A DNA stretch of 63,789 nucleotides, filler included, from Choristocarpus tenellus KU-1152 (lineage: Eukaryota; Protista; Phaeophyceae): NCBI GenBank assembly GCA_964200185.2. It is 12 parts of 12 records of this genome, joined end to end, with 100 filler letters (N's around TTAATTAATTAA, not from the genome) between each part and the next. Parts side by side here need not be neighbours in the genome. Positions count along the whole stretch, not along the records: positions 31,328 to 35,278 come from CAXNAD020016974.1; 11 more parts are not named here. The stretch is one strand, 5' to 3'. This document shows positions 1-63,789 of the stretch, in pieces (positions within the stretch are counted from its first letter, which is position 1; each line of letters opens with the position of its first letter). The translations under genes and the position numbers were made by a program. The notes beneath the pieces were generated by a model that was not told where the DNA came from, searched no databases, and saw only the letters and a program-made list of their open reading frames with translations.

Positions 1-89
1 TTTGCCCCCCTGTTGGGTTTTTTCCCTTCCCCGTAACTCCTTCCCCCCCTGCTTGGCCCCTCTCCCGCGCCCCCCCCCCCCCCCCTCCC

Positions 90-740
90 CCAGATACTTC
101 TCGGATATCTACAAGGGAGTGGTAGATCCCTGTTTTCTCAAGTATTGAACCCCTGTTGTTGACCCCCAGCCGCTTCCCACTACACCGTCCATGCGAGAGA
201 GCTGCTTCAAAAGAGTGTTGGTGTTGGCGTCGGTCAGTGTGGTATAAGAGCCTCAACCCAAGACTTCCGAGAGACAGCAACGAGGTGATCAGGATAATCG
301 CAATCAATACCGAGTCTTTGGGCAGTCGGTCGGCTTATGGTAGGTTTGTCTAATGCTTGCGAAGCCATGAGGGGAGGATATTCTGTCTTATAAAAAGTGA
401 CATCTCTACCATGGACAAGACTTGACAATATACAATCGACAGTGTCAACAAAAGCACCCTAAGACTACGGTTGGATCACGACAGCAACCATATTGTCACC
501 GTCATCCTTCCAAGCTGCGGCATGGGCAGTCATGGGAACTGCACAGCCTGGGTTGCACCGGCTCTGTTTGAAACGACAACGTCTCACTGTAATCATCCGA
601 AATGGCATTACCGAAAGGAACCGCAAGGGACATGTGGGGCAATGCGTTTCTATCTAGACATATATTTAATAAGACTGCCTTCATCAGACTATCTGACAAG
701 CATATGGCATCTGACGTGACAACCACCCTACGCAACACTC
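90..740 (-). mobile_element. Possible highly degenerate Ty1/Copia pol fragment (integrase-RT linker region)
   Basis: Minus-strand pieces 'HGRDVTFYKTEYP', 'WEAA' and 'ILEKTGIYHSLVD' loosely recall Copia SRDVxF and WxxAMxxExxSL motifs, with many stops and frameshifts. Weak. Confidence 0.3.
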
Positions 741-1207
741 TATCTACATGGCACTCCCCCGTATCCCCCCTCGGGTAAAGGCAAGGGCACCATCCAATGC
801 GCTCAAGAAGAGAGAGCCTCCACGACTACCGACGAGCATTCATCTGCAAAGTAATGCCAGGATGGTAAAAACCATATTACACCTCTGGTATACACTCTTT
901 CCACTCACCTTCTCGTGGCTTTTGATTGTCGCTCCTCTTGGGGTTATTGGCATGCAAAAAGCAAAAGACGATATAAGGTACACCATATATTTGTCACACT
1001 CAGGTGTAGATCATGATCTTTTCCTGTTGCGACCTAAAACTTGATATGCCAACACTTCAACACTGCAACACTGCAACGAATGGAAGCTTCTTTGTGTGCT
1101 GGTAGCTAACCCCAACCTTTTCCACTCAGTACGTTTAGGTTTTGTTGTTTACCAAGGTTGTGCCAAGGTAGTTTTACTCGAGGTAGTGAATCATCTCGAC
1201 ACAAACA

Positions 1208-3819
1208 ATGAGGCATGGTGTCTGTGCCATGTGGGCAATGATGGTTGCTGTTTGGATTGGATTGGGTGACCATGCTTTCAAGGCGGCGGCAAGAGATGCA
1301 CATCAAGCAGAGAAAATAGTAGAGGCTGCAGGAAGACTCTTTCAGGTCTGTGCATTGAGACCACGAGCGACGAGTGACGCAATTTGATCTTGGCTCATTA
1401 GCGAAGACCATTGCGTAGGTTGGCATCCTCCTCTACAGATCTCCTTCTAGAAACTCAAACCCCACGACATGATACAAAGAGTGCAATCCACTCCTAAACA
1501 GAAATATCTAAGAGTCCCAAGAAGCTAAGAAGCTTAACTCCCACATTGTTTCAACTGTTGCAAGGCCCGAGACTTCCGTGCCGCTGAGACCCTCCTGCGC
1601 GAGGCACTCGTCTCCTCCCCCTCGGATTCTCCTGCGCTAGTTCTCTTAGGAAGGATTAGGGCAACTGTCGGCTATGTCGATGAAGCAGAGGAATTGTATG
1701 GTTTAGCTCTAGATGCCAACCCTGAGGACGCGGCAGCTCACCACGCTCTGGGCAAGGTGCTTGCCTACAACAAGAGGTGGGCCGTTCGCTGCATTTGAAC
1801 CTGAGGAGCCCTACTCGTTGCCCCAGGCTATGTTCGTCTGACCTATAGGAGTTCGAAGACCTATGATGATAAATGTGACCGGCCTTGTAGGGTTCCTTTC
1901 CTGAGTTGGGACTGCTTTCCACACACCAAACCCTCGTTTATATTTTCTTTGAAAAGTGTGCGGAATTTAAAGCTTAATGCTCCATCACATCTTCTCCTTC
2001 AACGAGAAGTTGTCCATGTAGGGAGAGAACATATGATGTGAACCTGAGCTTCATACTATGGTTGGAGATTCATAGATACATCCTCGATCAGCGAAGTAAA
2101 CAAGAACTTGTATTGACACTAGATTCTTTTTCTAGTAAATGTAGAAGTTGTCATGGAAAGATGCAAGGGGGGAGAATCTGAAGTGAAACGTACATTTGAT
2201 TGGCTGCAGATGACATGCTCGTTGCTTTGATGATCTTAATGTTGCTCTTGCATCATACCCTCTTCATATTTCTCACATCATCAGCTGAAATACACTCAAC
2301 CAGTTGGTCCAAGCCATCTCCCATGGACGCGACAGTCATTCTTTCCGATATTCCGAGTTAACGATGCCAGGGCTGTATGAAAGGGAGGGCATGTGGCTGG
2401 GGTATTTTCCTTTGATCAAGGCATCATCTTTTGATCAGAGTATTATCTTTTGATCAGAGTATCATCTTTTGATCAAGGCATCATCTTTTGATCAGAGTAT
2501 CATCCTTCGATCAGGCACCTTTCTGTCTTTTACATGTTTTTTCCCTAAGATAGAACATACAGTGCCCAATGCACGGTTGACCATCCTATTAGACCCAAGA
2601 TGATATTGAGGAGGAAGCAGAGATTGACTTCCAATCTTTCTTTTCTTCTGGAAGAGTTCAGTGTTGGACATCCTATCCGAAACACATTGTAACTGTCACT
2701 TTGTAACTGTCACTTTGTAACTGTCACTTTGTAACTGTCACTTTGTAACTATCTGATACATTCAACAATGAAGCAAACTAGATATCACACCGCCCCCTTT
2801 TTTTTCTAGAGCAATGCTCACATTTCAGCACCAGCAGTAGGTATTATAGTGCAGCGCTACCGTATTTGTCATCCAATTAGTCATTTTTTTTCACTTTAGG
2901 CCATACAGGTCTTTGACAGTATCTATGCACCCCTTGACAGTGTGACCCCCATCCACAATTTATTGACCTTGTAGTGATATTATTTTTTGTGATTCTGCGA
3001 TAACGAAGGTGCTCATAGGGTGAAGGGTTAGGGTTAGGGTCGACGGGATTGACCCTTGTGCATTTTCCAGTCCGTGTTTAAAGAATCACAACTCTTGTAA
3101 AGAATAGGCAGGCGTATCACTCCAGCCTCCCTTTCATCATTTGCTATCGCAGAATGCGCCTGTTTTGATCAAGGATAACGTTGCGGTATATTGACTACGG
3201 TTCTTTAAAAAAAAAAAAATTTAGTGGTGCTATTATTTTTGAATAGTGCGGTGTGATTGTTCGAAATGATGTCATTATCATTCTTATTTTTATTGTTATT
3301 ACTACTATCATTGAAAAAGTCGATTTTTACTAATATTATTGTACTTCGCATTTTTTTTTTTATTAATTCTAACGTACGGTTATGATTGTTTTAGAGCGCC
3401 TTATCTGGCTCTTCAATCTACTTTTTTTTTTTTTATTTTTTCTATTGTATGTTTATTTTTGTTTTAGAGCGCCTTATCTGGCTCTTCAATCTACTTTTTT
3501 TTTTTGTTCTCTTGTAAGAAAACGTTTTTTTCACCGTGTTTTATTGAACGCACCACGTGTGAACCTAGGCAACTATACATTCTCCCACAGTTATTTTTCA
3601 ACTGAAATGCCTTGAACGTATATTTTAGCGTACCACTCATCCACTCCACATGGAAGCATTCGCAACTCCTGCAATGTTTTTTGGAGTTGTCAGCACGAGG
3701 TTTAAGCTTTCCTCTTGCAGATGCAAAAGGAGAACTCGCTTGGATAAACAATTATCATTAGCCCATGCAATTTTCCCTCTTCTTCCCTTCCTAGAAGTTT
3801 TTTTTTTAAAACAAAATGA

Positions 3820-3864
<45 letters not shown>

Positions 3865-4168
3865 GTTTTTTTTCCTGTAATAAACATAAGATATATATTA
3901 TTTTTCTGTTATAAATATATATACATATATATAATTTTCCTTTTTCTTTCCCTATTCCCCTTCTGTTATTTTATTACACTGGTGAATCATTTTTATTCCA
4001 ATGCGATATCATCATCAATTGAAAACGTATGCCAAGATGGCAAAGGGCCAAGGCTTCCTTCCTTCGGGCACTGGAGCTAAACCCTTCGAATGCTGAGGCC
4101 TGGTTGGGGCTGGGAAGGGCAGCCGTGGGGCTGGGGGAGGAGGCCGATGCTGAGGAATACTACAACAG
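1208..4168 (+). CDS. TPR-repeat protein, 5' part (exons 1208-1345, 1565-1776, 4037-4168; 3' exons not found in this contig)
   Basis: Spliced translation MRHGVCAMWAMMVAVWIGLG...EAAGRLFQ|ARDFRAAETLLREALVSSPSDSPALVLLGRIRATVGYVDEAEELYGLALDANPEDAAAHHALGKVLAYNK(R)|WQRAKASFLRALELNPSNAEAWLGLGRAAVGLGEEADAEEYYN gives consecutive TPR units. Intron phases (0, 2) match. The N-terminus is hydrophobic. Confidence 0.85.
2411..2515. repeat. Minisatellite, ~19-bp unit TTTGATCAGAGTATCATCT, ~5-6 copies (intronic)
   Basis: Directly visible tandem copies with two variants (CAAGGC / CAGAGT) and no spacers. Confidence 0.9.
2687..2751. repeat. Tandem repeat (TTGTAACTGTCACT)x~4.7
   Basis: Perfect 14-bp unit visible in sequence. 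Confidence 0.95.
3016..3040 (+). repeat. Short degenerate interstitial telomere-like run (TTAGGG)
   Basis: TAGGG TGAAGGG TTAGGG TTAGGG T. Confidence 0.4.
3389..3504. repeat. Local direct duplication of ~45 bp (TTTTAGAGCGCCTTATCTGGCTCTTCAATCTAC-polyT)
   Basis: Two identical copies starting near 3389 and 3462. Confidence 0.9.
3821..3863. repeat. (CA)n/(TA)n microsatellite
   Basis: Visible dinucleotide run. Confidence 0.95.
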
Positions 4169-4747
4169 GCATGTGGTTTCTCTGTTGTCATACCACTATT
4201 GTCCTATCCCTTATACCGTGACATCATTGAAGGTTCCATATCGGGAATCCTAGATTCAAGTGGAGGATTTTCAGCGAGACGGAATTTACTGAAATTGTCA
4301 AGAATTTTCCTACAGGTAGAGGGGTCTCTTCTTTTAGAGATACCTGGAGCTGAGAGATTTCTCTTTGAAGTTCCCTCACATATGTATGTAGAAATAGTAT
4401 ATATAATATGTATTTTGTTTTTCATGCTGAAGTGGGTTCTTCGAATACACTTTTTTTCTTTTCCATTCTCTACCGCAGTCATCCTTTTTTGTTGTTGTTG
4501 TTGCAACACAGGATTTTGTATTGTTTTGAAGGCGATTCCTTTTTCTTGTTGGCCTCTAATGTACTACTGGTTGCGATATATTTGTTCCATGCATGCACTA
4601 CCGTTGGTGAGGCGCAGAAATACCCGGAATAATTAATTTGACCAAGAACATTATTTCTAAAATATTTCAATTTTGAATTGTCTGTTGCTCATCTTCGCCA
4701 CACACATACGCTGCGAGATAGTCTTTTTGTGCCCATTTTGTTCCTAC

Positions 4748-4812
4748 TACAGTTACAGTTACAGTTACAGTTACCGTTACAGTTGCAGTTACATTTTATG
4801 GCTACAGTTACA
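4748..4812. repeat. (CAGTTA)n hexamer microsatellite
   Basis: Visible tandem hexamer. Explains the spurious YSYS/LQLQ/CNCN ORFs. Confidence 0.9.
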
Positions 4813-5570
4813 ACTATCCAACAGGTGCGCTCTCTACACTTATGGCCATACCTATCTGTAGTTTGTACTATGGTATGGTTGTATTTTGGCATTGTTTGGT
4901 TCAAGTTGTAATTGTAATATGTATATCCTTGTAGTAGTGCCCCAGCCACAGCGGTGTTTGTTTGAGTATTTTTGGTTGAAGTATTACAATATATACTTAC
5001 GTATTAAAAAAAAAGTTAGTGCAGTGTAGAAACGTTGATTCCACTCCTATTTTACTTATCATTAACTTAGTACAGCAGGAATTTTTAAAAATCAAACGTT
5101 TTTTTTTCATATAGAACATACAGCTCGGCAGGAAGTGTACACTAATCCAGAAAATTCTGCTCTCTGCTGAGTAAGAATTTCAAGTTTGTTATACCGCTAT
5201 GCATTTACCCTTCCATTGGTATAAGAAATATCGGTATTATGCATATACCGTCAGCACGGTTTGTCCGTGTCACAGCTTTACCGCTGACTAAACCAAACCT
5301 CTACTGAAAAGAAAGTAGTGGGATTAGGTGTTGTTGATTCAAAGTTACGGTTAAATATTCTTATTTTTATTCTTATTTTTATTCTTATTTTGTCGTTGTG
5401 GAACAGCAGTAGTGTTGATTCAAATTGTATTCATAGATTCAATTTAATTCGCATCTGTAGTACAGCAACAGTGTTTGTTCGATTTCTTTCTCGTGCACGC
5501 CTCCCCTGTTTTAAAACTCCTCATTAAATGATAGCAACACCCCCCCCACCCCGCCCCGCCCCGCCCCGCC

Positions 5571-5670
5571 NNNNNNNNNNNNNNNNNNNNNNNNNNNNNN
5601 NNNNNNNNNNNNNNTTAATTAATTAANNNNNNNNNNNNNNNNNNNNNNNNNNNNNNNNNNNNNNNNNNNN
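5571..5670. other. Artificial contig linker (N44-TTAATTAATTAA-N44), first of 11
   Basis: Identical 100-bp spacer with stops in all six frames also at 9649-9748, 15981-16080, 20611-20710, 31228-31327, 35279-35378, 42276-42375, 49023-49122, 53456-53555, 58277-58376 and 61061-61160. Adjacency across linkers carries no biological meaning. Confidence 0.97.
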
Positions 5671-5683
5671 CATATTCTTAACA

Positions 5684-5742
5684 CGGAGATTCTCTTCGCC
5701 ACCCTTACCTGAGTGAACCACGCCGCCAGAGAATCACACGAT
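5684..5742 (+). repeat. ~59-bp dispersed repeat at contig start (second copy 20712-20770)
   Basis: CGGAGATTCTCTTCGCCACCCTTACCTGAGTGAACCACGCCGCCAGAGAATCACACGAT versus CGGTGATTCTCTTCGCCACCCTTGCCTGAGTGAATCACGCCGCCACAGAATCACACGAT (4 mismatches). Confidence 0.9.
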
Positions 5743-6152
5743 GTTCACACGTGGCCAAAAATATTGTTATGGTTCTATTCAGAGAATCATCTGGTAAGGT
5801 CCCACTCCTCGGATGTTACATACAGCCCCTAGAAGTTCTCCAGAATATTCCACTGAAGATAATTATTATTTTCAACACTTTACATAATCTGCCAACTACA
5901 ACAACATTGCTGATTGATTAGTTGTGGAGATGGCATACGCAAGTATAACCTTCTTTTATGATGCTATTATCTGTATAATCGTTTGATATGGTTCCATTCC
6001 TAGAATATTGTGAACAACAAATTGAAATTCCCAGAATGTTCTACTGATTTCATTTCCCCTATGAAGCTCGACACCATTAACATACACACCTCTCCCTCCT
6101 AAACAGAAGTGAGATAGATAGCTCCACATCGGTGCCTTCCCCTGACTAAAGA

Positions 6153-8665
6153 ATGATGAAAATTACTGCAAGTGCCGTATTCCATGGCCTGCTGCTCTCC
6201 ACTAGTTCATTTTTCGGTGCAGAGTCGCTTTCTCCCAGGATGCCTCAGACCCCCTATAAACAAGGTCGCCAGGATCCAGCCGCTTGGCTTGTGAAAGGAG
6301 CGAAAAGGTGGAGCGACTCTTTCGGTGAGGGTGGAGGCATGCCTCTCTTCCGCTTGGATGTAAACGAATTCGAGAAGGCTGCGGGTGTAGGCTCGGCCAT
6401 AGTGACCCTTCCCACCAGCGATCAGAATGTGTTTCAGTGGAGCTCTGCCTTTGCAATGGCCATTTCTTGTGGGCAAAGCATTAGCTTCTCCATCGATGCA
6501 GAAGAATTTACAGCAACAAGGAGTGGGGGAATCGACTACAACCTTGAATGCGACCTAGAGAGGAGGAAGTACTTCTGGACGGGGATCATCGGTGACTCTG
6601 GAGGAGACCTGACCTGCAGCTTCTCCTGGGGTACGCTCGACGTCACGATTCGAGTGACGAACGACGATGTAGATTCTTTCTATCAAGTAACGATGGTGGA
6701 GAGTGACTTCACCATCAAGAGAACCCTCAAATCGGACCTCCCTGAGTCGAACAGTAGTGGTGTGAGACGTGTTCTGGCCAACGTCGAACCACGTCCCACA
6801 GAAGAACGACACTTGCTCGATACTACGGTAGAGGCAGCTCTTGGTACGGGTGAGTCATAGAAGCGATGCAAGCATTTGCAATCATAATTTGTGCAAAGAG
6901 TGTGGCGCTGGCTTAAATCCCTACGGTATGAAACTCACACAACATGCATGTTACAACATGCATCAAACACGAACCTGCTCACTGGAGACCTAACATCCAA
7001 CCAGCGGTTGAGGAGTAACATACCACTTTTCACAGCTTAAACCTCCTTTCATTTGGCTTGGAATCCTCTCGCTCTATCATTTTTTTACAACTGTTACTGG
7101 TGCTGTGTACTTTATCATATGTACCATTAACAATGATAGTAGGGCATCTGTTATCACACTCTATAGAGTGGTATGATATATGTGCCGTCAAAGCAATAGG
7201 TGGCAGACCATCCCCACCATTGAGTTGTAACTTGTCATTATTACCTTTCCTCCTCGCGATCTCTCATATTCTTCTCATTCACGTGTGCTTGTTGTTTCCA
7301 CCTTTTGACTCTGGCGTGGATCATAGACCTGTTGGTGTTCTACACCGAATCAGCAGCTATTTCTGTTGGAGGCTCCGAGGTCCTGGAGGCACAAATTCAA
7401 GACAAAGTGGATGAGTTTAACGTCGCTGTGGATGCTGCGAACTACCCCCACCTCAGGATCAACTTGGTCTCTGTGTTCGGCATCTTCAGTATGGACTACT
7501 CCACCTGGATTACCCCCGACTGTGAACCAGCACAGTTAGAAATCTTTGGGGAAAATTCCACTTTCACAGATCGGCGGGACTTGATTGGGGTATGTACCAG
7601 CAAGGAAAGGCAATATTTACATTACGTCATTGACTGGTTGCGTTGTGTTATGGTTTAGTGGGGGTCAACCAAATTTTTGAAGCAAAGAGATGAAGTATGA
7701 TGACATCTCTGTGTCTCGTAAAAATGCAAAGTTAATTTGCGTGTGAACTCATCGCGTTTTGCGACCATCTATAAATATCCAGTGCATCACCATCACCATT
7801 TGTGGTCGCTTGTAACTGATCCCACTTCCTGCCTGATGGTTCCAATTTGTGATATGGGACATAGGCCGATGCGATGATGCTAGTTCATGATTGGTCAGGC
7901 GATTATTGCGGCTGGGCCTCTATCAAAGGATCTGACACCATTGTCAGGTCCGACTGCTTCATACGGCACACATTCCAGCATGAGCTTGGTCATAACTTTG
8001 GCCTCGTACACAAGTGAGCATTCTTTGGTTTGTTTGTACCTCTGATCCTATCTAATGCTTTTAAGTTTTGTAAAATGTGCTGGAAATAGTAATTAGTACA
8101 CGAGGATGAATTGCTTTCGCTGCTTGTTGCCCGTTAGAGATCCACAGCTCTACGGATCTACAGCTTTCCCGACACAAACAACTGGAGCATCATACCACCA
8201 CTCTTCGTGTGTTTAATTATTTGTGTCTGGTTCGAGTAGGTAAGGTTGTTCCCGGAGTTGAAATGTTGTTGAACTTCATTTGGTGTTGTAGCAAGTCTGT
8301 GGAGGGGAATTTATTCTTGATTAATTTCAGCATACTGCTAGGAGGAAAAACGATTGGTGTATTCGTTGTCTAATTACTTGATTCTTTTAACCAATGGCAA
8401 TATCTTCAAAATGCCGTTGGGAGTGTAGATTCCTAGGGGTATGAACAAATAAAGGTAAGGTAAAAACACACAATTGTCTAAATTTATTGGCCATGTTTTG
8501 ACTACTCCCTCTTGTATCACCTATTTTGCCGTTTCAGTAATGGGATGGAATTTACTACTTACAGGACAATTATGGCAATAGCCAGTGTACCAAGGAGAAA
8601 CGTCTTCAGCGCCACTAGCCTTGGTATTCTGCGAGGAGACTCTGCGTTTGAGATGTGGAATGGTC
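6153..8665 (+). CDS. Secreted zinc metalloprotease, metzincin (reprolysin/M12B- or peptidyl-Asp-like); exons 6153-6849, 7327-7589, 7865-8013, 8538-~8665; 3' end uncertain
   Basis: Signal-peptide-like N-terminus, then a prodomain, then 'DLLVFYT', 'RRDLIG|ADAMML', 'YCGWA', zinc motif HELGHNFGLVH and Met-turn 'YRTIMA'. GT-AG introns in phases 1, 0, 2 keep the frame. Confidence 0.88.
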
Positions 8666-9580
8666 GTGAGTCTAACGGTGAGGAAGCAGCAAAAGGCAGA
8701 AGTGTGTGTCGAAATAACATAGTGTTATCCTTACGTTATCTGTGCTGATCAAGCATATGTATCATAGGTTGTATGTACGTTAATCTTTTGTTCGTTACAA
8801 TACAAAGTAGTGACGTGCACGGTGGTACGTTATGGTGGGCCAATGGGACATTACAAGTGGTATAGTGGAACAATAGCAGCATTATAGTTATATTGGACAC
8901 CAAGTGGACAATACCCTACGGACAATAAATAGTTCAGCGTAAGTTTTACCATGTAGTTTAACTACTAGCTTCCGGCGACGAGCCTTACATGCGCCAAGCT
9001 TCTCAACAAAGTGCATGTAGTGGAAATGTTATAGTACTAGTGGAGATACCACCAATAGACACAGCCTTTGACTTTCAATGGAGTTACAGGCCTTTGCGGT
9101 CGTAAACCGTTAGCACACACCATACGTGACATTCATGAAATGGATTAGAGGAGCATTAAACCTCGTCTAACCAACGCAGTAGACCTTGTCCCCTCCACAC
9201 AAAACTCTATCCCACACACCCTCACTCTGTCGCTGTCAAGCGAAACAGGCAGGAAGGATTTTTTAATAATATGTAGTATCATTGTTCCTTACTGTAATGA
9301 CATTTCTATGCATACGTTTGAGCTAAACACACACAAAGAGGGTGAAGTGATCACAAAGGTTCACCATAGAGTGAATTGTGCATGAGAATATATCCGACAA
9401 TAAACAAGCCTGGACAAGTTATCACCTCTGGAGTATTTTCGCACATGATACAAAAAACATCAGGAATGTAACCTTTTATTATAGTTGAATTAAGAGTAGT
9501 CGTAACGAGTATGTTGATGGTCTTGTGTGTTGTAGTTAAACACAAACGTATACACGCATTATTGGTTTGTTGATGCAAAA

Positions 9581-9648
9581 GGCTCAAAGTATCTGGGAGG
9601 GGTGGCGGCTGTCCATTTGGGGTCAATTTTTTCATGTCGCGATTTTTG
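9581..9648 (-). mobile_element. Partial diverged copy of hairpin MITE at contig end
   Basis: AAAGTATCT..GAGGG....GTCCATTTGGGGTCAA..GATTTT matches the reverse complement of the end of the 13207-13465 element. Confidence 0.6.
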
Positions 9649-9748
9649 NNNNNNNNNNNNNNNNNNNNNNNNNNNNNNNNNNNNNNNNNNNNTTAATTAA
9701 TTAANNNNNNNNNNNNNNNNNNNNNNNNNNNNNNNNNNNNNNNNNNNN

Positions 9749-9816
9749 TCAAAATCACAACATTATATTTTGACCCCCAAATGGACGCGGCTCTACCCTC
9801 TAAGATACTTTGGCTC
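9749..9816 (+). mobile_element. MITE 3' end abutting Copia gag
   Basis: CCCCAAATGGACGCGGCTCTACCCTCTAAGATACTTTGGCTC is near-identical to 13424-13465 and is followed directly by gag-homologous sequence. Confidence 0.85.
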
Positions 9817-10765
9817 AAACTTGATTTCTTACGGAGCCGGATGATGACTACGGACCTTGTCATCTGTGACAAAATACTACTTCAGTTTATGAGTGTGTCG
9901 GGATCTGATTATGACACTGAGGTATGCATGATGGCTTCTTGGAGCTCGCTATCTCCAGCGGACGTCAGGAAGATGATCCGTGAGAGATACACATCAATAT
10001 CATCAAGGACAAGCAGCGTTCCATCAAAAACGAAGAACAGTCATGCTCTCGTTGCTGCAAGTTCAACGGCTGGAAATTTAAGACATGAAAAGAGTCAGTC
10101 TCATCGTAACGGTCAACGTCGTGGAGGGGGTCGTAAATTTCATGGAGGAAAGAAGAAGAATGGTTCTAATTCTGATCCTAAAAGAGTGGAGAAGATTCCT
10201 TGTGAGAAGTGTGGGAAGAATGGACATGAGGAGGTAGCTTGCCCAAGCCGCATTTGCTCCAAGTGTGGTGGACGTGCTCATGATGCTACAACATGTACTT
10301 CAGTGTTTATGACCACTGTGGTACCTGGAGAAGAAAAGGACGAGACCGAGGCTGAATCTTCCCACATTGCTGTGGAAAGTGTGATCAGCAGCGACGATAA
10401 CAAGTGGTACGCACTACTGGCCGCCACTGAAGACTCTCTGAGCAGCAATGGTCAAGGCAAGTGTGGAGTAAATGAGTATCTGGTGTCAAGTGTTGGGTTT
10501 GGTACACGAAGAAAAGAGTGGTTTTGTGACAACGCAGCCTCATGCCACATGACAAACATTAAAACTTGCATGACCAACTACAAGCCTTGTGTAGTCGATC
10601 GAAGGATAATTACTGCCAGTCAGAATTCCTTCCACATTGCAGGTTATGGGGATCTAACTATCTTGTTTCCCTTGCGTGACAACAAGGAAGTGGAGATACT
10701 ACTTCAGAAAGTCGCTCATGTCTCAATACTTGGATTTAATCTCTTTTCTTACCAAGCCTCTAGTA
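9817..10765 (+). mobile_element. Ty1/Copia retrotransposon fragment: gag with two CCHC zinc knuckles plus aspartic protease
   Basis: CEKCGKNGHEEVAC and CSKCGGRAHDATTC (CX2CX4HX4C). Protease motif 'WFCDNAASCHMT' and 'LQKVAHVSILGFNLFS'. Homologous to 51943-53455. Confidence 0.92.
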
Positions 10766-11099
10766 GAGGAATCATTTTGGAGGCATACAGAGGCTTGCTG
10801 AATTTAGACCATGTTTAGTAGTTTACTTTTCGTTGGATTTTGAATTCTTCATGTTCTTTTACGAACAGATAGATAGGACTTAGTTCCATTAAGCATGGTG
10901 TTTTGGGGTGGTATGGTCGTCCCCTCTCCTTAGTAATAATAACTCTATACAACATTTGGTAATACTCCTGTATTTATCTCTTCTGTCCATACATGAGCCG
11001 GGGCATACTTTAACAACACCCACTGTATCCACAATATTAGCCCAACAACTCGATCTTTGACTTCCACCCTTGAAACCGGAGGGGAAGTGGGAAGGACCG

Positions 11100-13190
11100 T
11101 AGAAAAAACTGGTGGTGGTGCCTTCAACATTATTAGGCTGACCTTGACAGTTTCAACATCGTACCTGCTTACTTGAAGGTGACTGAAATCGACAAGGGTG
11201 TGGTTGTTGAAGAACTCCTCAGAACAGAGGAGGTGGTTCCAATCAAAGATATGGCTAACATACTGCCAACGTCAACAACATGACATCTTCATATGGAGCC
11301 CATTTACTGGAAACTGACTCGGAAGTACTGTAACATCCTACTCAGAAGGTATTGACAGAAGGGTGCTGAGGAAGTGACTAATAAACTCAAGCTAACTTTC
11401 TGGAAACCTGGGAGAAGGTGGAAAGGGTATAGAAGCAACTGTGCACTGACCCCCAAGAAAATATGTTTCAAGAAAGGGTTGAAGATGGCTGGTGAGCACC
11501 ACAAACGGGCGAAGGCGCCTGTATTGCAAGAGTTTCTTGACACCTATGTATACCGACCAGGAAAATGGAAAAACCTACCTATTGTTGTGGGGTCTAACCT
11601 TGGTGTTACCAACCCTGAAAGGATTTAAGGGGGAGACAAGTAGGCAGAATGCTTCCTAATGCATGCACCACAAATCTAGTAGGTTACTGAGAAAGCAGAC
11701 ACTTATCATTGAATGGTGGATGACATATTTGAAGTGCTCTGGGATGACAAGATAGTCAGCCTCAACCCTCATATAGTGCTGAAGTCCTTGAGCAGCGACC
11801 CTTATCCAAATCCCCTACTGATGGCCCAGCACAGGTCTGATGGATTTGGCTAAAATAATCCGAACAACAGGGAAGGGAAGGCCATGGGTCCAGACATTCT
11901 TCCAGCAGACTAAGATCCTGAAGCTAGGTCTAAGAGATAATGAGGTTTCATACCGCCATAGTTTATACACAATTGTGTTCGCTGTGTGGGACCAGGAAGT
12001 TGTGCCACAGGTTTGGAAAGATGAAGTCACTACAGTGCTCCACAAGAAGAAGGATTGGACAGATTGTGGGAATTATAGGGGCATTTCATCGGTGCTGGCA
12101 AACTACTTATCAAAGTTTATGCATGGTGACTGGGAACGTATCTGGAACAAGAACACATATTCCACCAGGAACAGTGTTGTTTCCGCCCCTGACACTCCAC
12201 ACAGTGGACATGATGTACACTGCACATACCCTCGAAGAGCTAGGCCAGGAAAAGCATTTACCTATATTCATGTGTTTTATTGACCTACGGAAAGTATGTG
12301 ACTCTGTTGACCATGATCTCTTATGGGCTATGTTCCAAAGATTTCAGTCAATTACCAGGATGATGATAGTTGCAAAGGTGGTCAGGTCCTTTGGTGTGAA
12401 CCGTGTCGGAGATGAAGGCGTAGACCACGTACCTTGGCTCCCACTAAGGCTGCAGACATTACGCAAATCCGAGGACTGGGCCAAAACGACAAGAAACTGG
12501 GAAGTTTTTTCTCCCCAGAGGCATCAGTAGTGATGAAGCTGCCATCACTGCTGAGATCAGCTACAGGAACCAAAAAAACTTAGGGCTATTTCCGTAAATT
12601 GTGGCCCATTACAGAACGTCAGGTGTATGTATCACTTCTTGAGCTCAGGATCTGAACGCTCAAGGCTGGAGCGCATGAGGTTCTGTTACATTGTTGTATG
12701 GCATGGACACATCGCCAGGTTGACAGTATGCAACTTCAGTCCCATCATCATAAACTCCTTCCATGATGCATTGAATTTCGCAAATTGGACTGCACCAATC
12801 AAGCACTGTTCTACCAAAATGGTCATGTGAAGACTGAGGGTGAGAGCATCGATATGACTATGCAAAAATGGATAATTCTATTCACAAGGTCTATGGCATA
12901 TATATGGGGGATGATCGAGTTCCTAAGGTGTTGTGTTTGGGAGCTTGCAGTGAAAAACGAAATCAAGGTGGACAGTAGGACTACTGGTGGATGTACCTCC
13001 TCCAAGACAAACTCAAGAAGTTTGGCATCACAGTTGAGGGATGGAGCACAAGGGCAACCGACGGAGGAGATAGAAGTATATGGTTGGCAGCATCATATAT
13101 TTCATATGGAACAGTGGATCCCAAGGAAGCTGTGAAAGCTCATGTACGCCACACTAAAGCAGGTGGTAAGGCAACCTAAGCAGCCAACGC
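11100..13190 (+). mobile_element. Degenerate RTE-clade LINE (RT region to 3' end)
   Basis: 'VPQVWKDEVTTVLHKKKDWTDCGNYRGIS' and 'FMCFIDLRKVCDSVDHDLLW' (RT domains 0-3); 3' 'KFGITVEGWSTRAT'; frameshifts. 5' boundary approximate. Confidence 0.88.
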
Positions 13191-13206
13191 TATCACTTTC
13201 TGGTTT

Positions 13207-13465
13207 AAGTGAAAGTATCTTAGATGGTATAAGTTTTTCCCTGTTTGTCCATTTGGGGCTTTGCTTCCCACAGGTTTTTGATGACATTTTACCTACTCCA
13301 AAATGTTTCGGAGTAGGTAAAATGTACATGTTATGAAAAGGTGTGTCCGGAGGAAGGATAATGACATCTCCTAACAAACATGATAATCAAAATTACATCA
13401 AAATTGCAACATTGGATTTTGCCCCCCATATGGACGCGGCTCTACCCTCTAAGATACCTTGGCTC
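13207..13465 (+). mobile_element. Full-length MITE (~260 bp) with TIRs and internal 16-bp-stem hairpin
   Basis: Ends AAGTATCTTAGATGGTA ... TACCCTCTAAGATACCT and subterminal TCCATTTGGGG/CCCCATATGGA are inverted. Internal ACATTTTACCTACTCC-10nt-GGAGTAGGTAAAATGT. At least five other copies in the window. Confidence 0.88.
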
Positions 13466-15414
13466 GAATGCTGCTTTCTTACTGTATTTCTTAGTGTTCA
13501 TTATGGTAGCGTCCCTTTTTGGTGCAACTAAAGGCTTTTTTAATTGCTAGTGCATTGGACCTCAGTTCTGTTCTTCTCCTCTTTTTTTTTCTTCATTCTA
13601 CTTGCCATATTGTCCAAGCAGCGCGTATTGCCCTTCTAAAATTGCATTTCGATCACAAGTCTGAGACCCCTCAGACTAGCGTGACTAGAATAAAAGAATA
13701 AAAAATAGTTTTCAAAATGATACCGACTGAGTGTGGACACTACTCACTCACATACACGCCCCAGGGCTGGAGGAGAAGTAAGTGTGGCAGCAATGGCGAG
13801 GCAAGTGGGCAGCGATTGCAAGCAAAAATATCCCCAAAGGATGGAAGCCTCTACATATTAGACCAGAGTTTCTATGTGGATGTGGTATTCCTTGCTGTTG
13901 CACTGTCTAATCCTAACCCTAGATCACTGCTCTTTAGTGCGAAAGTGGTCTACTGCTAGATGTAACCATAAGGGAGATTCAAGTGAATTGCCACCTACAG
14001 ACCTCATTTTCGAATGAAGGCATTGCTGCTGTAGCAGCTGAGACCTGAAAGTGCAATCAGTATGAGTTATGTCTTGCCTCTCATAGTTTCAACCTTAACA
14101 CCTCCACAGTGGAAAGCTTTTGGCACCTATGAAAACAGGTAGAGCAATTCCTGTATGAGCTGTTGTCTAATGTGGGCTGTAGGGGAGCTCGGGGTTAGGT
14201 GGGAAGAGACCAGTGAAGGAACACCTGCAATAGATTGTGTCAGTCACAGCACAGGTAGTTATCTCTAGGTTTGTCATTCACCCCAGGCAATAGACACTGG
14301 GCTGGTGGGCAAGACAGGGCTCAAACAACCCATCATAGTGTGATGGTATGTAATGTGCCTGCATTGCAGAAACCAAGACTTGGTGTGAATGCCAGATATC
14401 AACTATGATGCGGTGGGTGTGGAGTGTCACAGGTTTTATGTCGACCAAATCAGTATCTAATCTTCAAAATATTTTAGACTTATTCGCTTCTTTTACACAC
14501 CCCTGTTCAATCACTGCATTGATCAGGTCCATGTAGAAGATGGGAAAATATCACAATTGTGCACATTATTCAGCACTCTCCTTCCCACTACAGCAAACTG
14601 CAGCCCATGGTGTCTATTCCTCCCAATCACTGTGCACTGTGTAACACTACACCACAGTACCTATATATATCTGCAATCATAGGTTCTGCCTTATCCTTTG
14701 ACTCAACAACTTCAGCAATTCCTAGGCCTTTCCACATTGCAGTATTGCATATTAGAATTTCTAGTTGGGATACGTGTTGTGGATATCTATATCTACCATA
14801 TAATGCACACAACAGTAGTCCTTCCTGCATTCAACGTAATCACAAAGCACTAATGCACTACTACAGAGTTATTCCTCCCTCCTTCAAGCACAACCTCACA
14901 AGGTCATTGCCAGTAATGGACTGAAAAATGCAATTTCTGCATGCCTGTTCCTTGTGCTCATGTCATAATATACCTCACCTCTATCACCTCCATGAATCTC
15001 TATGCTTCCCTTGCATCATCACGAAATCACAACCAAGCATCTTCAAAGTGAATACACCGATCCATGGCATACAAAGCATACACCTTGCTTCACTTTCCAC
15101 GGTATCTCATCGAGCTCCCCACAACTCCAAAATGGGTGGTATGTACAGCAGCATATTTCATCACACAGCCCTACCTGTCTAAATATCTTAATCACAGTGA
15201 ACTTCCTTCAGGGATTGCTGAAGAGTAACCTGCTTAGTACTATGGCTGGAGGCAGCCCCTAATCATAGATGTACTTCTGTTTCAAGTCTTACACATACTT
15301 TTCAAACCTGCTGGAGCTGATGCTGTGGTTGTTTCCAAGACATGATGATTTCACTCTCCACCATTTCTAAGGATATGCCAACAGATAGGGAGTTGATTGC
15401 AACTGATCATGCTA

Positions 15415-15612
15415 TCATCCATCAATACACTGTGGGTCACCGTGACCCGCTTTCATACAAACTACAGAGGTCCGAAAAAGCGACTGGATCATAGACCCAA
15501 CAAGAAGTTCCCCCCTTAAGGTTGTGGGGACTTCTTTGGCATCCACCTCCGAGAACCCTAGCCTAGCGTAAAAATCCACCGTATCAGCCAAAGTTAGCAA
15601 GTATAGTCCTCC
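15415..15612 (-). CDS. GNAT-family N-acetyltransferase, terminal exon
   Basis: After acceptor CTCTCCAG: GGLYLLTLADTVDFYARLGFSEVDAKEVPTTLRGE...*. This is the GNAT motif B pattern (YLLT...FYxRLGF). Upstream exons not identified. Confidence 0.75.
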   Translation of the reverse strand, partial: GGLYLLTLADTVDFYARLGFSEVDAKEVPTTLRGELLVGSMIQSLFRTSVVCMKAGHGDPQCIDG

Positions 15613-16361
15613 CTGGAGAGGTGACATGAACAAGGCGAGGAACGTAAGGCATGTACAGAGTCCAGAGTCACAAGCCAAGAACGCAAGGAGAAGGCGATGG
15701 GCATGCATAGCGTATCTATCGGCGTCCAAAACGAGTGAAAGTGAGGAATCACCACAGGCATTCCCTAGCAAGCGGGTATGTAGGGGGATGGAGGACAACG
15801 GCAAGCCTCACTATCCTTGGCTTTATTCACGATTTCTATGGTTGGCCTATGTCCTATGCATATCAAGTATATATTAGATCCAAAATAAGGGGGGAGGGTA
15901 TGAGGATACTCAGCTATGGAAGGGGGGGGGGCATACCTGATCACCCAAGCTTTGTGCCTTTTCGTCGAAGGCAGTCAGCANNNNNNNNNNNNNNNNNNNN
16001 NNNNNNNNNNNNNNNNNNNNNNNNTTAATTAATTAANNNNNNNNNNNNNNNNNNNNNNNNNNNNNNNNNNNNNNNNNNNNCAATACCTTTGTGTGTGCAC
16101 GCGGATGTATATTTGGACTAAGATCAGCTGCCGAAGGGACCTGTCCGTCACATTCACATCAGTTCCAACTTCAATGTTCTGGAAAAGTAGTGTTGAGTGA
16201 CTGAAACCCTGAAACCTCAAATAGGCAAATTTGTTGTTTTGATTTCTCTATCCCTACTTGTGTGAAGCGTTCCACAATCGCAATCCCACTACCGGAGTAG
16301 ACTCCTAGTACAAGCTTAAGTTTTTCGTGTTGGAGATTGAAGAACACTTCACAATTTCGCA

Positions 16362-17531
16362 ATGGATCTGGGCCCTTTCTTTGGAGGTAGAGAGCCCTTT
16401 TCGAATTTTTGGGGGGATGAAGGAAGGGTTGGTGGCCATCATCCACGCTCATCAATCTTCGACCAGATGGAGCGAATGATGACTGACTTTCCGACCATCG
16501 CTGACTCTATGCCGTCTGGAGGCTTTGAAGAAGATCCCAGAACCACTCGATCTTCCAGGCCTGGGTACTACAGCACGTCATACAGCTCGTTCTCATCGGT
16601 GTCTGGACCAGGGGGGAGAGTATACTCCAAGAGCATTTCAGAGAGTCATGGTCCAGGCGGTATATCGGAGAGGCACATCACTGAGCGAGACTCAGCTGCT
16701 GAACTCGAGCGAATGGCCGTATCGCGCATGGTGAGCTGACTTGGGAATGGTGTCACGTACTTGCATTCTAACTGTTCGAGGGTGCTGTGGGTAGGGGGAT
16801 TTGGCTTTAAATTAGAAAAATTGTCCTTCTAGATACGAAGCACCTGTTATTGTGCGTTGAACACTAAAGGCATGTGCGCACTAATTTATGGTTGGAAGGA
16901 ATGCACCGCCGACAGTAGGAAATAGATGATGTACTGAAATCCGTGTCTCCCCATGTACCATTCGTTAGCTCGCTAAACCTCTTCTATCATGGGGCACGCT
17001 GCTTTAAATATACTCGGTACGTTGAAGAAGTGCTCCAGAATGGGTTGAGAATCTGAACTTGAGCAATGGGTAGCGTCAATGATTTTTGACAGGATTTCAG
17101 GAAGTTCTGATCACGTTGACTTCCCCTTCAACTATTTTCCCACTGATATTCAATATATTTGATATTTCTTGCTAAAGCTGGGCGAGCGCACTCGAACCAT
17201 CAAAAAAGAGAAGAAAGGTGGGGAGGAGACAACAATGGACACCCTTCACAACATCGATGCAGACGATGCTGAACGCTTCGATGAGGAATGGACAGGCGCT
17301 GCGCGTCACGCGTTGTCTTCTTACCCTGGTCGTGACATAGGGTTTAGGGGAGGCATGGGTGGATTGGGGTCGTTGGATGCTGGATACAGCCACTGGACCA
17401 ATGGCGATCGTCGAGAACGGCCAGCGATTGCTCCATCTAGGAGGGAGATTTTCGAGGTCCCAGAGAACGAGGGGGGCGTTCAAGCAGATGGTCAGGCAAG
17501 CTTGGTGGAAGTTAGTCTACGTAGCAAATAG
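16362..17531 (+). CDS. Myeloid leukemia factor (MLF) family protein; exons 16362-16730 and 17178-17531 (or donor at 17511 with a further exon)
   Basis: 'YYSTSYSSFSSVSGPGGRVYSKS..HGPGGISERHITERDSAAELERMAVSRM|LGERTRTIKKEK...TLHNIDADDAERFDEEW' follows the MLF core pattern. Phase-0 intron GTGAGC...CTAAAG. Confidence 0.85.
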
Positions 17532-20500
17532 AAAGCAGTGTCTACTGTGCAATCCTAATAGCTCGTGACATGTTTATCTTTATTTCTAATTCCTGATAAA
17601 ATATGAATGTGTATGAACTTTCCCCCTATATTGTCTGTTCACGAGTCTGTTGATTTGCACCTTAGAGTACACAATAGCGCAATAGTATTGTGGTAAGGTG
17701 AGCCCATTGTTATGGGAAGGGGGTGGGGGCTTGGCCAACGAGCATGGGATACCTCTTCAAGTTCCAGTTATTATTAGGTTATGTTTGGGCTCAATTGTTG
17801 CACATGTTGTCTTTTACAGAGTACTTTGAAGTATGTTCTGTAGTCAAGATCCCAATCAAAGCAGTCCCATAGGATTTTCCTTAGATTCCAAAGTACATGC
17901 CTTGTTAGCATTAAAACCCTTCAAGGATGATAGGGGGAAAATCTGATCAGCAGGACTTTCTTGAGGTAGCACCCGAATGTGACTGTGGGAAGTTTCTTGA
18001 AGTTTGTACTTATGCTCCTAACTTTTCTTATTTCTTGGATTGGTGGGGATCTTTATCGACAGGACGATCAACTATCCAGTTGGCTTGGTGAGAGGAGATC
18101 TAGACGGAGGAATGCAGCACCGGGGCTTGGGTAGCATGACGATCAAAAGGAGTTTCACCCTTCACTGGACGAGGTTTTTTGGGAAGATTTTCTTGGCATG
18201 GTTGAATTCATGGAGTCTGTACCTCTACATTTTGGGGATACTGTGTGCAGATTTTGTTATGGCAGTTTTGTGGTGGTGGATGTTGCAAAGGGGGGCTAAG
18301 ATAAGAAATTTCCAGCGTAACATTTGTTGTTTCCAAAGTTCTGGTTGGTTCTGTGTATTTGAAGTATCAACACTGGATGGATTAGGTGGTCGCACGGTGA
18401 AAGTTTTCTCCAATTGCCTGAAACCTGCCTTTTGTTGGAGGTTGCACGGTTACAATCAACTCAGGATTTTTTTGTTTTGGTATGAAGCATGTTGTGTTCC
18501 TTCATAGCATGTTTTGATGCTGTACTTTTCAGGGACCAAAAACAGAAGCTTTTGCCTGCAGTGTGCCTACACATGAAACCAATGCGCAAGGCCATGCTAG
18601 TTGGGATTATAAGATGATGGGCAGTGAAATGTAGAAGCATGGTTCAGCAACTTTTGCTTTTGTTTTTGCGTGGTCTATGGAAGCTCTATATAGTAGTGCA
18701 GTCAATCTGAAATATTCGTTCTGATAATTTCACCAAGTTCTGTGAAGAGTTGTATGTATATATAATGGCAGATGCCATGCCTCTCCCAGACCTGTTCTCC
18801 CTTGAAAAAGTGGTTTTGACTATCAGCAGAACAGGCAACAGTGTGGGTATGGGGGGAGAGGGGAGAGATTGAACTTCCGTGTTACCTTGTGTTGGTTATC
18901 AAGCCTTTTCCCTCTGGCCAAAAGGTCTGTTCACGTCCGTACCCTGCACTGAAGAACATGGAGAATGTACACTGGCATGGTCTATGCACTAAGGAGGGTT
19001 TCAAAGACTAAACAATGTTGCTCAAACTATTACAGGCAGAAATGAGTCTGTTGAGTGTGTTTTCGTGATGGATTGAACTTCAATGTTTCAAGGTCATGCC
19101 TAGTGCTGTGGTAGATGCTCTATGGTGGGTCACCTTGGGATCTCTTTGTTGTTGTGTGAGCTGTGTTGGATACTACCCTAAGGTCCAAATTAATCCAACT
19201 ATAGGTGCTGTTGCATGAGTGCGCAGCTCAGGCTGAATCGAGAGGTATATGCAGTACACGTTTGAGCTCTTACAGCACTTAGAAGGAACGCTCAATATAC
19301 ACCTTGAAATTGGTTTACAGTAAGGACATCTTCTACCCTGTTTTTAATTCTCCACTGGGATGCTCACGCTCTTCAACCTCCCTGCTTGCCACCTTCTGCT
19401 TCCCATTCACCTGAATGAGACCCCGTTGTTGTTTCAGATCTCTATTGGAGGTGTACCTTATGAGCTCTACCTGACTTGTGCTTTGTTCTTGAGTATGATA
19501 GTAGCCATCTCTTAGTGGATATGTGTATTATGTTGTTGCTAACCTGCAAGCGCATGTTGTGGTTGAGCTCAACATGGTTTCCCATTGTGCCTGGTTCTTA
19601 TTTCTAGTATTATCACTTTACAAGAACCTTGAGCGTTTGACACATGATTGCTATACCCCTGCTGTTTCTATGAGTTTGGATCCAGTGTTAGATTCAAGGA
19701 TAACTCTACCGTTCCTATTGCACCACAAAATAATGAGCTTACAGTTTCAACAGTAGTACTTTGTTATCTCAGAGAAGCAACTTAATTTTTGGGAATTTTC
19801 ATGTATTACTAGTCTTCCTCAATCATACGTACCTCTGCTATTATGGATGAACATAGACTGTGGAAACTCAAGTGCTGTACGTGATGTGACCGGTGTGTTG
19901 TGAGATTCGACCCATGCTAGTAAGACCATGGCTCATTATTTCCACTATCACTTTCCCAGCATCAAGTTAAATTGATTTGTGAATACATTGCTATATCTCG
20001 TTTCTTGCCAAGAGCACTATTACATGCTAGTTGTATTAATGACAACGAAAAATATCCAATTTTTAGGAGCAAAGTGACGTGTCATCTCTCAGATAATTTA
20101 AGTCTCAGTTTGTCTCTGTGTTCACCAACTGCATCTGTATGGCTCTCTCTGTTAGGGGGCCTAGGTTGAACTGTTCTTATCTCATAGGCTCCCTTGTGCT
20201 TCTTGTATGGTCAGCAACACATGTAGGTATCAGACTTGATGTAAGCAAATATAGGATGCACACTTTTGAACCCTAGTTTTCTTGCTTTGAACCTGGACTT
20301 AATGACCGAATATGATGGGCAACAAGATGAATCAAATGTCCTGCACTTAGTTTCTGTGGACACACCACTCGTCTCAGTGTTTTACACACGTTGTGAGGTG
20401 ATTTATCTGCTAATCTGAGCATCACCCAAGAGCTGGGCTAATTTGTCATCAGTGTATACACTCAGTTCATCCCCCATTGAAAGTGGGATGTAACTTGTTA

Positions 20501-20711
20501 ACAGTTGGGCAACACGACCAACAATATTATTACATGGTAGTACTACGAGGTTTCTGGTACTAGTATTACGTAGCTATCCTGAGACCCAAAGTATCTCGGG
20601 GGGGAGGGGGNNNNNNNNNNNNNNNNNNNNNNNNNNNNNNNNNNNNNNNNNNNNTTAATTAATTAANNNNNNNNNNNNNNNNNNNNNNNNNNNNNNNNNN
20701 NNNNNNNNNNC

Positions 20712-20770
20712 CGGTGATTCTCTTCGCCACCCTTGCCTGAGTGAATCACGCCGCCACAGAATCACACGAT
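20712..20770 (+). repeat. ~59-bp dispersed repeat at contig start (copy of 5684-5742)
   Basis: Direct sequence match. Confidence 0.9.
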
Positions 20771-21837
20771 TCAAAGATACAACGTTGATAATTTAGTTCT
20801 CCTTGTTTTTTCTACGATTTACGAGTGGTCTTAAACTTTTGGCGTGCACTGTAACTATAATTCTTCCGCCCATAAAACTTCCCTCCAGGTTTCAAAATAC
20901 GTTTTGCGATGACCACCGTCCGTCCATACCCAATTCTGTCGATTGTGTTGCGTTTTGTTCAAACATCTTGACACAAGACATACACTACTTCAAATAAACG
21001 GGAGAGAGGTGTTGGGAAGTGATCCGTACTTCTCCACAATTGTGGTGAGAGTAAAGGGGCGAGTGATAGAGCATACATCTGACGGACTGTTAATATCCTT
21101 CCAAATAGAATCAATTCTTCGCGTTTGTTCTTGGCAAGAAACAGGTTGCTAGAAGTCACCTTCGTCTAAGATCAACTCCAAATGATGGGACAAGGAGCCC
21201 AAGTACAACCTTCTGCCACCTCCTATGCCGATACCCTTGTTTGCAGTGGATCCTGTTGGCAGTGCTGCCCATGTGGCACTTCAAGCATGGGTCCTTACGT
21301 GTAGCCTCCTCTTAGAGGCAATTGTAACTTGGATCTGGTTCGATGGTTTGCACTTGTGCGTACATTGTAGTTGGCACACCTTGTCTGATACTCCGGTCAC
21401 ATTTGATGCTTCGGGTGCAAATCGTATATGTATCCTCCTGGTAGGGAATGATTTATCTTGACCCTTTCATTACACATATTGGGGTTGCTGGTATCTCAAT
21501 TTTTGTTAACATTCCGTTATGGCTTACTTTTCAACCCCTTACACCCCACACTGTCCATTTTTGATCATGCACCTTTAACCCTTCCAAATTCATTGCTGAA
21601 TGGAAAATCTTCCGTGTTAACAACATGAACTTCTCTTGTCGCAGATAACTTCCTAAGTTTTGTTTGACCCCCAACACCGAACATTGAGAAACTTGTTTCT
21701 TGTACCTACCACCCATCATTTCGCTTGGTTGCCGTAGGATAAGACATGCCCTAGATTCCCCCTGCCACACAGTTCTTTGGGAGGAACTGCAGATTCCTAC
21801 CTGTTCCCGCCCCACCTGCCACTTGCCTGAACAGGTG

Positions 21838-23667
21838 ATGGACACGTTCACGCTTAAGGAACTACAGTCCGCGTTTAAAGAGTCATCCGTATGCATAGGA
21901 ATCTTCGACAGGGTCACAGGCACGATTACAGATCCCAATGATACGCTCCGCAGACGCCTGGGAAGAGATGAGGCGAGGATATCTATCCTGGCCTCCAGGG
22001 CGGAACGCATCTACGGTTGCATGACCCAAGGAAACCTGCCGATTAGTTTGTGTGTGCTGTGTTCAATTGACCAAGTCAGCTTGGTGGAGGTCCACATTGC
22101 CCACGACAAGGAAGATTCTCTGCACTCCGACCTTATCCAGCTTGTCGACTTGACGTCAGATGGCATTTGGGAGTGGTTTCCCTCGTTGGGTTACGAGTTC
22201 ATGAGCAAGAGATTCTGGGATATCCTTGGCTACGACTATATGGAGATGGAGAACTCTCCAGATGCATGGAGGGACAAAATTGACCCTGCAGACCGGGAAT
22301 CCACACTAAAAATGTACTTGGAACACGTGAAGAGCAAGGGTCTTGTGCCCTATCATGCTGATGTCACCTATCGTCACAAGGATGGTCACAAAGTCAGGGT
22401 CAAGTGCCGAGGTACAGTCATAGAGTGGCTTCCTGACGGATCACCCTGGAGACTCCTTGGAACTCACACTGATGTGACCCAGATCGCGAACAAGGAAGCA
22501 GTTGAGGCCAAGGCCCGATTCATCTCCCGCATGTCGCATGAGATCCGCACCCCCATCTGTGCTATTCTCAATGAGTGTGAGTTGCTTGGTAATCTAGGCG
22601 GAGTGTCAGTTATTGCAGATTCTTGCGCCCAGCTCCTCACTATCTGCAATGACATACTCACACTGGAGAAGATGCAAAGAGCAGGGCAGATGGAAGTGGT
22701 GATGCAAGAGGCGTCACTTGAGGAATTCTTCATGAAGATTGCAAAGCGTCATCGGGGTGTGGCAAGGAAGAAAGGCATTTCTCTCTCAAGCACCATTTCT
22801 TCTACCATCCCTAACACAGTTGTGATGGATGTAAGCAAGTGCAACCAAGTGATGGATAACCTTGTGTCAAACTCTATCAAATACACTGCGGTTGGAGGGT
22901 GCATCAAGTTGGAAATGGAGTGCCAGGAATTTGGGCCAGGATGGGGAGTTAAGGTTTGTGTGGAGGATGACGGGGTGGGCATTGCACCTGAAGACCACGC
23001 TCACATCTTTGATGAATTCAAGCAGGGCAATAGTTCAATGCAGGGGGCAGGGTTGGGTCTATCAATATCCAAGGAGCTGGCTCGCTTAATGTCAGGGGAT
23101 GTTGTTCTTGTGAAATCTGTCCTTGGGCAAGGATCGGTTTTTGCGTTCTCATTTCCAGTGAGAAGTGGAGATACTATGCTGACATCGCCTCCTGACAAAG
23201 AACCGACCCACCTTCGAATCCTGATTGTGGATGACATGTCCACAAACCGAACAATATTGCGAAGGAGAGTTGAAACAATTGAGGGTCATACTGAATTCCT
23301 TGTGAGCAAGGTTGTTGATGCAGTTGACGGTTCAGACGCGATCCGGGCTTTTCAAGAGAATGATGGGCAGTTTGATCTTGTCTTCATGGATTGCCTCATG
23401 CCAATTTTGGATGGGTTTGAAGCTACCCGCCGTCTGCACCAAATTTGTAGGGAAATGGGTAGAGATCCTGTACCCATTGTGGCAGTCACTGCGAGCGTGA
23501 GCAAGAGCACTCACACCAATTGTCAAGAAGCTGGGATGTGCAACGTGATAACCAAGCCCTTCTCTGCAAGGGACCTCTTGACCTCGCTTATGAGTGTCCT
23601 ACCAAAGACTAAACTGTGCAAACCACTCTCCTTAAGCTCCGAGATGGAATTTGGGACCGTCACATAG
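21838..23667 (+). CDS. Hybrid sensor histidine kinase (PAS/PAC-HisKA-HATPase_c-REC), 609 aa in a single exon
   Basis: PAS 'DGIWEW..SKRFWDILGY..WRDKIDPADRE..YRHKDG..LLGTHTDVT'; H box MSHEIRTP; N box NLVSNSIKYT; G1 EDDGVGI; F IFDEF; G2 GAGLGLSIS; receiver ILIVDD, FMDCLMPILDG, VTA, TKP. ATG at 21838 lies just after a CAG acceptor (21834), so a small upstream exon is possible. Confidence 0.95.
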   Translation: MDTFTLKELQSAFKESSVCIGIFDRVTGTITDPNDTLRRRLGRDEARISILASRAERIYGCMTQGNLPISLCVLCSIDQVSLVEVHIAHDKEDSLHSDLIQLVDLTSDGIWEWFPSLGYEFMSKRFWDILGYDYMEMENSPDAWRDKIDPADRESTLKMYLEHVKSKGLVPYHADVTYRHKDGHKVRVKCRGTVIEWLPDGSPWRLLGTHTDVTQIANKEAVEAKARFISRMSHEIRTPICAILNECELLGNLGGVSVIADSCAQLLTICNDILTLEKMQRAGQMEVVMQEASLEEFFMKIAKRHRGVARKKGISLSSTISSTIPNTVVMDVSKCNQVMDNLVSNSIKYTAVGGCIKLEMECQEFGPGWGVKVCVEDDGVGIAPEDHAHIFDEFKQGNSSMQGAGLGLSISKELARLMSGDVVLVKSVLGQGSVFAFSFPVRSGDTMLTSPPDKEPTHLRILIVDDMSTNRTILRRRVETIEGHTEFLVSKVVDAVDGSDAIRAFQENDGQFDLVFMDCLMPILDGFEATRRLHQICREMGRDPVPIVAVTASVSKSTHTNCQEAGMCNVITKPFSARDLLTSLMSVLPKTKLCKPLSLSSEMEFGTVT

Positions 23668-24896
23668 GGGACTCCTTTGTGTAATATGTACCTTGGTGAA
23701 AATGATGTGTTGCTTTTATTCACATGTTTTGTCTATAGTCGCGACTATATAGGAGAGGGGGAAGGGGAACATTTGATACTCATTTGATTGTGGAGTATCA
23801 AGTGGAAACCAGACAAAGGTGGGGGTTTTGTCACTTGTTGTGTTCTACGTTTGTGACTTGGCTGACCTGCCCAACTGTGAGCTAGCAATGATATATTTCC
23901 TTACATGAGAGGAAGACTAGATGCTTACCATTCTAAATCTATTCAATTAACTTGTTTTGAAACATGTGACATGAGCCATTTTCCTTGGAACAATGGTTTG
24001 AATTCTCTCCCTGCCCCAAACTGTTATCCAGACTTTCTTATCTTTCTCCTTACCAAGGCACCGACAAAGTGTTGGGGGGCATCAAGTTGATCATGCAGCC
24101 TGAATGCCCACACTGGTTGACATTCAATTTTCAGCGGATTGCATGTGAGATCATTTTGCACATTGTTTTTTTCAACTGAATGATACAATATTTGAACACC
24201 AACATAGAGAAATACTCCCTCATGCAATTACCCCTGTGCCTGGATTGAGGTATTATTCCCTATGACCAGTGGTACGAGTGCGCCATTGTTGTGTACATCA
24301 AGCCTTCCCAACCCTGCAAACATGGAGTTTTTACCTTGTCTCCTGCTTTTGAAGTTCCGAGAACAGTCCTGACGAGAGCATGGGTCTTCTGCAATATAGG
24401 CTGGTAGTCTAGATGGTTTATAGTTGTTTGGTGACCACTACTAGACAACATGAATGTTGACTAAGTGGTACAAGCGTCATTGACTAGTTATTGTGTGCTT
24501 AGAGTAATAAGTTCGAATCTCAGAATTTTATTTTTTTTATTACTTAATATAAATGGACTGATGGAGGGTTACCTACGTAGTACTAGTTACACAGGAGAAT
24601 TGAAATAGTACGACCATCCGCAGGACACATTTTGATGTGTCAGCTGACGTGTGCAATAAGATAATAATATAGTAGGAGAGAGCACCCCCCAACTCAAGAG
24701 ATAGTACTCACTCCGCTAATAAATACATCCATACAACACAATGCAAAGACTCTGTTGGAATAGCTTCTCTTTTGCATAGTTTCGACTCGGGTGCTCTATC
24801 CAAGGATGGAAACACTGTCATTTTGAGTGGCGAAACTTTGTGCCTATACCTTTGCTTGTCAATACCAAATTTGCGAACTTCTAGTACACAGTTTTT

Positions 24897-25111
24897 GTTT
24901 GGGGGGGGGGGGGAGCACAGAACGTTCATAGACTCACCATCCTCCAGGAACTGTATTAGCTTATTGTAAGAAACGTGTGTGGTGCAGAGGATCAGCATGG
25001 TACTTCCTGGACAGGCTGCTAAATGTGACACTTAGGTTCTTATATTTGGGGTCATGTAGCTTTTTTTCCTTCCCCCTCCCCCTCACATTTTTTTTAATTA
25101 TTATTGTGGTT
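24897..25111 (+). repeat. ~215-bp dispersed repeat (inverted copy at 31016-31224)
   Basis: polyG-GAGCACAGAACGTTCAT...CACTTAGGTTCTTATATTTGGGGTCATGTAGC...ATTATTATTGTGGTT; reverse complement present at 31016-31224. Confidence 0.92.
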
Positions 25112-25204
25112 TGGCTCTTGATCGGTGATGGATTTCATCGGTTGCATCGTTTTTTCCCCTGACGCATCTGGACAATGTCAGAGGGCATAATAATGTATCA
25201 TTCC

Positions 25205-25965
25205 CCACACCTCCCCCAAAGGTCCACACTCTGGCAGCCTATGACGCCAGGATCACAAGGAAGGCGCAACACGTGAATACCCATCTCCTAAAACAGAATC
25301 CAGTTTGTCTCTTTCTGGATGCAATTGGCCGCCTTACCTGATGAAGTGGAACAAGGGAGGGAAAGTCCCTTGCTAGCCCTGGCACGTCACCGGAGTCAGT
25401 GCGGACAAGTGGCAAATGTATGGGCCTCGACACAACCCCTGGAGCCAGCATGCCAGATCCCCACAATAGAGCTTCGGCTCACTGCCAGCAGATCCCTAGG
25501 GAGAGAGGAGGCCCTATCGAACTGGTGCCCGTTCACTGGATGCAGGAGTCAAAATGTAGATATCAAGCATTCACATACCTACCCTGGGGCAGGAGGAAAT
25601 GTTCGCCAACACACGCCGATGGTGAAACGTCTAAGTCAACTCTGCAAAGGAATGGACATCCCTTGCACTATAGAGGATGGTAGCCCATTTACAGTGGATC
25701 ACAATTTCCGCGTGGGTCTGGTCTTCCATGCTGGGGCACTTTCGGACACTGGATCAGCTTCCTAACGGTTCAAAGGCCTCCTTCTAGATCTTAGGTTTGC
25801 AGAAGTGCAGGCAGTATCTCACCTCCCACACTCATCCTCCAGGAATGGTGTAGCTGCTGCTGTAGGTGAGGCGCGAAATCGAACCCGCTACGAGGGATCT
25901 TTTGATCAGTGTCGTTGTAACCTCAACACCTTCGGGGTGGAAAGCCGTTGGCTTTCAAATATCAT
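25205..25965 (+). mobile_element. CRE/R2-like non-LTR retrotransposon 3' region (CCHC plus restriction-like endonuclease), degenerate
   Basis: 'CPFTGC...KHSHTY.GAGG..RQH...' followed by an RxD...LLD...E..(K)..RY...TFGVE RLE pattern. Homologous to 48410-48961. Confidence 0.8.
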
Positions 25966-27119
25966 ATTTGAAATTATTGGGGAAAAGGAATTACATTGGT
26001 TGGTCATCACAAAGGGGGGGGAGAGGACGGAAAATCAGTGGCAAAGAGGTCGCACTGGTTGGTCACAAGGGGTGATAGAATGTGGGGAGGAAAGGGAATA
26101 GGGGGGAATGCAAACATGGAATAAAATAATAATGATCCAGAATTCGTGAGCAAAAAAAATAGGTATTTCAAATATGAGAGTGAAAAGGGTAAACTTAAGA
26201 CCTCCAAGACCCTTCCATTGATTGTGCTGCCGTTCTTTAATCGTTGCACGAAAGAATGTTAGATACACTTTTCTTTAACCTGTTTGACATTTTGGTATGT
26301 ATAGTTGTTTGCCAAATGTTTGGGGAAACGTGTGGGGGTTGAGGGTTGAGGGTTGTGGGTTCGGGGACAGGGAGGGGGTAACTGGCAATGCATGGGAAAT
26401 TCACATAGGACTCGTGCGGAGCTACTATTCAAATCATTCCGCATGCTGACAATGATGAATGACTGAGGGTGGAAACCTTGCCACATTATTTTCTTCACGT
26501 TTGGAAACTTTCCAATATGCATCACCTTTCGGAGTAGTCGCTCATCAACAGTTGCCTATCCCCATCCTATCCAATATTGAGATGGGCAAGGAAGGGTTTA
26601 TTGGATTCGTGGGATGCTTCCCTAGCTCCTCACCCTGGGGTGCAGGAATAGGTTTGGGACACAGGAACACAGTAGTACAACATAGATAAGTGGTAGGAAG
26701 ATAGGAAACAGGAAAAAGTGTGTCAGGAGAAAAACCGATGAAATCGATGAAATCATCAATTAATTCCAGCTACAACTTTAGGGTGTGTTCTTTCTACTCC
26801 AAAACATACGTCATCTATCTGAAAGTCTCTCACATCACACCAAAAAATTGAATAGTGAAAAAAAAAAACATGGAAATTAAGAGTAACTTGAAAATTTTTG
26901 AGATCTGGCAAGGGGTCTCACCATGGGTATTTTGTCAACTCCCACTATTATACTATTTACTACTTAGACCCTCAACCCCATAAAGCGTACCTCCCTCACT
27001 AATACGATTTTCGAACAGTTTGATTATTATTGACTACATCTACAAGTGGTAGTAAGCAACAGATCAACCTTTTTCAACATGTATGTGACCATGTGCGGAA
27101 TCTACATCGAAGTAATTCG

Positions 27120-28270
27120 CGATGCCGCGCGCCGTGAGTGCGGAGAAGCTTCCACACCATTTTTCTCCAATCATGTTTGAGTCAATGTTCTCTCATCGTT
27201 CACCGACCACACTAGGTGGTGCATACTTAAAGCAAGGGTTCAGCATCTGCTGTGGATGTCACACGTACCGGATGTCTGGAGCTACGCGTAGTACGCACAT
27301 GCGACTTTGTCCTTTTCTGTAATGCGTTCATCAGATCAGCACATCCAGAAAGGTCTGGTCCAGTCCGTACAAGGAATTGGTATGATGAAAAGAATGATAG
27401 AAGACGCATCATCTTATTCGTTGTGCAAGTGCGGGGACGAATATGGGTCAAGTGAAGGCCTCACTTCGATTCATATTGAACAGCATGCTAATGTGGGTTA
27501 CAACATACGACCATCGGGGAAGGTCAAAACGAGACTGGTAGTTGCAATCGGCGTATTCAAGGTTGTGTTAGCCGTGTCATCTATTCTTCATCCAGAAATT
27601 CTCCTATACATCCGCAACCTCTCACAGGCTATCGGTCCTTCGCTCCCCAGAACAGAGGGATGGTCAAGATGGAGAGAGATTTATGACCCAAGGTGGATAT
27701 TCGGTCATTCCTCTTCCACCCACTGAAGTACTTTTCGTCATCCATGTGGAACCGAGAGACACACCCTGGTCATTGGTCATTGATCATAAGCTGCGGAAAG
27801 GTAGCACTGCATGCACTGCAGTACAAAGCTCAACCTTACGTGCAGGTGCGGAGCCTTGGTAAGACTGCAGAAGGATGGCAACACAACCCTCCATATTTTT
27901 TGTCGCATCAAGATCCATTGTTGCTAATGCTCGCAAGGTGTTTGAGGATCTGACGAAGCTCACGGCCGAGCTTGGTGTGACTGATGTGGCCATTTAGGCG
28001 ACGGCTAGCAATAGGGTCTTCTCTGCCCATAACACTGTCTGCAGACTCACTGGGCAGCCTGAACCCTGAGGGAAGCAGGATTGTCACCTTAACCTTGACT
28101 TGTGATGTGCACAACAACGTGGAAGGCCATTTGCCTGGGAATATTTCCCCCCTCAACCCAGCGCTGAATTCGCACTATGATGTATGTGCTTTTGTACTGA
28201 AGGAGGTACGGCAAGTGCGCGCACATCTTGGTGACATGTTGGCACTGCAGCCAGCCCGCAATTGACATTT
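27120..28270 (+). pseudogene. Decayed ORF with possible Ulp1/C48 cysteine protease motifs (TE-associated?)
   Basis: 'HPGHWSLII' and a downstream 'NSHYDVCAFVL' resemble the C48 HW and QxNxxDCG motifs. Several stops and frameshifts. Confidence 0.35.
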
Positions 28271-31015
28271 CCTGGTTACCATGAAGGGAGCGGCAAATCA
28301 GAGCCTACCAAACCATAGCACCTTGCATTGCACTCCTTCTTTGAGTGACACCCCCGACTTCCACCACCACCATGCTGAAGAGTGATCTATACCAACAGGT
28401 GGTCAAGGCCAAACGACACGGGAACACACTTTGGGCAGCACATACTTTGACAAGAATCGAAGATCAGGTTGCGTTTGGAGTGCTTGTTCTGGTGGTCACT
28501 TATAACGAGATCTGGTGATTTTTAATGATAGAATAGAATGGTGGGTTAAAAGGTACGCTCTTTTTTATCGCACCTGGCTTGTCATATTTACAATGGTGCA
28601 ATAAAACTATGGTTCTTTCCGAATCTAAACCATGAAAAAATCTTTCTCTCCCCACTGCAGGGTGACAGGGGCATCAGGCACCTGAAACACTGTGGATTCT
28701 TTGGTCTTGTGGATTTGTTCCAGAGTGGTGCAAAAAGGGGCAGGAAGAAGTTACTGGAGAAAGTAGTGTCTTCTTGTCCACATACTCCAAGGAAGGGACC
28801 TCAACAGCAAAGAGGTTGGCATCGGAATGAAGAGAGGTAGGCAGTTAAGAGTCACATCAACCTGCACCCATGTACACCTGGATGGTTTATGGTGGGCCCA
28901 CTTGTGCTGAGGTGAGAGCAATCCTTCCACAATACGCATGAGTTGTCTCAGGAAGAGAAAGCACTGGTAATGGGACAGGGGTGTGATGCTCGGACCAGTA
29001 TGCAACAGGAAGGTATCTCGCTTGTGGGCAGGTGGAAGAGATCAACAACTGCAGGTGACACAACCAGTGTTGGTATAGTGCTGTAGGAGTTGTACAGAAG
29101 ATATATGCAATAATGTGAACAGTGCACTGAGAAGTCAACTCTAACCTCCTACAATGTTGGAGGGCAACAGCATGTAGCACCCAGGGCTGGAAATTTTGTT
29201 TGTTGCCTGACAAAGGTTTTGTTAGAGGATAATGGATGTTTGGTACTGTTCTTAAAGTGAAGTGTTGGATGCACTGCCATTCCATTACTTCTAATTTTGT
29301 GAACCGAAAGAATTTATGAGTACAAAATAAACCAGCTCAGAAACCCTTGATGTACTCAAGGGCTTCTGGGGATTCAAGTTACAGAATATGCACCCTCCCA
29401 TCCCAGGAAGTAGCCAACAGGGCAAAAGATTTCATGAAAATTTCAGAAAAAAATATTTTCTCAATGAATATTGATGATACATATCTGCTTTGTTGTGCTT
29501 GTCCATGGTCATCTACAGTACACATGGAACCCAAGCGAAGACAAATAATACTATACTTGTATTATCTGTGCACTTTTACCAATGTATGTTACGCTTCTTC
29601 CATTCAAAATGTAGTCACCAGTCCTGGTGACCCTCTTACGACACCATCCAGCCTTTCCCACCCAAATAGGCAAGAACAAGAAAAATTATGTTCTCAAGTT
29701 ATTTTCCTGCTGCTGTTTGAACCTGGCATTCCTTGCCGACTTTGTCTGAATCCAGTTGCTCATGGTGGGTCAGACCCAAATCAAGATCATTCAGGTCTTC
29801 TTGCGTAACAATGTTATAAGATTAAACAAACTATATTGTTGCCCACAATTCATGGTGGACAATATCAACAAAGGCATCACATTCTTTTTCTAATAGTAAA
29901 AACAATTGTTTGTTAAGTGCTGGTGTGACCGCCTACAAACAGTTTGTGCATCAGATTTTGACACATACTTCACCATCACCCAATCACAAACAAGTTCAAC
30001 ATACTGAGTCATATATTCTATGTGGAATTTACCATGGTTATGATTACCCTATCCACATGTCAAGGTCGCAGTGTGTTTCCTCTCTTCTTGTCGCCACCAT
30101 ATATACCTTCATTAGTAAGGCTGAATGTCATCCCTTGAAACACTTTTCGTTTTCGACATCACTCTGTCCTCTGTTTAGGTTCTGTTTCCTCCTATGGTAC
30201 ATTGTGGATTCGTTTTTGGAGAGGGGTGCAGTTTCTTGGGACAGACAGGTTAATGCTTCCTAGTGGAAAGGCAGGAAGGGAAGTATATGCTTTATAATAT
30301 TATACTATATTCTTTTTTCAATATGGAGTGGTTAGATTTAGATTTGATTTCAAACAGCCTTAATTTCTTCACATATTTGTGCACTAATGTCAATACAGAA
30401 AAATAAATAACTCTTTTCTTCCTCTTCATCGCTTCAATGTCATTTTTTTTTTCTTTGTGGTTTACTCAAAAGAACACGAGATGATTGTGGTCCCTGCAGC
30501 TAATGGGCCCTGGTGCATGTGTACCATGTGTGCACATGTATGTATGCCAGAGCATACATGTATTTCATGACCCGTTGCATATAGCATCATTCTACCAGTA
30601 TTCTATTTGCAAGTTCTTCCATACTTCAGTCAGGAAATTGTTTTTTCAACTTTGGGTAGTAAGAATAAAAAAAGTGATAGGAGGAATCTCATGCTACTTG
30701 CCTCTTTAGTGGACGTTTGTATATAGGACGTTTCACAATAAAAGGTCGAAAATTCATTACCTTCCATTAAATTAAAAAACATCAGCAAGAAAATATTGGA
30801 CCAAAACCAGTCGTTGTTCTCAAGCAGCACCAATTGTAATAGTTACACCAAAACGACCAATGTTGCACATGACGAGTTTCCCTACACACCAGAGAATACC
30901 CTAATATAACCTTCAGTGTAACGTTTTAGCAAGTTATAGTTACTCAAGAATTTTCACTTGACAGAATTTGATGTCTTCTTTGCTAGACCAAACACACTCC
31001 ACCATTCAAGTCCCT

Positions 31016-31224
31016 AACCACAATAATAATAATAAAAATGTGAGGGGGAGGGGGCAGGAACAAAAAGCTACATGACCCCAAATATAAGAACCTAAGTGTC
31101 ACATGTAGCAGCCAGTCCAGGAAGTACCGTGCTGACAATCTGCACCACACATTTTTTACAACTAATAGTTCCTGGAGGATGGTGAGTCCATGAACGTTCT
31201 GTGCTCCACCCCCCCCCCCCAAAC
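31016..31224 (-). repeat. Inverted copy of the 24897-25111 repeat
   Basis: Reverse-complement match. Confidence 0.92.
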
Positions 31225-31327
31225 CAANNNNNNNNNNNNNNNNNNNNNNNNNNNNNNNNNNNNNNNNNNNNTTAATTAATTAANNNNNNNNNNNNNNNNN
31301 NNNNNNNNNNNNNNNNNNNNNNNNNNN

Positions 31328-31480
31328 TGCTATATCGTAAAACTTACGTCTGGTATGCGCCCAACATGCTGCCTCCTCCACAGTGGCTTCTGGATTATCT
31401 TCACTAATGTATAATTTGTTGTATCCAGAATAACTGTCTGCGTGCAAAATGCCGTTAAAGTTTTTTAAGTGTTCTTGTTT
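31328..31480 (-). pseudogene. tnpC: IS66 TnpC DDE transposase internal fragment
   Basis: QEHLKNFNGILHADSYSGYNKLY...EEAACWAHTRRKFYDIA matches the IS66 signature (L..F.G.L..D.Y.GY......CWAH.RRKF). Confidence 0.92.
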
Positions 31481-31617
31481 TTTCTCCATCTACTTATTGT
31501 AGTGCGAGCCAATTTATACTTTCTTGCTAATGAGACCAAATCACATCCTGGCTCCAATGATGCCATTGTTATACGCTCCTTTAACTCGCGTGGTACGTCT
31601 GTGCGTCTTTTCTTCAT
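31465..31617 (-). pseudogene. tnpA: IS66 TnpA-like HTH protein, truncated (50 aa; below the ORF-track cutoff)
   Basis: MKKRRTDVPRELKERITMASLEPGCDLVSLARKYKLARTTISRWRKNKNT* has the HTH_Tnp_1 pattern (K.RI..ESL.PG....ARKY......RWR). GAGGAGG precedes the ATG. Confidence 0.78.
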
Positions 31618-33187
31618 ACTATTATTTTTCCTCCTCACTCACAAAAAGCGGTCTTTTTCAGAGTTTTACAAAGGCAAAACGAAACCCTTTTACCTCCCCC
31701 AACCCCCCACTTCTTTCTCCCCTCGCTCTCCCTGAACATGAACACTTGACGTAAAAATTGCACGGAATAATAATCGCGTGAAGTAAGACAAGATCTGGGG
31801 CTAGGGAACATGGTACGAAAAGCAACATTTAAAACAGACAGCGCGTAAATAAAATAAGCGACTTGTCATATTCAACCAATGGGATGCATGCATTCGCCCC
31901 ACAACTAAAACTTCAATCTCATCAGTCATCAACCAGGGATGGTGACTGTCAAAAGAGCTATAGGCAAGTGATCGAAGCGGACCGCATATCCTGCCTTATA
32001 CCATGAAGCGTTAATTATATGAGCGATAAAACTATTGTCACACCTACCTCAAATCAAAATAAGCAACCAAAACTGCAAAATCTTGACCCCACAGGCCAAA
32101 TCCGCAATTTCATTATCCTGTCTGCCCCCTGCCCGCCCCACTATGTGTCCTGTGGTATATATATATTCGTTTATCGCGAATCATAAATAAACATAACAGA
32201 GGCCCAAATTCTGGGTTGCAAGATCCACAAAATGGGATAGCTAAGATGAGGGTCAAAACAAGGTGTGCTTCAAAGTACTGAGTCTCTAACAAACCTGTTG
32301 GTGCACCTCAACAACATAGGCAGCCCAAACCCTGAGGCAGCTTCTACCAATAATAACATTTTCTCGCCCCACCACCAACAGACCCAACAGACCCACAATG
32401 ATATACTTCCGAAACAAAAAATAAATATTTTGTGCACCATCCTCAGGTCGGCACCTTTCCAACCCCACTGCAAGAAGGCGTGTTCACAACATCTTTCCTT
32501 TCCCCATTCAACTTTAAGGGATTGGACAGAAGAGTGGCAAAGGACTCTCACATTTCATTCCACCTCCAGTGAAGACAAGATGCGAGGACATCCCCCTGGG
32601 GCCCTGGTGCTACCCCTCCCCCCAGCCCCAACCAAGAGTTCCCACAACTACCACCACTACCCATAGGGTCTTGCCATCACCTTCCCCCACCCCTTATTCC
32701 TTATTCAGTGGGGGTGTCAATGTGACTTCTACTAGGGGGAGGAAGAGCAGATGGCAAATGGTTTGACCCATCAGTACTGAGACTGTCCTTATCAGTGCCA
32801 TTGCCTGCAAGGTTATCGCTATTGTCGTCCTGAGGGGGTAGGGGTTGGGAGGGAGTTCCACCTGTCTTCTGGTCAGGCGTGACTGCCTGGATGTCGAAGA
32901 CCTCCTGGACCGCATTACCAGAGTCGTTCCTTCTGCAAACAAAAGTGCAATTGAACAAATTGCAGAGGGAGGGAGTCAACAAGACAACAAACAGTGACCA
33001 GCTGAGGTTGTTGCTTCAAATTTGTTTGAACGTCACCTAGGACAGATGTACAGATACAGGGAAGGATTGAAATGCGTTGGTGCCCCAAGAGGCCCCTAAA
33101 CAACTTTACGCACTTGTATGCAAGCAGCTTGGCGTGTGTACAAGACAGCACTGTTGTCAGGGTGCCAAAAAAGGGCACACAGAAAAA

Positions 33188-33244
33188 ACACACACACACA
33201 CACACACACACACATGCACGCGCGCGCGCGCGCACACACACACA
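33188..33244. repeat. (CA)n-(CG)n-(CA)n microsatellite
   Basis: Visible alternating purine-pyrimidine run. Confidence 0.95.
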
Positions 33245-33717
33245 ATTACTGGTACACACATCGAATGAACTCTTTGTTAATCCCATGTGACTGACCAAGG
33301 GTTCACCTAGCATCCGTAACAGTAATCAATCGCCTCTTCTATACACAGAGAAAAAAAAAACACTATCTTGTACTACTGTCTGTGACAATCTTTTGTGAGC
33401 GTACATGCGTCTGAATGCGGTAAACCCAACACAGAACTGCCCCCGAAGGTGCATTTAGTCGAGCTGAAAGTCACGAAAGGGGAGGAAGCGATATCCTAGT
33501 ACCAGCACCAGCAATTCCCCCTCCCCCTGAACCTCTCCTCCCCGCTGCATGGCCTCATGGCCATGTTGAGAACAAGAACATACTACGATATTGAGGGCGG
33601 AGGGGATAAAGGTCCAGAAACAAAAGTTTTAAAAATCCCATTAAAAAAAACCCAACTCAACCGGCTCTCACTAGAATGTGAAGTACGGTACGGCACAGCC
33701 TGTCCTCCACAAGGCAA

Positions 33718-33836
33718 TATTATTATCATTATTATTATTATCATTATTATTATTATCATTATTATTATTATCATTATTATTATTATTATTATTATCATTA
33801 TTATTATTATCATTATTATTATTATTATTATTATTA
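33718..33836. repeat. (ATT/ATC)n trinucleotide microsatellite
   Basis: About 39 units. Explains the poly-Ile ORFs. Confidence 0.97.
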
Positions 33837-34259
33837 CAGATACTAACGACATAGGAACGATTTCTCCTTCAAAGTTTAAAAAAATCCTACACTACAAAAA
33901 AAAGTGAAAAATCCTAATCTCATTCCCTATCACTAATTGTGTGGTACGATCAGGTACACTATTGCTGCTAAAAACAAACAAAAAAACATCGGAATCAAAT
34001 CACTCCATATACTTCACTCACTCTTCCACATCACACCAGGAGTGTACAAGCACACTATCGCCACACTACCGAACTCTCAACACCACAACGTTTGTTTTTT
34101 TAATATATACTATTATATTATCTCACCCGTCTGCCACCTGGCCCGTTCCAGGACTGGTCTTCATATCACTTCCAGGGGCGCTACCGGAAACGCTCTTGGG
34201 CTGCCATATGCAACCAGAGCAAAAAAAACAAAAACAAAACACACACACACACAAGTAGT

Positions 34260-34520
34260 TAGCCTGCATTCCCAACACATTACAGTTTGCTTTCCGAATG
34301 CATTACAGCTTGCATTCCAAATTCATTGCAGTTTTACATTCCAAATTAATCACAGCCTGCATACCCAACTCATTACAGTTTACATTCCAAATCCAATACA
34401 GTTTTACATTCCAATTTCATCACAGCTTAACATTCCAAACTCATTACAGCTTTACATTCCAAATTCACCACAGCTTGCATTCCAAATTCATTACCGCTTT
34501 ACATTCCAAACTTTCACAGC
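34260..34520. repeat. Minisatellite, 23-24-bp unit ACAGYTT(T)RCATTCCAAATTCATT, ~11 copies
   Basis: Diverged tandem units with no spacers. Confidence 0.9.
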
Positions 34521-35142
34521 AAGGAGGTGCCAACACAGCAAGAGAGGGCAGGGTGTGGGGGTGTGAAAGGTCGCAGAGGAGGCGATCACATAAGAAGAGC
34601 CACCAAAAAGGCGTGAACTATGCCTGGACAAAAAAACAGGTCATAAAAAAAAAGAGTGAGCAAAGTAGTGTAGTGTGTGCCATACATAGCGCAATCACCG
34701 CCGCTCTTTATATTTTTTGTCTTTTTTATTTCAGTTTTTTTTCTTTAAAACGCAGAATAATTATTGTCCTCCAATTGTAAGAGATCGTACACACGCTCTC
34801 AACGAAAACAGCTCTCTCTCTCTCTCTCTCAAAAGAAAAAAATGTATATATAATAATAATAATAATAATAAAATTGAGTGCGGTAGGATTTCGGAACAGT
34901 AAAACAGAGTACTCGTGAGGAAAAATAAAATTAACTTGAGGTGTTCGATGCAAACATTCTTTACATACGCAACAAAATAGTAATAATAACAATAATAAAA
35001 AAATTAAAAAAGTAGAAGAGCAACAAAAATATTAATAACAATAGTAAAAAAAAAAAAATAGCAACAACAATAGAACAGTAACAATGATAAATAACAGTGA
35101 CAGTAATAATAAAATAAAACAATAACACCCAATAGCAACAAC

Positions 35143-35174
<32 letters not shown>

Positions 35175-35739
35175 CAGTTTTAAAAACTCCTGGACTTCAC
35201 ACAAACACACCATCAAAAGTCATTTTGCAGTAATGACATGACAAGGCGGGGGGGGGGGGTTGAAACTATCTTGTGTTTNNNNNNNNNNNNNNNNNNNNNN
35301 NNNNNNNNNNNNNNNNNNNNNNTTAATTAATTAANNNNNNNNNNNNNNNNNNNNNNNNNNNNNNNNNNNNNNNNNNNNTGGGACGAAATTGAGACAAAAA
35401 GATCAACAAGATAATTAGATAGAGAAAGGGGGGGGGGGGGGGGGGGGGGGGGTGGGGGGATATCGCAAGACAAACACAACCTGTAGCATTGGCTCAATAA
35501 AAGGCACAGGTGTCTATGTTGCTTGCTTTGTATGTCCTCTGCCCCCTTCCAAGCTCGGAATAACACATCAGGCGAATTGCAAAATTGTTTGAGAAAAGTC
35601 ACCAGCGTTGGTGGCAAGTGCAAGTCATACACAACACCACCACCCAAAGTGCTGTCAGCACACCCTGATGACAAAATCTACAATACATTTGAAGACTGAA
35701 TCCCAACTAAATCACCCAACCCAATTTCCCCAAACGTAC

Positions 35740-38700
35740 CTCCTTCTCTGAATCGCTCAATGAGCCCCACATAGCCCCCATCTTCTTTCCGACTTCTGGG
35801 AAAGGAATGTCTATTGCCTCAGTCATACAGTCAAATAGCGATACGCACATACACAGGCAGATCATATACAAGAGTCAGCTATGAGTATTAGGGACTAGTG
35901 AACATTCAACACACCATACCAAAATGACACAATCCTTGGAATGACTTGTAGAAGTAGTAAAGGCAGGTCCATCTCACACAGTGCACGCAAGACCCGAGAT
36001 AAATGGAGTTGTCTCCCCCATTGTTCATTTGGAACCCCATCCATTAGTGACACTGCAGGAAAGACCACCTCAACGCAAAACCTTTGGATCGATACAGGAC
36101 AAAGCACTGCCTTACTTTTCTGACACCAACCTAACACCAGCACCTCAATATGTCCTACTATCTGCTAGGGGTCTTGGGAGAGGGAAACGTGACCTTGTTC
36201 TGTTCATCTTTTTTGGGAAGCATGCAAACACGTCCACATTACTGACAGGGGAGATGGAAAATGCTTGGTAAGGAAAGAACCTAAGTAGCGATTAAATACC
36301 GAAACCTCAAAAAAAAGGAATTTAGAGCTTATGTACAACACCCCATTATCTAACACAAGTTGTTTCAAGATTGAGGAACAAGGAACTTGAATTGAAACGC
36401 ATCCCCCTCACTCAATGGGACACAATAGAGTGTTTTATACGTTCTAAATTGTCAAAACATCACCATTTGCCTCATTTCCCTACCCTACAAACAACCCTAG
36501 AAAGACTCATGCACAAAAAATACTCCCACAAAAATATGGTTGAGCACACCTGGCTCATCTGAAATGATCTTGGGGCGGGTGATCTTGCAGAACATCATAT
36601 AAGCTGAAAGGGGCTTCTTGGGCTTATCTGCCTTCTTTTCTTTTTTGGTCTTTGTTGCACCCTTAGCCTTCTTGCCTTCACCTTCCTTGGACGCTGCTGC
36701 CTTACGCTGGTCAAACAGAAAATGTGGGAAATTGTCGTATGGAAGTGACAATTTGGAAAGCGTTCAAATCACAAGAAGCTCAACTGTTTGAACAATAACG
36801 CGTAACAAACAACTGTAAGTGGATCAACAGTATTGGAAAAAAAAAACACACACACACACACACACACACAACATATCCATATTTCAGGTAGGCGTACTAG
36901 TGGATCAGTCTGGGGAAAAAATGCACAACATCATGTTATGCTGAAAACACACCACCAAAAAATATATATTTTCATTAAGACCTTGATATCTAAAAATGAA
37001 CAATGTACAGTATATAATTACTATATACCCCAATACTATGATAAACCCTAGAGTATAACAAGGATAAAACTATTTCGTGCATTATCTATCAATAGATAGC
37101 ATTCAATTTTCAATGCTATAGAGTGGGAGCCCCAGTAATATAGATTGTAAGTTTGTACATAGAAATGCAATATATAGATTGTAAACCTCAGTGGCCCCAG
37201 ACAATATATTACTATCTTGACAGGGTTGGTCAAGGTAAGGTATCTCTTGAAGGGGCCAAGCTAAGCCTTCGGGTGATGCTATGGGACCAGGCTGTGGGCC
37301 GGCCTGGTTATCTGGTGTGAGGCCCTGAAAAGAACTGGTGGGGTGCAAGTGGAAAAGGCTGACTCGTTCTGCAAGTATCAACTCTTGTCCAAGGTGAGCG
37401 ACAGGGGGGGGGGTGGGGGGGCAAAGCTATACTGGGGCAGTCATGAACTGTAGATCATACTTATAAATCAACTAGTAGAGAAATAGGTCTAAGATAGCAA
37501 TTAAATATATTCCATACTGCAGCAATGCACTCCCTTTGGGTATTTCAAAGGGGGAGGAACAGGGGGCCTCGGATTTGAACAAATTTCCTTGTACGCTTTT
37601 GCAATCACAGTAGTCAAGGGAGAAGTCTTACTTACCTTTACACCAGATGCAGGGGGCTTTGTGCTTGACTCATCAGGACTTAGCAGAAAGTCAACCACCC
37701 GTTCAACAAGTACACTCTGAAAGTAAATTATTGCACCACAGTGGCAAGCAGTTAAGTAAATTAGTGGATTCTCAGCCATCCAAAAAAAGGGTTGAAAGAG
37801 GAGCAGGGAGGATTGAAACAAAGTCAGCAATTCTGTCACTTCTGTACCCAAACAAAGTACATTGCATAGTTATTTCTGAACAATTTTGGTGACCCTCACC
37901 TTCTCCCCCCCTTTCTCCAAGCAGAGGAGTTGACAAAGGTCCCTAAGGGCAGCAGTTGTCCACTTCTTGTTTTCTGAAAGTTTTTTCATTTTAGTCTCCT
38001 TGATGTCATCGCCTTCATCAGGAAAACCAGAGAAGCTGAAAAAGAACATCAGGGGGAGGGTAGAAGGGGGGGGAAAGGTAGCCATGAGATCACATTGCTG
38101 ATGGACAATCCCTTTATTCTGGATGATAAATAAGACCAACTATGTCAGTCATGCACATAGCCAGCAGTTATCAAATATTACTCAACGTAACGTAACAATG
38201 AGGTCACATTCGGTGTCTCAAACCCCTGAAGCAACGACGGATCAAGTGAGAAATCTAGCATGGGTAAGGCAGGGTCTAAACAGGGTTTTGATTTTTTGTG
38301 AGACATGGAGATTAGAAACAATATCTTGATAAATCAGAAGGAAAAGTAAGATTACGTAGAATCAACATTTCTTTCCCACGTTCAAAGTCTATAGTAACGT
38401 ACAACACATACTGCATGGTGAGATGAATCAATACAATGAGAGTAAAAACTTCCAACTTCCTCATTCAACTTTGAATTGGGTTTGCGGATCATGAAGAACC
38501 CTGTGACACACACATACCCTGAAAAAAATAAAATATTAAATATGCTTACTTTGGGTTCTTTTCACTGTCCTTCTGTCCCTTGATGCTGGTCATCAAGTGA
38601 ACACGATGATGTGCACTCTCATTCCATACATGTATTGATCAACCTCAGTGGTGCTGTCTCACTCAAAAAGGTCATCAAATAGTGTTGAAGGATCTTTTTT

Positions 38701-41610
38701 TTTTTAGTTATATAAGCGATGAGATAGGTTTCAACAATCACAGGCACCCACTAAAAAAACAAAAAACAAAAAGTCCTGTTTTGTTTTCCCTTCCAAAGTT
38801 TCCGAATTCTCGTCTCACTTCCTCATCTCACAATAAGAAAATATCTGTATCGACACGATCAAATAGCAAGTACTACCACACAACACAACAGATGCAAACA
38901 TGTTTTCATTACTATTCAGTAAGCAAATGTAGTAGATACTAATACACAAAATGTGTTTACCTAGATCATACACACACACACACACAATGAAATGTCTGAT
39001 GATATAAGGTCTCTTCCAAATGGGTAGCTAAGATGTATACCATTTTAGTGAAGCTGATAGCATTCTGACATGCATTCAAAACCACAACAAAATATTACAT
39101 CAGCACATGAGAACACCTTCTACAATAGGAGGGAAACAATCGCCACATCTAGCGCTCAGTCACGAGACTAAAAGTGTGGACAGTGCAAACATGTTGAACC
39201 AAGTAAAAGGTTGTAATGTACACAACACAGCAAAACATGAGCAGTATAATAGTTTGGCCGACAGAAAGCTCAGCAAAATTTGTCACTCACACCCCCAGCC
39301 CCAAGCGGCTACTTTTTACCTGAATGCTCCAAAACATCTAATTAGCAGTTGGAAAAATAAGCCTTCTCTTGTCCCCTGACTGCCAAAATTACTCCCTTAA
39401 ACACTACACAGTGCATCTTCAATCTGAAGACACTTGACCAAAAAAAATCTCATCGTTGGAATTGTCTTGATGTTGATTCAGCAAAGTAGCCCCATGCACA
39501 CCGAAGCCCCCATCCCATACAACCATGTCTTCAAGACAGTGACACCAGCGATATATATGGGGAAATTTCCGTCAAATCAAATCCTCCTTGCCTTGGTAAA
39601 AAAAAATTGATAGCACAATGCCTTTTTATCCAATTGCTAAAATAGAGTCGTTGTTTCGTTGGCGGTACATTATGAAGAAGGAAGAGATATTGACACCACG
39701 TGACCAAAGAAATATAATGGTGTTACACACTGCAACACTAATGATATGTTGATCTCTGACTCCTTAACAAGAATCAGGAAATTTTTGCATTTAGTTAGCG
39801 CCTAGTTCAACAAAATACCAAATTAAAAACACTGTTTATACCTTAGAACATGAACGGTAGAGATTTATCAGTGCAAATTTTTCCAAAAATGCTCGAGTTC
39901 ACCATGAGATAAGTGTATAGTGAAGGGAGCATGGGTGGAGGTAAGGGTGATAATGTAGGCAATGTGAAAAAAAGCAGAAAATGCTCTTCCCTACACTTGA
40001 AGCATATCCCCAAAAAGGGGGCAGTTGTTCCAAATTATATCCTTGTAAAAAAACACTTGGCAAGTGTCCACTGTCTCTTCAACGCTGGCATGAAAGGGGT
40101 GCCCATTGAACATGATGGAATTGAATTTACTTTCAACATTTTGAGGCTTCCTACAGCATTAGGTGGGGGATGCATACTTTGTGGGTTTCTAGTGTTCTGT
40201 ATGTGTTTTCTTCCAAACTAATGTCCTTCAGTTGACTCCATTGCAGAGAAATATCGCCCTCTCTATATTTCCATACACTTTTGTGCCGACGCGTGGGTAT
40301 TGATCCTTATGTCAGCCATACCCCTTGCCTATACCTAGGTGGCAAGAGGGTGCTCTGGTTCACTAGGGAGTGGGGTATTGGACTGTTCCTAATGGAAACC
40401 CACAATTGATGTCTACTCAGTTGATGGACCAACCCACCACAAGACTTAACACCCTTCCAGGTTCAATGCCCCCAAAAAAGTGTAAGAGGGTCTTAACACA
40501 AAATGTGAAAAGATATCCTATCCTAGGGGGTATTTTCCCGCAAACCTGCAGAGACTGACAACCACATGCTGCACAGAATGGAGTAAGGCTCATTGGAGAG
40601 AGCAGGTTGGGGGTGAAACATAAATGTGAGCACAAACCCGCGGATGTTTTTCTTGCGCATGGTCTTCTTGCCAGCTGCCCCGTAGAGAAACATATGCAGG
40701 GCCTTTGCCAGGTCATGATCAGCACCAAGCTTCTCAAGCATATCTTTGACTGCAATTCATTATGACCCCCAAAAAAAGTTGAGAAGTAGCAACATGTGGT
40801 TAAGATGGTCTGACAGAAAACACTGGGTATTACTCTATCTATATAGTATGTTGCTAGGGAAGGCACAAAGAGCCACTCTCTCCCCTTTTCACGTTGATCT
40901 AAGATCAAGAAACATAGCGCAGCGATGTTACTTTCTTCATCAGATAAAAAGATCCAACGGAACACTACTCACTTGGGAATTACCTTGTAACATAATATTG
41001 AGCCAAACATGGGAAAACAATATCGAGCAAAAGAAGAATGAAAGGCATCTATTCCACCTAGCGATGTGGATAAAGGTGGAGTGTGGGCCATCAAGGATGG
41101 GTCAGGGTGTGGTGAACTCACCTCCGGGGATGCCGCCAAGGGCCTGACCAGAACCCTGGACATGGAGAACAGACAGAGAATTACCAAGGTGTAGGAACAG
41201 GTTCCTAGGGTTCAGAGGCTGCCTAGGTCATGAGTTTTACGGTCGCATGAACCCTAATCTTTTTTTTTTGGTCAATGAATCCAACGAATCTAACCTCGAT
41301 ACCGAAGGCGGTTGGGAGTGAGGCGAGTAGCAGGACCCAAGCAAACAACGCAACAACGATAGCAATGATTTGGACTCCATCCCCATCTAAACGAAGTAAT
41401 ATTTTCAGTCTAAGATTCCACCATAAAAGCATGACAGGATTCAAAACAGCAAAATCCGACGAGATAGTTGTTTAAGTGTCCATCCTGTCCCCTCGCAAAG
41501 TCCCCAAATCCATTTAGACCCACCGGCAGGATGACTAGTTTGTTAGAGTTCTCCGTTTTTGCGGCATCCTCGTAATTGAATCGTTCCACTACCTTACGGT
41601 CACGACTCAT
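35740..41610 (-). CDS. DEK: DEK-like chromatin protein (DEK core/SAP) with HMG box; exons 41524-41610, [one or more unresolved], 40638-40749, 37900-38035, 37636-37716, 36550-36706, 35740-35810; 3' end not found
   Basis: MSRDRKVVERF..; KDMLEKLGADHDLAKALHMFLYGAAGKKTMRKKNIRG|FSGF..KKWTTAALRDLCQLLCLEKGGEK|SVLVERVVDFLLSP (DEK/SAP); then KADKPKKPLSAYMMFCKITRPKIISDEP|DIPFPEVGKKMGAMWGSLSDSEKE (HMG box). Resolved introns are GT-AG with consistent phases. Confidence 0.88.
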
Positions 41611-42375
41611 TACTAATGAAGAATAAAGTGAACGGAATTTAAGACTGGGGAGTTCGGGCACGACTTTATAGGCAGGATTTGTGACGAAGTTAGGGTAGTC
41701 TTCTCCCCAACGAAACACATTAACTGGTAAGGGATTTGTTTCTAATTTTCAAAAAAATTTCCTCCTCCCCAATCTAAAACATGAAAAATCGGTGAAGGCG
41801 GCCATGACGATGGACTCAAATATATTTTGGTGGAGTGATTTGATATTTGATACGATAGAAATTGGTCAGCAAAGCATACATCATATTTGATATATCATAT
41901 CAATAATCATATAAATGATATGATATGATATTTTTTTCAAAAAAGATGGGATACGTGGACAGATTTTTTTATCCTTCAAACTTTTGACCTTTCTTCTGTT
42001 GTTGGGATTCTTTTGTACCTAAAGTTTGAAATTAAGAGTAAGATCCGAGGTTGTTTGGTGTGGGTGTACCTGAACGTATGTATGTAGGTTTTTTCTGACC
42101 TCTTCTGACTGGAGACCCTTTATGTGGAGTTGGAGTAGAGTGGTACATGGATGGTGGGTGTTGTTTTCTCTTTAACTTATGTTTGCCTTATTATTGTGTC
42201 ACCCCAGACACTGCACTACTAACAGGGGATCCTCAAAATTGAGGAAGGCGCGGGACTATGAGGATGGTTGTTTTGNNNNNNNNNNNNNNNNNNNNNNNNN
42301 NNNNNNNNNNNNNNNNNNNTTAATTAATTAANNNNNNNNNNNNNNNNNNNNNNNNNNNNNNNNNNNNNNNNNNNN

Positions 42376-42482
42376 CTCGTAAACATTTTGGAGTGGGAAA
42401 ATGTACTAATATATCCCATGGGAAGCCAAGCCCCAAATGGACAAAAAGGGAAAAACTCGTACCCTCTAAGATACTCTCACTC
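42376..42482 (-). mobile_element. Partial hairpin-MITE copy at contig start
   Basis: GGGAAGCCAAGCCCCAAATGGAC...CTCGTACCCTCTAAGATACTCTCACTC. Confidence 0.85.
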
Positions 42483-43899
42483 GGCCCGAACAACTGGGTG
42501 TGGCATCTAACAGTGTACTCCAAGTATCTTTATGTATGTCGTATTTTGGGGCTTGGAATAATGGGTAGAAAGTGTACTTGCGGGATGATTGCTTGTCGGG
42601 GAGAGGTCCTAAACACATTGAATGGGTTGTTGGCCGGTGTCATGGTATGGATGCCAAGTAGGAGTTCTTGAGGTGACCGGATTGTGTGCAGAGCACTGTA
42701 AAATGAAATTACAATCTTGCTTTTTACAACTTTTGGATTTGGACCACTTGAACGTAGAAACTAGAGCACTTCTACCGCTGTCCAATTGTGCTTGGTGTAC
42801 ATTCCTGGATTCCAGTTCTACCTTTATCAGTATTCAGTCTAAGTACTTGAAACAATTGTGCATAATTTTCACTGATAATAGGAGAAATATCGACATTTGG
42901 TGGTAATAGCCTTTGATTTGTAGTATGTGGTATGTGGTCTGATGTGAAGTCCTGCTGGCAATGCGAAAAGAGATGGAAACCCAGCTTGAGAAAGAAAGTC
43001 AGACCAGGACCCACCTAAGAGTAGGTCCCACAGTGTAGACTCTATTGATCCTTGTTCAATTACATTGTGGACTCAACCTTAAGCCTTTCACAACCAAGCA
43101 TCGAGTGAGCCAGCAAGGAAAAACCTTGAGCAGAGGCACCAAAAAAGGGCTGGTGTCATTCGTATCAGGTGATGTGGGTCAGTCATGATGCTGAAACCTC
43201 TGTCCAATAGACTACCCCCAAACTGACCCTCTCACCAAACAATCGACTTTCCTCAATCCTCCAATCAGATTCATCCAGACTAAAATATAACTGAAAGTGG
43301 TATTTTTGTCCCATATCAGTTCCATCACACTCGCCCACCTCAGCGGTGACTGTACCTCTGAAACCTAAACAAAAGGACCCAAAACCGAAAAAAAAGGAAG
43401 TAAGCTGCGAAGCTAGGATATCCTCAACAAAACGCCACCAAACGAAATGAAATATTTTCTGGGATCTCACTCACAAATACACTAGCCTAATGTTGACAAT
43501 CCTATAGTATGAGGAGTACTATCTCTTTCGCCTGTTCCACTATATACATCAAGTTCCTCTCACAGCCCTGACCTCAGTATTCACAATAGGCGTGGAAGGG
43601 GCTAAACTCAAAAACTGAATTCTTGGGAGATTGTAGGAAGCAACATAATATATGGCTATGACAACGCTTCATGTGAAAGTTGCTTTATCTCTCCCAACAA
43701 CCCACCCTCTCCTTCCAACTTCTACCAGGCTGCCACTCAAGCACTTAGCTATCAACATAACACGGTCCCAGATACATCTAAACCTCCAGCTAAATGCACC
43801 TCACACGTTGCACCAATGGTGCCACAATTATTCCCAACTAATCCAAGCCTTGACAGTTGCACTAGTCGTATGGACTCTTGAGGGCCTTCTAGCTCAATA

Positions 43900-46560
43900 T
43901 CCACCATAGTCGACGAGAACGAAGAGGCGCTCCCCGCAAATCGATGTAACATAATATTTGCACCCCCCAACGTAGAGATTTGGGTGACTGAACTTCCTCT
44001 GGATGCTCATAAGGCTTACATCAAACACAGGAATAAACTCAACATCACCTCCGCCCTAGTACAAGGCAAGTCCAGGAATAACAAATTTTGTTCTACAGCA
44101 TCGTTTCCTGTGGTACATGGTCCCACCCCCGAAACCTGAATAGTCCTGCCCAACATGCTTCCACTTTATACTTCAACTTTTGCCTGCGTTGCCGTTCTTC
44201 TCCTGCCCCTACTTCTCCCATGGTAGACAGAGGGTTGTACACCCACACAAAATTCGCCATCTTCCACTTCGGACCGGTCAGACCCATCGATAGACCTGCA
44301 TTCTGCAACTGTTACTTCTCCTGTGCTGCATCCCTTTCTCTCTCAATCTCATCATATACTAAACGCTATCGTTTCTGTACCTCCAACCAGAAATCTTTCT
44401 GATCTGCCTCAAGACCTTGGTGCTCTACAACATAATGCAGGTTTAAAACTGTCAAATGATCTCGAACAACCCTCCCCATTTATACTACATTTTGGTGCTA
44501 TTCCAGTCAAAGTATGCGTATGGTTGTTGTACGCTTCAGCTACATGCATCCCAGTCCTTCTGATCTTCACTAGTGACAAAAGCCAAAGCCTGATCTAATA
44601 TAGGATTGGGTCGTTCCACTGTGACGTCCGTCCTAGAGTGGTGGACACTCATGAACTTCCTATCGCTCATTAATTTGTATTCCTCTTGAACTACTGCTAT
44701 TGCGAAGTGAGTACTCCTATCCGACAACAAAGTATGTGGATGGCCCCATATCAGCATATACTGTTCCAACATTACTCTAGCACATCCCATAGCCGAAACA
44801 TCTCCTGAGACAAGCAAACAAAGCACAGTGCCTACTAAACAATTTCACAAAATTGAAGATGTTTAAATTCCCACTATGAGTCTCTGATAATGGACCCATT
44901 ATGTCAAACGCTGTGACCTGGCCTGGACCACTAGGTAGCAGCAAAGATATCAGAGGTCATTGAGCTGTCTGTCTTCTCGTCTGATAAGCTTGGTGTTGGC
45001 AACAGCTCTTATACCAACAACGAATACTCTCCTCGATCTCTCCTACCGACCAAAGCCTCCTAACTCTAAAATACAAAATATATCTGACGACTATGACAAC
45101 ACTCTATCATAAAGGTCTTGACAGAAACGAAAGACAAATACTAGTAGGTTCATCACACAACAGATACTCATACTACCAGCCAAGATACTCAACACGCCCA
45201 AAAAGTGCCTCGTCTCCTCTAGAACTTACTCTGCTCTCTTTAAAACCTTTCTATCCCCTTCCCCTATCAAATTCCTAATTGTCCTACTCAGGGGATCCAA
45301 TATTTGCATTCGTGTCCATCCACTGCTTCTACGAAATCCTCCTCCCCCAGAACTCCAACAAAGCTAATTCAAACTCTGCCTGATCATACAAAAATCGATA
45401 TATTTAATGGGGTGAGGTCATAACCCCTAAAAAAAAGATACCCCAAATTCACCACTTCGCCCACCCCTACATTATCACTCGAATACTGGAATATCAATAC
45501 AGGGTAGACATCCACGTCTGCATCGTCTGATCCCAATAGGAACTTCAGAACATTCTGTTTGTGCATTTTATGTATGACATCGCATACCAGATGTACGGAT
45601 TGATTTGTGTTCAGTGATTAGTGTTCTGCTCTAGGTTCAAGGAGTAAGTGTCTCCACTTCCGGCGTCATCCTCCACAAGTAACCACCAGACATGCAAGGG
45701 GTATCCTCCTTCCGTAAATGCAACTCCAGCCTGTCGATAGAGTTACTGAGATGAAATGCCTTCCTACCATCGACTCCCCCCAAAAACTGCGAAGGGAATT
45801 GATCTAAGGCATCCCACCCCAAAAACAAATCCATTTTCATGGCACAATGAGGAACTATTGTGGACAGAATTCAGAAAATTTCCTGTGCGCATTTGAAAAA
45901 ATAAACGATTCAGTACACATTTGTCGGCATCCTTAAAATGCAACCCTGGGTACCTCTCGCTTACTACATTGACTCTCACGGGTCAAGGACACAGCAAACT
46001 ATTGGGTCATACACTATAGAAGGCATTGTTGAACATGAGCGAGAAGTGGGAAGAAAGACTACTCACAATTAAATGTACCGACTTCGCCTTCAAGGGTATT
46101 CATGGGTCAGTGATGTATAGCGTAAACCATGCTGAAATACCTGAATATGCAGAAATGGTCGCAGTCTATAGGGGAGAGAACAACTTGGACCTCCTGCGTA
46201 AGAGCCACTAACCGAGCGACTTGTCAACAACGAGAGACTCCTGCCCTTAAACTAGCGAAATAACTTGATTTAACGCCAACCGAACGTCCACCTACAAGCA
46301 ACTTTGCCTATTCTGATAACTGTGATAGCCCTCCTTGTGGGCTGGAAAGTGCGACAGATTCATCTATTCTGCTGGATTGTCGGTCTGGTGAGTTGCCATC
46401 AGAGTCCACGGATAGAGAAGATATTTCTTTTTCATTTCCAAGATGGTGGGAGCGACGCCGAAAAATCCTTAAAGCCATACCATGGCTCAGTTTGGGTGGC
46501 ATCTTGAGCATTTCTATCAGGCGACTCAAGCTCGTGGGGTAGAATCATAGCTCTTACCCG
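43900..46560 (-). mobile_element. Degenerate Ty3/Gypsy pol (RT/RNase H remnants, integrase)
   Basis: Integrase 'WGHPHTLLSDRSTHF...HSRTDVTVERPN..L.Q.L...V...QKDWD' and GPY/F-like 'KLKYKVEACWAGLFRF'. Many stops; boundaries approximate. Confidence 0.8.
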
Positions 46561-46871
46561 GAGTTACAAACATAAGTTGGTCCCTATCTGTGAGAAGCAT
46601 GCATGTTTTTCAGAACATTCAACAAATAATGACAAATGCGCATACAACAAATACTCCGAGTATATTTGAGTCCAACTTTACTGGTTGTCCAAGCACCTTG
46701 GTGGCAAGTGTTGTACCAGAGGTGACCTTAAGAGACATGATGAGTTTCCAATCACTCTTGATACTCTTCACAACACTTTTCAATAGACGACTTGATGCCC
46801 CAAAGCTTCGGTGATACTGAGCTTCATTCACGCAGATCTCCGGGGGCGTGTACGAAACAGGATGGTCTACC

Positions 46872-46972
46872 GAGTGAATGTATCTTAGAGGGTACGAGTT
46901 TCTCCCTGTTCGTCCATTTGGGGCTTGGCTTCCCACGTTTTTTTTTTTTACATTTTACCTACTCCAAAATGC
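46872..46972 (+). mobile_element. Partial hairpin-MITE copy
   Basis: GAGTGAATGTATCTTAGAGGGTACGAG...CCATTTGGGGCTTGGCTTCCCA...ACATTTTACCTACTCCAAAATG. Confidence 0.85.
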
Positions 46973-47877
46973 TTTTCATTTGTTAACGCAGATTTCCTAC
47001 CTTGGACTAGATTGCGACTTAGGACTGATGATACCTGATGCTGCACCTCTTACTTTTTCCCTTCTTTTTCCCCCCTGAATCGATTCAATCAGGATGAATT
47101 TTTGTTAACCCAAAGAAGGATCTGTACACGAATGCGGTAATGTGCGCAGTCATATCCAATGGCGCGCGCCAACTTTTGCCATTGAGGCCAGTTCAGGTGA
47201 TGTGGTGTGGGTCAGACGCATGACTGACTCGCAGTAATCCCAACATGAACGATGTATTCAAACCAGCAAACTCCGACCTTGTATTTTCTGTTCTGACCTG
47301 CCACCACCAAACACAGGGGAGTAATCATTGTGCCACTCCGAGGCTGCCAAAATATGCCCGGCATGCCTCAGTTTCACCTCTCATTTCCTTCGTGGACCTC
47401 ATCTCTGGTGGTTCCCATCACCTCCAATCACGCATAACCAGACCCCATGACAGAAGCATTAGTATTAATTAGTACTCTAATAATAATGTATTATAACAAC
47501 GCACAGCATTTTTGTGCAAGGTTTCGGTTTTGTTGTGGGCGTAGGATAACGTAAGGAGAGCACTGTTGCTGTATGTGCGGAATTTGTTGTGCCGTTAGGT
47601 GGGGTAGTAATTTGTAGTTTGGGGTAGCATTTGGTAGGGTGGAGGATGATGAGAAAATTTAGCACCATGCGCAGGGAACATCCTGATTGCCCCCCTCATC
47701 ATGCATCGTGTGGCCAGTCAATGGGTGGCTTGTAATTCCCTCTTGTACTAGTAGAATAGGTGCCTTGTTGTGGACTAGTGTGTGCCTTTTTTGCTTAAAG
47801 GAGGGAGATGAAGAACCTTGACGATGAGCAGACTGGGAGGAAAGGTGGGTGGGCAAAGAACAGTATGGGAGAACCTT

Positions 47878-47962
47878 ACCAATTGAGAGGTAGGCAGGTT
47901 TGGACCCTTTTGTATCCTAGGCCATATTTTGAATCCTGTGCAATGCACTCTATTTGGTTGTT
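47878..47962 (+). repeat. ~85-bp dispersed repeat (copies ~55690-55765 and 56012-56095)
   Basis: CAATTGAGAGGTRGGCAGGTTTGGACCCTTTTG...CTGTGCAAT.CACTCTATTT is shared. Confidence 0.85.
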
Positions 47963-48409
47963 TCATATTTCATTCTCATGTTCTGATCCATTTCTTCCTA
48001 CCTTATGCTTCCACCTACCACCCATTTCTTTTAACTTCTCTCCTACCTCTTCTGCCTTTTAGGTACCCAATACTCTTCACTCTTCGTCCACCCCATTATT
48101 CTTCTTTTACGCTAATCAGCACTCCATTCCCCGTTCATCATTCCTTCCAGAATTCTTCCGTCCACAAACTCAGCTTACTTCATAAAATTTCCCATTGTTG
48201 TGTTCTAAACATAAGAAATGTGATGAAATCTAATCCGAAAAAAATTCCATGTCAAAAATCAAAAATAGTTGAACAAAAAACCATTCAAAACCATAAGGAA
48301 GGGCCCTGGGATCATCAATCTACACCCTCCTCTACAGGAGTCCCTCGTAAGACTTGTCAGAAATGATTGGCCAAGGCTGTGTAACCTGGGGGGGAACAAC
48401 ATTCCCGAC

Positions 48410-48961
48410 AGCAGCCCCAGAGGACCACACTCTGGCAGCCCACGACGCCAGGATTAGAAGGAGGCACAACACGAGATCACCCGCTTCCTAAACAGGATCT
48501 GTTTTGACTCTTTCCAACTCAATTTGCCGCCTTGCCTCACGACGCAGAACAAGGGAAGGAAAGCTCCCCACTAGCCCTGGCATGCCACTGGGAGCCAATG
48601 TGTACAAGGGGCAAATGCATGGGCCTCAACACAACCCGTGGAGCCGGCATGCCAGATCCCCCCTGTCGAGTTTAAACTCACCGCCAGCAGATGCCTAGGG
48701 GGAGAGGAGGCCCTACCGAACAGTTGCCCGGTGACTGGTTGCAGGAGGCAAAATGTGGACACCAGACATGCACGCACCTGCCCTAGGGCAGGAGGACAGG
48801 TTCACCAATACACACCCATGGTGAAGCATCTGGGTCAACTTTACAAAGGAATGAGTATCCCTTATACCATGGAGGATAGCAGCCCATTTACAGTGGGCAG
48901 GAATTTCCGCGTGGATCTGGTCTTCCATGAAGGGGCAATAGCGGACGCCGGATCAGTCCCC
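48410..48961 (+). mobile_element. CRE/R2-like non-LTR retrotransposon 3' fragment interrupted by a Copia LTR
   Basis: 'CPVTGCRRQNVDTRHARTCPRAGG....NFRVDLVF' is homologous to 25205-25965. Homology stops at 48961. Confidence 0.82.
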
Positions 48962-49022
48962 TGTTCGATTAGACTCTTCCAACTCTATCGGACAGTTACG
49001 GTAAATTATTTATGGAGTAATG
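48962..49022 (+). mobile_element. Copia LTR 5' end (cut by contig edge)
   Basis: TGTTCGATTAGACTCTTCCAACTCTATCGGACAGTTA is identical to 51552 onward. Confidence 0.85.
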
Positions 49023-49122
49023 NNNNNNNNNNNNNNNNNNNNNNNNNNNNNNNNNNNNNNNNNNNNTTAATTAATTAANNNNNNNNNNNNNNNNNNNNNN
49101 NNNNNNNNNNNNNNNNNNNNNN

Positions 49123-49265
49123 GAAACAATATGAGGAGTATGATGAAACCACACTTGAGAGGGCTTGGCAACTCCTTTTTGTGGTGTACAATCAAGTACT
49201 TAGATACAAAGGGGGGAATGAGTTCAGTGCGGAGAACACAGGGGTAAGGCAGAGGCAGTTAGTTG
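49123..49265 (+). mobile_element. DD39D mariner transposase C-terminal remnant
   Basis: 'EEYDETTLERAWQLLFVVYNQVLRYKGGNEF' resembles the C-terminus of plant-type mariner transposases (G.N.Y/F). Confidence 0.6.
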
Positions 49266-50687
49266 TCCGGTGAGCTTGAAAACACGCCGAAGGTAAACAT
49301 GGATAAATTTCCTGTGGCTGATAAAGTTGGGATGGATGGGGAGTAATAATAATAAAAAGAGCTACCCTAACCAGATATTCGTCAAGGATTGCAAATCTTC
49401 TTTCAGAAATGAATTTCATCAACATCTTCAAAGGTTATGGACAACGAGGAACAGACTTATGGCACGGAGGTAGTATGACAGTAGTGATAGTAGGGACAGA
49501 GATTGGATGAGTGCAACCAACTATACTTTCTCCGTTCTCTCCTGGGAATTATTCACGTGATAAACCCTCTGTTCTGGACGAGGCTTAGTTCTTATATAGA
49601 ATTTGGAGGTATGCAAACTTTGAGATGGTACGATATGCTGTCATGACTGTGGAGGATCGCCAGTGCAAAGTCGACCAAGTCGCATTTGACAGGGTTAAAA
49701 AACTCATGAAACTGTCAAAGTGGGTGTTTATTGGGATGCCTAGGGTGAAGGTTCCCCGTCGTTTGAGCAGCTCACTCATCCCATTGTCGTCCATCAATCC
49801 CAATGCTTCAGCACAGAAGCCTGTTCAGGGTCCAGACTCAAACGCCTCAACTGAGAACTGTGTGGCAGTGCGATGCCTGGAGGCGAGAGGGCACAAGGCT
49901 CGGATGCCTCAGGGGATGACGGCAGCCATTGTGGAGGACTTTAGAACTTCTGAAGGAGTATGACAGCTAGATGGCACGGGGTGAATACATGGACCTTGAA
50001 CGACGTCCGAAGGGGCAATACGGCTGCTGTACGAGTATCCTCAATGTTTGGGATGCCCCATCAGTACATCACACACATCCTTCAAATGGGCAGCCAGAGC
50101 TGGGGTCTCCCTTGCCTTGTTGTGGAATACGTGTGTTAAAACCTGAATCGAATGCATCGTACTTGTGAGCAAAATGCGTAGACTACGAGCAATGAGAAAT
50201 CATAATGCGGCAAAGCACCAATGAATAAAATGCATAATCTGTGTTGTGAAGACATGTGATTGTGCTGCAAAGCACCGATGTATTTCTTCTGTTGCATATG
50301 AGGTCATTGACCGCTCAGTCAAGAATAATATGATATGAATTCAGGGTTCTTTCATGAGATACTCAACGAAACAAGTCCATACTCTGTGGAGAGGTTTCTA
50401 ACCTTGGCGGACAAGGGTTTTAGTGGATGGTTCAACACTGAATATATAACATCCAGGTGTGCATCAGGTACACTTATTGCAGAGTGAGCTCGGTGCATAA
50501 TGAGGGATCAATGATAATCAAGAAAGAAATAATCAACAATTAATGTACAACTGTCATCTTCTGCTGCTAAAAAGAAGAAAGAGGAAAAAAAAAGGGGGAA
50601 AAAACAGAACAAAAGAACAAGCTTGAATCAGTATGTGATGCAACTCAAGTGACGCATACTATTCGTCTGATTGGAATTTGGACCTAC

Positions 50688-50842
50688 TGTTCTGTACTGC
50701 GGTGTTGTGACGGTAATTAATGTGGTGATGACCAACTAGTGACAGTAACAGTCAGTGCGTAACGGACCAATCAACAGTCAGTATTGGCTGGTGGAACTGT
50801 ATCGTATCGAGAAAATACAAATGAGTAGCCTATGTTTTAAAT
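50688..50842 (+). repeat. ~155-bp dispersed repeat (copy at 58948-59102)
   Basis: CTGTTCTGTACT.CGGT...GCGTAAC.GACCAA..AACAGTCAGT...ATGAGT.GCCTATGTTTTAA is shared. Confidence 0.85.
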
Positions 50843-50844
50843 GT

Positions 50845-51452
50845 GCAAGCCCGAAGGTGAAGGTCAAGTGGTGGGTTAAGTCAGTCCTCTCAGACCAGCA
50901 GAAAGTGAACAGAGTTGATCTTGTCATCAGTCACACGCACTGAAGGGGGGGGAGTTGGGTATTACTGGATAATCTGTATGACTGGGTGCATGTGGGCAAG
51001 AAGACGTCTTAAATCCTCTAAGATGGGCAAGGTATGTACCTGCACCTCACTGAGGACCCCCCTAAATCCCCATGGGCACAGAGAAAGCGTTTTATTACGA
51101 AGGTGATATTCCATGCAGCCGTGGCCCGCCCTAGGCAGCTCGCCAACAGGGTGTGGTTCGAAGGGAAAATCGGGATCTGGGCAATTGTGGACACTAAGGT
51201 CGCTCATTGCTCCAGCAAACACCGACCCAAGGGCAACACGGTGCTTCTACCCGCCACGGTGGATGGGGAGAGGTATAAGAAGCTCATGATCGAGGATACC
51301 ATCCCACCAATCAAGGACTGTATGCCTAGGTCGGAAGGATACACCATCTTCATGCTGCAGGACGGGGCAAAGCCACACACCAAGGGGGGGATCATGGAGG
51401 CAATTCAAGGGGTGATGGGAGACAATATTGTCAAAGAGATCAAGCCCGCCAT
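50845..51452 (+). mobile_element. Tc1/mariner DD39D (plant-mariner-like) transposase fragment
   Basis: 'KRFITKVIFHAAVARPR..WFEGKIGIW....SKHRPKG....IPPIK..MP....LQDGAKPH' follows the DD39D consensus. Truncated before the third Asp. Confidence 0.88.
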
Positions 51453-51459
51453 CAAATCG

Positions 51460-51551
51460 GATCCTGGTCAGAAGGTGGGTGACAACATACTGTGCCCTTC
51501 TCGTGATCCTGGCATTATAAGCTGGCATAGGGTGAACCTCCAGGATGGGAA
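51460..51551 (-). mobile_element. Short CRE-like fragment
   Basis: Reverse complement GGAGGTTCACCCTATGCCAGCTTATAATGCCAGGATCACGAGAAGGGCACAG matches ~25218-25280 and ~48418-48480. Confidence 0.7.
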
Positions 51552-53455
51552 TGTTCGATTAGACTCTTCCAACTCTATCGGACAGTTATGGTAAAATATG
51601 TATGGAGTAACGGAACAATCAATTAGTGGTTGAGTTATCAGAACCTTTTACTAGTGACTAGTAGTATGATAATTTTTCTCATATAAAAGGAAATATTTCT
51701 GATTTTATGGGGTGTTGCATGCCCCACTTAACTTTAATCAATCGCTCTACAGACACCAAGCAATCTCGCTGAGTTTATCACCTTTATCCTCTTTGATGAT
51801 TTGGGAGATAGTTTAACACAGTATATTGAACCTTAGGTTTCTAACCCATCATTTCATCATGTCTACACGAGGAGATGCGATTCATTAATTCCGGGAACTT
51901 GTTCCTTCCGAGGGCCCATCTGTACAAGAATGTAGACAGCTTATGGCGACAATAGCGGAGCTGTCAAGAAACACTGGCAATCTCATGGTTCAGTCTGAAA
52001 GAGTCGGCGACGGAAATCATCCCGTCGTCCAGGCCGCTGTGCCTAGCACACAGCCTCCGGCTGGGGACGTACCAGTCGAACTGGGTCCTATGGAACCCAT
52101 GTTGAGGGCAAATTTTCCTGAGAGGGAAAACAGTTTGGATGCTGTGAGCATCAGAAGTGGGGTGAGCCGGAGGTCCGGTTCTTCTGAGAGCTTGGGGTCA
52201 GGCGCACATATTGTTCGCCCTAAGACTAAGAGATCAAGAACCCAACCACCGAAACTGTTGGACGACTCGGACTACCGGGACTGGCTGAGGTGTTTCATCG
52301 TGCATTGCAGATATACCCACTGCTTGGGTGCTTTGACAAGTGAAAGACCAATCAATCAAGAACGCTCCTACGAGGAAATTCTCTCGGATGGCTTCAGTGC
52401 AAATGATATCTGGATGGCCAAAGAGGCCTTCCACGCACCTACTGTTGCTCTCGTCGCACCCACCACCAGGGCACTATATATATGCACCAAAGCCCGAGCG
52501 AGCTTTTCCGAGCAATATGATTGGTTCATGCCTAATGCAGTGGGTATTAGCCAACATTTGTTCCGTGAGTTTTTCACTTCAAAGGTGGAGAAGGGGGCGA
52601 TTCCGATCCTGACCTCAAACCACCTGGAAGAGCTACAGGGGAGGATGCTATCAATGGACCTGGTCATCTCGGACAAGCTGCTGCTCCTACAGTTCCTGAG
52701 TGCTCTCGGATCAGATTACGATACCGAGATACGCATGATGGCCTTGTAGAGAACACTATGTCGAGCAGACGTAAAGAAAACTGCTAGAGAGCGATATGCT
52801 TCCCTTCATCAGGAGAAGGACTCAAGACACAAGGTTTGGTGTCAAGTGTTGGGGTTGGCCGCGAGAAAGAAGAATGGATTTTGGACATTGCGGCTTCATG
52901 TCCTATGACAAATATGGTAAATCCATGACAAATTACAAGCGTTGTGTTGGAGACCAAAGGGTAGTCACTGCCTGCCAAAATAACGTTTGTATGGCTGGTC
53001 ATGGTGATCTAATCATCTTGTTTCCGTCACGTGACAACAAGAAGGTAGAAATACTCCTTCAAAATGTTGCCCATGTCCCCGATCTGGGATTCAATCTTTT
53101 TTCTTGCCAAGCAGCAGCTGATAAGGGTGCAAAAGCCATTTTCACAGCCAGTACATTCTCATTGTTAGATGGAATACTTACCTTCACAAGAGATCCTGGT
53201 TGTCATTACACTCTCCATGGTCAACGCATATTGCCGCGACCAGATCGAAATGCTGAAGTTGCTTTAAAGGCCATAGCCCCCTTGCTTGCACCCCACGCTC
53301 CCCACACGGAGATCGACATTAACGTCTTCCACTGCTCTTATGGCCATGCACACGAGGCATTGCTCAAGTCCACTGCCACTTCAATGGGCATTACATTGGT
53401 GGGTGAGCTGGAGCCATGTGTGGGCTGCTCTATGAGCAAGGGCATACGGAAGGGC
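51552..53455 (+). mobile_element. Ty1/Copia element 5' half: LTR (51552-~51830), gag (51943-52749), protease and pre-integrase region; zinc knuckles deleted
   Basis: TG-starting LTR shared with 48962. Gag homologous to the 9817 copy (QFLSALGSDYDTEIRMMA). 'WILDIAASCPMT', 'LQNVAHVPDLGFNLFS', and HHCC-like 'FHCSYGH...CVGC'. Confidence 0.92.
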
Positions 53456-53555
53456 NNNNNNNNNNNNNNNNNNNNNNNNNNNNNNNNNNNNNNNNNNNNT
53501 TAATTAATTAANNNNNNNNNNNNNNNNNNNNNNNNNNNNNNNNNNNNNNNNNNNN

Positions 53556-54600
53556 GTCATGCCATCTGCAGAAGAGGCTTCGGTGCTATCCCTACTGCCT
53601 TCTGGAGTTACGGTTGGGGGATCCAGGTGGTCGTCGTCGGCCACATCCATCCCGGACCCGCTCAAGTCCCTTTGAGATTGATTTTTGGAGGCTAGACCAA
53701 CCAGACCACACTCGACGAGACGATGGGGGCGAAAGTTGAGGAGATTGATCACCTGCTCTAGCTGTGCGGGAGTGATGACCACACCGTGAGCCACCCTAAG
53801 GCACCGTGAAGCTTCCGTGTAGAGTCCACCAAGCACAGGTTTCTTGACGCCACACAGCGGGATACCCATATCGTCGTGGTCCTGATGCTCTTGTTCATTA
53901 TTGTTGTTGAAGACGTTGACTTGCAGCGGACATGAGTTGCTGCCGTTCATTATGTCTTCATTTTCGGCGTTTGTGAAGGTAGAACAAAGGCCATTGGTGA
54001 TGCTCTGTCGTGATCGATGGGGGTACACAGAGGCAGAGTTATCATTCAGCCCACCCACAGAGCGTCGCCAAGGAATCTGGGGTTTGTGTTGATCTACTTG
54101 GGATTCGTTCATGATCTAGATTGTGGAGAACAGGTTCCTTGTTGACGAGACTGGTATATATGTGTAGAGTGGTGAAATTCGGTCTTGTTGTTCCGCTTAA
54201 TGACCAGAGGAGTCAATTCTAGAAAATTTACTATTGAAACAACTTCGAAAAGTAAAAAAAGTTGTAGGTGAGAACGATCATGGATCAGTCTGCAAACAGG
54301 AAATACACCTTTCATCCAACCCAAACCACGTAGGAAGGAAAGAGAACCAGGACCTCGTCTTGAGAGATAGTACATTTTAAGGACTTTCTCAGTAACAAAT
54401 CTGCTTAGCTCGAACCCACCATCATCTTCCATTGTGCCATCACATTCTTCTCGAACATGAATGTACAAGGGAGGAGGAGAAGAAGGCCATACATAGTTTG
54501 GGTAACAGGAAGGTCGTGTGGCCAGTCCAATGGACTTCCTGAATTCGGGACTAGTTGAGGACCCCCTTCTCATGAATGTTTCTACAAGAATATACTTGCC
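53556..54600 (-). CDS. Possible coding exons of an unidentified gene
   Basis: About 185 open codons (54112 to contig edge) plus an upstream open segment after TCACAAG. No recognisable domain; splicing unresolved. Confidence 0.3.
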
Positions 54601-54644
54601 TTGTGACGAACGGAAGTAGTACATCAGAAATGGAAGGATACGGT

Positions 54645-55400
54645 CCTTGGAAGCCCATGTTGTGTTGTTTGTTGTGCTTGTACTCCAACCCTCAATCGTG
54701 ATCCCAAACTACTCAAGGTTATCTCGCAGGCACATTCACCAGTGTTTCTCCTGTCGACCTTGCTTCTGTTCTCCTCCAGCAACTTCCAAAAACACCTTCG
54801 TTAGTCACTTATCCCTATGCATGTACCTTACCCTGTCAAGGAATAATGTCGCTCCCAACTTTACAAAACATATTTGTACGGCAGTGTGTGGTCGGCACGT
54901 TACTGTTTACCAAACCCGATGCAGCGTAGTAGTATTGTGTGGTGGTGAGAGCGAAGGTTCACATGGTTGGACCTGATGGGGTGTCGATGTCACACAGTCA
55001 TAGGAAAGGACCAGAGTTCTTCAGTATTGACCATGCGAATCATATGCTCAAGCGATACTGTCACTGGTGGTTTTGTTGTATAGTACTTCGCTGTACTTGC
55101 GGCAGCAACCCAGACTTTTGAACCCATCCGCTCATCTCATTTCAGCTTGATCACCGACAGTGCCTTCAAAGAAACTGTCAATCTACTGTGTAGTACACCT
55201 CGTTGATAAAAAGCTCGTTGTTGGGCAGATATAACTTTGCCGTTTATCTCCCGAACGAGTGAAATAATTTGAGGATAAACCAGAAAATTATGGATAGCCT
55301 GGTTGGAATGGTTCACTGATACTCCTGCCATTCAAAAGAGCAGTTGTCCGCTTGCCAACTTTACCGTTGGGGGTGTGGTAAAAGCTTCTGCCACGTACCC
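54645..55400 (-). mobile_element. Degenerate RTE LINE 3' fragment
   Basis: Minus-strand 'HHHTILLRCIGF' and 'FGITIEGWSTST' parallel the 3' end of the RTE at 12740-13060. Confidence 0.7.
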
Positions 55401-57422
55401 AACAGACAGTTGTTCGATAAATCCGACCATGTTTTACTTTGCCAGACGTAATCCAGAATTGCATGAGTACTATTGCCTGGTGTGTTGCCGTAGTCGGGAT
55501 TTCCTTGTGTTCAACGTTGTGATCACACACTTATATGAGTAGCAAATATCATGATAAGGTAGATGAAGTAGTTATGTTCTCGTTCATTGACTTAACAGTC
55601 CCCAAGACAAAGTTTCCGCATCATACTGATGTGGCGGGGCCAAATAGGGAGAGTTAGAGATCCGTTCCTTCTTCGGAGCCAAAACAATCGAGACGTAGGC
55701 AGATTTGGACCCTTTTGCATTTTAAGTCATCTTCTTTGTCTCTGCAATATAGTCTATTTCATTGCTTCATGTGCACAATAATACACCCAAAATTGTTGTT
55801 ACCCCCTTCCACGCATATAGTGACATCACAACTTAGCAAAGAGTATTTCTACAATTGTACGAAATGGAGTCGCAAGTCGTTTTTTCCTTTCTCGGGATCG
55901 TTGAAATACAACCCTGCCTAGCTCTCGATTGGTTTGGCTCTTCAGTTGCACCGTATGTTGGGCAGGTGCAGGTTGGTTTGACCTTTACCGCCACTATACA
56001 AATGAGACAAATCAATTGAGAGGTGGGCAGGTTTGGACCCTTTTGCATTCTGAGCATCCTTTCTTACCCTGTGCAATACACTCTATTTCGTTGCTTAATG
56101 TGGACAATGATGTATGCCAAATCGATATTCCCCTTTTCCACTCACAAAGTGACATGATGATGTAACAAGTGCTCGATCTGAAAATTGCATAAAATGTTAC
56201 TACCCCTTCTTGGGATCCATAAAATGCACACCTGCCTAGCTTCCAGTTTGTTTGACTCAATTTATATCGATGCATATACTCCCTGGTATACTTTTGGTGG
56301 TTGACTAGAGGAGTGGGAAGAAGGGAAGGAAATAGTTGTGTATGACCTTCTGTTGAGAATCATGGTTCCTAGTTTTCAATGCAATCTCTTTGTAGTGCTA
56401 ATCAGCTTTTTGTCTACTTTGAGGAGGGAGTGGGGGGTAAGTTACTACTCATCAGTCACTTTGATTGGGCTCACACCAATAGATTTCTTCGTGCATCTTG
56501 CCTACTCAGTACTTTTTGGTGGAAACATTTTTTCCTTTGAGTGTCAACCCTCCTGTTGATAGGGACAGTCCTGTGGTCTTCCTATGTGATCCGTGAGGAG
56601 AACAGGAGATGGTGGGGTGAGCAAACTTGGGGTAGGCACCAATAATGTATATGCTCCACACCATTGTTTGTCAGAGTAGTATATATTTCTTCAGTTTGGG
56701 CGATTGTTTATTCCCGTTGTACTCTACGCATCTCACAAGGTGTACACAACTTGTGGGGCAGGGGGACCTCCACATGCTGTACCCACGTATGTGAGGAGTG
56801 TAATGTTCTGTTGCCGATATATATAGCTGCGCTTGTCAATAATCTACTTCATTGTTGTATCATAAGGATTCCAATTCCGTTTCTGGACGGAGGAAGGGAT
56901 GAGGGGGTTGGGGCCAGTTGAAAGGAGCCAGGGAGTATTTTATGACTCTCATCAATGCACATGACACTTCAAGCAACCACTATTATTTCAATGTATTGTG
57001 ATTGTGCGTGGTATAGATGTGCACTACGAGCTCTCTTCCGTGTATAGCTTAAATCTTTCAAGCCAGTGACAAAATAGTAAAAGTGTCATATCTTTTTTGG
57101 GATTATTTTTACAAGCATTTGGACCAAGGGTTTGTAGTAAGTTTTCTACCACAGAAACTTCTGTGCTGTGGTGCGAGAAGTAACCTTTCATCCAATGCCG
57201 CTACCGCATGCTGGCCATGCATCACCTCATGATGAGTTATGGAAAAATGTGCTGGCATAAGTGATTTGAGTCTTCTCAGGAATCGAAGTAAATGACATGT
57301 ACCCAGAGTTGTATTTTTAGGATGCTGACAACTATGTGCAGAATTCATTTGTTTGTATAAATACATATATATAGGAAAATTGTTAATTCTGCCAATCATT
57401 TCCACACATGAAATAAATTTAT

Positions 57423-57667
57423 AGTATCTTAGAGGGTAGCGCCGCGTCCATTTGGGGGTGAAAATCCAATGTTGTGATTTTGATGTAATTTTGGCTATCG
57501 TACTTGTTAGGAAGTATCAATATCCATGTTTCGGACACAAATTTTCATAACGTATACATTTTACCTATTCCTAAACATTTTGGAGTAGGAAAATGTTCAA
57601 AAAAAAATGGGAAGCCAAGCCCCAAATGGACAGGGCAAAACTCGTACCCTCTAAGATACTTTCACTC
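57423..57667 (-). mobile_element. Near full-length hairpin MITE (opposite orientation to the 13207 copy)
   Basis: AGTATCTTAGAGGGTA ... TACCCTCTAAGATACT perfect 16-bp TIR; imperfect internal hairpin ACATTTTACCTATTCC/GGAGTAGGAAAATGT. Confidence 0.88.
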
Positions 57668-58206
57668 AAACATTCTCAAATCAATCTTAGCACTTCATCC
57701 AAAAGAATAAAGGGTATTTCTGAGAGATGAAAAAAGTGGCTTCAATTGGAAAACGACCAAAACATAGATACCTCTCGTTACTTTGGGTCCCTTTCGACTG
57801 GTCAGTACCTCACGCTCCACAGCAGCTGCCGTTCTCAATCATACCTAACCCCAGATCCCCTCCACACCATAGGATATATTATATATTGCCAAATCCTGGA
57901 GCTTAACATCCCTGTCATTCTCATTATTGATGCTGCTAATTATAAATTCATTTTCACTTCAGTCTGGAAACTAGCCAGACCTATCGTCAGAGGCAGGCAC
58001 TGCACACTGCAGTACTATCATTGTGCTATGACCAATTGCACAACCTCCACTTGCTTCTCGCATCTTGCACGTTAGGTCGGATATCCCATAGCTTGTGTTC
58101 CCCCTCCACCCTCGAATCTTGCACTGTCCTCGCTTGGAAGTGTGGGCTTCGTGATCAAGCCTTGCCACCAGCTTTGTTTCAGATTTCTACCACTTTTGTG
58201 GTGTGT

Positions 58207-58276
58207 GTGTATGTATGTATGTATGTATGTATGTATGTATGTATGTATGTATGTATGTATGTATGTATGTATGTAT
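58207..58276. repeat. (TATG)n microsatellite at contig end
   Basis: Visible tetranucleotide run. Confidence 0.97.
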
Positions 58277-58376
58277 NNNNNNNNNNNNNNNNNNNNNNNN
58301 NNNNNNNNNNNNNNNNNNNNTTAATTAATTAANNNNNNNNNNNNNNNNNNNNNNNNNNNNNNNNNNNNNNNNNNNN

Positions 58377-58910
58377 CTTCCACTTCGCTGTGTTTCACAC
58401 CATCCTCGTCAGCCCATACCTGTGCAAAGGTGGCGACAGTGGGTGGGGAAGGATGAGTTGACGAGATGCAAAAAAACACTGGACTGAATATGGGCGGTAA
58501 CAAATGAAAATAACGTTTTTGAAGGCGCTTGAACAACCAGTCAGTGCAAAGATAGACGTTTTGGCGAAAATTCACTACTTAGGGATATTCTAGAACATTA
58601 CATATCGTGCCAGAATGGTGTAAGAAGTGGTGCTTTTGGCTCGTCTGAACTCAGCAGACGTACCCAAGAAAATGTTTGTAATTCGCAAGTAGAGTTTGGC
58701 GATGCATTTTAATGCGGATAGAAAATAGGTCATACGGTTGAAGAAATTCAGGTTTGTGATGAGCATACGACTAAATGTTTTGTTGGTCTCAAGGAAGATC
58801 CAAATATACAACCAGAGTAGAGATGTTAAAGTACTGACCTTTGCAATGACGGTCTGCACTGGAAGAACCTTGGGTTCCTTCCGCAACTGCTCCTCTTCCT
58901 GGCCCACAAA
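58377..58910 (-). CDS. Two small exons of an unidentified gene (58839-58910, 58377-58419)
   Basis: TTTTAACAG|FVGQEEEQLRKEPKVLPVQTVIAK|GTCAGT ... TTTGCACAG|VWADEDGVKHSEVE; canonical sites, in frame. Confidence 0.5.
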
Positions 58911-59292
58911 CTGTTAAAACGCTAGTAAACCCCTGAGCTACCGAGCGACTGTTCTGTACTACGGTTTCTGATGGTAATTGATGCGGTGATGATGAACTTG
59001 TGAAAGTAACGTCCAGAGCGTAACAGACCAACGAACAGTCAGTGTTGATTGGTGGAACGGTATCATATCAAGGAATAAACAGATGAGTGGCCTATGTTTT
59101 AACAATAAACCTGTCCTGTGGACAAAGACGTTGCTGAAGTCCCAAGGCAATAGACTCGTACGAGAGGGAAGCATAGTTGGAGGAGTTGTTATAAATTGTC
59201 GTGAGCAATGTTTCGAAAAAACTCATTCCCATTGCAATTTCATCGTGATGTAGCTGTTAGCATGGGTTGGAACAACTTGCGTGACGCATGTT

Positions 59293-59657
59293 ACTAAGTG
59301 AGGCAGAAACGCAGGAAGAATAAGATGCGAGGAAGGAGGGGATTGATCCAAGATTGAACAAGAGTCCTTCGCCCTGGTCTCATTGTACTAAGTGCATGTG
59401 AAGAAACAGATGTGAGTAAATAATAAGAGTATTATGTGAATGTTAATTGAGTATGACAAATCGTATTTCCATGTGAATTTCATCGCCGCTTCGGTCAGTT
59501 TGTGTGGGTTGGACCAAGTTACATGATGGATGGTAATAAGTGAGAGGCATAAATGCAGGAAGAATAATGTACGAAGAAGGGGAGAATTGAAATGAAACTG
59601 AACTGGAGTTCTTTGGCCTGATCTTATTGAATGTAGTGCATGGAAAAAAGCAGATGC
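59293..59657 (+). repeat. Diverged ~120-bp direct duplication (59293-59412 and 59535-59657)
   Basis: Shared TAAGTGAG..GCA.AAA.GCAGGAAGAATAA...AGTGCATG..A.AA.CAGATG. Confidence 0.7.
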
Positions 59658-62600
59658 TGAATGGGATATGTTAACGATTGTAGCATTATATAGTGCTTCG
59701 GAAAACTTTTGGGGGCTCTAAAAAATCGAGGTGTATGTACTTTCACCTTTGAAAACACTTTTCACAATTCACCACTTTGAATTACAGTTTTACACGAGAT
59801 GAAGATATTTTCGCTCTCATAGACACCACAAACATGGAAATTTGCACATCTTGGGGACATCACAAAATGTTTCCCATCTCATAGACTCAAAACACTCTGA
59901 ATGCCTTCCTTGCAAATTGTCCAATTCCCACCAAAAGAGGCGACAACAAATCGAGAGGCCTTGCACATTTGAGCAAGCACTTGCCATGAGCAAGAGAGGC
60001 TGAACTATTACACAAAACGCATGTAAGTCTATACATCCGAAAAGAGTCACATGCTTTTACTCAATACCTCTAAATCATTCAAGGTCCAAATTGCCAGTCA
60101 TTCAACACATGAGGAATATATAGAATAGATATTGGGTCTTAAGGTTGCAATGATCTTTTGGGGAGGCAATTGGCGACAACACATCACAGTGTCTCAAAAC
60201 CCAACAACATTATTATAAACACATTTGAAAGACATGTAATAGGTGGAGACCACTAACAAAAGTATCCCTGAAGTGAAGATGTTCGTGGCAGATTTAGGAA
60301 CACCATGGTTTACGCTCTTTCGTTAAACAATCCTTCAAATATTTCACACCAGGTGATACTCAACTCTAGATATTACTCCCCCCCATCATCTCCTCGAAAC
60401 GTTTGAAACGGTTTCCATCTTCCAACTTCCACCAGCTCCATAGCTTGTGGCACGTTTCTGTGAGCATGTGCACAAGTTATAGGCGACGAATATTGGTGGC
60501 TTCACTCCTCTGCTTCCACACTGCAAAGAAACATAGCCTTCCTCTTGATGAGAATATTGATATCCTCCATCTGCAATGTTTGCAATGTTATCTTGCCCCG
60601 TTCATGGCACCCCATCAGGATAGCGCCGTGGACATAGCAACAATCATCCACAACGATGGGTTTCATCTTCATCCCTGTCTTCACTGTCACGAATCCATGC
60701 TCATAAAGCACCTGTTTAAGGACATTGGATGTTACTGTAGGGTTTCTTGTTTTAAAAATGCCGCTCCTGGAGCACTCCTTAGCAAAATATTTTTTCAACA
60801 ACGCATTGGTGCAATCTTGAAGAAATGTTATAGTAACCCCATATTCGATTTTACCAATAGACGTGATGGTTTTCCCCTCATTTCCCACGAAGGGATCATT
60901 CCCCCGCGCACTGACTGATCCCTCTGGCAAAGAGGGACGATAGGGATAGTCCGCCTTCTTGTTGCACAGTGGCACCCTCTCTATCCTGGCTGTTGTTCTC
61001 CCCCTCATCGTGATTTGGTCCCCCATACTACCATTGTTCCCTTTCCCTCTCCCATTGATANNNNNNNNNNNNNNNNNNNNNNNNNNNNNNNNNNNNNNNN
61101 NNNNTTAATTAATTAANNNNNNNNNNNNNNNNNNNNNNNNNNNNNNNNNNNNNNNNNNNNTGGGATGCCTCCCTAGCTCCCCCCCCCGGGGCGCAGGAGT
61201 AGGTAGATGGGAAGCACGGGAAGGTAGTAGTACAATATTGATAGTGGTGAAGTAACTGATAGATCAGTGGTTTTCACACTCGCAGCGTTTTATAGTGATT
61301 TCGCATTTATGATATTTTATTTCTTTAGGCCTTATATTGATATATATATATGTATAGTTTTCATTTTTCTTCCCCCTGACACATCTGCAAAATGTCAGAG
61401 GGCATTATAATATATACAATAGGATCCAAAAAATCGCCGTATGAAAGTACACCCTAATTTGACCTTCACTATTCAATATTATTACCAGATTAACAGTGAA
61501 GAAGTAACTTGGCAACATCCACAAAATAGTACAATATTTAAGTAGTGTGTGTATATAATATATAAAATGTTGAGTGGTTGTGTATCTCGCACCAAATACT
61601 TTGAGGAGATTTCAAGGTACCTATCTATGTATATATTGGGGGGATACATCTACCACGTCATACTTTGTATTACTCTTACCTCCAAAAGCGTCACTCAAAG
61701 ATAAGAATTATCTAAGTTAAACAAAATTAGATGCTATATTTGCATATACATCCGACCTAACAAATAAATGGTACATACGACAGGTCAGTTTTTATAGACT
61801 GCAAAAAGGGGGGGTAGGGTTGCACACAATCAAGCGCTCACACCGAGATGGAGGAACAAAGAGCGCAACAACATGTGTCCTCCAGGCAAGAAAATATCCA
61901 CGCAAAAATAGTAATACACTAGTCTATTTGGTAGTACATTGTACTTCATATTTTACTGTGTTGTAAGGCTGGTGGAGCATAATAGTGAATGAATGTAGAA
62001 AGTCGAAGTTTTATTTACCACGAGGAAATTATCGTTTTCTCCTTGGATAAATTTCATGTGCCTTCCAGTCACCCTCCTGGAGTTAATTTTTTTTAAACTT
62101 TATTCCTCCTGACGACGGTTGTACTCATGCATCCTTCTCTTAGTCCAGGCCGAGAACACCCATAGTAAACATCCAATGCTTTCCTTCCTAAAACCACAAA
62201 ATTATATCCCCCTCGACTTATCGCTCTCATAGAACTAATCCCGAAGTACTTGGGGGAGACTAGGGTAACCGAACGGATTGGTATCAACAACGTGCGCTGA
62301 TGCCGAAAGAGAAGTTACCTACTATATCAACCGCTGCAGCTGCCTCACGAGGACTGCACTATTGGTAGCTTCCTGATGTTGGTACCCTTCAAACAAAAAT
62401 CGGAAAATAATAAGGGGTGTTGTCATATCGTTACTGTTCCAGATGATTTTTCAGAGTGATCAGTACAGGCAGGTACAACATCGACTCAGCTTCCTCACCC
62501 ACACGCTACACAACCGGTATGTATGTTCTGTCAAGTTAATGCCTGAACTCTCCATTATTTAAATGTTTGTTCTAAATTGGTTAGAGTCGAACTGTATTTG

Positions 62601-62932
62601 CTTGTTCCAAATGCCAAAAATAAGCAAATAACAAAATGATGAGGTCGCCATTGTTATAATGACAAGGACTGTGCGTTAAGTGGAACACACTTGATGCTAC
62701 CCCCGCATTAGCTAGCTCTACCATTTGTCATCATCTGAAGTATTAGAACCAAGCTCAGGTGGTCACATGACCCTCTTCTGCCTGGCAAGGACAGAAAACA
62801 AAAATCCACTTCTTTCCTGGTCCTGGAAACCGCTCCAGCTGTTGTTACAATAGTATAGAAACCTCTTGAACTAGTACGTTCTTCCTAAGCCAGGCGATAG
62901 TTCCACCCCCTTGCCTCATACTTCGGAAACCT

Positions 62933-62971
62933 TCACAGTCTCGTGATTACAACACCTCCACCCTTGACATC
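62933..62971 (-). CDS. Possible short terminal exon (DVKGGGVVITRL*)
   Basis: Strong acceptor TTTTCTTGTCGTTGCAG followed by 12 codons and TGA. No domain assignable. Confidence 0.25.
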   Translation of the reverse strand, partial: DVKGGGVVITRL

Positions 62972-63510
62972 CTGCAACGACAAGAAAACAGTGATATAGA
63001 AATGTTACGGACAAAGGTCAACAGTATGCAAGCAACAAAGTTTGATGGGGCATAAGAGGATGGGAAGAAGGGTCCAAAGGAAGCTAGACGTGAAGGCAAC
63101 ATAGCAGGGTACAGGAAAGTGCTAACCCGTTAGAGGACACTAAAAACGACCCTGAGGGCAGGCATGAAGTGCAGCACCCTACCGCCAGGAGGCAGGCACA
63201 GTGTAAACAAACAATGTGTGGGGTGAGGGGAAGACTCCATGAGAGATTCAAGGCTGTCAGTCACATACCCACAGCAGTTAACAACCACAACAGAGGAGAG
63301 TGGGCGAGGGGGGAAGGGGGGTGACAAAGGGTATGACTAAGCTGATGTGAAGTGTCAGGTTAGCGGGGGAAGGGGAAATACCTATGCAAGACAAATTGAT
63401 CTTACGGTTCTCGTTCTACAACGAACTTGAAGAGGCAGACAAACCCCCCTTCGAGAGGGGTACGTGCGTCGGATGGCATAGCTCTTGTAGAGCTGGGGGC
63501 GGCAAAGACC

Positions 63511-63541
<31 letters not shown>

Positions 63542-63789
63542 AAGGAAAACAGATACCTAATAAAAATATATATCTACAGTTGCGCTTGTGTTTGATCCAC
63601 AGGAGGAAAACGGAGGTCCATGCACCTGCCTGCCTGTGCGTGCAATACACAACTCCAACCGTGGGCTGTGCAGAACAAAGAACAAGTGACAAAAACAAGT
63701 GCAGCGATAGAGTCAACCAAGCAAGATCAGATGGGGGGGGGGGGGGGAAGAGGATTAAAAACCTCCTCCACAGCAACATGTTCACCTTC

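Follow-up and report, generated by a model that had tools for sequence, protein, structure and literature searches.

A truncated and internally deleted IS66 fragment of probable Rickettsiaceae origin within the inferred 3′ UTR of a gene with an intron

An IS66 fragment beside a spliced gene

The window is the whole stretch of 63,789 nucleotides, and the piece that we analysed runs from position 31328 to 35278. IS66 DNA spans 31328–31617 on the minus strand, a fragment of 290 nt that continues up to the contig edge at 31328. The DNA on its other side carries exons of a host gene in the same orientation. The features, all on the minus strand, are as follows.

31328–31478, minus: middle piece of tnpC, approximately residues 350–399 of a 568-aa transposase, ending at the contig edge
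31478–31479, minus: internal deletion joint, where tnpA is joined out of frame to mid-tnpC, with a stop at 31467–31465
31479–31617, minus: tnpA codons 1–46 of 113 (the helix-turn-helix half), starting at the ATG; 5′ end of the bacterial insert
31618–31621, minus: host/bacterial junction, 1–4 nt before the tnpA ATG, where alignments stop
31622–31670, minus: host DNA mistaken for an IS left end and ribosome-binding site; no left-end similarity above shuffles
31436–32700, minus: inferred 3′ UTR of at least 1,265 nt, the last 180 nt being IS66 fragment; from the unbroken X2 contig 32890–31436
32701–32932, minus: last coding exon of the host gene, 76 codons and a stop, 53% GC, in-phase open frame
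32933–34126, minus: spliceosomal intron of 1,194 nt (GTGAG ... pyrimidine tract, CAG), skipped in X2
34127–34200, minus: upstream coding exon of 74 nt; 3′ edge from X2, 5′ edge predicted by an AG that follows a T-rich tract

Two pieces of an IS66 element adjoin in the fragment, in the order and orientation of the intact element, in which they lie ~1.5 kb apart. The tnpA piece (31617–31479) shares 138 of its 139 nt with the full-length elements L088, L095 and L096, and its product is 91% identical to protein P0122. The original prediction had recognized here a 50-aa TnpA-like helix-turn-helix ORF, and such an ORF does lie at 31617–31465, where a Pfam profile search matched it to PF01527 (HTH_Tnp_1) at E 7e-4, under the cut-off; an exact protein look-up of it returned no record. 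It had been described as absent from the ORF track, where it is in fact listed as a 57-aa GTG ORF. The tnpC piece (31477–31328) is the same as the environmental copy L085 at 150/150 nt and as protein P0009 at 50/50 residues, and the tnpC of L088, L089, L095 and L096 shows 11 differences from it. The predicted CWAHTRRKF stretch of TnpC is present in another frame than the tnpA ORF and matches positions 119–163 of PF03050 (DDE_Tnp_IS66) at E 8e-14. Across the 290 nt, environmental copies differ by 0–1 substitutions, and since the tnpC piece is identical to one of them throughout, the bacterial transfer is recent.

The DDE transposase is thus represented by a partial PF03050 match, preceded by the first 46 codons of the upstream tnpA gene. 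No tnpB (PF05717) was found between tnpA and tnpC, where relatives carry it. Judged from its sequence, the fragment is IS66-derived, yet it is not a complete element: the left inverted repeat and tnpB were both looked for and are both absent.

Relative to L088, ~1,564 nt are absent, comprising the 3′ half of tnpA, the entire tnpB and, in tnpC, codons 1–335 (its 5′ ~60%), a deletion that the original prediction had overlooked. If the tnpC side was L085-like the joint is blunt, with no filler and no common bases. The join is out of frame, and consequently the last four residues and the stop of the ‘50-aa TnpA’ are tnpC DNA. A 7-nt word common to tnpA and tnpC near the deletion, GGAGAAA, fails to reproduce the joint and so lends no support to joining by microhomology.

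The bacterial DNA begins at the tnpA start codon

In 13 full-length or left-end relatives, one of which is 99% identical to the fragment in tnpA, the genuine left end starts with GTAAGCGT and lies 79–81 nt before the tnpA ATG. Relatives with both ends present have right ends matching the left and a total length of 2.39–2.48 kb. These positions are confirmed as the true termini by L090, which has an 8-bp duplication, GAGCTTGT, directly outside both of them, and the left ends agree with the published IS66 repeat GTAAGCGTCCGG (PMC12888890). The genuine leader (L088:740–760; also L003, L004 and L086) contains a conserved palindrome, CTTGATT ... AATCAAG, before the tnpA ribosome-binding site, a possible operator or RNA hairpin.

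None of this terminus was recovered at the locus. The motif GTAAGCGT is absent from the analysed piece with up to three mismatches allowed, and upstream of the ATG the 90 nt are no closer to seven genuine left ends of relatives than shuffles are (52–99.8% of shuffles match the score), whereas L088 scores far above shuffles against the same left ends. A blastn search against 96 fetched loci (610 kb) gave no alignment past 31621. MAFFT gave the 50 nt upstream a faint likeness to the L006 left end, which we set aside because it was likewise no better than shuffles. Other tnpA copies, in sequencing runs X1 and X3, diverge from the reference at 31615–31618 into genuine IS66 leader.

The original prediction had placed an apparently exact IS terminus at a GTAA at 31669 and named a Shine-Dalgarno word, GAGGAGG. 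That GTAA belongs to host DNA: the word occurs 32 times in the piece, and finding one within 100 nt has a 1-in-3 chance. The GAGGAGG word is present as described, near 31636, but it is one of three in the piece and is host DNA rather than an IS66 ribosome-binding site. Similarity to bacterial DNA stops not at an inverted repeat but 81 nt further into the element, where tnpA starts. The argument for transposition fails because it was based on similarity ending at the repeat. The proposed target-site duplication (31670–31677) and the 21-mer proposed as a search word are both host sequence; the latter had no match in 185,579 genomes, and its sole match in metagenomes arose by chance, inside a yeast protein-coding gene. 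The left inverted repeat is missing, as is typical of insertion without transposase, unless it was lost afterwards. No more than 4 nt separate the break from the start codon, a placement that random breakage would rarely give (by rough estimate, 1%) and that counts against capture of a broken fragment.

The junction and the deletion recur in three sequencing runs

We followed both joints in runs X1, X2 and X3, which come from one organism (samples S1–S3 of one study), may represent one strain and were read as contigs; X1 is probably the run from which the window derives. The original prediction had proposed mapping reads across 31669/31670, and in each run a single contig crosses the host/bacterial junction with 0 differences: 31520–33170 in X1 (depth 15.5), 31436–32890 in X2 (depth 216) and 31412–31987 in X3 (depth 8.7). 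In all three the junction has the same depth as the flank, there being one depth figure per contig. The bacterial DNA is therefore physically joined to host DNA in independent data from three runs and three samples. Contigs of all three also cross the deletion joint, and in X2 and X3 the contig that does so is the one that crosses the junction. Other copies in X1–X3, seen as loose ends, keep intact tnpA past 31479 and intact tnpC before 31477. No empty, insert-free allele is listed in X1–X3.

A further run, X4, from organism B, holds two 151-nt records identical to the locus and nothing else of the flank. They are likely carry-over between libraries of the study, and two such records were not counted as support for the locus. 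The locus stretch also occurs in small shares in marine and macroalgal metagenomes.

The flank is a eukaryotic gene with the fragment in its inferred 3′ UTR

The original prediction had described the DNA beyond 31670 as microsatellite-rich; runs of (CA)n, (TAT)n, (CT)n and (AAT)n do occur past 31620, with (CA)n and (TAT)n microsatellites lying in the intron. The flank has no match in Pfam, Rfam, plasmids, phages or the 96 fetched loci. In X2, depth falls to zero from ~32940, and a loose end at 32933 corresponds to the window from 34128 onward; the splice joint is read from this loose end of the contig. X1 and X3 read into the intron. The skipped edges are GT and AG (chance ~1.3%), and the exons are in phase: the one open frame of three in the upstream exon leaves 2 nt, the last exon supplies 1 nt, and the frame runs on to a stop codon at 32703–32701. 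With its GT-AG intron, in-phase exons, microsatellites and want of a bacterial match, the flank is eukaryotic, and with contigs spanning the junction the proposal that bacterial IS66 DNA is joined to eukaryotic nuclear DNA is borne out. An alga is a plausible host, given the small shares in marine and macroalgal metagenomes and the occurrence of Megaira in algae (PMC10132079). The host gene was searched exon by exon; the 24-codon exon is below searchable size, and the last exon, searched alone, had no match in Pfam, in the protein collection or in the Atlas, though longer kin may exist.

Compared with the others (longest contigs 245 and 136 kb), the X2 assembly consists of fewer, shorter contigs (97 Mb; longest 16.7 kb), and we infer that X2 is RNA. 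A deletion in another genotype was rejected as the reading of its gap, as the edges of the gap are GT-AG and the exons in phase. A reading of X2 as a bacteria-free DNA sample is also dropped. Starting in the last exon, the X2 contig crosses 1,083 nt of host DNA without interruption and enters the IS66 fragment, and this places the fragment in the 3′ UTR in sense orientation. The contig stops at 31436, and the window's alleles below that position are absent from X2; this hints that the transcript ends inside the IS66 fragment, although a contig is no proof of an end.

The same region offered several side observations. The GTAA of the original prediction (31670–31666, minus strand) sits within the sole TGTAA of the inferred 3′ UTR. 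Late-branching chlorophytes use UGUAA as their poly(A) signal (PMC1868727), and as one TGTAA in 1.4 kb is the chance expectation, we take this as a lead only. In X2 a minor branch of depth 4.5 departs from the last exon at a CAG/GT site near 32861 (32861–32890), possibly an alternative splice donor. In the 3′ UTR, 40 nt at 32497–32536 have a diverged copy elsewhere in X1, X2 and X3 (six differences), a small dispersed host repeat. A 24-nt minisatellite of ~10 copies (34267–34510) lies upstream of the 74-nt exon and probably belongs to the next intron.

Other IS66 copies in the same runs

The original prediction had attributed the contig break to a multicopy element, and the break is indeed caused by several similar copies, which are present in the runs. 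The IS parts in X1 and X3 are deeper than the flank and divide into variants. Type C, recognized by alleles such as 31358T, 31391A and 31445T, stands at ~3–11 times flank depth in X1 and 1–4 times in X3, and is absent from X2; it is best read as a co-sequenced bacterium. Type B, ~90% identical to window positions 31328–31477, has a depth of 12.5 in X1 (flank 15.5) and 7.05 in X3 (flank 8.7), and appears in X2 as a 1,470-nt contig at depth 262. It alters a Tyr that is invariant in 132 full-length homologues. The X2 contig of type B reaches 779 nt past 31328, the right end lying 545 nt past that point in L004, so type B may retain, or extend past, the right inverted repeat. Type B is probably a second, decaying and transcribed nuclear insert, its haplotype being deduced from the equal depths.

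Single truncated copies were also seen, one joining G-rich low-complexity sequence (a G-run) within tnpC at 31427 in X3 and one joining non-IS DNA within tnpA at 31507 in X1; in one copy in X1, ACG replaces the tnpA start codon at 31615. The scattered internal breaks fit fragment capture. The host-like junctions observed besides that of the window are internal (31427 and 31507), and copies with the genuine leader are present as well. Having no end, the window copy does not qualify as a member of a eukaryotic IS66-derived transposable element family.

A probable Rickettsiaceae donor

Among plasmid sequences, the fragment is matched best by an IS66 of Rickettsia asembonensis (73%). In a quick tree of TnpC, in which the window fragment was represented by P0009 and the short frames L007 and L045 were omitted, the P0009 clade (SH-aLRT 100) contains every named sequence from Rickettsia, Tisiphia and Rickettsiaceae and no sampled free-living proteobacterial one. 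Close full-length copies, with 91% nucleotide identity in the tnpC piece, have TraG, TraD, MobA, ParB and Rpn genes as neighbours. The best plasmid matches of these genes are in Ca. Megaera and Rickettsia, TraD being 52–57% identical to that of Ca. Megaera. Both the tree and these neighbours favour the Rickettsiales-like donor that had been proposed.

The nearest relatives are metagenome contigs, two of which (L004 and L006) sit in MAGs labelled Cyanobacteria and Saccharibacteria; these are probably mis-binned small contigs. L004 also carries an ISAs1-like transposase frame and the apparent ends of a relaxase and an Rpn gene. IS elements pass between taxa. Since the nearest copies lack a taxon and two are in otherwise-labelled MAGs, the donor, a Rickettsiaceae (Megaira-like) intracellular bacterium, is probable rather than proven. 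Ca. Megaira has been found in algae, including in a brown alga project (PMC10132079).

In L090–L093, IS66 copies with the same TnpC protein occupy different sites of a Megaira-like conjugative region. The L090 copy, with its 8-bp target duplication, is located between Toprim and MobA genes, an arrangement that is a sign of recent IS66 activity in the bacterium.

Origin of the fragment

We think it probable that the locus records a recent transfer of DNA from an endosymbiont to the nucleus, in which a fragment was inserted by end-joining repair and not by IS66 transposition. In a Megaira-like member of the Rickettsiaceae this IS66 would be multicopy and borne on a plasmid or conjugative element; symbiont DNA would enter the host nucleus, with multicopy IS DNA over-represented among such fragments, and host end-joining repair would ligate one fragment into a chromosome break. 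The landing site would have been the 3′ UTR of an intron-containing gene, with the fragment in the orientation of the gene. The 1.56-kb deletion could have occurred earlier in the bacterium, or could reflect a two-piece patchwork made during or after insertion. The fragment would since have been carried passively in host mRNA, 1,083 nt behind the stop codon; so far behind it, translation is unlikely, and the insert may have shifted the 3′ end of the mRNA. As it has no left inverted repeat, no tnpB and no whole transposase, the fragment cannot transpose, and it appears to be without function.

Transposition could still enter the history if a complete IS66 had transposed, or had arrived within a larger bacterial segment, and host deletions later took the left end, tnpB and half of tnpC. 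The conserved order and orientation of the pieces would agree with this, as would type B, which stands at host-like depth and may keep a right end (779 nt against 545 nt). We nevertheless hold it to be unlikely: the left end is absent, two separate deletions would have to fall within the time of 0–1 substitutions per 290 nt, and a screen of 430 eukaryote genomes kept only IS607, with no sign of transposition (PMC3673617). A broader version, in which there are several young nuclear IS66 copies and at least one, for example type B, entered or moved by transposition with intact ends and 8-bp duplications, the window fragment being a decayed member that may form a new mRNA 3′ end, strikes us as decidedly improbable. 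That the original GTAA is after all an exact left end made by transposition is scarcely credible: it does lie 52 nt before the ATG and has the GAGGAGG word, but in relatives that are 99% identical in tnpA the left end is another one, of 81 nt and conserved, with which the analysed piece shares nothing, and no bacterial IS66 was found with 31669–31619 as its end.

An artefact, either an assembly chimera of host DNA with a co-sequenced bacterium or cross-contamination between libraries, deserves weighing given that the pieces are 99–100% identical to environmental bacterial copies, that the more abundant variants of X1 (~3–11 times the flank in depth) suggest a live bacterium within the DNA-like samples, and that the two lone 151-nt records of X4 show that carry-over occurs. 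Yet three runs, each assembled on its own, show the same junction and deletion at flank depth, one of these runs is spliced, and the abundant variants are missing from X2, where the window copy reaches depth 216, so that we consider such an error very unlikely. We give equally little credence to a retrocopy, in which an IS66 transcript with a very short leader was reverse-transcribed by a host enzyme that jumped from the tnpA to the tnpC part of the template, the copy then being inserted. Template jumps yield clean internal deletions, and the 5′ edge does fall on the start codon. The donor leader, however, has its ribosome-binding site just before the ATG and should be carried by the mRNA, retrocopies are usually truncated at random 5′ points, and neither a poly(A) tail nor a duplication is visible; AT-rich microhomology accounts for the edge equally well, and loose ends hint at host copies starting at unrelated positions.

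Comparison with known systems

The locus represents a well-supported and very young entry of bacterial DNA into a eukaryotic nucleus, where that DNA now belongs to a host transcript. It points to a Rickettsiaceae symbiont that the organism harbours now or harboured recently. The fragment itself is in all likelihood plain debris of symbiont DNA, which can serve as a marker and as an example of how such scraps alter mRNA 3′ ends. In the literature searched, no nuclear genome was reported to carry IS66 DNA. The type of event is most likely one already known, from Volvox and from Wolbachia inserts, and IS66 transposition is unsupported for the window copy.

Compared with classic IS66 (tnpA-tnpB-tnpC with inverted repeat GTAAGCGTCC..., PMC12888890), whose Rickettsiaceae subgroup (L085, L088, L090) is the source type of both pieces, the window copy has no left inverted repeat and no tnpB, retains partial tnpA and tnpC out of frame with each other, and lies in eukaryotic DNA. 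Prokaryotic IS DNA in a eukaryotic setting has a precedent in the IS607-like sequences that Gilbert and Cordaux retained after screening for all IS families (PMC3673617). Their criterion against contamination, IS DNA beside a eukaryotic exon, describes the window copy as well; some of the IS607-like sequences are full length or under selection, whereas the IS66 DNA here is fragmentary and bears no sign of domestication.

Nuclear Wolbachia inserts (nuwts) and numt/nupt mosaics are likewise symbiont or organelle fragments in host chromosomes, often several together, sometimes as patchworks and sometimes passively transcribed (PMC3849323, PMC6215612). Measured against these, the window insert has a Rickettsiaceae-type IS66 donor and a host that may be neither arthropod nor nematode. 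The nuclear rickettsial DNA of Volvox carteri (PMC4324946) is alike in being truncated Rickettsiaceae DNA next to host expressed sequence and judged non-functional. That insert is ~9 kb long and carries housekeeping genes (16S, murB, ddlB and ftsQ, the ftsQ piece being 88% identical to its comparator), whereas the window holds an IS scrap of at least 290 nt, 99–100% identical to environmental copies, in the 3′ UTR of a spliced gene.
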